IMG/VR virus record: IMGVR_UViG_3300009151_000001
Location: 32,001 to 96,000 of that record
Source of the DNA: a virus
Taxonomy: Duplodnaviria; Caudoviricetes
Length of the DNA: 64,000 nucleotides
Direction: 5' to 3' (one strand)
Part shown: in pieces, positions 1 to 64,000 of the stretch
How positions within the stretch are numbered: position 1 is the first letter of the stretch
Layout: the number at the start of each line of letters is the position of its first letter
Notes under the pieces: model-generated
The model's input: the letters and a program-made list of their open reading frames with translations, nothing else
What the model was told of the DNA's origin: nothing
Database searches by the model: none
Program-made: the position numbers and the translations under genes

Positions 1-2
1 AT

Positions 3-1202
3 GTACATGATTGGCAAAATTGGATATCTGATCCTACAAAACATAATGAACAATTCAATACTAAGTTTAGTAATTATCTTCATACAGTTCCTCAGACAAA
101 TCTTGGTCATAAGTTATTTCCTGGTGTAACTAATCCTACAGATGAGCAATTACGTAAAGGTTTTAGAGATGATAAATATGATTTTAGAGCACCTAGTTTT
201 ATAGCTCCCGGAGAAATAGTACCATCAACTCTTCCAAATCTTGATCAAGGAGAAAGAACAATACCCTTTACACCACTAAAAGATATACCTTGTGTTGGAC
301 CAGGATGTAATCCATCAAAAGATATACCACATCATGATAAACCTGTTGAAAAACAAAAAAATAGTTATGACACAAATCGTGGTCCTTGGTGGTTACAAGA
401 TAAGATAAACTTAACTAATGCTACAGCTAACTGGGCTGGTAATAAAAAGTATCTTCCTTATATACCTGATGTATCATTACAACACGCAGCTCCTACATTT
501 GAAGATTGGAGAGGACAAGCGGGAGCTTTACAATCTGGTTATCAAAATAATGCTAGAGTAAGTGGAATATATGGACCATCTAGCGCTTTAAACTCTAATC
601 TAAGTTCTTTAGCTGGTCAACAAGCTGAACAATTAGCGGGAGTAATAGGTGGTGTTGGTGCTAAGAATACAGCTACAGCTAATCAGTTTGCTGAATATAA
701 CACTGGTCTTACTAATTCAGAAGCTGCTCAAAGAGCTCAGAATAGAGCTAAACTTTGGGAAGGTAATGTTATCGCTAATCAACAATATGACAATGCTAAT
801 AGAGAAGGTAGAACTAACTTTGTTAATGCACTTAACCAAGGATTTACTAATGCAGCTAACACTTATAATGAAAACAGTGTTAATCCTCATTTTGGTGTAG
901 ATCCTAGTAGTGGTGGTAATATGTATTTTAAAGGAAACAGTGGTAATATCTTTAATCAAAAATATAATAATCAAGGTGGAAATCAAGATTATTTAACAGA
1001 CTATCATAATGAATATCAAAAAGCTTTAAAAATGTTTAATGATTCACCAAATGATAAAGGTCAAAGAGATCAATTAATTAATCAACATTTAAATAACTGG
1101 TCTAAGATGAATACTGAAAAAGAAAGAGCTACAACAAATGCTTACGGATTACCTAAAGGATATGCTAGATCTAAAAGTGTATATACAGGTAATAATGATT
1201 AA
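3..1202 (+). CDS. 5'-truncated virion-associated protein; the frame is open from the window edge, and the tracked ORF 921..1202 is only its C-terminal part
   Basis: Frame 3 reads VHDWQNWISDP...PWWLQDKINLTNA...KKYLPY and is in frame with 921..1202; lies upstream of the giant virion genes. Confidence 0.75.
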   Translation, partial: VHDWQNWISDPTKHNEQFNTKFSNYLHTVPQTNLGHKLFPGVTNPTDEQLRKGFRDDKYDFRAPSFIAPGEIVPSTLPNLDQGERTIPFTPLKDIPCVGPGCNPSKDIPHHDKPVEKQKNSYDTNRGPWWLQDKINLTNATANWAGNKKYLPYIPDVSLQHAAPTFEDWRGQAGALQSGYQNNARVSGIYGPSSALNSNLSSLAGQQAEQLAGVIGGVGAKNTATANQFAEYNTGLTNSEAAQRAQNRAKLWEGNVIANQQYDNANREGRTNFVNALNQGFTNAANTYNENSVNPHFGVDPSSGGNMYFKGNSGNIFNQKYNNQGGNQDYLTDYHNEYQKALKMFNDSPNDKGQRDQLINQHLNNWSKMNTEKERATTNAYGLPKGYARSKSVYTGNND

Positions 1203-1254
1203 ACCTTCCAAGTTTAGTTTTAAACTTTAAAAATTTTTTCTTAATATATAGTAT

Positions 1255-4200
1255 ATGGCAACTTTTTTGAGTGGTATGACCGATGTTAACTCGGCTCCCC
1301 AATTATTTACTCCCGATTATAATTTCTTAAGATATACACTAGGTAAACGTGAACAAAACTATGAACAAGGTTTGAGTCAAGTATCTAGTGCTTATAACTT
1401 TTTAAATAGTGAATTATCTAGTCCTATTAATACAGAACGTAGAAATCAATATTTAAAAAACGCTCAACAACAATTACAAAGTATATCATCATCTGATTTA
1501 TCACAACAACAAAATGTTGCTGCGGCTAATGATGTATTTGCTCCAATGGTTAATGATAAAGCTTTTTTGTTTGACGTCACAGCTACAGCTAATAATAAAA
1601 AACAATTAGCTCAAATGGAAGAATGGAGAGATTCTCCTGATATTGAACAACGTAAAAAATTTAATCAAGATATTTATAATTATGTTAAGTCAGATTTAGA
1701 TAGTCTTAAAAATGACAAAACAGGTGATATATCTAAATATAGATATCAAGGTAAAAAAGCTTATGCTTATACGGATCCTTTAGAAATTTTAGAAAAAGCT
1801 GCAAAAGATCAAGGATTTAAAATAGTAACAGATGTTGATGGCGGTCAGTATATCTATAAGATTACAGATGGTCCTGATCATAAACAAAACTATGAAGAGT
1901 TTGCTAGAAATGTCTTAAGTGGTAATATGGCTTTTCAACAACAAACTGGTATATTAGCTCAAGCTTATGATGAAAGTCTTATTAAAAAAGCTAGACTTAT
2001 TCCGGAAAATATTAATAAAACTGATGATCAGATTCGTAAAGATTATGCTGTAAACAGATTTGATCAGTTAAGAAAAAATAATTTAGATTATTTGAATAAT
2101 CTAAAAAAACCTATGGATACATTAGGTACAGATATAAATACATTTCTTACAGCTAACGAAGAAAAAATAGAAAAACAACTTCCGGGTTGGGAAGATTTAT
2201 ATAAAGAGTTAAATCTAAAACAACAAAAATATGCGTTATTAAAAAAAGAATATGATTTAAACAATTCTTCGTTTACTACCAAGTTTGGAGAACTAGACGC
2301 ATCTGGAGAAGCTGTAGCTAAAAAGAAAGATGACTATGGTAATAACTTTATGAAGAATGCTGTATCTGAATTCTTTAATCAATATTATAATGATGCTGTC
2401 ACTAGATTTTCTAATGTTAGATCTGCTAGTGGATCTAAAGAAATAAAAGAAAACAAAGCTTACTTTGACGCTTATAGAGTGATGAATCAATCACAAAATA
2501 TACTTGATAATTTTATAACTAAAGAACAAGGACTAGCTATTAAACAAGAAGATGAGGCTAGAAAAGAAGAATTACTAAAACTTAAAGAAGCTGAAACATA
2601 TGCTAAGATAAATAAGTTAACTGGAGCTACTGGTACTAAAGGTTCTAATGGTGAGTCAAAAAATGAAAGATTATACTTAGGAACTAGTGCTACACAAATT
2701 GATAAGTTTGACGCATATGAAACTTTAAAAAATAAAGCTCAGTTAGCAGCTAGTAAAAGTTTATCTTTGTTAACAGAACAAGATGGTGGTGTAGTGAATG
2801 TATTATCAAACTGGGGAGTTAATCCTAAATACATTCCTCAGATAAGAGAAGTATTTAAAAAAGCTTATAGTAATGGTCCTGACAAAGATCCTAACGTTAA
2901 ATGGACAACTGCTGATAAAGATGCTATGAACGGAGTATTTTCTGGTATATTAAGTTGGGCTAAAGCTAATGGTAAACAAGCTCTTATAGATGAAATGAGT
3001 AATGAGTATAAAGAGAAAGGCGGTCCTGAAACTTTTGATTTCCATAAAATAATGGATATAGGTATGGCCTCTATAAAATACGGTAATAATGATGAAGTAA
3101 ACAGAAAGTATATTCAACAATGGGAAGATTATAAAAGTTATGCTAGTGAGTTAAAAGCTAATAAAGCTCCTTTTGAAGCTGCAGAAAAAGCTTTAGTTTC
3201 TTCTATAAAAAATAGTAGTAATAATAGTTATAAACAATTATTAAATGATGATAAAACAGGGTTAATAGATGAGTCTACAGTAAAGAGTTGGTTAATAAAA
3301 AATAAAAAATTAATAGAGACTTTTACTGGAAATAATACAAAATTAACTGATGAAGATGTTGAAGATATAGCTAAACGTTACATGACAAATAGTTTAAATT
3401 ATAAAACTGAATCATATGGACATAGTGAAGGATTATTTGCTACTGGAACACATACAAGATATAACATTAATGTAAATAATAAAACTTTAAAAATTCCTGA
3501 AGACATTATAAAAATTCTTCCTAAAGAATATGCTAATTTAAGAAAACAAGCTCAAGATCATGTAGATCTACCAGGAGAAACAATACAATATCTAAAGAAT
3601 AATGCTGCACAAGCTTCACCAGCTTTTTATCCTGGTAAAGCTAATGAACAAGATTATTTAAAGATGTTATCTATTCCTACATTAACTAACTCAATTGTAT
3701 ATCGTGACGGTGTACAAATGGAACCAAAAGAAATAGAAAAAGTAAAGAATGCTTTATTAGATCCAAAAAGAGTTGTTAAAGGTAGTATGGTTATATATCC
3801 TTATAGTCCACAAACTAAAGGAATGGCTGTACAAGTACAGTTAGCTCCGGGTAATCCAAAAGATTTTGATGCTGCAGCTAAAGGTACATTCTTACTTCCT
3901 ATAAGTATAGATAAAACAACACCAGAAAGATTAAAAGTATTTGATATAAGTAATGAAATAAACAGATATCATAATATAGCTAGTAATTCAAATGATGATT
4001 ATCAAACAATACTAAATTATGAAGGACTTGGTATTAAAATACAGATTCAACCTGATGGTAAAGGTAGTCAAAGAGGAAATATAAAATTATTAGTACAAGA
4101 ATACGATCCTATAAAAGGTGTATATAAACAAGAATTTACTCCAGTAGATCTTGAATCAAAAAGTGCTAATAGATATGATATGGAATCAACAACATATGAT

Positions 4201-4338
4201 GATTTTGAAAAAGGTTTAAAATCTCTTGCTCAACAATACATAAGTGACAGATCTCAAAGAGAAGCTACTATTCGTAAAGTAGCCGAAACAAAAAAAACAC
4301 CTATTACTTTTCCAGATTATTTATTTAAAAGAAGATAA
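1255..4338 (+). CDS. Large virion cargo/ejection protein (1027 aa), function unknown
   Basis: Long ORF in the same + strand block as the virion RNAP; helical, Q/K/N-rich. Confidence 0.7.
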   Translation: MATFLSGMTDVNSAPQLFTPDYNFLRYTLGKREQNYEQGLSQVSSAYNFLNSELSSPINTERRNQYLKNAQQQLQSISSSDLSQQQNVAAANDVFAPMVNDKAFLFDVTATANNKKQLAQMEEWRDSPDIEQRKKFNQDIYNYVKSDLDSLKNDKTGDISKYRYQGKKAYAYTDPLEILEKAAKDQGFKIVTDVDGGQYIYKITDGPDHKQNYEEFARNVLSGNMAFQQQTGILAQAYDESLIKKARLIPENINKTDDQIRKDYAVNRFDQLRKNNLDYLNNLKKPMDTLGTDINTFLTANEEKIEKQLPGWEDLYKELNLKQQKYALLKKEYDLNNSSFTTKFGELDASGEAVAKKKDDYGNNFMKNAVSEFFNQYYNDAVTRFSNVRSASGSKEIKENKAYFDAYRVMNQSQNILDNFITKEQGLAIKQEDEARKEELLKLKEAETYAKINKLTGATGTKGSNGESKNERLYLGTSATQIDKFDAYETLKNKAQLAASKSLSLLTEQDGGVVNVLSNWGVNPKYIPQIREVFKKAYSNGPDKDPNVKWTTADKDAMNGVFSGILSWAKANGKQALIDEMSNEYKEKGGPETFDFHKIMDIGMASIKYGNNDEVNRKYIQQWEDYKSYASELKANKAPFEAAEKALVSSIKNSSNNSYKQLLNDDKTGLIDESTVKSWLIKNKKLIETFTGNNTKLTDEDVEDIAKRYMTNSLNYKTESYGHSEGLFATGTHTRYNINVNNKTLKIPEDIIKILPKEYANLRKQAQDHVDLPGETIQYLKNNAAQASPAFYPGKANEQDYLKMLSIPTLTNSIVYRDGVQMEPKEIEKVKNALLDPKRVVKGSMVIYPYSPQTKGMAVQVQLAPGNPKDFDAAAKGTFLLPISIDKTTPERLKVFDISNEINRYHNIASNSNDDYQTILNYEGLGIKIQIQPDGKGSQRGNIKLLVQEYDPIKGVYKQEFTPVDLESKSANRYDMESTTYDDFEKGLKSLAQQYISDRSQREATIRKVAETKKTPITFPDYLFKRR

Positions 4339-4346
4339 TTTTCATT

Positions 4347-7300
4347 ATGCCAGATACATTAAACATACTTCCAACCCCGGATACATCAGCTGCTGATTTA
4401 CAATTATCAGAACAGAGATATAATGATATGGAAAATAGAAACATAGAAAGTCAAAGAAATGATATATCTTCTATGTTTCATACTGATACACCAGTTAGTT
4501 TGGTAAATGGTCAAACTATAAATGATCTTATTAATCAAATAGATGCTATACAAGCTAAAACTAAAAATTTAGCTAATAATATAAATATAAATCTTAATAC
4601 ACCTAAACAACAACCGGTTTTTGATATATCTAAAGCTGCTTCTCAAATATTAGGATCTTTAAATAATAATCCAGAAACAACGTTTAATAAACAAAAACAA
4701 CTGGTAAGTCTTGGATCAGGAGAAGATCTTGATAGATATAAACAAAGTGATTATTATAATGTCTTTGGTTATAATCCATATATAGGAAAAGAACAAGAAT
4801 TTAGATATGGTGAAGCTATGACTATAGGTGATGTTCTTAAAAAAGCCGGTGGTGGTGCTATGAACTTAGCTTTACAAACTGGTTGGGAAGGTGTAAAAGG
4901 AACTGGAAGAATACTAGATTCTTTAATATCATTAGATCTATCTAAACTACATGGTAGTCCTGAAGAGTTATATCAGATGGCTGAAGATCAACAAAAAATC
5001 TTTGATAAATACGCTATATATGATACAGCTGAATCAGCTCAAGGTGGTCTGTTTAATAGACAGTTCTTTGGTAACATGTTACAACAAGCGGGATTTGCTA
5101 TAGGAGCTGGAGCAGAGATGTGGTTAGAAGGTGTTATAACAGGTGGTATAGCTGATTTCTTTTTAGCTCCTGAATATGGACTTTTAGCTTCTAAAATGGT
5201 AGGTAGACTTGGTGAAACTGATGAAGCTATTCGCGTTGCAGCTGGTCTTACTGAAAGAACGAGTACAATAGATAAAGCTAATAAAACATTTAACAAGATA
5301 GGTAAAATGTTTACTGCTGATGAAGCTATCAATGATATGCGTAAGATGAGTCAGCAAGTAACAGAAGCTAGTGGTATAAGTAAAAAAATAGGAGAGTTTG
5401 GAAAAAGCTTAGTTCCTTTATATGGTACTGCTGAAAACTTAATAAAACTTAATAAAGCTGGAGCTGGTGGATTACAGTTAGCTGTAGAAGGTATAGGTGG
5501 TATACATAGAGCTTTGAGTGAGATTAATATGGCTCGTTCAGAATCTATATTTGAATCCGCTTCTACATATAAACAACTACATGATAAATTAGTAAAAGAT
5601 TATATAGATGCTAATGGACAAGCTCCACAAGGAGCTGAACTAGAAAGAATAAAAAAACTTTCTGAAAACGCTTCTTCAGATAACTTCTGGGTTAATATGG
5701 GAGTGTTATCTGTTATGAATAGAATGCAGTTTAGTAATATGTTTAAAACATTTGACGGATCTCGTTCTATATTTAGTGAAGGTGTTCATTCTTTAGAAGA
5801 TCAAGCTTTTGAGGTAACTGGCAAGATAGCTGGTAAAACTGAAAAAAGAGCTTTTGTTAAAAGTCCTTATTTTGGTAAACTAGCTGCTATAGGTGAAATA
5901 GCTCAAGAGTTTGGTGGTAAAACAGCGGCTTGGGAAGCTACTAAAACTGTTGGTGGTAGAATGTTTAAGATGGAAGGGTTAGAAGGTTTACAAGAAATGA
6001 TACAAAACGCTTCTGACAAAGGTCTTGAAGATTATTATTACGATCTTTATCATTCACAGAAAGGATATGGTACAACATATCTTGGTAATGTAATGAGTAA
6101 GTATGATAAAATACAAAATGGTTTTGTTGATCAAATACCTTTTATTGGTAAAGATGGAGTAGAAGGTCTTAAAACTTTTGTAATGGGTGCTTATACAGGA
6201 GCGCTTCTTTCTCCTATGTATAAAATTATTGGTATTACAAATCAAAGATTTCAAGATAGAAAACAACTTAAAAATGATCCTACATATAAAACAGCTCAAC
6301 AAAGAGCTAAAGAAAGTGTAGATCTTGTTAATGCTTTTTACACAGGTGATAAAACAGCTTTTAAAAAAGAATGGATTGCTAGTGTAAAAGTACAAAATAA
6401 AGCTGCAGAAACAATGGAAGAAGCAGCTAAGAACCACGATAAATATGTTTTCTATAACGCTAAAGATTCAGCTTTTAATAAGATGGTTGAAGCGTCAATC
6501 AAACTTAATATGTTTGATTCTGTAAGAGATCATATAAAAGAAATGGGGGCAGCTCTAAAAGATGATGAAGAGTTTAAACAAGCTTATGGTATGGAAGCTA
6601 CCAAACAAAACCGTGGAAACGTAAAAGCTTTCATGGATAAAGTAGCTAATGATCTAGAAGACTATCATTCTTTACGTACTCAACTTATAGATAAATATGC
6701 TGACTTAGTAATGCCAGAGTTATATAGAAACAATGGTAAAGAAGTATATGAAAATATGAAAATAGCTCAAAGCGCTGTCTTTGATGCTATAGATATATTA
6801 ACTTTTAATATTCAAAAATCTAGACAATCTGTTTTAAGAGCTGAAAGTATTAGAAAAGATTTAGCTTCTATAAAAAGTATAGGAGCCTCAAGTAATAATA
6901 TATTGATTAAAGCTGGTAATCCAACCTCAATAAAAGATTCTATTAATATATTACAAGATGAGATAAAAGGAATGACTATTCCAAATACTACATTATCTGG
7001 AGAACAAAGAACACTACTATCTAAAAAACAAGAAGAACTAAATCTTCTTAGAAAGTGGGAGAACGTACACTATGATGTGATGACTGGTGAGTATGATAGT
7101 TATACTCCTGATATCTTAAAAAAAGAAGCATATGGTGTATTTAAAGATCTTACTAATTTTTACAACAAACAGAATAAAAATCTGTCTACTATATCTACAC
7201 AAGATTCTGAAAATGCTTTTATTGGTGTATTAGATCACATGAAACTTAATAGAGATGAGAAATCTTATATTGATGCTGTAAACCTTTTAGCTGATCCTAG

Positions 7301-10300
7301 AAACGAAAATTTAATAATATACGCTAAAGCTGCTGCAGCAGCTATATCTGTTGTTAATGACAGAATACATCAAGAACATTTAACAGCGGTTAATAATACA
7401 ATAAACGCTGGTGAAGAAACTGAAACAGAAGAAGATGTTAAAACTATAGGTGATTACACTATAAAACAAAATCAAGATAAATCATTTAGTGTATTTGATT
7501 CTGAAGAAAAAGAAATAGCTAAAGACTTAGCTACACATGATGACGCGGAAGAACTTATTAATAGTATTGTTAAAGAAGCTAATAAACAACCACCAGAACA
7601 AAAACAAACTTCTACACAAGAGAAAACATTAGAAGAACAAAAAGCTGATATAAAAAGAAGACAACAAGAAGAATTAAATCAAACTCAAAAATTTACTATA
7701 AATAGGGCTAATAAAGATTTAGAATTAGCCCCTGAAATAGAACTTTCTGAGATTGATTTAGAAAAATCAGGTTTGGGGGATCTTCAAAAAGCAGAAGTAA
7801 AAAGAGTAAGAGTTTTAGAATACAGAGGTATAAATTCAGAAGGTAAAAGAGTTGGAACAGTTATAATACAAACTAATGATTCTATAGAAACTTTTGAAGT
7901 ATTTTTTAATGATGTTAAAATTAATTCTAAATATGAAGCTATATTAGCTAAATTAGAAAAACAAGAAAAACCTAAAAAACCAGAAGAACCAAAGGGTATT
8001 ATATATCTAGATCCAGAAAGTAATGAGTTTAAACAAGAATATAATAACGCTTTAGATAAACTAGCTAGTGTTGTAAATCAACCTAATGCTACACCATCTG
8101 CTATAAAAGCTGCGTTTGATGATTTGTTTAATAACACTCTTATTAATCTTGATCCTTCTTTAGCTGCTAGAGCAGCATATAAAGAAAAACTTAAAGAAGA
8201 GATGGATACTTTAATATCTGAAGCTAATCGTAAGATTAAAGCTAATAATGTAACCGGAGCCAAACAATCTATCTCAAACTCATTTAAAAACGAAGAGTCT
8301 TCTACATTAAATGATATAGCTAATGATTCAGAAAATATATTAGACGAACTTAATCCTGAACATAAAGAAGAAGTTATACAACACTTTGAAACAAACTTTT
8401 TACAAAGTATTGGTAAAAGAATATCTAATCTTTTATCTAAAGCTAGTGAACTAGCTGGTGGTGAGTTATTATCATTCTTTAAAAAAAGCGCTAATGAAGC
8501 AAAAGAAAGAGTAACTAAAAATCTTGATAAATATAAAGAAGAATCAAATAAGATCAAAGAATCTATTAATAAAAGTGGTATAAGAATTAGTAAGATTAAT
8601 ATTAATGAATTTTTTGATAATCCTGTTAATATGAGTATACAGGATGATGAAAAAAACAGAGATAAATCAGCAACACCTGGACAATTAATAGCTATTGACA
8701 ACTTAATAAATTCTGGTATATTAGAATCTAATGAAACAAACAAATCTCTTCAAGGAGCTAGTTATTATATTAACCAAGGTGTAGGAAGAATATACACAAT
8801 AGAAATTAATAAACTTGTAAATAGTTATTTTAAATTAAAAAATAGTAAAACAAGTAATACTACAGAAGTAAATAATGCGTTAACTAGTTTAAAAGCGTCT
8901 GTTAAATCATATCTTGAAAGTTTTTCTACTGATCCTAAAGAAGATGTTCAAGCTGCTTTTGACGCTATTGAAAAAGCTAATGATCCTGATGAATTATTAG
9001 GTATATACGATAATGAGGGAAACTCTAAACCATTACAAGTAGAAAAATCTAATCAAAAAGATTTATCAGATGAAGAGTATAAATTATTAAAAGAGTTTAG
9101 AACTTCTTTATATAATATGCAGTTTCAAGGTAACTTGATGAATGTTCATAATAATATAGAACAAGCTGAACAAAACGCTTTATCTAATAGTGAAAGATTA
9201 AGACCAGAAGACTTAGTAACATCTGATCTTATAAATTCTATTCCAAATTCTTTATTTAAAGACTCTAATACCAAAAATAGTTTAAAAAATTCTATCATTT
9301 CTTTATTAGATTCTATAAAAGATCTTAATGATAAAAAAGAAATCAGTTCATTAATAAATAAACTATCAATAAAAGAGTTTAAATCTGGAGTAAAAATAGA
9401 AGGTGAAGGTATAATTAAAAGTATATACGCAACTTATTTAAATACTCAAACAAGTATAAATGAGGAAGAACAAGTTGGTCCAGTGTTATCTAAAGAGGAA
9501 ATGTTAACAGCTTTAGAAAATAGTAAAACAACAATTCTTAATAAAGCTCAAATAAATCAAGTAGATGAGTTTGCTAAAACAGAACTATTAAACGCTTATA
9601 AAGCTAAACTTAACGCTGCTATTGGATATTCTACTAAAGATTCTACATATACTCCTGAAAAACTAGGTTTAAATGAAGAACCAGGTGAAACATTTTCAAC
9701 GTTAAGACAAAAGTTTGCTGGTGATATAAGAACAGCTGAGGATCTTAAAAAAGATCTTAATGCTCAGGGTGATCAAGTATCTACTAAGAATGCTTTAAAC
9801 TTTATTGTAAATAGTGATTTTGCTACAGATGCTGAGAAAGAATTAGCTAGAAGTCTAATGAACGCTATCTCTGAAGATAGCTTTATAACATTAGCTAATA
9901 ATTCTGATTTTAAAACACCCACAGCTGGTGATTTTGATCCTAACACTAATAGAATCAGAATCAATATGAACGCTGTAGAACATAAAGATGGATACACTTC
10001 TTCTCCTATAGAGACAGTTATATTACATGAGCTTATACATCAGTTAACTGAAACAGCTTTATCTGACCCTAATAGTGAATTTTATAAAGGAATATCATCT
10101 TTGATGGCTGTTGTTAAAAAACAAAAAGGAGCTGATACATTTTACGCGTTCCAATCTAAACTATCTAATGATGAACAACGTCATGAGTTTGTAGCGGAAG
10201 CTTTAACTAACCCTGCGTTTCAACATTTATTAGCTAGTACACAATATGCTAACAGTAAAACTAGTGTATGGGATAAACTATTGGATATTATTAATAGGGT

Positions 10301-12542
10301 GTTACAAGCTGTCGGTATTGATGTAAGAGCTACAGCTCTTTCAGAAGTATTAAACTTAACTGGTGATTTATTAAATCCAGTGGATCCGGGTAGTTTTGTA
10401 GAAGCACAAAGTATAACAAGAAGTATAACTGAAGCTAAAACATTAGATGAGTTAAAAGCTATCAGAGAAGACTTATTTAATAATAAAGATATAACTAAAA
10501 TAAGTGAAGCTACTTTTAATTCTATGATTAATCTCATCTCTGGTAAAGAGAAGAGTATAAATCAAATGAAGATAAGAGATCAATATGAAAAGACTCATAC
10601 AGCAATAAAAATAAATAATAAAATCTACCATTATAAGTTAAATGATAATGGTAGATTATCTATTGTGTCTTTATCATCTACTGGTGTTAATAATGTCAGA
10701 AGTCAGAAAGTAATTGATAGTATTATTAATAATATTCTATCTAAAAAAGATGGTGTTAAAACACTACTTTCTAAAAATACTATTAACGATATAACACAAG
10801 AACTAAATAATTTAAAAGATAAAAATAAAATAAATAATTTATTAAAACAAAGCCTTGGTGTAAAGATATCTGATGATATACAAACTAAAATAGAAAATAA
10901 GTTGTTTTCTCAAGATATTCCTGTAGACCAAGGTCTACCAGAAACAGAAGTGATTGAGAATGATGTTCCTGCTGGTGGAACAACTACCACTGGTTCTAAA
11001 TCTATAACAGAAGCTGAAATAAATAAAAGTACAGCACAAAATCTAAAAGGACTAAGATCTTTTAATAGTGATGGGTATATAGATAGAAATACAGGTGACT
11101 TTATAGAAAACCCATCTTTTACAAAGTATTATAGTAAAATAAGAAGTATTATAAACGCTTTGTCTATAAAAGATTTAAGTGAGCTCAAAGACTATCATGT
11201 TACAATAGATAAAGATAACGAACATATTCGTTGGGATGATTCTTTTGAAGATCCAGGAGTTAAAAATAATCTAGGAATAGTTGGTTTTATTTCTGATGAA
11301 AAAGGAAATCCTATTGTATTTAATCCAAAAGGTGAGAAAGTAGGTGTAACAGATAGAAACAATCTATCTGACTATAAAGGATTACGAAATGGTGAAAATC
11401 AAATAGTATATATATATACTATAAATGAGAATAAGAATAAAAATAAAGATAATATAAATCCTGAAGAAATAAAACTAATTAAAGCTGCTAAAGAAGAAGC
11501 TTTAAAAGGTAATCCTCAGATATCTAGGTTAACTAAGATTAATCAAGGTAGAGCTAATACAAAGTCTAACATTAATAAAACTAGTTCTCAACTTAAACAT
11601 ACAAATGAAAAAGACTTTGTAGATAAACTTAGTCAAGATAATGTTACATTCTCACTTGATTTAACACCATCCGATAAAGAAGCTGGTAAAACTGGGGGAA
11701 GCTTATTAGTTCACATTAATGATTCAAATGGATCTGTTCATACAGAAGCTTTACAAGCTCCTAAAGTGGGTCAAGTAAGTATATCAACAAAAGATGGTAC
11801 GTTTTCTTTATTTGAATATGCTATTGATCTTATGAAAACTTATAGAGGTATGAGTGAACACATGACTAAAGATGAATTATCATATACACAATCTAATTTG
11901 AAATATTTTTTACAACATGTGTTCTTTTCTAAAAAAATAAACATGGGTGGTGAGTTTAAAGTGATAGAATTAATTACTCCTGAGAATAAACAAAAAGGAA
12001 TAACAAAAAGTGTAGATTCATATTTTATGTTTAAAAAAGATAAAAACGGTAACTATCAAACTATAGATGAAACTAGTGAAGCTTATAAGAAAGTTAAAAA
12101 ATGGATTAATGACTCAAAGTTAAACGTAGATAAAGAATGGTTACAAGGTAGACCATTTATGTTTCCTATAGTTAAAACAGATGAGAATGGTAAAAAAATG
12201 ATTACCTTTGTAGAGAAGGATTATGTTAACTTCTTATTGAAAGAAGTTGGTTTTACTACATATATGAATGATGTACCAACAGTTGATAATGTTAAGTTTT
12301 ATAATTCTATAGTTGAGTTTGGTAAACCTGAAAATCTAAATAGTACTGTACAACCTACTAAGTTAACAGAACAAAATATTGTTAATAATCCTAATGCTGT
12401 AGAAAACGAAATAAAAGATACTATACAAAAAATTGATGCATCTGATATTGATTTAGATAGTCTTCCTAATTTAGGAAATGAAGAAAACTTTAGACTTGTT
12501 CCTGCAAATAACAAAAAAATATTCAATATAAACTGTAAATAA
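4347..12542 (+). CDS. Giant virion cargo protein (2731 aa) with a zincin metalloprotease domain
   Basis: ETVILHELIHQLT (HExxH) at ~10026 plus downstream HEFVAEAL; Gly/Ala-rich hydrophobic N-terminal segments; directly upstream of the RNAP, as in crAss-like phages. Confidence 0.8.
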   Translation: MPDTLNILPTPDTSAADLQLSEQRYNDMENRNIESQRNDISSMFHTDTPVSLVNGQTINDLINQIDAIQAKTKNLANNININLNTPKQQPVFDISKAASQILGSLNNNPETTFNKQKQLVSLGSGEDLDRYKQSDYYNVFGYNPYIGKEQEFRYGEAMTIGDVLKKAGGGAMNLALQTGWEGVKGTGRILDSLISLDLSKLHGSPEELYQMAEDQQKIFDKYAIYDTAESAQGGLFNRQFFGNMLQQAGFAIGAGAEMWLEGVITGGIADFFLAPEYGLLASKMVGRLGETDEAIRVAAGLTERTSTIDKANKTFNKIGKMFTADEAINDMRKMSQQVTEASGISKKIGEFGKSLVPLYGTAENLIKLNKAGAGGLQLAVEGIGGIHRALSEINMARSESIFESASTYKQLHDKLVKDYIDANGQAPQGAELERIKKLSENASSDNFWVNMGVLSVMNRMQFSNMFKTFDGSRSIFSEGVHSLEDQAFEVTGKIAGKTEKRAFVKSPYFGKLAAIGEIAQEFGGKTAAWEATKTVGGRMFKMEGLEGLQEMIQNASDKGLEDYYYDLYHSQKGYGTTYLGNVMSKYDKIQNGFVDQIPFIGKDGVEGLKTFVMGAYTGALLSPMYKIIGITNQRFQDRKQLKNDPTYKTAQQRAKESVDLVNAFYTGDKTAFKKEWIASVKVQNKAAETMEEAAKNHDKYVFYNAKDSAFNKMVEASIKLNMFDSVRDHIKEMGAALKDDEEFKQAYGMEATKQNRGNVKAFMDKVANDLEDYHSLRTQLIDKYADLVMPELYRNNGKEVYENMKIAQSAVFDAIDILTFNIQKSRQSVLRAESIRKDLASIKSIGASSNNILIKAGNPTSIKDSINILQDEIKGMTIPNTTLSGEQRTLLSKKQEELNLLRKWENVHYDVMTGEYDSYTPDILKKEAYGVFKDLTNFYNKQNKNLSTISTQDSENAFIGVLDHMKLNRDEKSYIDAVNLLADPRNENLIIYAKAAAAAISVVNDRIHQEHLTAVNNTINAGEETETEEDVKTIGDYTIKQNQDKSFSVFDSEEKEIAKDLATHDDAEELINSIVKEANKQPPEQKQTSTQEKTLEEQKADIKRRQQEELNQTQKFTINRANKDLELAPEIELSEIDLEKSGLGDLQKAEVKRVRVLEYRGINSEGKRVGTVIIQTNDSIETFEVFFNDVKINSKYEAILAKLEKQEKPKKPEEPKGIIYLDPESNEFKQEYNNALDKLASVVNQPNATPSAIKAAFDDLFNNTLINLDPSLAARAAYKEKLKEEMDTLISEANRKIKANNVTGAKQSISNSFKNEESSTLNDIANDSENILDELNPEHKEEVIQHFETNFLQSIGKRISNLLSKASELAGGELLSFFKKSANEAKERVTKNLDKYKEESNKIKESINKSGIRISKININEFFDNPVNMSIQDDEKNRDKSATPGQLIAIDNLINSGILESNETNKSLQGASYYINQGVGRIYTIEINKLVNSYFKLKNSKTSNTTEVNNALTSLKASVKSYLESFSTDPKEDVQAAFDAIEKANDPDELLGIYDNEGNSKPLQVEKSNQKDLSDEEYKLLKEFRTSLYNMQFQGNLMNVHNNIEQAEQNALSNSERLRPEDLVTSDLINSIPNSLFKDSNTKNSLKNSIISLLDSIKDLNDKKEISSLINKLSIKEFKSGVKIEGEGIIKSIYATYLNTQTSINEEEQVGPVLSKEEMLTALENSKTTILNKAQINQVDEFAKTELLNAYKAKLNAAIGYSTKDSTYTPEKLGLNEEPGETFSTLRQKFAGDIRTAEDLKKDLNAQGDQVSTKNALNFIVNSDFATDAEKELARSLMNAISEDSFITLANNSDFKTPTAGDFDPNTNRIRINMNAVEHKDGYTSSPIETVILHELIHQLTETALSDPNSEFYKGISSLMAVVKKQKGADTFYAFQSKLSNDEQRHEFVAEALTNPAFQHLLASTQYANSKTSVWDKLLDIINRVLQAVGIDVRATALSEVLNLTGDLLNPVDPGSFVEAQSITRSITEAKTLDELKAIREDLFNNKDITKISEATFNSMINLISGKEKSINQMKIRDQYEKTHTAIKINNKIYHYKLNDNGRLSIVSLSSTGVNNVRSQKVIDSIINNILSKKDGVKTLLSKNTINDITQELNNLKDKNKINNLLKQSLGVKISDDIQTKIENKLFSQDIPVDQGLPETEVIENDVPAGGTTTTGSKSITEAEINKSTAQNLKGLRSFNSDGYIDRNTGDFIENPSFTKYYSKIRSIINALSIKDLSELKDYHVTIDKDNEHIRWDDSFEDPGVKNNLGIVGFISDEKGNPIVFNPKGEKVGVTDRNNLSDYKGLRNGENQIVYIYTINENKNKNKDNINPEEIKLIKAAKEEALKGNPQISRLTKINQGRANTKSNINKTSSQLKHTNEKDFVDKLSQDNVTFSLDLTPSDKEAGKTGGSLLVHINDSNGSVHTEALQAPKVGQVSISTKDGTFSLFEYAIDLMKTYRGMSEHMTKDELSYTQSNLKYFLQHVFFSKKINMGGEFKVIELITPENKQKGITKSVDSYFMFKKDKNGNYQTIDETSEAYKKVKKWINDSKLNVDKEWLQGRPFMFPIVKTDENGKKMITFVEKDYVNFLLKEVGFTTYMNDVPTVDNVKFYNSIVEFGKPENLNSTVQPTKLTEQNIVNNPNAVENEIKDTIQKIDASDIDLDSLPNLGNEENFRLVPANNKKIFNINCK

Positions 12543-15500
12543 TGGCGTGTTCAGTTAATCTACAAAAAGACAAACTACCTAAAATAATAAACAAAGTTGA
12601 ATACTTCTTATTCCGCGCGATGGAAAAAGAACAACTTGATTTTGCTGAAGTTGCTACTAATAAAAGTAATAACAGAGATGTTATATCTAATGATGATGTA
12701 AAAGCTTTTATTGAAGCTTCTAAGAATGGTCAACCTAAAGAATTTAAAGGTAATGATCCATATCTTGATCCAGTAACTGGAGCTTATATTCCAACACCTG
12801 AAACAGCTAGATGGGTGTTAGCAGAAGATGGGTTTTATAATCTTGTAGATGGTGATAATATTCTTACAAAAGGTGTTGATTTAAAATCAGGTAATCAAGT
12901 AAGTAACGTTGTTCGTCTTTTAAATACAGTAAAAAATACTATGATACCTGAAGCTGTAAATAAATATACAGCTACAGCTAAAGCTTATGAGAATAGATCT
13001 AAAACAGATAAAGCTTTACCAACCGATCTTAAAAACGCAGAATTATATCAATCATTTGCTACTAATCTACAGTCGCTTATTCCTATGTGGAATCAAGTGG
13101 TAGCTAACTTTTCTAAATATAGTACACAGTTTAGTTTTAAAACTAAATTTACTTTAGATGAAGATGGGCTTGTTAATCTAGATGACGTGGCTGATGATGA
13201 TGACAAGATGTTAAAGAAGATGGTATTTGATCAACCATCTAATGAAATCAATCCTGTAGATGATATAGATAAAAGTATAGAACTATATCTAAGAAGTCTT
13301 CAAGAAGCACCTAATCAATATGATGAGTTTGGTCCAGGACTATCTGTAAATTATTCAACCCTTGTTCGTGGGTTACTTGCTGATTTACAAAATACAACAA
13401 GTATGGACGAAATCATAAGTATTCTTAATAAGAAAGCTGAACAAACTCCAGTATATAAAGATATAATAAAAAAACTTACACTTCCAGATAAAGAAACTAC
13501 AAAAGACCTGGATACATATATTAAGTTTAGGAACTCTTTTACTAAAACCTTTATTCCTTTAATGCTTGTGTCTTTAGAAAGTGATAACACTGTAAAAGTA
13601 ATTGAAGCAGCTACAGGTAAAAAAGGAACATTTGAAAGAGTTATAGGATCTAACTTTTCTCTTAAAGGTATGCCGTTTATTATGAACGCTACAAATGGTG
13701 AGGTTGTTAATATAGGTCATAGAAACGAAGATGATGAATGGGTATTAGATCATACTGATTTACCTAAATTAGAAAAACTTAATATATATAATGCCAAAGA
13801 TAAAGATGATACAGGATCTATAGATAGAAGAATAGAGTTTCTTAAAGCTATAGGATTTGAATTAACTCCATCTACAGAAAAACAATTAAGAAATAATCAA
13901 AGTATTGTAGGTGGAGGTAGATATAACGCTGTAAACGCAATGTTTGAACATCTTAAATATAGACTTGAACAAGGTGACGTTATAAAAAATGTTATAAATA
14001 GTTTAAAAAAAGATTATGTAGTTGATGGTGATATAAAAAGTAAAGGTCAAGATAGTTTTATTACTGATATTGTAAACGCTGAATTAAAAAATAATAGAGA
14101 CTATAATGTTGACTATAGTATGGTTAATGCATCTGGAGATAGACAATACTCTATACAGCTTCATAATAACTTTACTATTCTTAATAAGTTCTATTCTGAT
14201 GTAGAAATATATCCTAACTTAGATAGCATAAGACAAGAACCTTCAATGTTCTGGTTAGATCCTGAAAAGAATCCAGCTATAAAAAATGATCCTATATTAA
14301 ATAGTCTTTTTTATTTTAAACCAGGAGAAGACAATTACGGTGATCGTAAATATGTAATAAAAATTGTTAAAAAAGAAAATAATAAGTTTATCATAACTTA
14401 TGAGTTTACAAATGATAAAAATAAACAAGGAGCTTTACCAGTACAAATAACTTTTAACAATACTGGTGGTGTAAATACAAGATTTGATAATGAAAGATCT
14501 AAAGGATCTTCATCTACTTCTTTAAATGAAATAGATAAACTATTACAAGATATATATTCTTTTTATTCAAAAAAATATTCATATAATAGTGTATTAAGAT
14601 TAGGTGATAAATCAACTGATCTTGGCATGTCTGTAAATTATTACGCGCATCCTATTACCGGTAAACCAGTTGTTACTGAAAAAAATACTCTATCTAGTAA
14701 TCCTTTAGGTGGAGTGGATAATTATGCAACAGTATTTAAGTCTGATGTTTTTTTACAATATGTAATAAACGGTATACAAGATGTAATGAATATGAAACGT
14801 GCTGCTCAAGAAAATGATTTCTTAAGTAAGTATAAGGTTTCAGCTAAAAACATACTTAACTCTTGGAGTTATTTTGATAAGATATTATCTTCAGAAACTA
14901 AAGATAAGTTAAAAACTATAGATAGTGCTGCTGATGTTAAAGAATTAATAGCTAAAGATATTATAACATATTTTGAAGGTGAAAACGGTGTTGTAAAAGA
15001 TTTTCTTAATAGATTTAAGGATGCCAGAAAAATAAACACTATATGGAATAACACCTCAATTAGTTTTGATTCAGCTGTTCGCTATTATTTAGCTAATAGT
15101 TTTATTACTGATATGAGTCAAATGAGACTCTTTTTTGGTGATCCTATATTCTTTAAAGATTTTCATAAAAGAGCTTCTAAAGATTCAGCTACAGGTATAT
15201 TTACATTTATAGATGACGAGCTTATTAAAAGGTTTAATGATCGCTCTAATCCAAATGGTTATGGAGCTACAATGAATCTATCAGCTAGACGACTTGCGGA
15301 AAGAGTATATCAACAAAAGTTAGCTGAGTTAGAAAGTAAAAACTTAAAAGAAAGTCAAAAGAAAGCTTTTAGAGATAAATATAAAACTGAAAGAGATCAA
15401 GCTATAGCAAGACAAGATATAAGTAAATCTTTTAAATCAGCTACACTACAAGATATTGATTTTAATAGCTTACAAAGTGAAAAAATTATAGAAAATGTAG

Positions 15501-18500
15501 ATAATCTTATTAAAGCTGGTCATTTATCTGAAAAGATGAAAACTTTATATGAACAATCTTTAAAACGTGTTATCCAAGACGGATATAAAAAAGGTAATGA
15601 AGCTGATGGTCAAGGTAAATGTACTTTTGATTTCTATAAACTAATGAGTATACTTACAGGTCAATGGAGTGATGATCAAGAACGTGTTTACAAAAAGATT
15701 GTAGATTACGCTCACTTTAGTGAATTAGCTGAGAATGAAAAAGATAGTGAAAAACGTTTAGAGTATATCAAACAAAGAGACGCGGTTGGATACAATCCTT
15801 CTGAAGAAGTTTATTTTCCTCCTAAAAAGTTTCAATATTCCGGAACTGAAAATAATGAATATGGAATGTATGTTCCTATATTTGATAAATTTTCTCTTCA
15901 ACCATTGATTCCTACTAATATAAAAAGAACAGCTGATGAACACTTAGCTAAAAGAATGGAATATAATGGTATTGGGTATATCAAGTTTGAAAGTGGTACA
16001 AAAACTGAAGTAGTTAAAGATAAAGACAGCTATTATAGTGAATATGATAAAAACAATCCTTCAGAAAGATCTATACTTCCTTTTAGTCCTGAACAAAAGT
16101 TTAAATCAGAACAAGAACTATTCTTTAATAATTTTAAAGAACAGCTTACTATAGATGCATCTATTCACGATCACGCTGTATTTGGTTCACAGATAAGAAA
16201 GCTTATCTTAATGAACTTAGATAAAGAACAGTTTAAACAACACTACAATAACTATAATAAATTTATAGCGCATCTTACTGAGTTAGAAAAAACAAGTCTT
16301 TATAATGAGATGGGAATAAACCGTGTAGATGGTAGACTTCATATATCTGATATAAACAAACTTGTTGATTATTTCTTTAAAGAAATAGACAAGAAGAATC
16401 AAGATTCTAATGTTAGAAAAGCTTTAAAGTATGATGAACAAACTAAAAAGTTTGAGATTCCTTTAGATGGATCTGTACAAGCTCAAATACTGGAAGGTAT
16501 TGTTATATCTGCTATTAATAATAGAGCTGTTAGATACAAAACTAATGGATCTATGTTGACCCAGGTAGCTATCACCGGGTCCGAACAAACAAATAAGTTT
16601 GACAAAGCTTCTTCAGATAAAGCATATAAAACATTTGGTAATAAAGAACTTAACTATTACAGCGTTGATAAAGATTCAACTGGTAAATATATAGTTAAAC
16701 CAATGGAAGTTAAAATAGCTTTAACTGGTCAATGGTTAAATCTATTAAATTTAAGTCATTATGATGGATACAAAATAAATAGTATAGGTAGATTAAACGA
16801 TTGTTTAAAAAATGAAAGATGGTTTGAAGTTAATAAAAGAAGCTTAGAGCTGGTAGCTTATCGTATTCCTACACAAGGTAGAAATTTTATGGATGTGATG
16901 AGAGTAAAAGAATTTATCCCTGCTTCATTTGGTGACGCTATCATAATGCCTAGTGAGTGTGTCATTAAATCTGGATCTGACTTTGATATAGATAAGATGT
17001 TTGTATTCTATCCTAATCTTAATCAGAATGGTGAGGCGCCTAATAATTCTTATACGGATAATCAACTTAAAGATCCAAACAACTATAAAGCATTAAAAGC
17101 TAATATTCAAAATAAGCTTTATAACACAATGTCTGATATCATATTAGATCCGGCTAACTATTTAGAACTTGTTACACCATCTGATAACTTTCATATAATG
17201 CCTATTATAGATGATATATATAAGTTATTAGGTAAACCTGTAAATAATGAAGGAAAACATATTAAATCTGACTTTGTTAATACAGATATAGTTAATCGTA
17301 ATATAAACATAGATAAGTTTATAAGTTTATTAAAAGGTAAATCCGATCTTGGTATTGCTGCAATAGCTAATACGTTTAATGTATTATTTCAACATGGAAA
17401 AGCTACTGGTAATACTAAATTCTTTACTAGTAATAATATCATATCTTTCTTTAATATCAAAGATTCTTTAGAAAAGGAAGAACTTATTATAAAGAATATA
17501 GATTACTCAAGTCCATATGACGAAGAAGGTGTATTAAAAAGTGAATTCTTTTCTGAGTTTATCAACGCTTTTGTTGACGCGGCCAAAGATGACTATGTAT
17601 TTGCTGTAAACGTTGTAACAGAACTAAGTCCTATAATGTTCTATATGAAATATGCAGGTATGTCTTCTAAAAAGATATTAGGGTTTGTAAACCAACCAGC
17701 TATTCGTCAATATATTAAAACACTATCTACATATCAAAATAAATTTGTAAAAGGAGAACAAGCTTTTGATGATGGTGTTAAAACAATAGTTTTAAGAGAT
17801 ACATTAACTAAATTAGGATATGAATTTAGTCAATCAGATATAGATCCAGAAACTGGATTTAACAAATATGGAACAAGAAATGGTATACAAGAATATCTTT
17901 TTGCTAGTAATAAACCTATAAATATAAATGAACTAATATCATATTTTAATAATGATGATAAGTTATTTAGTCAAATAAAAGATCAAAATATAAACATCAA
18001 TAGTCTTACAGATGATGAAAAGAAAAGACAGATTGCTTTTTTATTAGAGTTACAAAACTTAAGACTTCAGTCTAATAGTATTTCTGAAGCGCAAAAAGTT
18101 TTAAAGTTTGATACGTCACCATTTAAAAATACATTTGACATCTACCAAAGAGAGCAGATGTATAATGATATGATGAGTGGAAACAATGTATTAAGTCCTG
18201 AGTCTATTAGTAATATATATCATGATAGTACTATTAGTCCATTAAACGTTTCAAAAGATATAAAAGCGTTATTATCGTCATTGTTTCCTATAAGAAATAA
18301 CGATGAGCTTAACAACTTTCTTCTTAATAAAGCTATAGCTTATAAAAACGAAATGAGTAAAAATGGAGGAACATTCGTAACTAATGATGATATAATGAAA
18401 ATATCTCGTGTAGCTAAAAATGATATGATGAACTATATCCTTCAGAACTTAATAAGTAAGTCTGAAAAAGGTGTAGCTTATTTTAAAGAAAGATATAATA

Positions 18501-19315
18501 CTGATAAGTCGTTTAATGAATATTTGTTAGAATTAGCTCAAACAGATAAACTAAAAAATAACTGGTTAGCTATTAAAGAGTCACCAAGTTATAAAAGTAT
18601 GGCTGCTCAGTTTCCTATATTAAAAAATATTATTATAGAAAGAGGTGTTAATAATGGTAGAATTGTTAACTTTAGAATACTAGAGAATAGTTCTAATCCA
18701 GTAGAAAAAGAACAAACAATACAACAATTTGAAGATCTTACTAACAGTTCTAATGAACAACTATCTAGTTTCTTTAAGGATCTGTCATTGTATTCTATAT
18801 TCCAATCTGGTATGAATACTTCCGATATCAGTTTTATGTCTGTAGTACCAACTAATATAGTGAGTAGATTGTATGGTAGCGCTGTGGAGGAATATAATAA
18901 ACTTCCTAGTGAACGTAAGACAGCTATGTTGTCTACGTTTTATAAAATGTTTACAAGAAACAATCCTGAGTTATTTAGTAGAAAATCAACAGATACATTA
19001 ACAAAAGAAGTATCTAAAAGAGGTAAATGGTATTCTGAACAAGTACCGTTTAATGAAGTATCTAAGATACAAGTGTTACAACCTATTAAAGAAACTACTA
19101 AAGAAAAAATTAACAATCAAGAAAAAATAGAAGCTCCAGTTAAAGTAGAAGAATCATCAATAGAAGAAAAGATTAGTAAATGGTTTGAAAAAAACAAAGG
19201 AGAAGAGTCAATTAAAAACATACCTTTACAAGTTATAGTTGAATCATATAATCAAGAAAGAATAGGAAATCAAACAATAGAAGAATATCTAATTGATAAA
19301 TTCGGTTGTCAATAA
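12542..19315 (+). CDS. Virion-packaged single-chain DNA-dependent RNA polymerase (crAss-like, phi14:2 gp66 type)
   Basis: Catalytic GSDFDIDK (DxDxD, 16979-16993), upstream YRIPTQG and ADGQG motifs, size ~2250 aa. Confidence 0.9.
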   Translation: MACSVNLQKDKLPKIINKVEYFLFRAMEKEQLDFAEVATNKSNNRDVISNDDVKAFIEASKNGQPKEFKGNDPYLDPVTGAYIPTPETARWVLAEDGFYNLVDGDNILTKGVDLKSGNQVSNVVRLLNTVKNTMIPEAVNKYTATAKAYENRSKTDKALPTDLKNAELYQSFATNLQSLIPMWNQVVANFSKYSTQFSFKTKFTLDEDGLVNLDDVADDDDKMLKKMVFDQPSNEINPVDDIDKSIELYLRSLQEAPNQYDEFGPGLSVNYSTLVRGLLADLQNTTSMDEIISILNKKAEQTPVYKDIIKKLTLPDKETTKDLDTYIKFRNSFTKTFIPLMLVSLESDNTVKVIEAATGKKGTFERVIGSNFSLKGMPFIMNATNGEVVNIGHRNEDDEWVLDHTDLPKLEKLNIYNAKDKDDTGSIDRRIEFLKAIGFELTPSTEKQLRNNQSIVGGGRYNAVNAMFEHLKYRLEQGDVIKNVINSLKKDYVVDGDIKSKGQDSFITDIVNAELKNNRDYNVDYSMVNASGDRQYSIQLHNNFTILNKFYSDVEIYPNLDSIRQEPSMFWLDPEKNPAIKNDPILNSLFYFKPGEDNYGDRKYVIKIVKKENNKFIITYEFTNDKNKQGALPVQITFNNTGGVNTRFDNERSKGSSSTSLNEIDKLLQDIYSFYSKKYSYNSVLRLGDKSTDLGMSVNYYAHPITGKPVVTEKNTLSSNPLGGVDNYATVFKSDVFLQYVINGIQDVMNMKRAAQENDFLSKYKVSAKNILNSWSYFDKILSSETKDKLKTIDSAADVKELIAKDIITYFEGENGVVKDFLNRFKDARKINTIWNNTSISFDSAVRYYLANSFITDMSQMRLFFGDPIFFKDFHKRASKDSATGIFTFIDDELIKRFNDRSNPNGYGATMNLSARRLAERVYQQKLAELESKNLKESQKKAFRDKYKTERDQAIARQDISKSFKSATLQDIDFNSLQSEKIIENVDNLIKAGHLSEKMKTLYEQSLKRVIQDGYKKGNEADGQGKCTFDFYKLMSILTGQWSDDQERVYKKIVDYAHFSELAENEKDSEKRLEYIKQRDAVGYNPSEEVYFPPKKFQYSGTENNEYGMYVPIFDKFSLQPLIPTNIKRTADEHLAKRMEYNGIGYIKFESGTKTEVVKDKDSYYSEYDKNNPSERSILPFSPEQKFKSEQELFFNNFKEQLTIDASIHDHAVFGSQIRKLILMNLDKEQFKQHYNNYNKFIAHLTELEKTSLYNEMGINRVDGRLHISDINKLVDYFFKEIDKKNQDSNVRKALKYDEQTKKFEIPLDGSVQAQILEGIVISAINNRAVRYKTNGSMLTQVAITGSEQTNKFDKASSDKAYKTFGNKELNYYSVDKDSTGKYIVKPMEVKIALTGQWLNLLNLSHYDGYKINSIGRLNDCLKNERWFEVNKRSLELVAYRIPTQGRNFMDVMRVKEFIPASFGDAIIMPSECVIKSGSDFDIDKMFVFYPNLNQNGEAPNNSYTDNQLKDPNNYKALKANIQNKLYNTMSDIILDPANYLELVTPSDNFHIMPIIDDIYKLLGKPVNNEGKHIKSDFVNTDIVNRNINIDKFISLLKGKSDLGIAAIANTFNVLFQHGKATGNTKFFTSNNIISFFNIKDSLEKEELIIKNIDYSSPYDEEGVLKSEFFSEFINAFVDAAKDDYVFAVNVVTELSPIMFYMKYAGMSSKKILGFVNQPAIRQYIKTLSTYQNKFVKGEQAFDDGVKTIVLRDTLTKLGYEFSQSDIDPETGFNKYGTRNGIQEYLFASNKPININELISYFNNDDKLFSQIKDQNININSLTDDEKKRQIAFLLELQNLRLQSNSISEAQKVLKFDTSPFKNTFDIYQREQMYNDMMSGNNVLSPESISNIYHDSTISPLNVSKDIKALLSSLFPIRNNDELNNFLLNKAIAYKNEMSKNGGTFVTNDDIMKISRVAKNDMMNYILQNLISKSEKGVAYFKERYNTDKSFNEYLLELAQTDKLKNNWLAIKESPSYKSMAAQFPILKNIIIERGVNNGRIVNFRILENSSNPVEKEQTIQQFEDLTNSSNEQLSSFFKDLSLYSIFQSGMNTSDISFMSVVPTNIVSRLYGSAVEEYNKLPSERKTAMLSTFYKMFTRNNPELFSRKSTDTLTKEVSKRGKWYSEQVPFNEVSKIQVLQPIKETTKEKINNQEKIEAPVKVEESSIEEKISKWFEKNKGEESIKNIPLQVIVESYNQERIGNQTIEEYLIDKFGCQ

Positions 19316-19326
19316 ATAAATAAATT

Positions 19327-22300
19327 ATGTTAATCTGTCCAAATAAGTCATCAAAACAATGGAAAGAGTTGTCAGATAAGATAGGTTCTAGACAAGCCAT
19401 GTTAGCTTTTATCCGTAATGGAAACGAAATACCTGAATCTGAAGCCAAGGCTAGAGAGTTAATAACAAATAGAGGAATTTTAGAAAGTCTACGTAATATG
19501 CCTAAACTTTCTGAAGATAATATATTTGGTACACTAAAAGCTAATGATTTTATTACTGATAATCAAGTAAAACGTGAGGGTAAAACTTGGTACCAATTAG
19601 CTGACATAGAAAACATTGGTAAAAGACTTGGTGAGTATACTGAACAATACGGTCCTATATTAGAATATGATAATGGATATGTTACAGTAGCTCAAGAGTC
19701 TGTAGATGCTTGGAACAAAGTAGCTGAAGTACAATCAGCTGAAAAACTTACATCTACAAGATTAGCTGAAGAGTTTCTAGATAAAATGGGAATATCTATA
19801 CAAGAAAGAAATGATGTATTACAACGTTATGGATCTAACGGTATAGCTGATATAGCTGAGCGTATGGTGTTGATACAATCAGGTATGCGAGATGTAGCGC
19901 TTCCGGAAGAAGCTTTACACTTCTTTTTAGAAATGCTTCCCCAAGATCACCCAGCTTTAGTAGAAGCTTTAGATAAGATAAGAGACAGGCCTATATATAG
20001 TCAGACACTGAATCAATATAAAAACAATCCAAACTATAGAATAGATGGTCAAGTTAACTTCTCTAAGATTAAAAAAGAAGCTTTAGCTAAAGAGATAGCT
20101 GCTAATATAAAATCTAAAGATAGTCAAACCTGGGTGGGTAGAATAATAGATGGTATATTAAACTTTATTAAATCTATTACTATACAAAAAACAGCTACTG
20201 AAAAACTTCAAGATTTATTCTATAGTGATAATATAGGTAATCTAAATAAAAACCTTAATTCATCAGAAATATATAATCAATTATCTGATGAATATAAAGC
20301 ATTCTATGAAGCTCAGCTTAAAGAAGCTACAGAAGAACAAAAGCAAACTATACAACAAGTATTAAAACATACAGCTTCTATAAACTTTAATAAAGAACAA
20401 CATATTCTTACACAACATAATGTAGCTGAACCTGACGGTGTTCGTCTTAAATCTGTTACACAAGTGTTGGGATCTGACTTCTATAGTGATTTAGATCATA
20501 TACAAGCTGTTCAAACTATTTTAGAAAACTATGCTGAACATTTTCCAGAAGTAACTAATAGTGATAAGGTAAATAAATATATTGATTCATTAAGTTCTAA
20601 CTTAGATACTGATGAAAAAGAAAAGTTGATTAATAAGTTTAAGTCTAAAGAAATTATTAATTATATAAGTAAAGAACTAATGGACCCAGAATCAGGTATT
20701 GATAAAGAGTTTATTGAAGCCTTTACTCCTGACTTAGCTAATGATATATTAAAAACTGCTGAAAACGCTAAAAAAACATTATTTGGAACAGCTGTACATA
20801 GTATTGTAGAAAGTATTATATTAGGAAAAGATATAGACTTTGATAATATAGACCCTATTATTGAATACTTTATGGATAAAAAAACTCTTCGTGAGTTAAT
20901 TTATGGTAAAGGATTAAAAGACACAGGTATAAAAGGATTATTACAAGAAATCCAAAAAGATGGAACTGTATTAATGACAGAAGTAGAAGTTGGTAATAGT
21001 AATCTTGGAGGTGTTATAGATATTGTTGGTGTTAAACCTGACGGAACTGTAGATATATATGACTTTAAAACTAAGTTTTTAAAAGAACATACTCGTAATA
21101 AAGAAAATATTAAAGAAGAGTTTGAACAAATTACACGTGAACAATCTATTTTTGGTGTTAAAAACGATCCGGATACTCTTCAAGATGTAGTTGATAAAAA
21201 ACGTTCTCTTAATCAGAAGTTTACACAACAGCTTTCGTTATATAAAAATATATTAATGGAAGCGGGTATACCAGTTGATAAGTTAAATATCATAGGTGTT
21301 CCTTATAGACTTAATGAAAATGGAAAAATACGTGAAATAAAACCATTTGTTGCTGATCCTATAGGATATAATGACAAGATTGGTAAACATCTTTTTAATA
21401 TAACTGATCCATCTTTGGATGCATCTAAAAAAACAGCTAAGACAGTTAGTATTGAGGATGAGCGTACTAAGACACTAGATAAATTAAGTAAAGAAGGTTT
21501 AAAAGAAACTTTTACTAAAGCTTTAGTAAGACTGGAAGAACTTCGTAGATTTTTTAATACAAGTAAAGATTCAAGAAAAACATATGAACTTCTTACAGAC
21601 TTAGAAACTAAAGTTAATAAAGTAGATGAACAAAGAACTATTGTAAAAACTATTCTTGATAACTTTGAAAACTTTAATGATGCGGCTACATTATTAAATG
21701 CTCAAAAAAGTTTACTAGAAGTAATTGACTCTTCAGTAGGTATTATACAAACCGTTACTAAAGAGTTTGATCGTTTAAAATCTTTACAATCTACAGATGA
21801 AGTTTCAGCTCAACAACGTATAAATGAGTTACAAAAAGTAAATGATTTTATTTCGGGATATGAAACGATATTTAAAGAGATGTTAGGAGCCATTGATAGT
21901 AATAATCTTGATAATCCTTTAGTTAAACGTCTTGTTGATTTATTAGGTGTCACATCTAGTATAAAAGATCAATATATAAATAGTATTTTACCGGATGTTG
22001 TTAATCTAATAAAAGATGAGTTTTCTGAAGAAGGTATTGAAAACATGAGAAGAACTTATACAGAAAACTTAATAGCTGCTAAACAAAGAGGTGATATCAA
22101 ACTAGCTGAAGATATTCAAAAAAGAATAGATGGTCTTCCTTCAAAAGAAACTATCGCTGAAACTATTAAAGGTAATAGAGGTGATGTTGGTTGGTTCTTT
22201 GGTAAGTTTGTAGCTACTATATCTAATCCTGATATGATATTAGCTGGGGTAGCTAAACGTTTAAAACGTGTATTAGATAGAGTAAGATTGATGAATAAAG

Positions 22301-25300
22301 ATTTAAGAGATAACTTAGGTAAGGAGTTTGATAAAAGAACCGCGGCTTATGGTAGAAATATTGACCCTAAAAAAACAAATGAATCTCTTGTATATAAAGT
22401 TAAAGAGTTTAATTCATCTACAGGGAAAGAAGATATGACCGTATTATATTTTAAAAGTGAATATGATGAAAAGTTATATAATGATTATAAAAAACTTCAG
22501 TATAATTTAAAACAAGCTCAAGAAGAAAAAGATGATACTAAAATAAAAGCTGCTAGACTAGCTGTTAAAAACTTTGAACAAAAATATTTTGAAAGTAATT
22601 TTACTTCTGAGTATTTTAAACTTACAGGTATTCTTGATAAGAATGTAACGTATGGGGGTAAAAATACAACAGTAAGAGAAATAGTAGCTGATATCTTTGA
22701 TAAACTTAATTCCATACAAAGAAGGAGTAACTATACAGATGAAGACATCACTAATGGAAATATGAATGATGAAGATCTTCAAGAACGTTTTGAGCTTCAA
22801 CAACAATATGCTTCATTAAAAGAAATGAAAGATTCTTTTGGTAATCCAAAAACTGGAGAAGATCTAAAGATTGCGGAAGCTTTAAAAGAGTATGAAAAAA
22901 ACTCAAGACTTATATATGATTATGTAGAAATGACTACATTATTTAATCGTAAAGAACAAGAGATAAAATTAAAATATGGAGAGAATAGTCTTGAACATGA
23001 ACAATGGATAGCTAAAAATACTAAGCTAACTACTATACCTGAATACTTTACTCGTAGACAAGAAATATTTGATAGGATAAAACAAATCAATAATAACGAT
23101 AATACTTCTGAACAATTAGCTGAGCTTTATAGAGAGCTTAGTGTATTATCTAAACCTTATAGAGATATTGATGGAAACATTCAGGCTCAAAATATGAAAC
23201 CTGAAATAACTGAAAAGATTAAAAATATTGAAAGCGAGATAGTAAGACTTAGACAAAACATGGATGGTTTTATTATGAACGGTAATACTGCAGAAGAAAA
23301 AGAAGAGATGAAAAAACTTAATTTCTTAAAGTATAATGATAAACCTTATGATAGAGAAAGATTAAATGAATTATATACTATTGGTAAACAACGTCTTGAG
23401 GATAAAATAAACTCTGATCCAGACTATGAAGCTAAGTTTGATGAAATGACTAGTCTTTTAGAAGAACTTTCTAATATGAGTAAAAAAGAAATTACCGATC
23501 ATTACTTTAATGAGCTCGAAAAACAAAAAAGATTATTTGCTGAAGCTAATAATGTTAGTTATGAAGAGTTTATGAAAGATAAAGATCTTTATCAAGAGTT
23601 TAAAAATAGTGACTGGTTTATTCAAAATCATAACATTACAAAAACTGTTTTGGAAGAAGGTGATGAGGATGATGATGAAGCAAAAGGATACTCAGTTGAA
23701 GAACCTATATGGTGTTGGAAACGTAATATGCCAGTAGAAAAATATATAACAAGAAAACCGGCTGATCACTTCTATAAAAGAGTGTTAAAAGATTCTTATA
23801 CTGATGAGAATGGTAAAGAAATAAAACTTAAGAACACTGACAACAAAGATGTACAAGATAGATATAAACCTAAAAGTAATGAAGATTATAAAAAAGAATA
23901 TGGAAAAGATCATCCATATCTAAATAAAGAATTCACTACATTAAGAGATAAGTATAATAATAATACAGCTTCTGAAAAAGAAAAAGTTGATTATGAAAAT
24001 TTATTATTTATTCATAAAGTACAACTAGACGCTCAAAAAGATATAGAATTATCTCAAAGATTAGGATTAGCTGTTTCATTCCAAGAAAAACATGGATTAG
24101 AAAGAACAATCGAAAGTGGTGGTAACAATATATTACAAAAAGGTAATAGTATATGGCAAGGTGTTAAAAGATCTTTTACATCTACAGAACAAGATATTGA
24201 TCAAGAAGGTCTAGCTTCTTCTAAAACTCAATACTCAAGATTAGCTACAATGGATAATAATGAGTATAAGTTTGTTCCAGTAAGATTTTCTACAAAAGGA
24301 GATGCTGATAACGCTAGTTATGATGTATGGGGAGCTACGTTAAACTATGTAGCTGCTATTAATCGTAAAAAAGAACTTCAAAAAGAGTTTGCTCTTATGA
24401 ATGGATTAGAAAAAATACTAGGTGATGAAAGTAATCAACCAAAAAGTGAAACTAATAATCTTATAGCTAATAGTATTTTTAAAAAGTATTTTCCTGAAGC
24501 TGCTGATAAAAAAATAAACAGTGGTAGTAATGTAAGATTAGATGTATTAAAAAGCTTTGTAAATACTATATTATTTAATGAAGAGTCGTTTAAAGGATAC
24601 GAAGTATTAGGCGCTAACTCTCAGAAAGTAGTAAACCAAGTAATGAAACTCATATCTAGAACTACACTTGGTATTGCTCCTTTTAACTGGACAACAAACT
24701 TGATATCTGGGCATGTTCAAAATGTTATAGAAGCTGTTGGTGGAAACAACATATCATTAAAAAAAGTTATGGAAGCCAGAAAGATTATATACACAGGATC
24801 TAGTAAATATGGTAATCCTATAAAAGATATGATAAGTGATTACACAAAATCTAAAGTGGGTAATCTTTCATACTGGGGTCAATTAATGGAAGTATTTGAT
24901 CCTATTCAAGGTGAGTTTGAAGATGAATATGGTCATAAAACACAAATGAATACTATTAAAAACATTCTAAACTTAGGTGTATATGGTGGTAGAATTTGGG
25001 GTGAGTGGGAAATACAAATGGGAACTTTTATAGCCTACATGTCAAATAATAAAGTATATGATGGTAAGGTTATGGATAGAGAAACTTTTATTACTAAAAA
25101 AGTGGGTGATATAACCGGATTATCTCTTAAAGAAATATCTTCTAAAAAACTAGATGCTATAAAAGAATTTGATTCTTTAGAAATATCTTTATTAGATATG
25201 TTTGAAAAAGATAAAACTGGTAAACTAGTTGTTAAAAATGAATATAAAGATGTATTCCAGTTGGGTAGTAAAGAGTTTAGTGAAATAGTAGCTAAGTTAC

Positions 25301-26067
25301 ACTCTATGCAAAAAAGACTAAATGGATCTTATAATAAATTTGATAGAACATATATAGAAAAAACATCTATAGGTAGAATGACAATGTTTTTTAGAAAACA
25401 CATTATACCATTAGGTGTTAACAGATGGGGTATGCGAAGAGAAAATTTTGAAAGTATGACTGCTGAAGAAGGATTCTATCTTACCTTCTGTAGAAGTATA
25501 GGTAAAGATCTTATTAAGTTCCGTTTAAATAATGTAGTTAATTGGCAAAATTATTCTGACGCGGAAAAAAGAGCTATAAAAAGAACATTAACAGACGTAG
25601 GTATTGTATTAAGTTGTTTAGCTGCTTATACACTTATAGGTGGATATAATGATAATGATAAGGATAAAATGAAAAAACTTAGAAGATCATCTTGGGCTAA
25701 TCAAGCATTAGTAGCTGAGCTTATGAAAATTAAATCAGAAACCGAACAGTTTATACCTCTTCCTGATATGGGACTTAATGAAATTAAAAGACTATATTCT
25801 AATCCATCTCTTATTCTTTCTGAAACAACTCAGATGTTATATATGAGTAAACTATTATTAGAACAAGGTGTAAATACAATACCTGGTGTTCACTATTTTG
25901 ATAATAATCTTTATTATCAAAAAGAAGTAGATCAAGGTGGACTAGGTGATGAAGGTGATTCTAAACTATTACATGAACTTGTTAGATCATTTATTGGATA
26001 TAGTGGTAAAACATTCCATCCATCAGACATGGTTAAATCACTTGAATATGGACAAAGAATTAAATAA
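19327..26067 (+). CDS. Giant virion cargo protein (2246 aa) with a PD-(D/E)XK nuclease-like domain
   Basis: GTAVHSIVE...EVEV...GVIDIV...IYDFKT...QQLSLY; degenerate zincin-like EEALH near the N-terminus. Confidence 0.75.
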   Translation: MLICPNKSSKQWKELSDKIGSRQAMLAFIRNGNEIPESEAKARELITNRGILESLRNMPKLSEDNIFGTLKANDFITDNQVKREGKTWYQLADIENIGKRLGEYTEQYGPILEYDNGYVTVAQESVDAWNKVAEVQSAEKLTSTRLAEEFLDKMGISIQERNDVLQRYGSNGIADIAERMVLIQSGMRDVALPEEALHFFLEMLPQDHPALVEALDKIRDRPIYSQTLNQYKNNPNYRIDGQVNFSKIKKEALAKEIAANIKSKDSQTWVGRIIDGILNFIKSITIQKTATEKLQDLFYSDNIGNLNKNLNSSEIYNQLSDEYKAFYEAQLKEATEEQKQTIQQVLKHTASINFNKEQHILTQHNVAEPDGVRLKSVTQVLGSDFYSDLDHIQAVQTILENYAEHFPEVTNSDKVNKYIDSLSSNLDTDEKEKLINKFKSKEIINYISKELMDPESGIDKEFIEAFTPDLANDILKTAENAKKTLFGTAVHSIVESIILGKDIDFDNIDPIIEYFMDKKTLRELIYGKGLKDTGIKGLLQEIQKDGTVLMTEVEVGNSNLGGVIDIVGVKPDGTVDIYDFKTKFLKEHTRNKENIKEEFEQITREQSIFGVKNDPDTLQDVVDKKRSLNQKFTQQLSLYKNILMEAGIPVDKLNIIGVPYRLNENGKIREIKPFVADPIGYNDKIGKHLFNITDPSLDASKKTAKTVSIEDERTKTLDKLSKEGLKETFTKALVRLEELRRFFNTSKDSRKTYELLTDLETKVNKVDEQRTIVKTILDNFENFNDAATLLNAQKSLLEVIDSSVGIIQTVTKEFDRLKSLQSTDEVSAQQRINELQKVNDFISGYETIFKEMLGAIDSNNLDNPLVKRLVDLLGVTSSIKDQYINSILPDVVNLIKDEFSEEGIENMRRTYTENLIAAKQRGDIKLAEDIQKRIDGLPSKETIAETIKGNRGDVGWFFGKFVATISNPDMILAGVAKRLKRVLDRVRLMNKDLRDNLGKEFDKRTAAYGRNIDPKKTNESLVYKVKEFNSSTGKEDMTVLYFKSEYDEKLYNDYKKLQYNLKQAQEEKDDTKIKAARLAVKNFEQKYFESNFTSEYFKLTGILDKNVTYGGKNTTVREIVADIFDKLNSIQRRSNYTDEDITNGNMNDEDLQERFELQQQYASLKEMKDSFGNPKTGEDLKIAEALKEYEKNSRLIYDYVEMTTLFNRKEQEIKLKYGENSLEHEQWIAKNTKLTTIPEYFTRRQEIFDRIKQINNNDNTSEQLAELYRELSVLSKPYRDIDGNIQAQNMKPEITEKIKNIESEIVRLRQNMDGFIMNGNTAEEKEEMKKLNFLKYNDKPYDRERLNELYTIGKQRLEDKINSDPDYEAKFDEMTSLLEELSNMSKKEITDHYFNELEKQKRLFAEANNVSYEEFMKDKDLYQEFKNSDWFIQNHNITKTVLEEGDEDDDEAKGYSVEEPIWCWKRNMPVEKYITRKPADHFYKRVLKDSYTDENGKEIKLKNTDNKDVQDRYKPKSNEDYKKEYGKDHPYLNKEFTTLRDKYNNNTASEKEKVDYENLLFIHKVQLDAQKDIELSQRLGLAVSFQEKHGLERTIESGGNNILQKGNSIWQGVKRSFTSTEQDIDQEGLASSKTQYSRLATMDNNEYKFVPVRFSTKGDADNASYDVWGATLNYVAAINRKKELQKEFALMNGLEKILGDESNQPKSETNNLIANSIFKKYFPEAADKKINSGSNVRLDVLKSFVNTILFNEESFKGYEVLGANSQKVVNQVMKLISRTTLGIAPFNWTTNLISGHVQNVIEAVGGNNISLKKVMEARKIIYTGSSKYGNPIKDMISDYTKSKVGNLSYWGQLMEVFDPIQGEFEDEYGHKTQMNTIKNILNLGVYGGRIWGEWEIQMGTFIAYMSNNKVYDGKVMDRETFITKKVGDITGLSLKEISSKKLDAIKEFDSLEISLLDMFEKDKTGKLVVKNEYKDVFQLGSKEFSEIVAKLHSMQKRLNGSYNKFDRTYIEKTSIGRMTMFFRKHIIPLGVNRWGMRRENFESMTAEEGFYLTFCRSIGKDLIKFRLNNVVNWQNYSDAEKRAIKRTLTDVGIVLSCLAAYTLIGGYNDNDKDKMKKLRRSSWANQALVAELMKIKSETEQFIPLPDMGLNEIKRLYSNPSLILSETTQMLYMSKLLLEQGVNTIPGVHYFDNNLYYQKEVDQGGLGDEGDSKLLHELVRSFIGYSGKTFHPSDMVKSLEYGQRIK

Positions 26068-26070
26068 AAG

Positions 26071-26096
26071 AAAAGGAGATCTACTGATCTCCTTTT
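26071..26096. terminator. Bidirectional intrinsic terminator between the converging structural and replication blocks
   Basis: AAAAGGAGATC-TACT-GATCTCCTTTT. Confidence 0.85.
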
Positions 26097-27199
26097 ACTT
26101 CAAAAGGATGTTTCATGATAAAACAATCCTGTGGTTGATCCGTGTGTTTTTTAAAGCCGTTAATATAGCTTTGTATATTTGTAGATCCAACTGGATTATG
26201 TGAATGACAACATGCTTTCCAAGATAATAAAGTTTTATACTCATTTTCTAAAATACTGATATCAGGAATAAAAAATGGATGTCTAAATTTATAATCTATA
26301 TTTGGTTGTAAAATAGATGGTTTTGTAATAGGTAAATCATTAGCATTTTTCCATATAAAACCTTTACTTGTTTTATATAAATTTCTTGCACAAGCTCTTA
26401 TTGATGAAGCACTAAATCCTAGTTGTCTAGCAGCTTCTTCACTACTACCATAAACGTCAATTAAGTTATTATTAATATCATATTGAGCTATTGGTATACT
26501 AATAGACGTATTTTCAGAAACTCTGCTTCTTTTTTTTGGTCTTATATTATTATTTATAGCATGTTCATTATTTTCTTTAGATGTACACCATTCTAAATTA
26601 CTCCAATGATTATTCCATCTATTCCCATCTATATGATTTATTTGTGATTTATTATCAATATTAACAATAAACGATTCAGCAACAAGTCTATGAATCTTTT
26701 TTCTACTTTTATTACCATTACCATCATATAATGTTACCATTAAACCAGTAACTGATTTATCAGGTTTAAGAAAAGCATTTGTCTTTCCATTTTTTTTATT
26801 ATATCCTTTATGAATAATTCTTCCAAAATTAGATACTTTATAAATAGATTCATAACCAGGTATGTCTTTCCATACTTCTTCTGTATATAATAATCTTTTC
26901 TGACAATGTTCTACTAACCAACGCGCGCAATCTAGTCCGGTTTTTTCTTTATACTGTCCATAGTTAGGATGTTGAAATCCTTCTATCATAAGTTGTTTGT
27001 AATAGTCATCCATATGTTCCTGGGCCAGGTCATGATCAAAAGAGATCAGATCTGGTATACCGTTTTTGGATATGTATTCTACAAACTCATCATAGTTTCT
27101 TACAACATTCCATGGATGATATCCGGGAATAGTAGTGGTTGGCGTACGCGTATCATCGAGGTAACAACACTTTTTTAATTTTTGATTTTCTTTATCCAT
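26081..27199 (-). CDS. Cyclic-phosphate-processing receiver-like protein with an in-frame NUMOD4-HNH-NUMOD1 endonuclease insert
   Basis: YLDD.R, ISFDHDL, TGLDCARWL and HSHNPVG flank an insert with EVWKDIPGY..YKVSNFGRI, HRLVA, NHIDGNRWNN..NLEW and IRAC...GFIWK. Confidence 0.75.
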   Translation of the reverse strand: MDKENQKLKKCCYLDDTRTPTTTIPGYHPWNVVRNYDEFVEYISKNGIPDLISFDHDLAQEHMDDYYKQLMIEGFQHPNYGQYKEKTGLDCARWLVEHCQKRLLYTEEVWKDIPGYESIYKVSNFGRIIHKGYNKKNGKTNAFLKPDKSVTGLMVTLYDGNGNKSRKKIHRLVAESFIVNIDNKSQINHIDGNRWNNHWSNLEWCTSKENNEHAINNNIRPKKRSRVSENTSISIPIAQYDINNNLIDVYGSSEEAARQLGFSASSIRACARNLYKTSKGFIWKNANDLPITKPSILQPNIDYKFRHPFFIPDISILENEYKTLLSWKACCHSHNPVGSTNIQSYINGFKKHTDQPQDCFIMKHPFEVKGDQ

Positions 27200-27342
27200 C
27201 TTTTTTAAATTCGTTTTCTAAATACTCAATTAGATACTTAGCGTATCCTGTTAATATCTCTTTATCCTGAAAAATAAAGCTGTTAAGATTAGACTCAACA
27301 GCTTTATTATATTCTTCTTTTAGTAGTTTTAAACTACTTTTA

Positions 27343-27999
27343 TTAATATACAGACTTTCCTGATTCACTACTATAATTTTGATGATATTTTGATTCTTGT
27401 ACACCAGTTTGACCGTGGTATTTACTACCTGCTTTTTGATCATAGGATTCTTCTATTTCTCCCTCCACTCTAGCAAACTCTAACTGACATATTTTCATGT
27501 TAGGATATACTAATATAGGACGTGTAGCAACAAGTTCTAACACTAAGCTTCCTTCGAATCCTGGATCTATAAAACCAGCAGTTATATGTATAAACAATCC
27601 AAGTCTACCTAAAGAAGATTTACCTTCAACCTTAGCTCTTATATTACCTTTTACACCGATACGTTCGTTTACAGCATAAAGATAAACATCTCCCGGCATA
27701 AGAACACATCCATAATCTGGAATAGTAAATTCTTCTACTTCATTAGGTTTGCGTGGATCCAATGGTTCAGTGTAAACATACATACCATGACTATCTATAA
27801 AATATAGTTCTTCTTTATCTAATATATATTGAGGAACTTGATCTTTAAATACTTTTTTTACAGGCGTTTTATATATCTTAAAACTAGGCGCCAGCGTAAG
27901 ATCAACACTAACTGGATTCAAATACTTTTCTTCAAAAGGAGCTATAATAACTTTACCTTTTAATAACTCATCTTTAATTACTTTGTCTGATAATATCAT
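27343..27999 (-). CDS. dcd: dCTP deaminase
   Basis: MILSD, NPVSVDL, EGKSSLGRLGL, TAGFIDPGFEG.LVLEL, KICQL, KYHGQ. Confidence 0.92.
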   Translation of the reverse strand: MILSDKVIKDELLKGKVIIAPFEEKYLNPVSVDLTLAPSFKIYKTPVKKVFKDQVPQYILDKEELYFIDSHGMYVYTEPLDPRKPNEVEEFTIPDYGCVLMPGDVYLYAVNERIGVKGNIRAKVEGKSSLGRLGLFIHITAGFIDPGFEGSLVLELVATRPILVYPNMKICQLEFARVEGEIEESYDQKAGSKYHGQTGVQESKYHQNYSSESGKSVY

Positions 28000-28274
28000 A
28001 ATGGTATATTTTTTAATGTTTTTTCTATTAACTCTTTATCTCCTGGTTTTAAAGCCGACATTCTTAATGCTATATCTTTCTTTAAAACAGAAGAATATAT
28101 TTGTGTTTTTCTTACACATCTTTTTTGTACATCTGCTGGTGGTATACCCAATCTATTACCAGCTTTGTTAAAGTTCTCATACACACCTATAAGTTTAGAA
28201 TCCCCCTGTAAAAGAGGATCATAAACTTTAACACATGTATCAGAACACACATCATTTCTTAAAGCTAAACTCAT
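27996..28274 (-). CDS. Hypothetical protein, possible HTH/NUMOD1-like DNA binder
   Basis: Operonic ORF; LIGVYENFNKAGNRLGI pattern. Confidence 0.5.
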   Translation of the reverse strand: MSLALRNDVCSDTCVKVYDPLLQGDSKLIGVYENFNKAGNRLGIPPADVQKRCVRKTQIYSSVLKKDIALRMSALKPGDKELIEKTLKNIPL

Positions 28275-28275
28275 T

Positions 28276-28560
28276 CTATAAATTTAAATTATTTAATTTT
28301 TTAAAATTATCAACTTGATGTTTAGCTTGTTTTAAATCAAGTCCTGTAAAATCCTTGTGTTCTTTTACAGATTGTAGATACTCTTCATTGATTATATGGT
28401 GAATAGTTTTTCCAGATAAGTTATCTGGATTTTTATATTCAACATAAAAATACGTGCTCATTCTTTTATCTATAGTGGCTTTAAATATTTCTAATTCTTC
28501 TTTAGAAGCTTTAGTTGCTAGATATATGTTTACAGTAGCTGTATGTTTTGTTAAGCCCAT
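28276..28560 (-). CDS. Hypothetical protein
   Basis: Tightly packed operonic ORF. Confidence 0.55.
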   Translation of the reverse strand: MGLTKHTATVNIYLATKASKEELEIFKATIDKRMSTYFYVEYKNPDNLSGKTIHHIINEEYLQSVKEHKDFTGLDLKQAKHQVDNFKKLNNLNL

Positions 28561-29177
28561 TATAATAACTTTATTTGTTTTAATATTTCTTTTACTGTTA
28601 ATTCAAGACTAGTTATATCAGAAACATTAGCTATCTTAAAATCAAACTCCCAATCATCTAAGGCTACTTCGCTAGGATGACTATTTATTGGTTTATATCC
28701 CGGACGATCAACACGAATAATAACACCTCCTTTATCTTTAATAGCTTTAGCTTCATTAGGAAATCTAACATCTGTTATCACCCATTTACTAGGGTGATGT
28801 TCAGACATCTTTGGTGATTTATAATCCGCGAATAAAGCGTTCACCCATATATTATCGTGTAAACAGTTTCTCATAGCGTCTGTACCAAGAAGCTGTAAAA
28901 ACATCCTTACAGTCATTGATTTAGAAATGTCTTCTCTGTCTATACCTTTTGGTAGCCACTTTTTTTCTATAACTTTAGTATTCCATTCAGGTCCTAAATC
29001 AGTTTTTTTAAACTCTTGATCTTCAAACATTTCTACGGGAATACCTGTTAGGATAGAAGCTATGAGTTTTAACTTACCCGCAAACATTTTCATTTCCCAG
29101 GTATGATCTAATTCCCATATAATCTTTCCTATTGTACTTTTACCAGAACCACTATATCCTGAAACTCCGATTATCAT
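28560..29177 (-). CDS. Deoxynucleoside monophosphate kinase
   Basis: IIGVSGYSGSGKST P-loop, FAGKLK, R.FLQLLGTD, ITDVRFPNEA, HPSE. Confidence 0.9.
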   Translation of the reverse strand: MIIGVSGYSGSGKSTIGKIIWELDHTWEMKMFAGKLKLIASILTGIPVEMFEDQEFKKTDLGPEWNTKVIEKKWLPKGIDREDISKSMTVRMFLQLLGTDAMRNCLHDNIWVNALFADYKSPKMSEHHPSKWVITDVRFPNEAKAIKDKGGVIIRVDRPGYKPINSHPSEVALDDWEFDFKIANVSDITSLELTVKEILKQIKLL

Positions 29178-29178
29178 T

Positions 29179-29520
29179 TTATTTATATTTATTATTAATA
29201 AATGTTTGAATCATGTCCACTACTTCTTCTACATCATCTGGTGGAACTCTAAATACTTCTTCAGTAATCAACATCAAATATACAAGATCTGCTCTATCTA
29301 AATACTTTTTTACTGTTAATACTGACTTACTATCTGGCATTAAGCTACAGACTTCGTTTACAGCTAATTGAGCTGCTTTTAGAGCTTTACCTAATATATA
29401 TTTTTGTTGTTTACTAGTTAAAGATTTACTAGCTTCAATTCTTATTTCTATACACTTTAGATGTTGTAAAACACAAGCAAATAAATCAGATATACTATTT
29501 TCACTTAGTTGATCATCCAT
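29179..29520 (-). CDS. Hypothetical protein
   Basis: Operonic ORF. Confidence 0.6.
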   Translation of the reverse strand: MDDQLSENSISDLFACVLQHLKCIEIRIEASKSLTSKQQKYILGKALKAAQLAVNEVCSLMPDSKSVLTVKKYLDRADLVYLMLITEEVFRVPPDDVEEVVDMIQTFINNKYK

Positions 29521-29530
29521 AAATAAATTT

Positions 29531-29560
29531 AAAAAATTAGGGAGATTATTCTCCCTAATT
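29531..29560 (-). terminator. Intrinsic terminator
   Basis: AATTAGGGAGA/TCTCCCTAATT stem followed by a T run on the minus strand. Confidence 0.7.
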
Positions 29561-29563
29561 ACA

Positions 29564-30337
29564 TTACAAAAATATTACACCCATATTAGGTTGTTCAAAC
29601 TCTTTCATTATTTCTATTACATCAATAACCTCACGATGTGTCACTGGTGACACCGGAACATTTATACCATTGTTTGATATAGTTGGTCTAAAATAATTTT
29701 TTAAATAATTATATAATACCAACCGATCATCAATGTATGAATAAGGATGTGACTCATCTAAAACGTCTGTCAACTTTTCAAACAACTCTAACACAGTTTT
29801 TGGAACGGATAAATCTAATTGTTTTTTTAATATACCAACTTGTGTTAGATTTAATATGTTTTCTATAAACAACAACTGACCTATAATACTTGATGTAGTT
29901 AGTTTATCAATAGGCATATTTATAAATGAGTCTATTGTTTCATCAATTTTTGATATATCTGATACAGTGTTTAATTGTGATTGTACAGATGCATCTATAT
30001 CACTGATAGTTAACCCTGTTCTCATTTTACAGATATTAGGTGTTCTGTTAATGATTATTTTATCCATATAACTTTTACCTAACACACATCTAAATCCAAA
30101 CGAGTTAACATAAGAATTAACCCATATTAATATATGACCTGATGTTGTATAATGAATACCTTGAACTACATCTTTAGTTGGAGTCATTCTATAATGTTCA
30201 AAAGAAATAGTATATCCATTTTTTGATAATGAGTCTTTTACACTATTTTTTACATCATTGTGTGATGTAAACCCATTTTTAGCAGGGCCACTATTTATAA
30301 TAGCTTCTTCTATTACATATCCTACTTTAAGAGGCAT
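29564..30337 (-). CDS. Hypothetical protein, weakly DUF932-like
   Basis: SH.DV...V and WVNSY patterns; weak resemblance only. Confidence 0.45.
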   Translation of the reverse strand: MPLKVGYVIEEAIINSGPAKNGFTSHNDVKNSVKDSLSKNGYTISFEHYRMTPTKDVVQGIHYTTSGHILIWVNSYVNSFGFRCVLGKSYMDKIIINRTPNICKMRTGLTISDIDASVQSQLNTVSDISKIDETIDSFINMPIDKLTTSSIIGQLLFIENILNLTQVGILKKQLDLSVPKTVLELFEKLTDVLDESHPYSYIDDRLVLYNYLKNYFRPTISNNGINVPVSPVTHREVIDVIEIMKEFEQPNMGVIFL

Positions 30338-30349
30338 AATCTATAATTT

Positions 30350-32275
30350 TTAAAATAATGATAATTGTTTAACGTTTCTGTTTTTTACCTTTTCTATCTG
30401 ATTGATTTCTTTATAAATAGCTTCTAGATAATAACTAAAATTAATGTCATAAGATTCAAACGGTTTATTAATATCTATCTCATTAGCTACTATTTGTCTC
30501 CATACACCAGCTTCTACTTGTAACTCTCTTCCGTCAGTATGACATTTTATAAGCTTAGTACCGCGATTAGATACATAATACCTAACAATCTTTTTAAGCT
30601 TTGTTACTTGTTGTTGATTATTAACAAAGTCTCTACCTTCATAATGCCATCCAGATTTAGCTTTTACACCTCCACAATAATCAAAAATGTTAGTGTTAGT
30701 TGCTAAGAAGTCTTCATGTTTTACACCATTAACAAAATACGCGTGGATAGCTTTAGGAATAATCAAGAAAGATTTATTCTTGTGTAACGTAGCTGTTTTC
30801 TTTTTATCAAGATCTTCCCACTCAAATCTACCTTTACATTTTACTTTACCTTTCTTATTTACCGCAATATAATTATTTACATCACCGATAACCATTTTGG
30901 TATATTCATCATGTTCAAGTTGAAGTTTAGTAAGTAGTTCCCATTGATGACATACTGACATATAAGTAGAAACCGCTGTAACAGGAATCATCATCTCTAA
31001 ACCATCTGTATTCTGCATAAGAGGTGCAGCATCAGGTATAGCTTCACACAACATCTCGTACAACATACTTAACAGTAGTTGTCCATTAATAGTGATTTGC
31101 ATGGTCATCTTAGGATCATAAAGAAAACTATTTTCATCACCAGATAAACCATATGTACTATTAAGAATAATCTTATACACGTAGTTTCTAGGATCTGTTT
31201 TAGGAATCTTCACTCTCTCATTAAAAAACCACTCATACTGTTCACAGAATTCTTTTTGAGGAAGATGTCCCGGATGAAAACCGTTACGAATAGCTAGATT
31301 AGGATAATAACTTGTAACATCTGAAGTCATAATAACCCATCCAGGTTTAGCTTCATACACACCCATATCTGCAGCTCCATGGATACCACCAAGTCCATAA
31401 TCAGTTTTAACTCCTCTATTTATAAGAGAATATTTAAACCCATCTTTAGTAGATGTAATAACTGTTTTTTTAAAAAAGTCGTGTAGCTTTTGAAACTCTA
31501 GAGTTTTAAACTTAACATAAGGAAGAATACAATCAGCTAACACTATATAACTACGCGGAGTACGCATGTCTTTTATAACACTTTTATCAAGTCCTGTCTT
31601 CTTAGAAAGAAAGAACATAAATAACTCTTTAGATATACGGGGTTCAGAAGCTGAATATAGATCTACACCGTATTCTGTAGTAAGAAGTGTTCTTAAACTT
31701 AGTTGTTCTTTTGATAAGTGTAAAATTTGTTTAGTACTCTTTACATCATTGACACAATAATCAACAATCATAGCTAGAGTCTTTTGATCGGGTACCGGTT
31801 CATAATGCGGATGAGGCATCTCTTCTACATTATACCAGTCCATAGAATACTGTATCCATTTAAGACTAGACATCTTGGCTTTATTATCCCAATGGTTCAT
31901 CTTAAAAAGATCAATACACTTAATCTTAAATTGTCTAGGACTAAACTCAGCAAATTCAGATCTGTTTTTACGATCTATAACATCTTGAGCGTGTTTATAT
32001 ATCCAGGAAGCAAGATCTTTTCCTGACATATGTATGAGTTTCTGTTTCTCTCTTAACAGTTTTTCAGTAATCTGAGCGTCAAAAGCTATACCGTTGAAAC
32101 TTATATGCCACTCGTTTTTAGTTATATTATTTTCTAAAAAAGATATTAAGTCTTTGAAATCATTCTGGTGTTCCCAGATAATAAACTTCTTTGTTTTATC
32201 CTCTTTGTAGTGTGTAAACACGGCTGTGAAAAGATTTATAATCGTTTCATAGTCCATTACGTAATGATCTGCCAT
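30350..32275 (-). CDS. polB: Family B DNA polymerase with 3'-5' exonuclease
   Basis: ExoI DYET, ExoII FNG..FD, ExoIII YCVND; polymerase motifs SDVTSYYP, KIILNSTYG, NTDG. Confidence 0.93.
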   Translation of the reverse strand: MADHYVMDYETIINLFTAVFTHYKEDKTKKFIIWEHQNDFKDLISFLENNITKNEWHISFNGIAFDAQITEKLLREKQKLIHMSGKDLASWIYKHAQDVIDRKNRSEFAEFSPRQFKIKCIDLFKMNHWDNKAKMSSLKWIQYSMDWYNVEEMPHPHYEPVPDQKTLAMIVDYCVNDVKSTKQILHLSKEQLSLRTLLTTEYGVDLYSASEPRISKELFMFFLSKKTGLDKSVIKDMRTPRSYIVLADCILPYVKFKTLEFQKLHDFFKKTVITSTKDGFKYSLINRGVKTDYGLGGIHGAADMGVYEAKPGWVIMTSDVTSYYPNLAIRNGFHPGHLPQKEFCEQYEWFFNERVKIPKTDPRNYVYKIILNSTYGLSGDENSFLYDPKMTMQITINGQLLLSMLYEMLCEAIPDAAPLMQNTDGLEMMIPVTAVSTYMSVCHQWELLTKLQLEHDEYTKMVIGDVNNYIAVNKKGKVKCKGRFEWEDLDKKKTATLHKNKSFLIIPKAIHAYFVNGVKHEDFLATNTNIFDYCGGVKAKSGWHYEGRDFVNNQQQVTKLKKIVRYYVSNRGTKLIKCHTDGRELQVEAGVWRQIVANEIDINKPFESYDINFSYYLEAIYKEINQIEKVKNRNVKQLSLF

Positions 32276-32313
32276 ATATATAATATTCAGTTAAGCTGTT
32301 TCCCCTTCTTAAG

Positions 32314-32343
32314 AAAAAAAAGGAGATCTAATTGATCTCCTTT
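32314..32343 (-). terminator. Intrinsic terminator with the same GGAGATC stem as 26071
   Basis: AAAGGAGATC-AATTA-GATCTCC followed by T8 on the minus strand. Confidence 0.8.
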
Positions 32344-32354
32344 GTTGGTTTATT

Positions 32355-32756
32355 TTAAACAGTGACAATAGACTTTTTGACCGCGGTATGATTGAAAGCT
32401 TCATCTAAAATACTAAGATCAAATGTATCAGTGTTTGTTGCAAACATTTGAACAAACTGTTTAATTTCATCTTCGTTACTTATAAAGTATTCATAGAAAG
32501 TTTCTAACGCTTTTCTTTCTTCAGCATAGTCTTTTCCATTAGCTCTCTTACCTATTTTCATAGCTGTAGGATCTCCCCATTCATTAAGTTTAGCCATCAT
32601 ATGAAAAGTTTCTTTCTTTTCTTTTCCAATAATAGCTAACACTTTATCTTCTGGATCAAATATTACCTCGTTGTACGGACAAATTGGTGACACTGGAATC
32701 ATCTTGAAAGTCTTTCTAACTCCCCAAGATGATGTAATCAAAATCATTGACTTCAT
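32355..32756 (-). CDS. Hypothetical protein (likely start MKSMILI)
   Basis: ATG just downstream of the promoter at 32778-32808. Confidence 0.65.
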   Translation of the reverse strand: MKSMILITSSWGVRKTFKMIPVSPICPYNEVIFDPEDKVLAIIGKEKKETFHMMAKLNEWGDPTAMKIGKRANGKDYAEERKALETFYEYFISNEDEIKQFVQMFATNTDTFDLSILDEAFNHTAVKKSIVTV

Positions 32757-32777
32757 AAATCTAAACTTTATTTTTTG

Positions 32778-32808
32778 CAAAGCTACTTATTTTACATCAA
32801 TACTCAAA
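32778..32808 (-). promoter_or_regulatory. Bacteroidota sigma-A-type promoter
   Basis: TTTG-N19-TAGCTTTG matches the -33 TTTG / -7 TAnnTTTG consensus. Confidence 0.75.
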
Positions 32809-33320
32809 GTTTCTTTTTCAATATCGTATTTATCACACAATTCTCCAACTTCTTTAAGTACGCTCACTTTTACATTCAGAAGTTTAGCATACACATCCAT
32901 GTATTTTTCTGGATACAGATAAGTTTTCATATAGAGGTACTCTGATGATAGAGGACCAAAATAATCTTTAATGTGTGATTTCATATCTTTAGATAATTTA
33001 GAATACTTTCCTTCTAGAAAATACTTCCAATCTTCTTTATACTCTGTAAATTTAAACATGTATAGTTTAAACCCATCAGCTTCAATCACATATTCAAACA
33101 ACTTATTGGATTGTAATACGTTCTTTTCAAATGTTTTAAAGACACTAGTGTCTTCAGCTTTATACGCACATACTAATATCATATCCTCCACTCCTATTTT
33201 ATCTTTAATAGACAAGTATACACCAGCCGGTGTAAAAGGATTTTTCTTATTTATACCAAGTGCGGGAAATAAAAAAGATCTAGATTTTTGAAAATATTTA
33301 TCGTATAAGCTACTAATCAT
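32787..33320 (-). CDS. Hypothetical protein
   Basis: Operonic ORF beside the exonuclease. Confidence 0.65.
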   Translation of the reverse strand: MISSLYDKYFQKSRSFLFPALGINKKNPFTPAGVYLSIKDKIGVEDMILVCAYKAEDTSVFKTFEKNVLQSNKLFEYVIEADGFKLYMFKFTEYKEDWKYFLEGKYSKLSKDMKSHIKDYFGPLSSEYLYMKTYLYPEKYMDVYAKLLNVKVSVLKEVGELCDKYDIEKETLSIDVK

Positions 33321-33330
33321 AATTTGTTAT

Positions 33331-34350
33331 TTATAAAACTACGTTTCCTACAGCAAAGTCGTATGGAAGACTATAGTCTTTATTTATATAATGCCACTCA
33401 GCTTTGTTCAAGACCTCTTTCATTCTTTCTAACCAGCTGTTCATTGTTAAATCACTCACTTTAAAAGGATATACTAAAAATGATTTATCTATTACAATAA
33501 AACGAAACTCCACTTTATAACCAGCATCTATAAGACGCGCGTAATTAACGTGAACTAATGACATATATACAACAGCTTGTAACCAATAAGAATAAAACTC
33601 TACAGTTTCTGAAAAATCTTTTAGTTCTTTACTTGTTGTTTTAATATCATTAATACGTATTACTTTTTTATCATTATCAATTACAAGATTATCCAATATA
33701 CCTTTAATTCCAAAAGGTTTACCGGCAACATTCATTGAGAGTTCTATTTCACTATATACTTCAACATCATCAAAATCAGTAGCGCTACATCCTATAAGGT
33801 TACATATCAAACTGTCTTGCTTTATCAAATCAACAGCTTCTTTACAGTAGTTGTAATCCTCTACAGATATTAAAGATTTTCCTTTCTTTTGTTTTAAAAA
33901 ACTCCAGTATGATTTTGTTTCAGAAGTGATTATTTTATCAAATCTTTGATCATCTGTTTTTAAACTTTGATGTAGATTCATATCTGTCAATACATCAAGG
34001 ATTGCGTTTTTAAATTCATCTAAGTTTTCTCTTCCATCATCAGACAACTCTGAGTAATGTTTAAAAACTCTATCCACTACAGCTTTTGTATTACCTGTAG
34101 GAAGAGTATCGGGAGAAACAACAAACAATTTTTCAAAGTTATGTTCTTCTAATAACAAACAATGTACAAGTTTACCTTGTACTAAATGGTTATCCAACTT
34201 TTCTTCTTTGTTTCCTAATATATAGGATTGATAGAAAAACGCGGGATTCCACATCAGTTGTTTTAAAGAACTATAACTAAACATCATTTGTTTACTATAG
34301 AACTCATTTTGTAAATGTTCCATAGTTTCTCTTAATAAATCCTCAAGCAT
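33331..34350 (-). CDS. PD-(D/E)XK exonuclease (RecB/Cas4/DUF3799-like)
   Basis: FSYSSLK, G.LVHCLLLE, SE, KGILDNL, INDIKTT, YWLQAVVY. Confidence 0.8.
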   Translation of the reverse strand: MLEDLLRETMEHLQNEFYSKQMMFSYSSLKQLMWNPAFFYQSYILGNKEEKLDNHLVQGKLVHCLLLEEHNFEKLFVVSPDTLPTGNTKAVVDRVFKHYSELSDDGRENLDEFKNAILDVLTDMNLHQSLKTDDQRFDKIITSETKSYWSFLKQKKGKSLISVEDYNYCKEAVDLIKQDSLICNLIGCSATDFDDVEVYSEIELSMNVAGKPFGIKGILDNLVIDNDKKVIRINDIKTTSKELKDFSETVEFYSYWLQAVVYMSLVHVNYARLIDAGYKVEFRFIVIDKSFLVYPFKVSDLTMNSWLERMKEVLNKAEWHYINKDYSLPYDFAVGNVVL

Positions 34351-34362
34351 ATATTTTATTTT

Positions 34363-34551
34363 TTATAATTTGTTAGATTCAGCTTTTTTCCATAAGCCTT
34401 TTTCTTCTAGAAAAATACGAATTCTATTACCTGTTCTAAAATCTGTAGTAAAAGCTTCTGTAAGTTCTAGAAATCTATACACCTCGCAGAGTTCTTCTTT
34501 CACTTTACCTATATCATCTTCTGATAACATACCATCTAAGAATTTACTCAT
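34363..34551 (-). CDS. Small hypothetical protein
   Basis: Start overlaps the stop of the upstream gene. Confidence 0.55.
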   Translation of the reverse strand: MSKFLDGMLSEDDIGKVKEELCEVYRFLELTEAFTTDFRTGNRIRIFLEEKGLWKKAESNKL

Positions 34552-34934
34552 TTCTTTCTATCTTTTTGTGTTTTAATGTTATGACAGTGGATACACAAAG
34601 TTTGTAGATTTTCTTTCTCACAAAACAGTCTAGATACAAATCCTTCTAAATCAGCTCCAGATGTTAAAGATCTCGCTGGTATAATGTGATCAATGTTAAT
34701 ATCTTTCTCCATAAACCACTCTTTACAAATGTTACATTGGTATTCATACTTTTGTCTTTTGTTAACTCCTTTATAAATACGTCTTGCTTCTAGTTTAACC
34801 TGTGTTATAGGTGGCCACCATCTACTTTTTTGTCTAAGAGCGCTTCTGATGAAAGTCCAGTACACAGCTTCACTCATTGTACCACCAGCTCTTGTTTTAG
34901 CAACTCTAGATTTCACTACTTTCTTTGCTTTCAT
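34548..34934 (-). CDS. Zn-binding HNH endonuclease
   Basis: CNIC, IDHIIP, NLQTLCIHCHNIKT. Confidence 0.85.
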   Translation of the reverse strand: MKAKKVVKSRVAKTRAGGTMSEAVYWTFIRSALRQKSRWWPPITQVKLEARRIYKGVNKRQKYEYQCNICKEWFMEKDINIDHIIPARSLTSGADLEGFVSRLFCEKENLQTLCIHCHNIKTQKDRKK

Positions 34935-35916
34935 CCGGCAAAGATATAAGTTTATCTATTATTGGAACAAGTCTATTTCTAACTTGTAAAGGTCCATGAT
35001 CACGAATACTATCTGAAGGATCTTTACTCATTGGTAGATAACATACATGAATATAATGATATGTTTCTTTATACTTTACCATAGCTGCTTTACCTGGTTC
35101 ATCATTATCAAACATTACAAGAATCTTCTTATAGTTTAAACGATAGATTTCCATATCAGCTGCTTTAATCAAAGTGTTTTCAGAATCAGGAGCTATTATA
35201 TCTATATTCTTAAGCTTCAGACTTTTAATAGCCATTATATCTTTAAGACTAGATGTTATTAACAAAAACTGATTTAAATTAATTTGATCAAATCCTTGAA
35301 TATAATCTTTAACTTTAATAAATTTTTTATCCAAAGTTTTGGGTTGGTATATTTTATACAAACTTCCATCTTTTCTAAAATATCCATATAAATAACTACC
35401 TCTGATAGTTAGTGTAATAGGACCCGCGTCTGTAGTTTTTTCCATAAGATAACTTTCAAGCGGTCTTACATTATGTTCTGTAAGAAGCTTTGATCCTATG
35501 TTAAACTGAGTCCAGAAATATTGATCTTTAGATGTCCAGGATCTAAACACTACAGATGTCACCTTATATCTTGATGACACTTTAAACTTTGACATATTAT
35601 ATCCTCCATTATTATGAAGAACAAAGTCATTGTAATTTTCTATAATGATTTCAGATGCTTTATGAAAAGGAACGTTATATAGTTCTTTTACAAGATCTAC
35701 AGCGGATCCTCCTTTACCTGTAGAGAAATCCTTAAATCTATATTGACCACTTGTACAGTAAATAGAAAAACTAGGTGTTCTTTCTTCAGGATTAAATATA
35801 CTTTTAATCTTTACTTCAGAACCATCTAATTTATGTTTCAGTTTACAGAAGTGTTCAAATATCCAAGGAATAGGTATCTGCTTTACATCATTTACAAGAT
35901 TCTTAGTGTTAAACAT
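34906..35916 (-). CDS. DNA primase (DnaG/TOPRIM, crAss-like variant)
   Basis: ERTPSF...FKDFSTGKGG N-terminal domain, ITSSLKD, APDSE, MFDNDEPG, KDPSD. Confidence 0.85.
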   Translation of the reverse strand: MFNTKNLVNDVKQIPIPWIFEHFCKLKHKLDGSEVKIKSIFNPEERTPSFSIYCTSGQYRFKDFSTGKGGSAVDLVKELYNVPFHKASEIIIENYNDFVLHNNGGYNMSKFKVSSRYKVTSVVFRSWTSKDQYFWTQFNIGSKLLTEHNVRPLESYLMEKTTDAGPITLTIRGSYLYGYFRKDGSLYKIYQPKTLDKKFIKVKDYIQGFDQINLNQFLLITSSLKDIMAIKSLKLKNIDIIAPDSENTLIKAADMEIYRLNYKKILVMFDNDEPGKAAMVKYKETYHYIHVCYLPMSKDPSDSIRDHGPLQVRNRLVPIIDKLISLPDESKESSEI

Positions 35917-35985
35917 AAAAACAATTTAAAAAAATAGGGGATCCCTATTAAAGAATCCCCCTTTTTTAATCAATAGCAACAATGA

Positions 35986-36606
35986 TTACATATCGAAATC
36001 AGAACCAGCGTCAAAACTTGCTACAGGTATAGATGGAGCTAAAGCTTTGTAATGATATATGTTAGTTTTATCAAATACATCAAGCTTACTTATGTCTTTA
36101 GCTACATATTTATACTTAGGAAGAGAAAGTTTAACGATGGTTTTACCATTATATTCTTCTTCTGTTCCTTTTAAAAACCAATTAAGATCATGTCCTTTTA
36201 ATACATCAATAGCTTTATCAACCCAAGTTTCAATATTTGTAATATTATGCTTTTGACCAATCTCATCAATTTCTTTTCTCAAACCTAGTTGATCAGAAAT
36301 AAATACAAGCTTACTTAAGATTTCGTTTTTAGCAAGTTCTTGACTATTATACTCAGCTGTATAAACAGTAGCTACTACTTTACCAGTAGGACCAGCATAC
36401 TTAGGACCAGTTGGGTTATCTTTATCAATTGGCCATCCTTCGAAGTCAGGAACTATTTCCCCTTCTAATAAAAGATCCAACACTTTCTTATCACCTTTTG
36501 ATGATGTTCTTACTAAGCCACTTAAAATATGGGCTTTTACTACTCCTGGTGTTAGACTCTTTGATCCACCACCACTTTTTACTTCTTGTCCTTGTGTACT
36601 AAACAT
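35986..36606 (-). CDS. Putative single-stranded DNA-binding protein
   Basis: Between the ATPase and primase; acidic/aromatic tail FDAGSDFDM. Confidence 0.5.
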   Translation of the reverse strand: MFSTQGQEVKSGGGSKSLTPGVVKAHILSGLVRTSSKGDKKVLDLLLEGEIVPDFEGWPIDKDNPTGPKYAGPTGKVVATVYTAEYNSQELAKNEILSKLVFISDQLGLRKEIDEIGQKHNITNIETWVDKAIDVLKGHDLNWFLKGTEEEYNGKTIVKLSLPKYKYVAKDISKLDVFDKTNIYHYKALAPSIPVASFDAGSDFDM

Positions 36607-36617
36607 GTGTGTTTTTT

Positions 36618-36833
36618 TTAATTTTCGTAATCAATAATTCCTTTTCTAACCAGTTCTAAATCATTAGGTATTTCTAATGTTAGAAACATTCCTCTCGGAG
36701 ATTTACATGTGTTATCTCCTGTTGTTTGAGTTTCAAATACATAACGAATTGTTCCATCTTTATCTTTTTTAACTTTACCAAACAACACTATAGAAAATAA
36801 ACCTTCGAGTGTAAGTTTCTCATCAACCATTTT
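36618..36833 (-). CDS. AAA_24/Sak4-like ATPase, exon 2
   Basis: Splicing gives KTIG|KMVDEKLTLEGLFSIVLF and KSPRGMF, conserved motifs of the family. Confidence 0.85.
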   Translation of the reverse strand, partial: KMVDEKLTLEGLFSIVLFGKVKKDKDGTIRYVFETQTTGDNTCKSPRGMFLTLEIPNDLELVRKGIIDYEN

Positions 36834-37210
36834 CTTTTTACACCTTTTATTTCTAAAAGGAATAGACTATATCTCTTAACTTTTGTATTTCCATATCAAA
36901 CCACAAGCCGACTTGGTTCTTTGTCGACATACATTTGAGATTTGACCTCTTCTACAGTTATATACAAAACTATCGGTAAAATACAAAATTTAACTTACCA
37001 TTTCCCCTAAAGTTTTCACTAACTTTAGAGTACTCCCCATCACAGGGATAGTCGTTGAACTTTATTCCTCAACACCACTTGTAGGAATCTTAGCTGCTGA
37101 TTGTCCAATCTTCATCTCTTTTACTATAGTAGAATCATTACTGTTCTACAGAGTGTATGAAGCTCTAAGGATATTCCAGTCAATTAGATAAGTACGGGCA
37201 AAATGTCTTC
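36834..37210 (-). mobile_element. Group I intron (377 nt) in the AAA_24 ATPase gene, with an HEG remnant
   Basis: 5' exon ends in U, intron ends in G; P AATTGACTGGAA, Q AATCAGCAG, R GTTCAACGACTA, S GAGATATAGTC; P10 CATTTT pairs with exon AAAATG. Confidence 0.9.
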
Positions 37211-37678
37211 ACCGATTGTTTTAGCTTTCACCTTACGTTTACCTTCTATATCTACGCTTTCTTCAGCGTGTGTTAAATAAAAAACAGTTAGGTCTTCTCT
37301 CAAATTCTGAGGAAGTCTGGATAATTTAGATAATTTACCACCAATTTGAGTAAATTTTTCATACCCTTTTTCATTTATCTTATCAAAAAACTCAAATGAA
37401 CTTACATACTGAAAATCATCTATAACAATAGTGGTGATTTCAGGACGCTTTTCATTTACATACTTGATACAAGCTTCAATACTTTCAGCATCATGTCTAC
37501 TGATAATATTACCTTTAGGACTATCTTTACTCCAAGCTACATATTTAGACTTCCATCCTTTAAATGGAAGTGGTTTATTAGCTACATTGATTATAAAAGT
37601 CTCAGAAGGATTTAGACTTTCAATACTTGTACTTTTTCCGGAACCTGATTCCGCAATAATTAAAACACCTCTTCCCAT
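37211..37678 (-). CDS. AAA_24/Sak4-like ATPase, exon 1
   Basis: Walker A AESGSGKST, KPLPFKG, Walker B IVIDD. Confidence 0.85.
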
Positions 37679-37683
37679 AATTT

Positions 37684-38295
37684 TTACTTCTGATTTTTGA
37701 TTAAATCGTTTAACCAATGTTTGTTTGATACTGGATTACCCGTGTGTATCGCATAATAATCTCTTATTGTCATATCTGAATAAGGAGCATCATCTACAGA
37801 TGTAGAAGATATAGATATAGGAGCTTTGAAGAAAGTAACCGCGGGATTTTTAGTTTCTTGTTTACTGTTTTTCAAAACACTATCACTACTTATCGCTGCA
37901 GACGATTTAGATATAGCAACTGATGTTGGGTTAACAATTCTTAATTCTTCTAATGGAACATAATACGAACCTCTTTCATTAAGTTCATACTCATCTTCAA
38001 AATGTGGATTATAAGGAACTCTATATACAGTTCTTTCGTTTGTAATAGGTTTATAATCTCTACCAATTACTTCAATATACAATCCTGATGGTCTTCTAAA
38101 CTCACTTGGGAAGATTCCCACTACTGTTTTGTTTAGATATTTACCAGTGCTTGAATAAAAAGCCATCTTCATCTGAAAATCACCTGGAGTAATACCAAGA
38201 TCTTTAATAAGATCAGCATGATACTCTCTAATAGTTTTTAACTGATGAACTTTGTAATCCGCCTCTGTAGCGAAACCTTCAAAAATACCTGACAT
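37684..38295 (-). CDS. Hypothetical protein
   Basis: Operonic ORF; C-terminal MTIRDYYAIH motif. Confidence 0.65.
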   Translation of the reverse strand: MSGIFEGFATEADYKVHQLKTIREYHADLIKDLGITPGDFQMKMAFYSSTGKYLNKTVVGIFPSEFRRPSGLYIEVIGRDYKPITNERTVYRVPYNPHFEDEYELNERGSYYVPLEELRIVNPTSVAISKSSAAISSDSVLKNSKQETKNPAVTFFKAPISISSTSVDDAPYSDMTIRDYYAIHTGNPVSNKHWLNDLIKNQK

Positions 38296-38320
38296 GTGTA
38301 ATGTGTTAATGTGAAAAATG

Positions 38321-38590
38321 TTAAGTGGTGCGCCATTTTACAGCTTTAGCTCCTCCACTATTAGGAGCTGAGCTTACTACTGGAGGAGCGACTTCTATCA
38401 TTCTACCACGATTGAACTCTGCTTTCATAAAAACAAGATTACTGTTGTTAGGACTGTTTCTTGATTTAATAATATGCATTGCGATATCATCACTTGTCAT
38501 AATATAACCATTAGGACCATACACTGGTACATCAGCTATAAAAGGACGGTTCATAACACTCACCATATCTGAACATTGCATAAGAGCGTC
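38321..38590 (-). CDS. dnaB: DnaB-like replicative helicase, exon 2
   Basis: Spliced junction SDIFGG|DALMQCSD (H4 motif); IIKSRN. Confidence 0.85.
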   Translation of the reverse strand, partial: DALMQCSDMVSVMNRPFIADVPVYGPNGYIMTSDDIAMHIIKSRNSPNNSNLVFMKAEFNRGRMIEVAPPVVSSAPNSGGAKAVKWRTT

Positions 38591-38908
38591 CATTTTATTA
38601 TCTTAAAGGCTCTTTATCCTTTAATTCTTATAGTTACTCTTCCTATAAGATTAGACTATATCTTAGGTTGTTACATCAACCCCGGGATTTCGTGGATATT
38701 TTATCCGTTCTGGATTACTTTATCTAGTCGTTGCTCCTTTTCTATATTCCTATAGAAAGTGGATCAGGATTTGGATTTTCACCATTCCCTGAATTAACCC
38801 CGTTTTTTATAATTTGGTTACACTTTAAAACTATATTAGTAAAAAGTGTGTCTATATTAATATAGACGTTATGTAAAAACCAAACTAATGGTGGCAATTG
38901 CTCTGTTC
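38591..38908 (-). mobile_element. ORF-less group I intron (318 nt) in dnaB
   Basis: P1: exon GGTGGT pairs with IGS GCCACC, with a U.G at the splice site; P10 AGAGC/GCTCT; P AATTCAGGGAA, Q AATCCTGA, R GCAACGACTA, S AAGATATAGTC; terminal G. Confidence 0.92.
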
Positions 38909-39652
38909 ACCACCAAATATATCAGAACTAGTTGGATAATTAGCTATGTTACCTGGTAATTTTCTTACCGCGTCATCAATACCTCTGTTAAGTTGACTTA
39001 ACATGATAATAATAACTGGTAAATCTCTTTTAACATTCATCAAAGTTTCAGCCGTGTTGTAAAGAGTAGAAATCTTCTCCTTTTCTGTTATGGACTGTTT
39101 AATTAACCAACTATGATCTATAGTGACAATAAGAGGTTTACCACCCATCAGATTATAATAATGATGGATAGCCTTCTCAATATCCTTATGACCCATTGAT
39201 TGACTAATTAAATAACGCATAATACCTAGCTTTTCTAAAGCTATAGTATCATGTAAATGTTGGATCATTTGTTTATGAGCAAAGTCTTCTAGTTCTCTAT
39301 ACGCACTAAGAACAGTGTTGTAATCTAGAGCTGTCTCTGCAGCGAAAGCTCTTGAAGCATACTGTTTAGTACCCATTTCAAACTGAAACTCTAAAATACT
39401 AAAATCCATTTTAGGATTTAACATTCTAGACTCTCTTAGAATTTGACTTACAATCATAGTTTTACCAGATCCGGGTCTAGCACCTATAGTCCATAGGGAG
39501 CCCCACTCTAAACCATTTACTCCGGAACTATTAATTCCGTTCCATGGTGTCAAAAAAGAAACGTTTTTACCTTTCTTTCTATCTTCTACATAAATCAGAC
39601 CTTCCCTAAGAATTTCCGAATACCTTTTTCCGCCAAATATTTCATTATCCAT
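38909..39652 (-). CDS. dnaB: DnaB-like replicative helicase, exon 1
   Basis: GARPGSGKT, FEM, TIDH, LSQLNR. Confidence 0.9.
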
Positions 39653-39672
39653 ACACGGTATTAGGGGGTTTG

Positions 39673-39703
39673 CAAATATAAACTATTCATTTTAACCAAC
39701 AAA
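39673..39703 (-). promoter_or_regulatory. Bacteroidota sigma-A-type promoter for dnaB
   Basis: TTTG-N19-TATATTTG, ~20 nt upstream of the ATG. Confidence 0.8.
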
Positions 39704-39706
39704 TAA

Positions 39707-40285
39707 TTATATAGCTCTTGTTAAAATAGATGGATCATCTTTAATCATTTGACAATAATCAGCCAACTTAGATGACATTGTTTTATGAATATCCATTTTT
39801 TTTATAAAATAGCTACTACTCATTGTAAATTGAAAGTTTACAAGTCTTTTTTGTATAATATAATATTGTGTTGCATCTAAAACAAGATCCCAATTGAACT
39901 CTTGATACGTTTTAAAAAACCATATAAATTTATCTTTAAGTTCTTGAGTATTTTGTCTAGCTAACTCTCCAGAAGGAAACTTTCCATCTGGAAAGATCTC
40001 TCTATATTCATTTATTTTAATAATAAAATCTTCTCCAAGTACAGATGTTGTAACAACTTTTTTAGTTTTAACTAAATAAGTTTCAAACTCATCTAACATA
40101 GTCATAGCTGTATGACTTAACACACCACTTTCATCTATATAACCTTTACTTTTTGCTATTTTGTATTCTTCGGTTACGTCTATTATCTGCGAAGGTTTTA
40201 TCTTGTATCTGCAACAATCTAAGAAGTACAGTTGGTTCGGGCTCAACTGATATCTGATCAAACTTGTCCATATCTGATGACTCAT
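39707..40285 (-). CDS. Hypothetical protein, possible replication initiator or helicase loader
   Basis: Directly upstream of dnaB; wHTH-like N-terminus; YREIFP and YFIKK motifs. Confidence 0.5.
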   Translation of the reverse strand: MSHQIWTSLIRYQLSPNQLYFLDCCRYKIKPSQIIDVTEEYKIAKSKGYIDESGVLSHTAMTMLDEFETYLVKTKKVVTTSVLGEDFIIKINEYREIFPDGKFPSGELARQNTQELKDKFIWFFKTYQEFNWDLVLDATQYYIIQKRLVNFQFTMSSSYFIKKMDIHKTMSSKLADYCQMIKDDPSILTRAI

Positions 40286-40724
40286 ATTTTTTTAATTTTA
40301 ATCTATATATAGTGTTTATTTTATCAAATAAAAGTTTAAAATCTGGATCGGTTTCTATAAAATCATTAAAACTTTGTAAAGCGTGTACTACAGATGTATG
40401 ATCTCTATTTAAAAATACAGCTATCTCTTTAAGAGTATATTTCATAGTTCTAGCTAAGAAACAAAAAATAACTCGTAACTCTACTAGTTTTCTTATTTTA
40501 GATTTATTACTTAAAGTAACTTTTACTCGAGGAATTTTAGGAAGAAAATCTTTAAATATATCACTTAATTCTTCTAAAGATATAACTATATTTTTATGAT
40601 ATACATCTAAAGTATATTTACTAAATATAACGGGATAATATCCCATTTTTTCATAAAAATCATCTTTAAATTTTTCTATAAGTTTTGTCTCAAGTTTACA
40701 TTCATAATCATCTATAACGTGCAT
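40146..40724 (-). CDS. Protein with a DnaA C-terminal (domain IV) HTH
   Basis: R.IFCFLAR...TLKEIA.FLNRDHTSVVHA, compare DnaA RDHTTV. Confidence 0.75.
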   Translation of the reverse strand: MHVIDDYECKLETKLIEKFKDDFYEKMGYYPVIFSKYTLDVYHKNIVISLEELSDIFKDFLPKIPRVKVTLSNKSKIRKLVELRVIFCFLARTMKYTLKEIAVFLNRDHTSVVHALQSFNDFIETDPDFKLLFDKINTIYRLKLKKYESSDMDKFDQISVEPEPTVLLRLLQIQDKTFADNRRNRRIQNSKK

Positions 40725-40758
40725 AGGCTAAATATTTATTTTTTTAAATGTTTTTAAC

Positions 40759-40782
40759 AAAAAAGATGTATATTATATTGTA
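40759..40782 (+). promoter_or_regulatory. Putative phage late promoter motif
   Basis: AAAAAAGATGTATATTATATTGTA; 22/24 identical to the minus-strand copy at 48292-48315; heads the + strand cassette. Confidence 0.55.
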
Positions 40783-40807
40783 CATTAAATACAAAACTTT
40801 ATATACT

Positions 40808-41395
40808 ATGAGTCAATTATTCTATGCCCAAAAAGATAATCTTGGTTTTCCTATTCCAGGTACCATGATGTCAACTTCTTTAGCATCTATTCCTAAGAAT
40901 ACATATGCTATAACTACTTCACCAGCTATATATCAAAGAGAATTAATTCACGAAGGTGGATTAAGATATTTTGTTCGTAAAAAAACTAATGGTAATATTA
41001 TAGCAAACAGTTTGTTTATTAATACAAAACAACCATCGGGTTTTGTTTATGAACTAAAAACTTTTAAAAATATACCTACTACTATACAAGGGTTTGACTA
41101 TGTTGTTGGTAGCGGTCCTAGTGTTGTTGTTACACAACCTATTGCATTATATAATATAGTTTCAGGTCAAACTGTTACAATATCACATTCTTCAACTAAT
41201 TTTCAGATATCTTTAGATGGTAGTACATATACAACATCTAGTGTAACAGCTACAACAGATGGATCTAATCCTTACAATATCACTTTGTATATTAGGCTTA
41301 AGTCTGGTTTATCTGCAGCTACTTATACAGAAACTGTTACAATTAGTGTATCAGGTGTTTCAACTACATTTACAGTGAGTGGTATAGTTTCTTAA
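40808..41395 (+). CDS. Putative structural protein with a C-terminal Ig-like beta domain
   Basis: Likely start MSQLFY; T/S/V-rich beta-strand C-terminal half. Confidence 0.55.
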   Translation: MSQLFYAQKDNLGFPIPGTMMSTSLASIPKNTYAITTSPAIYQRELIHEGGLRYFVRKKTNGNIIANSLFINTKQPSGFVYELKTFKNIPTTIQGFDYVVGSGPSVVVTQPIALYNIVSGQTVTISHSSTNFQISLDGSTYTTSSVTATTDGSNPYNITLYIRLKSGLSAATYTETVTISVSGVSTTFTVSGIVS

Positions 41396-41413
41396 CTTTT
41401 AATATATTCTACG

Positions 41414-41776
41414 ATGCCCGCATCAACACCTTTAGCTGATAAAGTAAAAATATGGCTTTTCCCATCTCTAATGGGAATACTTGGTATGTTAATTTGGAAT
41501 GATCTCCAAACAATTAAGACAAATCTAGCTAATGCATTGATACAAACAACTACGGATAAAGCAAATATAGAGAATCTTAATAATCGAGTAAACAGATTGG
41601 AAAATTTTGTTTATAAAACATCACCTGTTCAAAATATTATTAGTGATTCTAATAAACAAAAACAAACCTCCGTACCAACATCTAATGATACACTACCTAC
41701 TTTTCAAAAAATAGTAGCTATAAAACCCGATGAAAGGGATATAATAGCTAAAGTAATTCCTAAAAAAACTTTATAA
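41414..41776 (+). CDS. Single-TM coiled-coil protein (holin/lysis accessory)
   Basis: N-terminal TM segment followed by a coiled coil (LNNRVNRLE). Confidence 0.5.
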   Translation: MPASTPLADKVKIWLFPSLMGILGMLIWNDLQTIKTNLANALIQTTTDKANIENLNNRVNRLENFVYKTSPVQNIISDSNKQKQTSVPTSNDTLPTFQKIVAIKPDERDIIAKVIPKKTL

Positions 41777-41778
41777 CT

Positions 41779-42312
41779 ATGACCAGAGGATTATTTGAGT
41801 CAATTGATTGGCTTACAAAAAAAGTTAATATTTTTTTAGCATTAGTTCCATTTCCATCTTTCGGATCTTTTGAAGATTCTACTACACAATCAAATGCTGG
41901 TGTTACTTCTGTAAATATAGTTACATTTAGTGGTACATCACAATCTAATGGTGTATATATTGTATCAAGTTCAAAAATAACTTACGCTAATTCTGGAAAC
42001 TATCTTATTAATTTTCTTGGACAGTTTTTCTTTAGCGGTGGTGCATCAAACTATAACATTACTGTTTGGTTAAGAAAAAATGGAGTAGATTTATTAGACT
42101 CTTCTTATACATTTACTACTACAAGTGCTCAAGGTGCTCAAACATTAGCTAATTTAGAAGATATTATTACAGTAAAAGCTGGTGATTATATCGAAGTGTG
42201 TTGGTGGGCCGGTGCTTCAGGTATAACACTTAGTCCAACTACTGTTGGATCAAATCCAACAAGACCAGCATCACCAAGTGCTAATATAAATACTTGGAAA
42301 CTAGGAAACTAA
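41779..42312 (+). CDS. C1q/TNF-like jelly-roll protein
   Basis: SKITYANSGNYLINF...VWLRKNG...AGDYIEV pattern. Confidence 0.6.
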   Translation: MTRGLFESIDWLTKKVNIFLALVPFPSFGSFEDSTTQSNAGVTSVNIVTFSGTSQSNGVYIVSSSKITYANSGNYLINFLGQFFFSGGASNYNITVWLRKNGVDLLDSSYTFTTTSAQGAQTLANLEDIITVKAGDYIEVCWWAGASGITLSPTTVGSNPTRPASPSANINTWKLGN

Positions 42313-42327
42313 CTAAAAAATAAATAT

Positions 42328-42528
42328 ATGAAATTCGGAACAGATCAATACTATCAACCAACACCAAAGAAAATAGTTAAAGCTGCTAACTCCATTATTA
42401 CAGCTTGTACATTCGCTGGATCAGCTGCTTCATTAAACAATCAACCTATCATAGGAACAATCATATTTGTACTAGGATATCTAGCTAAGATTGTTTCTGA
42501 ATACTTTGGAGAAACACCAAGTGCATAG
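42328..42528 (+). CDS. Putative holin (two TM segments)
   Basis: YYQPTPKK followed by two hydrophobic segments; in the lysis cassette. Confidence 0.55.
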   Translation: MKFGTDQYYQPTPKKIVKAANSIITACTFAGSAASLNNQPIIGTIIFVLGYLAKIVSEYFGETPSA

Positions 42529-42531
42529 TTT

Positions 42532-43146
42532 ATGAATAAAAATACTCTCCCATACATAGTGATAGTGATATTACTATGTATTTTGCTTTTACAAAGATAT
42601 GGCTGTGGTAAATCAAATGTAAAAATTATTGATACCATCAGCATAAAACATGATACCTTTTATGTACCTATTCATGATACAACAAAAGGTAAAACTGTAA
42701 CACTTCCTGGTAGAGTGGATACTATGTGGAAACACGATTCATTCTATAAACCTAGTAGTAATTGTGATACATTGTTACAACAATACACCAATCTTGGAAA
42801 CAGCTACTTCAGTGTAAATGTTTCTAAAACTAAGTTTCCTATAAAAAACTATGGATATGTTACAGTATATGACAGTGTGTCACGTAACCGTGTTATATCA
42901 GCTTTTGCTATAGATAGTCTTAAGCTTCCTGTTATTCATGATATCTACACGGTAGTAGAACCACCTAAGAGACAACTCTATATAGGTGGTCAATTATTCA
43001 CTAATAGCTCAGATCCTGTTAGTGCTATTCAAATCGGTATTATCTATAAAGATAAGAAAGATAGAATATTCACTATTAGTACAATATACGATGGTACATT
43101 CTCTTATGGAGCTGGTTGTTACTGGAAAATAAAACTTAAAAAATGA
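42532..43146 (+). CDS. Membrane-anchored protein/lipoprotein, spanin-like
   Basis: N-terminal hydrophobic stretch plus GCG, repeated DT motifs, C-terminal beta strand ending YWKIKLKK. Confidence 0.5.
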   Translation: MNKNTLPYIVIVILLCILLLQRYGCGKSNVKIIDTISIKHDTFYVPIHDTTKGKTVTLPGRVDTMWKHDSFYKPSSNCDTLLQQYTNLGNSYFSVNVSKTKFPIKNYGYVTVYDSVSRNRVISAFAIDSLKLPVIHDIYTVVEPPKRQLYIGGQLFTNSSDPVSAIQIGIIYKDKKDRIFTISTIYDGTFSYGAGCYWKIKLKK

Positions 43147-43559
43147 ACTGGAAAAACTTTGGAATAACGTTAGCTGACAACGTAGCTTCTTTTGTAGGAA
43201 GCTGGAAGTTTATCATTTGGCAAACTGTTATCCTAGTTATATGGGGTGCTGCTAATGTATTAAACATCACTCACTTCGATCCTTATCCTTTTATTTTAAT
43301 GAATCTTCTTCTTTCTTCTCAAGCTGCTTACGCTACACCAATGATTCTTATGTCTTCTAATAGACAAGCTGTTAAAGATCGAGAGGAACTTCTTAAAGAT
43401 CTAAGAGTAGATCAAGAATCTAATGAGATGTTAAAGAGTATACTTACACTACTTAAGAAAGTAGAAGAAGATATTGCTTTAGATAAACAAGCTATAAAAC
43501 AACACGCTGAAATATTATCAGAGATTAAGAAAATTAAAAAAACTAAGAACAATGGCTAA
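43143..43559 (+). CDS. DUF1003-family membrane protein
   Basis: AD.VASFVGSWKFI, FDPYPFILMNL.LS.QAAYATP.ILMS.NRQ..KDR. Confidence 0.85.
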   Translation: MNWKNFGITLADNVASFVGSWKFIIWQTVILVIWGAANVLNITHFDPYPFILMNLLLSSQAAYATPMILMSSNRQAVKDREELLKDLRVDQESNEMLKSILTLLKKVEEDIALDKQAIKQHAEILSEIKKIKKTKNNG

Positions 43560-44088
43560 GTTTGATCTTTACTTTCCTAAAGAAATTAAGTTTGAAGGAA
43601 GTGAATATGAAAATGTTCCAGGTGATAATGGTGGTTGTACTCGTTGGGGTCTAACGCTAGATGATCTAAAAGAATACAAATTAGACACTGATCACAATGG
43701 AATATTTGATTGTAATGATGTAAAAAATCTTACAAGAGAACAAGCTTACAAAGTACTTAAAAAACTATATTGGGATTATTTTAAAGCTGATGATATTCCT
43801 CATCAAGCTTTAGCTGAGTTTATTGTAGACGCAGGATTAAATCAAGGACGTGTTCTTATAGTTAAGTACTTACAAAATTTATTAGGTGTAACAGTAGATG
43901 GACATTTTGGTCCTATATCATTTAAAATTCTATTAGATAGGATTAAGATTGATAGTGGTAAAGGATTGTTTAATGAACTGTATCAAAAAAGATTTGATAG
44001 ATATAAAGCTATTGTAGTTAATAATCCATCACAGAACAAATTTTTTAAAGGCTGGATAAATAGATTAAATGGAATTAAATACTCTTAA
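43552..44088 (+). CDS. Endolysin, glycoside hydrolase family 108 with a peptidoglycan-binding domain
   Basis: EG....N.PGDNGGCTRWG, YWD, D.G.NQG, VDG.FGP, F.KGWINR. Confidence 0.9.
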   Translation: MAKFDLYFPKEIKFEGSEYENVPGDNGGCTRWGLTLDDLKEYKLDTDHNGIFDCNDVKNLTREQAYKVLKKLYWDYFKADDIPHQALAEFIVDAGLNQGRVLIVKYLQNLLGVTVDGHFGPISFKILLDRIKIDSGKGLFNELYQKRFDRYKAIVVNNPSQNKFFKGWINRLNGIKYS

Positions 44089-44090
44089 AT

Positions 44091-44210
44091 ATGGCTAAAA
44101 CAACAACTGGTGCTAATAAAATTACTTTTGGAGCGCGTAAAAGTGGTAAATCCAAAAAGTCTTCAGGACCAAAAGACAAAAAAGTGTCTAAATATGTAGG
44201 ACAAGGATAA
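44091..44210 (+). CDS. 39-aa basic protein missed by the ORF track
   Basis: MAKTTTGANKITFGARKSGKSKKSSGPKDKKVSKYVGQG*; sits between the endolysin stop and the terminator. Confidence 0.7.
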   Translation: MAKTTTGANKITFGARKSGKSKKSSGPKDKKVSKYVGQG

Positions 44211-44214
44211 TAAG

Positions 44215-44244
44215 AAAAGGAGCTAAGTTAATAGCTCCTTTTTT
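44215..44244. terminator. Bidirectional terminator
   Basis: AAAAGGAGCTA-AGTTAA-TAGCTCCTTTTTT between converging genes. Confidence 0.85.
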
Positions 44245-44245
44245 G

Positions 44246-45787
44246 TTATCTTATAACTCCACCTTTACTATTAATATTATAAATCTTTTTACCATCAAAC
44301 ATAACAGCTTGATTTTTTTGTACATATTTTTCTATAATATCACTCTTAAAGTTATTAAATCTACAACCTTCAACACCTACAAAGAAAGCTTTTTCTGAAT
44401 AATAACTACAATTATCTTCAGCATCTGTTATGATGATAGCATTATCATCATTAGACATAATGTGAGCTAACACTTTGTTAATATTTGTACCACCATGTAG
44501 TCCTATAGACGCAATACTAAAAACATTTGGATTTATTTTTTTTACACTGTCATTAAAAACATATATATCTTTTAATAAATCCATTTGTTGTAATTTGAAA
44601 GCAAAAGCTTTACAAAAATCCAACTTGTCAATATTATTACCATTGACATCAGTAACACCACAAGTACCAGACATAGATCCAGAAATATCAATATAAATAC
44701 TAATTTTCCCTATTTTGTTAACCTCTTTGATCTGAACATCTTCGATCATAAACTTTCTTAACATAGGATGTAAAAGCATATAATCTTCTATACCAGCTAC
44801 ATTATCAGTGTTGAATATATCTTCATACTTAACCTCATCTCTAGATGAAAAATAATTTTTAGATCTATCCATGAGTTTTTTAATAGCTTCTTTAAGACTA
44901 CCCATAGAAAGTCCTATTTTAGCTAAATGTTCTCCTACTTTTTTTAATTCTCCTAGATCAAGTTTTGCGGCTCCTGATGCTTTGTCAGAATTATTATATA
45001 AATCTTCTTGAGTTGGTTCATCCATGATTTCATCTAAAGACTTACAAAGATTTTGAGCGTCTTGTATAGCTTTATCCATCTGGTCTTTAGATTGTTTATC
45101 ATCAAACATTTTTTTCATCAGATTTTCCATACCGTCATTATCTCCACTTCCTTTAAATGAATCCATCATTTTATCATGTTCATTTGGATCAGTATATTCT
45201 AATAAAGTCATTCTAGATATGAAATATTGTAAAACATTTCTTGTGAAAATAGAACTTTTCAGATTACTTGTTTCAGACATGATTTTACCAACTGGATTAT
45301 TGGCTTTTTCTATAAATTTATACTGACTATAATTCTTATCAGTACGTTCTTCAAAATTTATACTACTTATTTTGTGGTAATACATTTTAAAGATGTCGTT
45401 TTTAAGATGTTTCGGAAACTTTCTATAGTTTTCTTTCATCTTTTTACTAAATGCGTCAAAGTCAGGTTTAGAATCATTACCTGATAAAGCTTTGTAAGAC
45501 GATGATTTTTGTATACTTTCAAACACGTCTTTCATACTTTTTGGATCATCTAAAAATTTAGAACAGATATTATCTAATCTGTCTTCATCTATATAATGCA
45601 TATATGGTTTAATAAGATCGTTCTTTTTATAAAAACTTACTTTATCAAATAAACCACCTCCAGTCTTGTAGTGAGAAGTTATCTCACCTTTCTTTACTTT
45701 TTCTAAAATTGTATAAGGGTTTTTTAAATCCTTTACATTATTAGTTGTTATTCTTTCTCCTGTTGAGAGACTTCTTAAATTAGCCAT
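44246..45787 (-). CDS. VWA-domain protein (ViaA-like MoxR partner)
   Basis: MIDAS DISGS, GGT, ITD in the C-terminal domain; downstream of the MoxR ATPase. Confidence 0.85.
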   Translation of the reverse strand: MANLRSLSTGERITTNNVKDLKNPYTILEKVKKGEITSHYKTGGGLFDKVSFYKKNDLIKPYMHYIDEDRLDNICSKFLDDPKSMKDVFESIQKSSSYKALSGNDSKPDFDAFSKKMKENYRKFPKHLKNDIFKMYYHKISSINFEERTDKNYSQYKFIEKANNPVGKIMSETSNLKSSIFTRNVLQYFISRMTLLEYTDPNEHDKMMDSFKGSGDNDGMENLMKKMFDDKQSKDQMDKAIQDAQNLCKSLDEIMDEPTQEDLYNNSDKASGAAKLDLGELKKVGEHLAKIGLSMGSLKEAIKKLMDRSKNYFSSRDEVKYEDIFNTDNVAGIEDYMLLHPMLRKFMIEDVQIKEVNKIGKISIYIDISGSMSGTCGVTDVNGNNIDKLDFCKAFAFKLQQMDLLKDIYVFNDSVKKINPNVFSIASIGLHGGTNINKVLAHIMSNDDNAIIITDAEDNCSYYSEKAFFVGVEGCRFNNFKSDIIEKYVQKNQAVMFDGKKIYNINSKGGVIR

Positions 45788-45807
45788 ATGTAAATTTGAA
45801 ATAAAAT

Positions 45808-45834
45808 AAAAAGAGAGGGATTTTTCCCTCTCTT
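45808..45834 (-). terminator. Hairpin/terminator between the MoxR and VWA genes
   Basis: AAGAGAGGGA-AAAA-TCCCTCTCTTTT. Confidence 0.65.
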
Positions 45835-45847
45835 AATTATCGTTATG

Positions 45848-46718
45848 TTAGAATGGGTACTCTACTTCAGCTACCTTTATAGCTTCTCCATTAGACATAT
45901 CACTAGCTAATTCACCCATCATTTCGTCAAAAGATTCTGTAGAATCTTTACGAGCTGGATGAGAAGATAAGATAAAATCAATAGCTGTTTCTATCTCGTT
46001 TACTTGTATTTCATCCATTATACCACGAGTAGTATATGCATTAATACCAGCTTCTATCTCAGCGATAGCCAACTCAAGTTGTTCTGTTGTAGTATAAGAT
46101 GCTAACATTTCTACTTTGCTCATAATAGCTTTTACTTCAGGAGACATCAATTTATTTTGAAGTTCTGAACCAGCTGATTGAGAAATCATAATTTGAGCTG
46201 TCTTTACAAGAGCTTTATCTACACTGATGTTCCAAATAAAAGATATAGCTTTAGCTAATCCAGGAACAAAAGTTAAAGTTCTATCAGAACTGTGTTGATA
46301 ACCAACTTCTAAATACTTTTCAAGTTTTTTAGTTGGTACATCTACTGTTGATATTTCTGTTTTATCAGGAACAGAAATCTTTATTTTCTCACGGTAGTTA
46401 CGTGCACCCTTATCAAAATATTTAACTAATTCACCAGCAGATACACGGTTTACTGTCATTTTTAACATAAACCTATCCCAAAAAGGACTACCTACTTCTT
46501 CTTTTGGTATTTCATTACAAGTAGCTACAAATAGTTTCCATTTACAAGGAATCTTGTGTTTACCGTTAAATAAAAACTTCTCGTTCATTACACCCAACAT
46601 TGCGTTACGGATAGCTGAAGAAGCTTTATCCACCTCATTAATCACTACTATTTCCGCGTCAGCAATAGGAGTGTTTAAGGTATACTGATTAGAAGTAAAC
46701 AATTTACCCAGGTCCGGT
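45848..46718 (-). CDS. MoxR/RavA-like AAA+ ATPase, exon 2
   Basis: Walker B VVINEVDKA, ATCNE, FWDRF, SDRT; spliced junction EIKG-I-PDLGKLF. Confidence 0.85.
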
Positions 46719-46780
46719 CATTTTGTTATCCTAAGAACTCTTTATTTCTTAGATCTGTATCTTTTTTTAGATTATAAATG

Positions 46781-47281
46781 TTATCTTTTATTTATATAAT
46801 CAAGAGTTTTTTCTAGAAAACCAGGTTTTTCAATATGACCTAATGATACATTACAACCAATGCAAAGAACTCCTCGCACATGCTGATTTGTATGACAGTG
46901 GTCAATAACTGGTTTTAATTTATCTGTAAACTCTTTTTCACATAGACAACATTTGTTGTTTTGGTCTAATAATAATTTATGATAAGATTCTGGAGTTAAT
47001 CCATATTTTTTAAGATTATAAATAAAACCATAGTTACTTGTAAGCTTTTTAGACTTTTCTGTAGCTCTATGAATTAATTGTTTTTCTCTTAATTGCTTAC
47101 CTTTACGTATATAATAAACAGCTTGATTTTCTTGACGTTTGGTTGTGTTATTTTTTACCCATAAAGCGGTTTTTTCTTTAGCACATTCCTTACAATAAGA
47201 AGTAAGTTCATCTTTTGACTTATTATTCCTATTAAATAAATCTAACTCTTTATTCATTTGACATCTTGCACATTTTTTCAT
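46781..47281 (-). CDS. Endonuclease VII-like HNH homing endonuclease in the intron P9 loop
   Basis: CARC..YCKEC, KYGLT, QNNKCCLC, IDHCH...VRGVLCIGCNVSLG. Confidence 0.9.
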   Translation of the reverse strand: MKKCARCQMNKELDLFNRNNKSKDELTSYCKECAKEKTALWVKNNTTKRQENQAVYYIRKGKQLREKQLIHRATEKSKKLTSNYGFIYNLKKYGLTPESYHKLLLDQNNKCCLCEKEFTDKLKPVIDHCHTNQHVRGVLCIGCNVSLGHIEKPGFLEKTLDYINKR

Positions 47282-47285
47282 AATG

Positions 47286-47316
47286 CAAATATACGAATTA
47301 TTTTAGACTATACAAC
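47286..47316 (-). promoter_or_regulatory. Sigma-A-type promoter for the Endo VII ORF
   Basis: GTTG-N19-TATATTTG, 4 nt before the ATG. Confidence 0.65.
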
Positions 47317-47448
47317 CATACAGTTCAGACTATATCATCAATTATAAAATATTATTATAACTGTTCTGCGCTCGTGGTACTTTACTATCTTCACCATTAC
47401 GTGGTCAGACTCCATGTACTAGTCGTTGAACCTTCTAATTATTTCTAA

Positions 47449-48267
47449 TTAGCTTGGCTGCTGATTATCCATCTCTGGGTTTTCCAGCAATTCACAGAAT
47501 TTAAAGGGGACTTCCGATACCTTTATTTTTAAACATATTTCTACTTCACCACCATTACATAATAATACTACTTGTTTATTTAAGTACTTAACTAAAGAAT
47601 TAGAGTCTGTAAATGTTGTTCCGTCAACTAATGTTATTGTTTTTTTACCATCAATAGCATTAAGTTTACCTTTAAAAGATAAAGCTGATATTTTACTAGA
47701 ATCACTTTTAAGTTTCCATTGTAATCCATATGCTGATACTCTTTCTTTTCTTATACATTTACCTATTTGTTGTGTGCCACAAGAATTGTTTTTACCTAAT
47801 TCTTTTAAAGCTAAACTCATAGAATCAAAAGTTTTTACATAATTACCATTTAAATCATAACACTCTACTGGTTTACTTTCATGATTATTTAATCCGGTTT
47901 TTTGTAAAAGCTTTTGACTATCTGACATCTTTTGTCTTACTTCATCATCAAAATAATATTCATTGTATATGTTAATCAAATTGTACGCAGGTTTTTCTTT
48001 TTCTATAAGATCATATTCAACTTTTCTTACATTTTCTAAAGTTTCATAACTAAGTATTTCTACTTTAAATGAGCTTTCACCATATTTATTATAACTATTT
48101 TGTAATTTAGAATTTCCATGAATATTTTTTCTAAGTTTACTATAATGTTGACAAATTCTATGGTATAAGTTGACTGATGAACCTATATAATAATCACCTG
48201 TTGTAATGTTTAAAATCTTATAAACACCTGATTTTTTGACGTTTTCTGTAGAAATAATGTTTTTCAT
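47449..48267 (-). CDS. GIY-YIG homing endonuclease with NUMOD domains, in the intron P1 loop
   Basis: SGVYKI...YYIGSS.NL..R..QH...L, E...I....P.YN; NUMOD1-like SAYGLQWK. Confidence 0.9.
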   Translation of the reverse strand: MKNIISTENVKKSGVYKILNITTGDYYIGSSVNLYHRICQHYSKLRKNIHGNSKLQNSYNKYGESSFKVEILSYETLENVRKVEYDLIEKEKPAYNLINIYNEYYFDDEVRQKMSDSQKLLQKTGLNNHESKPVECYDLNGNYVKTFDSMSLALKELGKNNSCGTQQIGKCIRKERVSAYGLQWKLKSDSSKISALSFKGKLNAIDGKKTITLVDGTTFTDSNSLVKYLNKQVVLLCNGGEVEICLKIKVSEVPFKFCELLENPEMDNQQPS

Positions 48268-48321
48268 ATTAATAATGTAGTTTGTTTAACCTACACTATA
48301 ATATACAACTTTTTTTAGTTA

Positions 48322-48620
48322 ATCCCCTTAATTTCTGATGACTTAGTCCCTTCGTCAGTTTCTAAGATATAAATCTTGTTCGCAAAGTCTTCAGCGGTCA
48401 TATTACCGTCTTTATTTAACCAAGCTTTAGCATATTCTATTATTGTTTTTGTTTTAGCAACACCAGGATTACCCACTAACAAACAAGGAAGTCCTGTTGA
48501 CTCAGCTAAAGCTAACATCTTAAATACTTCTTCTTTATTAATCAAAGAACTGTCAATAACTCTTACTTCTTTTGCTGTTACTTTACTGGTTGATTTACCT
48601 TTTCCTAAGCTTGTAGCCAT
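48322..48620 (-). CDS. MoxR/RavA-like AAA+ ATPase, exon 1 (the frame stays open 90 codons upstream to the ATG at 48890)
   Basis: LINKEEV, Walker A LLVGNPGVAKT. Confidence 0.8.
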
Positions 48621-48891
48621 TTTTCTTAAATTTTTTTGTTTAATAATTTTTTCAACATTGAGATTTCTCTCCACTAATTTAAATGATTCTTCTCTAATTA
48701 CACCACTTGTAGCTCTATGATTTTTTTCTATATCTACGTATAATTTGTCTTGATCTACTAAAGTGTAATTATATATTGGGTGGACTTGAAATACATCTTT
48801 AATAACAAAAAACTTTCCAACTAAACAAGGATTACACCCCCACCCATCTTCTACAACTTCTACTAAATCACCTGGTTTAAACTTATTCATA

Positions 48892-49266
48892 TTATAAGTT
48901 AGCAAATGCATCAGCTCCAGATATCTCTTCTTCTGATACAGAAACAACTGGTTCAGGAACCGTTATTCTACCTATTCCACTAAAACCTGTAAAAGCAGCC
49001 ATTATTGGTTTTGTTTCTTCTTCTTGTACAGGAACTGGTTCTACTACTTTAGTGTCATCCACTATTACAAAAATCTTATTAATTGTTTGAAGATTTACTA
49101 AGGCTGAATGTTTTTTGATTGTCATAATTTGACTATCCAAGGCTTCATACTTTTCTTGAATTGAGCCATAACCAATGTCATCTCTCTTTAACCAAGTTAA
49201 ACCACTACCAAGATCTGCTTGGATACTACTTACTGTTAGCTGTACTTTCGGCAACTGTTTGTTCAT
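48892..49266 (-). CDS. Hypothetical protein
   Basis: Operonic ORF. Confidence 0.6.
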   Translation of the reverse strand: MNKQLPKVQLTVSSIQADLGSGLTWLKRDDIGYGSIQEKYEALDSQIMTIKKHSALVNLQTINKIFVIVDDTKVVEPVPVQEEETKPIMAAFTGFSGIGRITVPEPVVSVSEEEISGADAFANL

Positions 49267-49285
49267 ATTTGCTTATTTTAAATGT

Positions 49286-49996
49286 TTAATACCAATTAAT
49301 TTGAAACTCTGAACCATTCATATTTTTAATAAGTCTATTGGTTTCGTTAAATATATTATTACAATCCCAATCTTTACCAGTGTATCCAGCTGATGCGGGA
49401 TGACTAGCTTTAAGAACATGATGTTGAGGTCCTATTATTTGCTCAAGTTCTTGAGCTTTTTTACCTAACAAAATAAAAATTAAACCCGCGTTAGTAAGAT
49501 TTAACATATCTATAGTGTACATTACAAAATCATTCCATATTCCGTAATGTGTTCCTGGTTTATCTATCTGACAAGTGAGCGCGCTATTTAATAATAACAC
49601 ACCTTGATTAGCCCAACGCTTTAAATCAGGATCTTGATAAACAGGAAAACCTTGAGCCACTGTCCTTTCGATTTCTTTAAAGATTTCTTTAAGACTCGGT
49701 TGTGGTTTCATAGATATACCACAAGAGAATCCTATACCATCGGCCACTTCAATTTGAAAATATGGATCTTGCCCAATGATTACAACTTTTAGATTATCTA
49801 ATGGACATTCTTCAAACGCTCTAAATACACGTTTAAGAGGAGGTGTAAATCTTTTCCCTTCTTCTCTGAGATCATAAAGTTGTTTAATAATACTATCAAA
49901 CTCACTACTTTGAATAAATCCTTTTAGTTTAATAGCCCAACCTGTAGGTTTAAGCTTTTCTATAAGTTTTTCTTTTATTTCATCGAGATCTATCAT
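49286..49996 (-). CDS. ung: Family 1 uracil-DNA glycosylase
   Basis: VVIIGQDPY, WANQGVLLLN..LT, SHPAS. Confidence 0.93.
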   Translation of the reverse strand: MIDLDEIKEKLIEKLKPTGWAIKLKGFIQSSEFDSIIKQLYDLREEGKRFTPPLKRVFRAFEECPLDNLKVVIIGQDPYFQIEVADGIGFSCGISMKPQPSLKEIFKEIERTVAQGFPVYQDPDLKRWANQGVLLLNSALTCQIDKPGTHYGIWNDFVMYTIDMLNLTNAGLIFILLGKKAQELEQIIGPQHHVLKASHPASAGYTGKDWDCNNIFNETNRLIKNMNGSEFQINWY

Positions 49997-50017
49997 ATCT
50001 TTGTAAAAATTATTTAT

Positions 50018-50323
50018 ATGTCAAATGTAACAATGATTAAAAAAGACGCTAAGGTTACTATTACTATTGGCGCTGGATTTATAGGTGAATTACAAAAACT
50101 TTTAATAAGTTTTTCTGCTGATAAATCAACAGAAGAAATAGAAGAGTTTAAAAAACTAGCTGAATCTGGAAAAACACCTACAAAACCTTGGATGAATAAT
50201 GTTATTGTAATAGCAGCTCTTTTAAAAGAGATTGAAATAGAAGCTATGAAACAAAATCAGACGTTTAAAGAAGATGATTCTGTTATCCAAGAGGACAATT
50301 TATCTCAGTTCCTAAATTTATAA
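50018..50323 (+). CDS. Hypothetical protein, a lone + strand gene
   Basis: Fills the gap between two minus-strand genes; TATCTTTG -7 box at 49996-50003. Confidence 0.65.
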   Translation: MSNVTMIKKDAKVTITIGAGFIGELQKLLISFSADKSTEEIEEFKKLAESGKTPTKPWMNNVIVIAALLKEIEIEAMKQNQTFKEDDSVIQEDNLSQFLNL

Positions 50324-50678
50324 TAGCTTGTATAGCTAGAGCTAGTTCTTCTTTAGAACACTCACCAAAGCTCTTTACGAGGAAGTATTCTTTACCGGAT
50401 ACTTCCCGCGCTATACAAAGTCCCGCTTTATCTTTAACCATCACCTTTAAATCTTCTACAAGAATACCGGTGTGTAAAGACAACGTTTTTAACATAGCGT
50501 GTATCTTAGCTAACTGAGGAAGTGTACCATCATCATGTGTAGCTTCAAAAAAAAACTCAACAATCTGACCCTCTTCTACTTTAGATAAGAATAATTCAAA
50601 TTGTTTAGAAAGAGCTAAAGTAGAATACTTTAGCTTTCCTTCTTTCTTTATCATTTTTCCATTAAAATGTCCTGTCAT
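50283..50678 (-). CDS. Hypothetical protein
   Basis: Coupled to the helicase stop; SFGECSKEEL motif (NinB-like, weak). Confidence 0.55.
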   Translation of the reverse strand: MTGHFNGKMIKKEGKLKYSTLALSKQFELFLSKVEEGQIVEFFFEATHDDGTLPQLAKIHAMLKTLSLHTGILVEDLKVMVKDKAGLCIAREVSGKEYFLVKSFGECSKEELALAIQAIINLGTEINCPLG

Positions 50679-51778
50679 AGATTAAAATACTTTATTTTAC
50701 TTTGATCAAAGTCTTTCAGCGCTTCTTTTACCCATATCTCATCTACAGTATTTTTATAACATAATATGTGTATAATAGCTGTTTCTTTTGGATTAAGCCT
50801 GAGGGTGCGCCCCAGTCGTTGTGAAACTTTACGTTCATTACCATAAGCGTGTAATATAATACATACACTAAGATTAGGAATATTAACACCTTCGCTTATT
50901 TGTAACACACAAGAAGCTTGTTGTATATCTCCTCTTTTAAACTTATCTAGATTATCCTGACTATCTGGATTACTAGAATGAATAGAGTGAGAACACATTT
51001 CATCAGCTTGTTCTTGTGTATTACAGAATATAAGACACTTTTCATCTATAAGAAGAGCTAACTTTTTAGCGTATCTTGCTTTAGACGACATATTCATTAG
51101 ACTCTTCATACGCATCACTGACGCTATCTGTTTGTCTTTTTTACCAACAGCTTCATCAACTCGATTTGTCCAGTAGTTGTAGTCATCTATTTCAGATTTA
51201 TAAAAGCTTCCACCATTTTTAGTATTCACTTTTATTGTTTTATCAAAAGACAATGATAGATTGTGTACTATGATTCTATAATCATTAAGTATTTCATCTT
51301 CTACAGCGTTATCTGTTATATAAATAAACTTTACTGGACATACACTAGTAATCATCTTACTCTTTTCACTGTTAGGATATCTTGGCGGAGTACCTGTTAA
51401 TCCTAATGTTCTTCCTGTATAGAAGCTAAGAAATCCTAAATGTGAATATAATAAATTATGTACCTCATCAAAGATTACAATACTGTAATCATTAGGATTC
51501 TTTTTATTAAGAGATATATAAGTAACATACTCTACAAGATCCATTACAGGTTTGTGTATATTATGCTTTATAGCTTCATCTTTCCAAGTAGTAAATATAG
51601 ACTTCTTAGGGCCTACTATTAACACTTTCTTTTTAATTTTTCCTTCAAGATAAAACTTTTGTAAATAACGTAATCCTATAAGTGTCTTACCAACCCCCAT
51701 TGATACAGCCAATGTTACACGAGGATTATTTATCGCTATTTGTAAAGCGTCATCTTGGATTTGTTGTCGTTTATCCAT
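50675..51778 (-). CDS. SF2 DExH-box helicase
   Basis: MGVGKT, DEVH, LTGT, EGVNIP, QRLGRTLR. Confidence 0.92.
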   Translation of the reverse strand: MDKRQQIQDDALQIAINNPRVTLAVSMGVGKTLIGLRYLQKFYLEGKIKKKVLIVGPKKSIFTTWKDEAIKHNIHKPVMDLVEYVTYISLNKKNPNDYSIVIFDEVHNLLYSHLGFLSFYTGRTLGLTGTPPRYPNSEKSKMITSVCPVKFIYITDNAVEDEILNDYRIIVHNLSLSFDKTIKVNTKNGGSFYKSEIDDYNYWTNRVDEAVGKKDKQIASVMRMKSLMNMSSKARYAKKLALLIDEKCLIFCNTQEQADEMCSHSIHSSNPDSQDNLDKFKRGDIQQASCVLQISEGVNIPNLSVCIILHAYGNERKVSQRLGRTLRLNPKETAIIHILCYKNTVDEIWVKEALKDFDQSKIKYFNL

Positions 51779-51781
51779 ATT

Positions 51782-51950
51782 AAAAAAATTAGCTGTTCTG
51801 GTACAGCTAGACCCCCCTGATCATCTTATTACTGAGACTAGTCAAAACAACTCAGTTATGTTGCAAGTAAATATCAGATGAACTATGTCTAAACCAACCA
51901 CGAGGCCATGGTACAAGGTAAAATGCTGCAAACTTCTGAGCGTGGCTAAT
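51782..51950 (-). ncRNA. Structured intergenic RNA ending in a terminator
   Basis: Stems TAGCCACG/CGTGGTTG, TAGAC/GTCTA, CTGAT/ATCAG, ACTGAG/CTCAGT; terminal TAGCTGT/ACAGCTA plus T7. Confidence 0.5.
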
Positions 51951-52192
51951 ATGTTTATTAATCTTCAGGTATTTTACTTTGTATAATAATAGATATAAAA
52001 AATAACATTATTAAACTCAATAATACCCATAAAAAAATAATTTTTATACTACTGATTATATAAAATAATTGAATCAATAGTTTGTAAGATATGTAAATTA
52101 GTAGTAAAATTGATATTAGACAAAAAAACAGAAAAGAAAATGTCATTATAACATTACATATTAGATTTAGAATCTTTTTCATAATTAATAGT

Positions 52193-54367
52193 TTAGTTAA
52201 ACCATTTTTGTGTGTATTTACCACAAGGACAAACCCAACCATCAGTTGTGGCTATAAGTACACCTTCGTTTTCGTTAGTGTATTCTACAGTTTCTCCTTC
52301 ACTACGTTTTAACGTGGCCGCGTTTCTAAAACATTCTGATATACCATCTCCACAACATGTATAGGGATGAAATCTACTATCGTTTTGACGTTCGTTAAGC
52401 TCTTTTACTACAATATCTGTAAAGGATGTATTCATAACTTATTTTTTAATGATAATGACCACATGGTCCTTTTATTTTAAATACTTTACCGTATTTTTTA
52501 TCTAAATATACTTTTAAATTAGGTAAAGGATCTACCAAATAACCAACGCTCTAGGAGTGATTCTATTTGTGATAGTGTTTCTTGTTGTCCCATAATTTCC
52601 ATCTATTTTTAATTAACTTCCTTTGTTTTCTGTTAAGATGAATTTGTTTTAAATCTGTACGGTAAATTCTATCGTGTACATCGTAGTACCATATTTGACC
52701 ATTTATAACTCGTTTGAGCCGTTGTATAAGAAAAAAACATTTTACATCACTATAACTCCACGTTCTTATTTTTCCCATTTTACTTCAATTTCTTTACCCG
52801 TAAACAATCTTATTAACTGTTGTAGTTGGTGTAGGTAGGTAATAGTACAACGTTCATCATAAAAAAATCCATTATCTCTCTCCCACAAAACTATATCATC
52901 GGTAATATAATATCCACCAGTACCGACTTTTACTACTCCCTCTATCCTCTCCATTATTTCAGGAGTTAGTTTGATAGGTTTAATATTAGCAAATGCAGGA
53001 TTAACATCTAAGGTAAGTAGTGTAGTTGGACTAACTTTAAATTCAACATCATTTCTTAATACCCAATCCCCCGCCATTAATTTTAATTCGTTACTTTTCA
53101 TTATCTTATAATTTAATTGTGATAGGTTGTGTGAGATTTCTTTTTTTTCTTTCTTCAAAATCACTATCATTAAAACCACACCCATATCCATAACCAAAAG
53201 CGTCATTTAATATAGGCTCTATTGAGAATAGTTGGGATTCTACGGTTTCTAAAATACTTAATTGATTTTTACATGATTCTATATGTGGTGAAGGTAGATT
53301 ACTATTTATGACTATATTCAATAGCCTTTTTTTCTCGCGTAACCATTCCCTATCAATGCACCCTATCTGTGAGGGTAGTAGTTGTTTAGTTGTGTTGCTC
53401 ATTGTTTTTAAATTTTAAATGTTTTTTATTCGCTGATTTTTGACTAGAAGCGATGCAAGAAAAACCATCATCGTAATAATATTTCTTGCAGCCATTAGGA
53501 ATAGGAGGTGTAGGTAATTCTCCTGTAACATTATTTACGTTTACACGAGGATTAGAATCACCATCAAGCCTATTTACATCATTTTCAAACATTCCAGCTA
53601 CAGCTAAAAGTGCAGCTAAATTTTTTATACTATTCATTTTGCTCATAATTGTCCGTTTTAAAGTATTTGTCAATATCTGACTTTGTTAATCTTTTAAAAG
53701 CTAAATCCATTTGTTTTTTCATCAACCTAAGTCTTACCTTAGCCTTCCTATTTGGATGCTTAAATGCAGCATTATTCTTCAATCTAGCATTAGTGTAGCG
53801 TAAGAATGTATCTACTAACATAATTCTTTTTGCATATTGCGTAAGTTTTATTTAGTGAAAGATTTTGTGATTCAAGTAAAGAATTAAAAGATTCTAAAGC
53901 AGTAGGATAAGTGTTCCAATAATATTCATAATCTTCATACCCACAACCCATCATAAGTACTTTATAAACTATCCCCTTCGCTATTTCCTCCGTTATTGTA
54001 TCTGTTGTACATAGAAAATCGTAATTTCCTTGAATAATATCACTCCAATTTGCAACTTCATTAATTGAATAAAATAATGAACAAGTATTATCTGGATAGT
54101 TTTCTATAAGAAAATTAGCTCCATCTTTGGATACTTCCACAAATATGTAAGTACCATTATTAGTTGTTACTGTTGTCATTAATCCGTAAATTTTGAGATT
54201 AATAATTCTTTTGAAAGCTCTCTTTGTTTCTCGTATTCTTTAGATTCTAAATACCCTAAATCCTCATTTCTTTCTAATTCTACATTAGCAACATGGTAAT
54301 AGGCGGTTAAAGCACTTTGTATTAAATACCATTCACTACTATGTTTTTTTATTTTTACTGTTGTCAT
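52193..54367 (-). other. Cluster of small, overlapping hypothetical ORFs (accessory region)
   Basis: About eight co-oriented 60-130 aa ORFs with overlapping start/stop codons. Confidence 0.6.
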
Positions 54368-54369
54368 TG

Positions 54370-55095
54370 TTAATTATTTAAAGTTTTACCTATTGTAAAT
54401 TGTCCATTTTGATGAATAAGATACTCACCAGACGTTCCTAACGTATCAATAAAATAATATCTACCACCAGTAGCTTTACCTTGAATATCAATCTGAGATT
54501 GTTTAGTATGACCAACTACTTGAATAACTTCTTTACGAAGCTTATTATAGTTATCAGCCATCAGAGAACGCGGTCTTATCCATATTGGTGTTTGGTAAAC
54601 ATTATCTCCATAAGAATCTCTACCATTAAAAACAAACGTTTTAGGTTGATATTTAAACTTCTCATTAAGAAGTTCTACAATATCTTCTGTTTTCCATCCA
54701 TCTTTACCAAATGTAATATCCATAAACGTTTCACTAACGCCTGCGTGTGTACATAATACATCATCAAACCTATAAGCCATCTGTAGATGTTCTCTATTTT
54801 CATCTATCACTTGATTAATACTAGGAGCTATTCTAGTTTGATACCCGCTTGTACCAGTGCATCCTATTTCTGGAAAATAGTGATGGTCGTGATTACCAAC
54901 TAATATTATAACTTCAGTATTAGTTGATTTCTTATATTCAATAATCTCTTTAAAGTTAGCTATTTGTTCTACTCCACTAATATCAAATGAATCAAAGTAA
55001 TCACCAATAAAAACAATTCTATCTGGTTTCTCTTGATATACTATTAGTTTCCATGTTGATCTACCGTGGATGTCTCCTATTAATACTGTTTTCAT
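54370..55095 (-). CDS. Calcineurin-like metallophosphoesterase
   Basis: GDIHG, GDYFD, GNHD, THAG, VGHT. Confidence 0.92.
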   Translation of the reverse strand: MKTVLIGDIHGRSTWKLIVYQEKPDRIVFIGDYFDSFDISGVEQIANFKEIIEYKKSTNTEVIILVGNHDHHYFPEIGCTGTSGYQTRIAPSINQVIDENREHLQMAYRFDDVLCTHAGVSETFMDITFGKDGWKTEDIVELLNEKFKYQPKTFVFNGRDSYGDNVYQTPIWIRPRSLMADNYNKLRKEVIQVVGHTKQSQIDIQGKATGGRYYFIDTLGTSGEYLIHQNGQFTIGKTLNN

Positions 55096-55787
55096 GATGT
55101 TGGTATTGTATCATCTATTAATTCTCTAAGAACTACACGATAAAACTCTATAGCTTCATTCATTATTTCACGTTCTTTATCTGTTAACTCTCCTTTTTCA
55201 TCAAGAGATTTTATAGAAGCTTTAAGTTCTAATAACGAATACTTTTTAAAGAAATATAAAGCTTTCTTTTGTGTACTAGTAAGTATTGTTGATATATTAC
55301 TCATTTATTTATTTTTTTAATTTACACTGGATATGAATCATCTACATCATCACTTTCGAATCCACCAAAACACCATACAATAAGAAATATTATACTTATT
55401 ATTAGTGCTGCGCTTATTAGCACAGTAAATTCAAACCGTATTACATTTGTATACTTTTCTATAAAGGTTTTACTAATTTTATTCTTTTCATCAATAATAC
55501 CTATTAAAACAGGGAATATATTTAATACCAATACTATACCTAATAATCTTTTTAATATTTTATTTTTAATTGTCATCTTTTTTATTTAAACGTGATTCAC
55601 TAAAACCTAGTTCTTTAGGTCCATGTACTATATCTAAATGTAAAGTAAGAATGTTTACTTTTACCATGAAGATATTTATGTATAGTTGTACGATGTATAC
55701 CAAATTGTTCAGATACTTCTTCTTGAGTTCTAAATTTTTTGTATAACTCATCTTTTACATACACATCATTTTTACTTATAAACAAAA

Positions 55788-56201
55788 TTATTCTATAAGT
55801 CTAAGACCAAGTTCTACTGCTTCTTCTGTAGATAACACATCATGTATTTGATGATGACAATTACGACATACCGCTTTCCATGAAGTTATTTTTAAAAAGT
55901 ATTTAGATCTATCTTTACCTGAATAAAGATGATGGACGTCAGTAGATACATTAGTACATCCTATTAATTTAGCTTCACAATGAGGTTTAGCTATTAAAAA
56001 CAGATTTCTAAGTTTAGAATACTCATCAATCTCTTCTTTTTTCTTTTTACTAACCGGAGCTATTCTTTTAGTACTTTTATTAATTGTCTTAGGCTGCTGG
56101 ATATTATACCAGCAGCTTTGACAAAATTTTTCTTTACCTAGACTTTTCCAAATATGTTTAGATTGATTACAACCGTTACATGTTTTTAATTTACTAATCA
56201 T
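55788..56201 (-). CDS. Zn-finger HNH nuclease-like protein
   Basis: CNGC..CQSC, CEA...C..STDVHH, VCRNCHHQIH. Confidence 0.75.
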   Translation of the reverse strand: MISKLKTCNGCNQSKHIWKSLGKEKFCQSCWYNIQQPKTINKSTKRIAPVSKKKKEEIDEYSKLRNLFLIAKPHCEAKLIGCTNVSTDVHHLYSGKDRSKYFLKITSWKAVCRNCHHQIHDVLSTEEAVELGLRLIE

Positions 56202-56752
56202 ACACTTAACTCAAAAAAGTTTAAAGGTAATATTTTAAACTCAATAAGTTTACTAGCAATCATAACATTTGTTATCTTTAAGTCTTTAAATGATGACTTA
56301 TTTTTTACATTGCTATCAATACCTTTAGTTTGAACAAAAGCTTTAGTAATTTTTGAGTGAGGAAATAACTTCATTAGAAACTCATCAACATCTTTATTAA
56401 TGATTTCTTGTTTCCAATGATTTAAAAGTCTTTGTGTTCTTTCAAATGTCTTAACAATATTATTCTTTTTAGTTTTAGACATTTCAACTAATTCATTTTC
56501 TGAATAAGTACTTAAACCATAAACAACCTCATTGTATAATGTTTGTTGAGTTTTGTTAAAAGGTTTAAATTCTAATTGTTGATACTTTGATACTCCTTTT
56601 AAAGGAATGTGTTTGTCTACTTGAATACCTTCGTAGTACAACCATTGATGTTTTTGTACATCTGTATAACAGATTAAAACACCTTTTTTTGAAGCAGACG
56701 CTGTCTTGTTCAAATTCATAATCATTGTTTTTTTGTTGTTAATAAAAATCAA
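56198..56752 (-). CDS. Hypothetical protein
   Basis: Operonic ORF. Confidence 0.6.
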   Translation of the reverse strand: MIFINNKKTMIMNLNKTASASKKGVLICYTDVQKHQWLYYEGIQVDKHIPLKGVSKYQQLEFKPFNKTQQTLYNEVVYGLSTYSENELVEMSKTKKNNIVKTFERTQRLLNHWKQEIINKDVDEFLMKLFPHSKITKAFVQTKGIDSNVKNKSSFKDLKITNVMIASKLIEFKILPLNFFELSV

Positions 56753-56754
56753 AT

Positions 56755-56780
56755 AAAAAAAGAGTCATAAGACTCTTTTT
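56755..56780. terminator. Intrinsic terminator
   Basis: AAAAAAAGAGTC-ATAA-GACTCTTTTT. Confidence 0.75.
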
Positions 56781-56803
56781 CTATTTAAATATTTTTTTTA
56801 ATA

Positions 56804-57220
56804 TTATTTCTGTGCTTCTATTATTTCATCTGAGTTATCATGTGAAATAAGAACATCTTTAGCCTGTTCATCAGGTGTAAAGTAACATTGGCGATAGATT
56901 GGTTGTCCTTTAATAGAACATACTACTCCAGTGTCTCCAGCTATTTTTAGATTTTTTTCCGGGTTTACAGGATTAAATGGTTTTAAAGATTCTTCTACTA
57001 TTATTTTACCATCTAAAGTGTCACCCTTTTTATAATTTGTTTCTACCAAATCTTCAACTTTACCGTTAATAAAAGCTGATCTTTTTGCTTTACGCAACCA
57101 TCCTTTATTATTTATAACCAAAATCTCTTGTTCTACACGAATATATCCCCACTCAGGTTTATTTTCATTAATAGATATAATATGATTATGTTTATCGGCA
57201 GTTACTACAACTTTACCCAT
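56804..57220 (-). CDS. Hypothetical protein, possibly OB-fold/SSB-like
   Basis: Beta-rich ORF with GYIRVEQ, KIAGDTGVVC, GQPIYR. Confidence 0.55.
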   Translation of the reverse strand: MGKVVVTADKHNHIISINENKPEWGYIRVEQEILVINNKGWLRKAKRSAFINGKVEDLVETNYKKGDTLDGKIIVEESLKPFNPVNPEKNLKIAGDTGVVCSIKGQPIYRQCYFTPDEQAKDVLISHDNSDEIIEAQK

Positions 57221-57231
57221 AACTTCATACT

Positions 57232-57495
57232 TTAATCTTCTAAACCAGTAATAGTGTAGTCTATATCAAGATCTGAATATTTTTCAATTTGATCCAAATC
57301 TGTTAAATCTGGAAATAAGTCTTCATCATCTATTAGAGATACTTTTTGTCTACTGAGTATTGATCCATGCCAGGGATCCTCCACTACGTCTCCTTGATTT
57401 CGAGCTATTAATCTATCTAATTGATCATCAGTCATATCTAGATATTGTTCTACACTCATTTCTATCACTTTTCCACTTGGTAATTGGTATATCAT
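57232..57495 (-). CDS. Acidic hypothetical protein
   Basis: MIYQLPSGKVIEMSVEQYL; Asp-rich. Confidence 0.6.
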   Translation of the reverse strand: MIYQLPSGKVIEMSVEQYLDMTDDQLDRLIARNQGDVVEDPWHGSILSRQKVSLIDDEDLFPDLTDLDQIEKYSDLDIDYTITGLED

Positions 57496-57577
57496 TTTAT
57501 ATAATTTGTATAAAATTACCTATTTATAACAAATAATAATTATATGTTATAAGAATTAATGGATGATAGAGCTATGA

Positions 57578-57745
57578 CTATTTAAAATTTTTTAAGTGAT
57601 AATACTTTTTTTTCCAAAAAGCATTTGTTTTATCAATATTTTTTTGACTTTCTTTTAACTTTTCTTCAAGTTCACTGATTTTAGTTTTTAATATTTCAAC
57701 TTCAGTGTTATTTTCTTTTTTTTTAATCTTATCAAACCACCCCAT
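57578..57745 (-). CDS. 55-aa coiled-coil protein missed by the ORF track
   Basis: MGWFDKIKKKENNTEVEILKLKISELEEKLKES...; start overlaps the upstream stop. Confidence 0.6.
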   Translation of the reverse strand: MGWFDKIKKKENNTEVEILKTKISELEEKLKESQKNIDKTNAFWKKKYYHLKNFK

Positions 57746-59057
57746 TAACTTGTAAATTTATTGTACAGATTAGCAAATAAACCTTCTCCAATACCACTTG
57801 GATCAATTTTTTCATCTTGAAACTCTAAAAATGTTGATGACTCAAAACCATCTGCTGTTACTTTCATGTTATTTCTAACAATATTGTATAAGCGTATAGT
57901 ACAAAAGTCCGCGCAATCCATGTTAATAATTACGCCTTCGCTTGTTATTTCTTCATTAGTTTCTAATGATATTTCTTTTTTCCACATTTCAGAAACAAAA
58001 CATACACATTTTATTTCTATATTTTTTTCTAGTATACTTTTTTTAATATCTGGTATAATATACTCAACAAAAAACTCTTTTTGTTCTTTATTATTCATTA
58101 TTTTACCGGGTATAGGCATATGTATAACTATTGGTTTATCTTCTTCTAAATGATAACCAATTATCGTAATATGAGGATATATACTTTTATTCTCATCAAA
58201 ACTTTTAAGAACAAAACTAATTTGTTCTTTTTTTAATTTTTCAAATAACTCTTGATCCATCTTTTTAATTTAAAGATTCAATAAATAACTCACTACAAGT
58301 CTTTTTTCCTTTGGGTACGTTATCTCCTGTATCAGGATCCATAAGATGTGTAGCGTAATTAGGGTATCCTCCATCATCATCATAAAACTTATGTACTTCG
58401 TGTTTTGTACCTTTTGGTATCAATTTTTTACAATGTTCACAAATTTTATCTTTTCTTCCTTTAGAAACAAATGAGGATTCATAATGATCCTCATTTGTTA
58501 AATATTCGTGTTTTTTCATATTACTTGATTACATACTTAATACCACGACAGATTACGTGATTTATCGTGCGCGGATCAACTAATCTAATACGAGCGTCAT
58601 GTTTATCGTTTATATCATGAGCTATTTCCATGTCTGTAAAATAAACGCGGCCAAAACTATCTACACTACCGGTATGTCTACCTTTCATAGTACGTTCTTC
58701 TCCTTCTAGAGCAATCTTTACAACTTTTTTAAGCTTTTTATCAAGTTCTTTTGGTGTACTTGTTTGATACACATTTTGAATTTCTTTTAACACATCTGCT
58801 TCTTTAACTTGTTTATTAAAGTTGATGGTCAACGCAACATTAGGAGAACTAATAAACAATTGAGCTAGTTCTGTTCTAGTTAATCCCATTTCTAAATTGT
58901 ACTCATCAGCTGAGCTTATATGAGCTTCAGCATACGCTTTACTTACTACGATTTTTTCATTCGTATCTGTTAGTAAAACAATTTGATCTTCATCTAAAAT
59001 TTCTGAAACTACATAAAACTGTGTTTCACTCGCTACATTTCCTACTTTTAAACTCAT
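57745..59057 (-). other. Three hypothetical ORFs (57745-58260; 58265-58519 with CxxC; 58521-59057)
   Basis: Co-oriented, tightly packed ORFs. Confidence 0.6.
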
Positions 59058-59086
59058 AATTGTTTATTTTTAGTGATTAAATACAT

Positions 59087-59116
59087 AAAAAAAGCTCTAG
59101 ATTTCTCTAGAGCTTT
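59087..59116 (-). terminator. Terminator downstream of the tmRNA
   Basis: AAAGCTCTAGA-GAAA-TCTAGAGCTTTTTTT. Confidence 0.85.
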
Positions 59117-59164
59117 GGTAACAAAACAAAATCTGTGTGGAGGTAACCAGATTTTGTGTGGAGG

Positions 59165-59609
59165 TGGAGGTGAGGGGATTTGAACCCCTGTGTTAAGAAG
59201 AACGCCATAATACCAACGTCTCACATGTTTAGCTACTCTGTTTCTCAGAAGCAGGAGATTAATCTGTGTTTTCACTGATTAGTAAAGGGCTGTACTGATT
59301 TAGGGTACAACATCCACCATCCTGATTTTTTAGCGTTGTACAGATAAACAACGGTAGTACTTTTAAAAGGTGTGTACTACTACCTTGAGTTTGTGACTTA
59401 CTGTTCCACCCAAGTCACCAGAGGAAGAGTTACGCTGCTACAGCAACACGAGCGTTAGCGAACGCCATGTTAATGATTTTTGCACCGATAGCTTGATGAT
59501 CAACTGTGTTGTCATTTATTGTTTTGTGTAACGATTAAAGAGAATTAACACCATATCTCTACATGTGATACTATCCATTACATCTCAGTCGAATGCCAGT
59601 AACACCCCC
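59165..59609 (-). ncRNA. ssrA: tmRNA; tag (A)DNTVDHQAIGAKIINMAFANARVAVAA at 59513-59430
   Basis: 5' GGGGGTGTTACTGGCATTCGAC; acceptor GGGGGTG/CACCTCC with G3.U70 and discriminator A; T-arm GGGGTTCAAATCCCC; ATAAAT before the resume codon; tag ends AA*. Confidence 0.93.
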
Positions 59610-59622
59610 GATAAATAAAAAG

Positions 59623-59738
59623 CCGGGATCTAAGGAATCGAACCTTAATCTAAGCCTTTGGAAAGACCACGTTCTCTCATATTTATTTGATCATGTAAAA
59701 CATACCAAGTAAAATGATACCAATTAAACTACACCCCG
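59623..59738 (-). tRNA. Aberrant tRNA (Trp-like) with a ~42-nt hairpin inserted in the D-loop
   Basis: CGGGGTG TA GTTT AATTGGTA [insert] GAAC; T-arm TAAGG-TTCGATT-CCTTA; irregular anticodon loop around TTCCAAA. Confidence 0.6.
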
Positions 59739-59747
59739 ATAAAAAAG

Positions 59748-59845
59748 TGGAAGGAGGAGGACTCAAACCTCCCAGTAATACTTGTAAAATCATATGATTT
59801 GCGGTCTATACATTTTACAGGATCTTACTGATCCATATTCCCCCC
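59748..59845 (-). tRNA. tRNA-like RNA with an elongated anticodon arm and a Cys-like loop CCGCAAA
   Basis: Acceptor GGGGGGA/TCCTTCC-A; D-arm GGATC/GATCC; TGTAAAAT/ATTTTACA; T-arm GGAGG-TTTGAGT-CCTCC. Confidence 0.55.
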
Positions 59846-59850
59846 ATGAG

Positions 59851-59934
59851 CAGTACACCTTGGATTCAAACCAAGAACCTCTCCTAAGCTTCGAAGCAAG
59901 TGGAGTGCCACTTTCTATTTGTAACTTGTGTACT
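59851..59934 (-). tRNA. tRNA-like RNA with a hairpin in place of the anticodon loop
   Basis: Perfect acceptor AGTACAC/GTGTACT; T-arm CTTGG-TTTGAAT-CCAAG; CTCC/GGAG enclosing ACTTGCTTCGAAGCTTA. Confidence 0.55.
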
Positions 59935-60007
59935 TATCTCTAAGTTTTTACGTACGATATTACTTAAAGTATTACAACTACCTTCCGATAGTTCTTTAAA
60001 TTTAATG

Positions 60008-60079
60008 TTTGGGAGACAGGACTCGAACCTGTGACCTACCTTAATTAAAAGATCGCATCTACCCCTGAGCTACTCCCAA
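60008..60079 (-). tRNA. Degenerate tRNA, anticodon unresolved
   Basis: TTGGGAG/CTCCCAA, TAGCTCAG, ACAGG-TTCGAGT-CCTGT; 6-nt anticodon loop and a bulged D-stem. Confidence 0.6.
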
Positions 60080-60139
60080 CACCTGTTTAAGGTACAAGTG
60101 AGCCAAACCTATTTTTTAAAATAATTTACTACCTAGACA

Positions 60140-60409
60140 CTACTGTTTTTTTAGTGATTTATATAAAATTAAACCACTAAATATTAATGTAAATAATAAA
60201 TATAACGCACCTATCTGATAGTATAATGTTAAAAACACTAAAACATGTAATAACATTAATAAAGAACACACCGCTCCTATAAAAGATACACTTTGTTTTT
60301 TAAACTCACATATACAATACGCGATTAAATCAGGGGCGCGTTTGGTAAATAATACAACAATTAAGATACATAATAGTATCACTAATGTTATAATTAATGA
60401 ATCTAACAT
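60140..60409 (-). CDS. Small membrane protein
   Basis: Three hydrophobic segments. Confidence 0.55.
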   Translation of the reverse strand: MLDSLIITLVILLCILIVVLFTKRAPDLIAYCICEFKKQSVSFIGAVCSLLMLLHVLVFLTLYYQIGALYLLFTLIFSGLILYKSLKKQ

Positions 60410-60426
60410 TTTATTTATTTTTACTT

Positions 60427-61467
60427 TTAAAAAGCAAACCCTTGGAAAGCTGAGTGATATGTTCTTGCTTTCTCAATAACATACTTTTTAGATATTTTTA
60501 TATCTTTACCATCTTTATCAGTGTCCCAATCTTCTACAATTATAGTGTCATCAGAAATAACTTCTTTAATTGTACCTAGATGTAAACCATCTACATAAAA
60601 ATCATAATCCCTACCAGTCATACGTTTTTCAAACTTTTTTGGGTCTATTTTAACATTTTGACCAATTATTTCAGGTTTCTTACCAGGTTCTAAAACAGTA
60701 ACATCAAACATATTTTCAATCTTCTTAACATTGAATACATCTAAGAAGTTAATAGGAAGTTCATCATGAATATTAACTTCTGATACTATAGCTTTCACTA
60801 TATCAACAGTTATTATTTCCAACTCAGCTATTGACTTAATAGTGTCATTTCTATGTTCTTTGTTGATTAACATATCATCAACAATCTCTGTAATGTTTTC
60901 GATAGAAAGATCTTTGAAAGTCTTTAAATAACGAATACGACCCGGGCGCTGTAACATATTACTGTTAATATACAGCTCATTAGTAGTAAGAATAAATACT
61001 TTCTTAAAACCATTATCCAATACACCATCCATTACCGTTAATACGCTGTAATCTTTTTCTGGATACACTTTTTCATATTCATCAATCATTACAACAATAT
61101 TCTGTTGTATACTATTGATAAAACTAGGAATACCTGGATAAGGTTGATGAATAATAATCACTGGAAGATTCAAATCATTACAGATTTGTTTTGATGTAAC
61201 GGTTTTACCAGTACCTTTAATTCCCGTCATTAACACACCAAGATTAGTTGACATATTGTCATACGTCTTAATTACACGATTTATAAAATTTGTTTCTATT
61301 CCATACTTTTTATACGGAAAATCAAATTTGTCTTGTATCTGTGTTAAATACAGTTCTCCTTGTGGAGTCATGTTTAACTTATATACTCCTGTAGGTAATA
61401 TATTTTCTTGTTGACTCATTTCTCTCATGAAGAAATCTCCTGAGCTTCTCATCCATTGATTGTTCAT
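60427..61467 (-). CDS. AAA+ ATPase
   Basis: GIKGTGKT, IDEYEK, LTTN, RPGRIRY. Confidence 0.9.
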   Translation of the reverse strand: MNNQWMRSSGDFFMREMSQQENILPTGVYKLNMTPQGELYLTQIQDKFDFPYKKYGIETNFINRVIKTYDNMSTNLGVLMTGIKGTGKTVTSKQICNDLNLPVIIIHQPYPGIPSFINSIQQNIVVMIDEYEKVYPEKDYSVLTVMDGVLDNGFKKVFILTTNELYINSNMLQRPGRIRYLKTFKDLSIENITEIVDDMLINKEHRNDTIKSIAELEIITVDIVKAIVSEVNIHDELPINFLDVFNVKKIENMFDVTVLEPGKKPEIIGQNVKIDPKKFEKRMTGRDYDFYVDGLHLGTIKEVISDDTIIVEDWDTDKDGKDIKISKKYVIEKARTYHSAFQGFAF

Positions 61468-61475
61468 TGTTGTTA

Positions 61476-61856
61476 CTATTTAACTGTTCTAAAATAAATG
61501 TTTTGAGGATATTCCCCATTAAAGACGTATTTTGTTACAGGACACAACCATATAACAAAACCATCAGATTCTCTTGTATAATAGGCTCCCATTTCTATAG
61601 GATGACCATATTCATTCAGTTCTTCAGCGTCCATTCCAAAACCGCTTATGATCATGTGATGTTCCCATCCTTCAAATGAGTCATCAGAAAACTCTAATGT
61701 TACATTTTTACCATCTTCTGATAGTAAATCTAATAATTCATCAGCTCCGGCTACCATTTGTAGATTACTTTTTTCAAATAAACCACTTTCAATAACACCT
61801 GGAAGATCTATAAACCATCCAGTTTCATCTTTGTAAAAACGATAAGTAAAAGTCAT
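61476..61856 (-). CDS. Hypothetical protein (DUF6717-like)
   Basis: WFIDLP, MVAGADELLD, WLCPVTKYVF..YP.NIY. Confidence 0.65.
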   Translation of the reverse strand: MTFTYRFYKDETGWFIDLPGVIESGLFEKSNLQMVAGADELLDLLSEDGKNVTLEFSDDSFEGWEHHMIISGFGMDAEELNEYGHPIEMGAYYTRESDGFVIWLCPVTKYVFNGEYPQNIYFRTVK

Positions 61857-61870
61857 AATTAAGTATTTGT

Positions 61871-62419
61871 TTACGGGAATAATTTTTTAAATATACGTTT
61901 AACATACCATGTAGTATAAAACATATAAGACACCAACCATACTAAAAAAATAATAACACCTATTATATTAAAAATAGTGTTAGCTAAATTTAAAAGATAA
62001 AAAATTAATTTAAAAGTATAAAAAGTAGTAATTGCTAAAACTATTAGTTCAAGTAATCTTTTTATAAAATAGATATACATTTTTTTCATATGTTTTATTT
62101 AAAATTCACCAATAATTATTTCTTGTTTAAAAGTTCCTTCATAAGGAGAACCATCTTTAATTTTTATAAACTGTAAAAGAATATAAAACTCAGCAAAAAT
62201 ATCATATTCTATTTTTTTACCAAGACTTTTGTCTAAAACATAACCATTACCATCATCTAGTATACTCATTATTTTTTCTCCACGAACATGTTCACTCCAT
62301 GTTTCACAATAACTTCTATGAAGTGAATATTCAACACCTTCATCTTTTTCGTTTACTTTTATTATGTATTCATTAGTGTTTTTTGAATTCTTACTACTTA
62401 CGTAATATACATTTTTCAT
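61871..62419 (-). other. Two small hypothetical ORFs (61871-62089, membrane; 62099-62419)
   Basis: Co-oriented ORFs from the track. Confidence 0.55.
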
Positions 62420-62444
62420 ATAAAATAATTTAATAATTAAAAAA

Positions 62445-62900
62445 ACGTTTATCTTGAGGATAATATTTCTAAGTGTTTAGGAAAATGTGGAGTTTCACTT
62501 ACTCATGCTTAAAAGTAAAGATTTTCAGGTACTAGTCGAAGAACCACCAAGTTAATACTATATTAGCTCTCAAGATCAAACGTATAAGATAAACTTTATG
62601 GAAGTACTGGAAAGATATGATGATATCTTTTCGGAATGCGATATTCCTAATCAGCTCTTGGCCCACTGTTTACACTTCTTTCCCCAAACGCCCAGATCAT
62701 TTGGGTTCCAGATCATAAAGTTTGTTCTGAGGAGGGGTGCCTCTTTTTAGTTTACAAGCGATATAAATCCTTATAATAGTATCAAAGAGTACACACCCCC
62801 TCAGAACGAGAATAAGTTTAGTCATACGGTGGGGACAAAATAAAATAGTTAGCAAATTAATATTTCTAGTATTATTATTTCTCTACACCCACCGTATAAC
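62445..62900 (-). ncRNA. Array of four back-to-back stem-closed structured RNA elements
   Basis: Inverted-repeat-bounded units at 62445-62583, 62591-62723, 62724-62807 and 62821-62900. Confidence 0.6.
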
Positions 62901-62905
62901 GAGAA

Positions 62906-63187
62906 TTATTTAAGAAGCTCTGTAATATGTGTTTTACCATAACCACGAGCTATTCTTTTGATATATCCTTTACTTTCCAAAATACTTAAACATCTTTTTA
63001 CTGTAGCTTGTGATACACCACACTCATTAGATATTCTAGATACACTCACTATTGTTTCATTTGTATAATTATCTACATATGTACATAAATAAGCGTAAAT
63101 AGCTTTTTCTTTTAAAGAAAGAGTTGGATCTCTGATTACAGTATTTGACACTTGTCCAAATCCATTTGTTAAACGTGAATTTGTCAT
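62906..63187 (-). CDS. Winged HTH DNA-binding protein (HTH_36-like)
   Basis: LSLKEKAIYAYL...SVSRISNECGVSQATVKRCLSILESKGYI. Confidence 0.85.
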   Translation of the reverse strand: MTNSRLTNGFGQVSNTVIRDPTLSLKEKAIYAYLCTYVDNYTNETIVSVSRISNECGVSQATVKRCLSILESKGYIKRIARGYGKTHITELLK

Positions 63188-63193
63188 ACAAGT

Positions 63194-63844
63194 TTATAAT
63201 TCTGGATCTTGGTAAGCTGTTTTTATTATATCATTAAGAAAAGTATCTTCTGGTAACATTTGTCCTGTTACTATCTTATAATAAGTAGGAAAATGATAGT
63301 TTGCTTTCTTTACAGCTGGGATACAAACATCCACTATAAAATCAATATTACCAAATTTTTTATTCTCAAAATCAATATATGATTCTTCTTCATTTTTTTC
63401 ATCTGAGTTAAAACTTTTTGTAAACTTAGTAATACTTTTTTTAAGTTTATAAAGTTCTTTCCCTTTTTTAACATCATTTATCATTTCTTCAGATACATTT
63501 TCAAGATCTACTTCTTTTAAAACATACTGTAACATAGCGTCTTTAGCTATCTCATGAACCTTTAAAAAATTAAGTAGTCCCCATTCATAATCTGCTTCAG
63601 TTTGTGTTAATAAGAAAAACTTCTTCATATCACCTGTAAGCGTTATTAATTCTAGTGGTGCCTCATCATTATTCATAGGTATTGATAATCCATGAATATC
63701 AAATATCCGTAGAGTATTACTAAAATGACTAAATAAGATCATATGTCTTACTCTCATACAATCTAATCGACTTATTCCAAAACTTTCGTTGAAATATTCT
63801 TTACTGTGATCTACAGTACATGTAGCAAAATAACCTTTTGTCAT
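63194..63844 (-). CDS. Hypothetical protein
   Basis: 216-aa ORF co-oriented with its neighbours. Confidence 0.6.
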   Translation of the reverse strand: MTKGYFATCTVDHSKEYFNESFGISRLDCMRVRHMILFSHFSNTLRIFDIHGLSIPMNNDEAPLELITLTGDMKKFFLLTQTEADYEWGLLNFLKVHEIAKDAMLQYVLKEVDLENVSEEMINDVKKGKELYKLKKSITKFTKSFNSDEKNEEESYIDFENKKFGNIDFIVDVCIPAVKKANYHFPTYYKIVTGQMLPEDTFLNDIIKTAYQDPEL

Positions 63845-63874
63845 AACTTTTAATATTATTTTAAATTGTGAAAG

Positions 63875-63904
63875 AAAAAAATAATAGGTTTAACCCACCT
63901 ATTG
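63875..63904 (-). terminator. Intrinsic terminator
   Basis: AATAGGT-GGGTTAA-ACCTATT-A followed by T7. Confidence 0.65.
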
Positions 63905-64000
63905 TAGAAAGTAAACTTCAGGGAATATCTTTACATCTTTAAGCCATGATTCATGACGCCTTACATAGACACTGGGTAGCATCTAGACACTCCGTATCTC

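Follow-up and report, generated by a model that had tools for sequence, protein, structure and literature searches.

A single group I intron of 1,603 nt, which extends from position 48321 to 46719 on the minus strand of the window (the whole 64,000-nt stretch of viral DNA that was analysed), interrupts a MoxR-like AAA ATPase gene in the 124.6-kb genome of an uncultivated freshwater phage and carries genes for two endonucleases of different families. It is very probably one P2-less, IA-type intron that follows the standard form of its subfamily, with a GIY-YIG gene in the P1 loop, and into whose P9 loop a second nuclease gene, of the HNH type, has been inserted. All features described below lie on the minus strand.

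The boundaries of the intron (46719..48321) follow from comparison with intron-less alleles and from the P1 and P10 pairings. Exon 1 (48322..48890), identified from the list of open reading frames, a partial match to Pfam bpMoxR and tblastn alignment to 80 intron-less loci, bears the Walker A motif GNPGVAKT; its start is probably the ATG at 48890, where the homologues first align. Exon 2 (45848..46718), identified from the reading frames, Pfam, tblastn and comparison with L003, a near-isogenic intron-less phage, bears the Walker B motif VVINEVDKA. The insertion point falls in the conserved SEIKG(I/M)PDL codons of the gene. In all 80 related phage loci examined the gene is uninterrupted at this site and, as judged from tblastn, the exon-1 match stops 15 nt before the exon-2 match, the junction reading KG(I/M/V)|PDL. 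The flanks of L003 share 98.1% and 95.2% nucleotide identity with the genome of the window, and only seven differences, all synonymous, are found in the 158 joined exon bases (79 on each side of the junction). They sit at positions -6, -3, +4, +7, +8, +10 and +19, and three of the seven restore P1 or P10 pairs. An independent intron-less allele with an identical join is present on a 54,986-nt metagenome contig (run X6). The 5' splice site is thus placed directly after U48322, the final base of the intron being G46719, and the joining of 48322 to 46718 proposed in the initial annotation agrees with the way in which the exons abut in the 80 intron-less alleles and in L003. There is also no internal mini-exon, as the two exons meet just where they do in the intron-less alleles.

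The internal guide region (47504..47517) provides both of the pairings with the exons. The element GUCCCCUU (47511-47504) pairs with the final 8 nt of exon 1, AAGGGGAU (48329-48322), to form a P1 of seven Watson-Crick pairs and a terminal U.G (U48322.G47511), while UCGG (47517-47514) pairs with CCGG at bases +2 to +5 of exon 2 (46717-46714) to form a P10 of four pairs. The copy of the intron on contig L083 has UCGGG opposite CCCGA in the exon, a compensatory change in P10. All three intron-bearing alleles have AAGGGGAU at the exon end, and none of the 80 intron-less alleles, representing 59 distinct junction sequences, has a GGG glycine codon at the exon position matched by the guide.

The ribozyme core (47328..47499), delineated from the Rfam alignment, the minimum free energy fold and covariation across nine introns, corresponds to one match to Rfam RF00028 (47573-47306; 77.2 bits, E 2.5e-19; gathering score 50). 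It comprises P3 (47499-47493/47370-47364), P4 (47489-47484/47464-47459), P5 (47478-47469), P6/P6a (47458-47430), P7 (47424-47420/47332-47328) and P8 (47361-47341). Since P3 comes straight after the guide sequence, past UAAA, P2 is absent. Subgroup IA2, which is typical of phage introns, has P2 as well as P7.1/P7.2 between P7-5' and P3-3'; at the latter position the present intron has a 49-nt insert (47419-47371) that resembles P7.1/P7.2 but folds only weakly on its own (-8.4 kcal/mol). The intron is regarded as P2-less and probably of the IA type. Across the nine introns, 89.5% of the cells of the core helices P3-P8, including the P3/P7 pseudoknot, are paired, compared with 33-44% when the partners are slid. 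Both sides change in 21 of the 38 core pairs, the observed score being reached in none of 500 shuffles, and P7 is invariant in all five of its pairs. Judging by this structure, the intron would be expected to self-splice.

The length of the element (1.6 kb), its two reading frames and the recurrence of the P7-3' motif UAUAGUCU (47335-47328) at 47312-47305 might suggest that two introns are present, either nested as a twintron or side by side, and that another ribozyme or a short exon lies inside the element. Such an arrangement is most improbable. No second RF00028 core was found at E<=10 within 46400-48600, in agreement with the single core described initially, the exons abut exactly as in the 80 intron-less alleles, and the 536 nt that are missing from the related copies on contigs L083 and L169 consist solely of the HNH reading frame and a 35-nt leader. 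The recurring UAUAGUCU, moreover, matches the sequence of the P9 loop over a longer stretch than it matches P7. The idea that the HNH cassette carries a piece of P7 from another intron was rejected for the same reason, the repeat fitting the P9 loop motif better. At up to three mismatches, this loop motif occurs 42 times across the window against 38.8 expected, i.e. at chance frequency. As to the searches themselves, a scan of the whole window with Rfam at the gathering threshold missed the intron owing to filters, and a 37.5-kb multi-locus scan missed the known introns in L083, L169 and L092, which were found by narrow scans and nhmmer; because such wide scans missed known introns, blanks obtained from them are weak evidence.

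P9 is formed by the 5' strand CUGUAU (47318..47323), its pairs being counted by a script, and the 3' strand AUACAG (46755..46760), with compensatory changes relative to CUGCAU/AUGCAG in L083. It is a perfect Watson-Crick helix in all nine introns, with seven different sequences; the script was used for P9 and the core covariation was computed on a shorter alignment since MAFFT misplaced the large gap. The P9 loop of the window comprises 557 nt (47317-46761), compared with 9-18 nt in the other eight introns. Downstream, the 3'-terminal hairpin (P9.x), CUAAGAA-AUAAAGAG-UUCUUAG (46731..46752), recognised by folding and counted by script, is a perfect 7-bp helix with an 8-nt loop in all nine introns, again with seven different sequences, and is followed by GAUAACAAAAUG and then the 3' splice site. 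A local hairpin, CUGUAU-GGUU-GUAUAG (four Watson-Crick and two G.U pairs, -1.9 kcal/mol), competes with the long-range P9 and could help or hinder folding. This competing hairpin, the 557-nt loop and the finding of the two-gene form only in the genome of the window, among the collections searched, would be compatible with a copy that splices poorly, in which the HNH insertion has damaged P9 and the MoxR gene is impaired or split. This is an unlikely outcome, however, as none of P1, P10, P9 and the terminal hairpin is disrupted, both exons are open, with 100% (exon 2) and 95% (exon 1) protein identity to the intron-less L003, and the genome record is complete and bears terminal repeats. Furthermore, it is common, according to a review (PMC3984707), for the peripheral loops of group I introns to hold reading frames as large as these.

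The first of the two genes (47449..48267) encodes an I-TevI-like GIY-YIG and NUMOD1 homing endonuclease of 272 amino acid residues, as supported by Pfam (PF01541, 31.1 bits with a cut-off of 22.6; NUMOD1, 24.4 bits with a cut-off of 22.8), by alignment with I-TevI and by the dN/dS ratio. Its catalytic domain aligns to residues 2-62 of I-TevI (1mk0/1ln0), including the arginine that is mutated to alanine in 1ln0. Residues Y16, Y27, G29, R37, E84 and N96 are invariant among eight GIY-YIG homologues, E84 and N96 presumably being the counterparts of E75 and N90 of I-TevI. The gene occupies a P1 loop of 810 nt, and its last codons cross the guide sequence (47511-47504), the 5' strand of P3, P4 (the P and Q elements) and P5, with the stop codon in P6 directly after a C-terminal end of EVPFKFCELLENPEMDNQQPS. 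The initial description of a GIY-YIG frame that fills a P1 loop of about 800 nt and continues across the internal guide and the P/Q elements to this C-terminus was therefore accurate. Four GIY-YIG clusters (P0166-P0169) end directly after the guide sequence and, because they end before the core, the reading of the ribozyme core as protein is considered dispensable and not a designed feature. A GIY-YIG gene is found at the same position, in the P1 loop, in five other introns of the subfamily. The dN/dS ratio of 0.19 against the L083 copy indicates that the gene is under purifying selection.

The second gene (46781..47281) lies inside the P9 loop between the two strands of P9 (47323-47318 and 46760-46755), where it had been placed originally, and encodes an Endonuclease-VII-type HNH protein of 166 residues with an N-terminal CxxC...CxxC module. 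This assignment is based on alignments and on the match to PF02945 (Endonuclease_7; 63.4 bits with a cut-off of 23.6). Residues C111, C114, D127, H128, H130, C140, C143 and N144 align with T4 endonuclease VII and Hpy99I; these catalytic and zinc-binding residues, i.e. the His-Me finger (D-H...H...N) and four zinc-binding cysteines, do not vary among 10 homologues. The protein retains each of the 34 invariant columns in the alignment of this 10-member family, including the Cys, Asp, His and Asn positions. Both reading frames are intact, as noted initially.

With regard to the distribution of the HNH family, the 90% cluster of the protein contains 24 member sequences, and the 15 members listed sit on about 60 contigs. 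Scanning of viral contigs revealed only three weak loci with the HNH protein as query and, with the 10-sequence alignment, 15 distant loci at no more than 46% identity, seven of the eight scanned being without an intron match. The genome contigs searched contained three distant matches only, and the relatives in phage records were at most 34% identical. Distant relatives (30-33% identity) were without an intron match within +/-1.5 kb in two of the five related phage records searched, and the annotation of most relatives in phage records is that of a free-standing gene for endonuclease VII or an HNH enzyme.

The differing promoter motifs that had been suggested upstream of the two reading frames could not be upheld, sigma-70-like sites being at chance level (14 versus 13.4 +/- 4.1 in shuffled sequences). 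A match to TAnnTTTG, TATATTTG (47286..47293), is located 4 nt before the ATG of the HNH gene and hints weakly at a possible promoter -7 box. This motif, which we take to be the promoter consensus of Bacteroidota, occurs seven times, versus 2.3 expected, within 0-60 nt upstream of reading frames of at least 90 codons.

The order of events can be followed from introns with one gene. Contigs L083/L170 and L169 carry an intron at the same site, 85% identical in nucleotide sequence to that of the window, with a GIY-YIG protein 86% identical to its counterpart and without the HNH gene. P9 of these copies is CUGCAU-18 nt-AUGCAG, a compensatory variant of CUGUAU...AUACAG in the window. The breakpoints determined by blastn are located at 47317|47316 and 46781|46780, and the missing segment of about 536-540 nt (46781..47316) corresponds to the leader and the HNH frame described above. 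Three states of the site are thus found when the copies are arranged by number of reading frames, i.e. no gene (80 loci), one gene (two contigs) and two genes (the window). Since the P9 loop is just 9-18 nt long in all eight other introns of the subfamily, at seven different insertion sites, the HNH gene is regarded as a later insertion of about 540 nt, and the successive invasion envisaged in the initial annotation is supported by these short loops and by the same-site one-gene copies. In favour of the reverse order, in which the HNH gene was ancestral in this intron lineage and was precisely deleted from the L083 and L169 copies, no more than two independent one-gene copies were seen and their ribozymes do not differ, so that a single loss could account for both. 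This order is nevertheless very unlikely: the deletion would need to re-create a P9 loop with the normal length and sequence, as seen in L083 (GUAUAAUCUUAUAAAAAG) and in L092, an intron at a different site (AUAAUCUAAUUAAAA), the window itself retaining UAUAAUCUAAAAAAAG 3' of the HNH insert, and the uniformly short loops of the other introns point in the same direction.

In their standard form, introns of the subfamily lack P2, house a GIY-YIG gene within the P1 loop and possess a P9 hairpin that is short as well as the conserved 3'-terminal hairpin. At least four of its insertion sites were mapped to the nucleotide; two sites are in the MoxR gene and one is in the P-loop codons of a helicase-like gene, the others being in further genes. 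A search with a 37-nt core pattern for further same-site introns retrieved the contig of L083 only, and a 16-nt pattern of the guide sequence retrieved 15 loci, 14 of them without a match to the core, MoxR, GIY-YIG or HNH. A depth-2 contig in run X3 loses its match at exactly 47317, by which a near-identical one-gene copy is only suggested; the runs compared consisted of DNA contigs throughout, the locus being listed for no RNA run, and absence of cover over the HNH frame in runs X3-X6 was not counted as evidence. Contigs that encode the close relatives of the HNH protein (P0121-P0127, 24-member cluster) or the GIY-YIG clusters P0166-P0169 lie outside this survey of same-site introns; the two-gene form might therefore be widespread, or the HNH gene might reside mainly at other loci.

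According to the mechanism that we propose, the ribozyme in the transcript would fold around the two long loops, and its guide sequence would pair both with exon 1, at AAGGGGAU, and with exon 2, at CCGG, so that 48322 would be joined to 46718. The GIY-YIG enzyme would cleave intron-less MoxR alleles, repair then copying the whole element into them. Most likely, the HNH gene began as a free-standing homing gene and entered the intron by cutting its P9 loop; it could now spread either as a passenger of the intron or by inserting into introns that have one gene, which thereby acquire two. In the model of invasion and collaborative (trans) homing, as given in PMC3984707, a free-standing enzyme cuts an intron that bears its site and the gene is copied in during repair. 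The intron of the window resembles the product of such an event and the L083 and L169 introns resemble its substrate, although the recipient in the model is an intron without a reading frame, whereas here it already had a predicted working endonuclease gene.

Tentatively, then, the HNH gene may be a parasite of a parasite, its enzyme recognising the DNA of the short P9 loop of the GIY-YIG intron and copying itself in. A rather doubtful alternative is that the HNH protein mobilises neither the intron nor itself, the intron being a safe harbour for an enzyme that acts elsewhere, e.g. by nicking a gene of a competitor phage, or for a decaying passenger. The mostly free-standing annotation of its relatives in phage records would be in line with a safe harbour, as would the intron-encoded HNH enzyme by which phage PhiPA3 disables a gene of its competitor PhiKZ, as reported in PMC11878797. 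A clean insertion into the loop of a mobile intron is, on the other hand, what the invasion model predicts (PMC3984707), and decay is argued against by the intact HNH frame and the 24 close cluster members. It is also possible that the two nucleases, because their cutting chemistry differs, enlarge the set of competitor MoxR alleles that the phage can hit in co-infection; cooperation of the enzymes, or a role in competition between phages, is speculation.

Among known systems, the intron is similar to the T4 td intron with I-TevI in that both are phage introns, probably of the IA type in the present case, in a gene for a conserved enzyme, and the GIY-YIG domain aligns to 1mk0/1ln0. The reading frame of the T4 td intron is located in P6. 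In the present intron, unlike in the T-even introns, the GIY-YIG gene is in the P1 loop of a P2-less intron and the host gene encodes a MoxR-like ATPase. The T-even introns (td with I-TevI; nrdB/nrdD with I-TevIII and I-TevII) have one endonuclease gene each, whereas that of the window has two from different families; I-TevIII is described in PMC1865063 as an HNH homing enzyme in a phage intron. The concept of an intron with two genes is not new, because it is known in fungal mitochondria. In the mitochondrial introns nad1-i4 and cox1-i7 of Podospora anserina, one intron may naturally be monorfic or biorfic and the optional reading frame enters together with a short flanking fragment, according to PMC4964425. 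Introns with two LAGLIDADG and/or GIY-YIG frames (8, 2 and 4) were reported from Chrysoporthe and Cryphonectria (PMC4894602), and a database published in 2025 (PMC11835236) also records introns with more than one endonuclease gene. With one ribozyme, two complete reading frames in separate peripheral loops and a natural one-frame counterpart at the same site, the present intron is likewise biorfic. The fungal introns differ in being organellar and mostly LAGLIDADG, whereas the present one belongs to a bacteriophage and combines GIY-YIG with an Endonuclease-VII-type HNH; it adds visible zero-gene and one-gene states in related phages, with exact breakpoints. The IStron, in which an IS200/IS605-type element is joined to the 3' end of a group I intron (PMC4227781), is likewise a composite, the second mobile cassette lying 3' of the ribozyme core; its passenger, however, is a transposon that encodes transposases and resides in bacterial chromosomes, and not a second homing endonuclease in a phage. 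No phage intron with two endonuclease genes was found among the full texts searched; one may be present in the list of over 100 introns of phages that belongs to PMC11878797 or in the database of PMC11835236.

The colonisation of introns by endonuclease genes is usually reconstructed from end products, whereas three states are preserved here in related phages, and a compact subfamily of introns from aquatic phages that are uncultivated has been delimited. Breakpoints known to the base in the P9 loop allow a direct test of the invasion model, with the HNH enzyme against the HNH-less loop, and the intron of the window also provides a test of how well a ribozyme tolerates a P9 loop of 557 nt. If the reading of the HNH gene as a parasite of the intron is true, the mobile intron itself would be the homing site and the population would hold three nested states, forming a natural before-and-after pair for the long-standing model of endonuclease genes colonising introns.

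Every gene at the intron locus is encoded on the minus strand of the virus record, which has 124,635 bp with direct terminal repeats according to IMG/VR (window, bases 32001-96000). The ORFs at 48947..48315 (with the Walker A sequence GNPGVAKT) and 46702..45848 (with Walker B, VVINEVDKA), both matching Pfam bpMoxR/AAA_5, are the two halves of a single MoxR-like AAA ATPase gene. A search of viral contigs with the exon-2 protein yielded 103 stretches; in all of the best 80 of these, the exon-1 match stops at residue 209, exactly 15 nt ahead of the exon-2 match, and the uninterrupted genes (59 distinct junction sequences in the 80 loci) read ...SEIKG(I/M/V)PDL... across the junction. Since the spacing of the two matches is the same in 80 of 80 loci, the insertion is fixed between 48322 and 46718, and the group I intron of 1,603 nt (48321..46719, minus strand) has the very limits proposed in the initial annotation.

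A search of the region 46400-48600 against all of Rfam (E ≤ 10) gave a single group I match (47573-47306, 77.2 bits, E 2.5e-19) and no second hit, in agreement with the earlier claim of only one core. The whole-window Rfam scan at the gathering threshold overlooked this intron, which the narrow scan recovered; wide scans also overlooked known copies in relatives, and blank wide scans are therefore weak evidence. Together, an MFE fold and the Rfam alignment place the following elements on the minus strand: the P10 partner UCGG (47517-47514), the guide sequence GUCCCCUU (47511-47504), P3 (47499-47493/47370-47364), P4 (47489-47484/47464-47459), P5 (47478-47469), P6/P6a (47458-47430), P7 (47424-47420/47332-47328), a P7.1/P7.2-like insert of 49 nt (47419-47371), P8 (47361-47341) and the P9 5' strand (47323-47318), with P2 being absent. 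The 'P1' and 'P2' aligned by Rfam at 47570-47533 are hairpins within the coding region. P1 joins exon AAGGGGAU to GUCCCCUU by seven Watson-Crick pairs and the pair U48322.G, with a duplex energy of -13.7 kcal/mol; UCGG pairs in P10 with exon-2 positions +2 to +5 (CCGG), and the final intron base is G. These predicted pairings fit the intron ends 48321 and 46719.

The intron is absent from the MoxR gene of the phage represented by locus L003, which is 98.1% identical to the window over 4.0 kb upstream and 95.2% over 6.9 kb downstream. The spliced exons of the window differ from L003 at 7 of 158 joined bases (79 from each exon), namely at -6, -3, +4, +7, +8, +10 and +19, all seven being synonymous, and L003 bases put into the pairings give two mismatches in P1 and one in P10. 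Furthermore, AAGGGGAU is present in all three intron-bearing alleles, and the GGG glycine codon at the junction in none of the 80 intron-less ones; exon sequence tracks the guide sequence. A contig of 54,986 nt from the metagenome run X6 joins 46708 to 48328 via 16 nt of L003 type, and therefore an intron-less form of a near-identical phage is present in a second data set. Near-isogenic L003 also lacks about 205 nt at 52326-52531, as judged from a break in the blastn alignment.

With the GIY-YIG protein as query, viral and metagenome contigs yielded copies of the intron at the same site that carry the GIY-YIG gene only: L083 (on one contig with L168 and L170) and L169. The window gene (48267..47449, minus strand, 272 aa; Pfam GIY-YIG 31.1 bits and NUMOD1 24.4 bits) has no paralogue elsewhere in the genome; its product can be aligned with the catalytic domain of I-TevI (1mk0, E 2.1e-07) and shows a dN/dS of 0.19 against L083 over 272 codons, as expected of the intact ORF originally described. 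Its last 22 codons, overlapping the ribozyme, show no synonymous change relative to L083. The ORF of the related locus L092, only 32% identical, ends identically, in ...ENPEMDNQQPS, since the P4-P6 sequence that it translates is the same. Four clusters of the same-site GIY-YIG protein (P0166-P0169, 83-84% identical) end with KVSGSPL* right after the guide sequence; the protein thus does not require the residues read from the core, and this extension is a by-product. Overlap of an ORF with the intron core is a described arrangement (PMC3984707). That the P10 partners of L083 (UCGGG) and the window (UCGG) differ by 1 nt would explain the stop in these clusters, and a single base would then couple P10 pairing to the end of the ORF.

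The HNH gene (47281..46781, minus strand, 166 aa; Endonuclease_7, 63.4 bits in Pfam) also lacks a paralogue elsewhere in the genome. Its product aligns to T4 endonuclease VII and Hpy99I across the CxxC...DH.H...CxxCN motif and, in a 10-member alignment, keeps 34 of 34 invariant columns, the N-terminal CxxC...CxxC module among them, so that this ORF, too, is intact as claimed. The L083/L169 phages have a MoxR protein only 49-67% identical to that of the window; their DNA is 85% identical over 48570-47317 and 76-77% over 46780-46417, and the alignment omits 47316-46781, i.e. the HNH ORF with a 35-nt leader. No HNH match was found in either locus. Their intron ends with CUGCAU-GUAUAAUCUUAUAAAAAG-AUGCAG and CUAAGAG-AUAAAGAA-CUCUUAG, then GAUAACAAAAAUG and, beyond the boundary, GCCCGA. 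The window counterparts are CUGUAU...AUACAG (P9) and CUAAGAA...UUCUUAG (3'-terminal hairpin), and hence both helices differ by compensatory changes, as does P10 (UCGGG/CCCGA versus UCGG/CCGG). The P9 helix and the breakpoints around the ORF bear out the initial annotation that the HNH gene lies in a P9 loop with CTGTAT/ATACAG as its closing strands, and the proposed survey of same-site alleles has now yielded all three states: intron-less loci, one-gene L083/L169 and the two-gene window. The first bases of the insert, GGUUGUAUAG, can form with the P9 5' strand a local 6-bp hairpin (47323-47308, minus strand), assigned as P9 by the Rfam model, which may be a stand-in for, or a competitor of, the long-range P9. 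The P9 loop motif UUAUAAUCUAAAAAA (47021-47007, 47313-47299 and 46777-46763, minus strand) recurs with one mismatch inside the HNH coding region, the sole copy that good in 64 kb, and with three mismatches at the 5' edge of the insert; at three mismatches its 42 occurrences in the window match the chance frequency (38.8). The repeats could be insertion microhomology or chance in AT-rich DNA.

Related cores were collected from the other fetched loci by nhmmer with the window core, and nine introns were compared (window, L083, L092, L055, L080, L072, L137a, L137b and L004). Standard pairs fill 89.5% of the pair cells in the core alignment, versus 33-44% with partners slid by 1-3 columns; both sides changed in 21 of 38 pairs, and the covariation score was reached by none of 500 shuffles. 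In all nine, Watson-Crick pairing is perfect in both P9 and the 3'-terminal hairpin (seven different sequences each), the P9 loop measuring 9-18 nt in eight and 557 nt in the window alone. The six introns with a placeable 5' junction, from four insertion sites, all have the guide sequence immediately 5' of P3, a guide-exon pairing of 6-7 Watson-Crick pairs plus U.G, and a GIY-YIG ORF in the P1 loop, which is therefore the standard state of the subfamily. Precise deletion of the HNH gene from L083/L169 is very unlikely given this standard state and the long P9 loop of the window alone; comparison with the relatives shows the HNH gene to be a derived, later insertion. The short P9 loops and one-gene same-site copies thus support successive invasion, as first suggested.

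Another intron of the same subfamily occurs in MoxR about 45 codons upstream, inside the Walker A codons, in 5 of 80 loci (L004, L005 and L072, 5' splice site after ...GGGCGT/...GGGGT; L055 and L059, after ...CCAGGT); it also has a GIY-YIG gene in the P1 loop (28-32% identical), and the L004 core scores 64.8 bits in Rfam. L092 (1-1260) carries a sister intron, with a core 88% identical to that of the window, interrupting the P-loop codons of a helicase-like gene between GGRPGK and ...SGKTS. P3 and P6a of L092 equal those of the window and differ in L083, a pattern that suggests mosaic exchange among introns at different sites. More cores of the subfamily lie in neighbouring genes of L083 (6201-6484, 76.1 bits), L137 (1347-1535 and 2072-2237, about 700 nt apart) and L080 (3960-4129), whose phages are intron-rich. 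The window has a further group I intron, without ORF, at 36843-37260 (minus strand; RF00028 at E 6.8e-10, its 45.3 bits falling short of the gathering score of 50), interrupting an ATPase gene (...KAKTIG, ORF 37717..37184; KLTLEGLF..., ORF 36830..36618) whose L092 homologue (2662..3345) is uninterrupted.

The sigma-A-type promoter motif of the initial annotation was not substantiated, sigma-70-like sites being at chance level. TATATTTG, 4 nt ahead of the HNH ATG, matches TAnnTTTG, the Bacteroidota -7 consensus. Seven such motifs lie in the 60 nt ahead of ORFs of at least 90 aa, where 2.3 are expected; this is only a hint at an HNH promoter element. The window also contains phage-encoded genes for a full-length tmRNA (59162-59609, minus strand, 75.9 bits) and a tRNA (60008-60079, minus strand).

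HNH relatives in phage records are at most 34% identical, the annotation being endonuclease VII or HNH endonuclease in most cases; those of the related phage records G002 and G003 (30-33%) have no intron match within ±1.5 kb. The 90% cluster of the HNH protein comprises 24 sequences (the 15 members listed lie on about 60 contigs), and other relatives are 73%, 64% and 52-56% identical; none of these was found in the viral and genome contig collections scanned. The distant relatives with no intron match nearby fit a model from the literature: an intron is cut by a free-standing endonuclease, whose gene is then copied in by repair (PMC3984707). The insertion pattern is likewise consistent with the 'biorfic' introns of Podospora, one-ORF introns entered by an optional ORF with a short flank (PMC4964425).

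Full-text literature searches turned up no group I intron of a phage that carries two endonuclease genes; supplementary tables may list exceptions. A 2025 database paper, according to which >50% of viral introns are IA2, mentions 'some occurrences' of introns with more than one endonuclease gene (PMC11835236), and the relevant passages of a Bastillevirinae phage intron survey mention single loop-encoded proteins only (PMC11878797). The initial annotation and the core of its interpretation thus hold: the element studied here is a real single intron, probably functional, with two intact endonuclease genes. Introns with two endonuclease ORFs exist in fungal mitochondria (PMC4894602); the window intron is their phage counterpart, with pre-insertion states preserved in relatives, and together with these relatives it offers a system for testing the invasion of introns by endonuclease genes.
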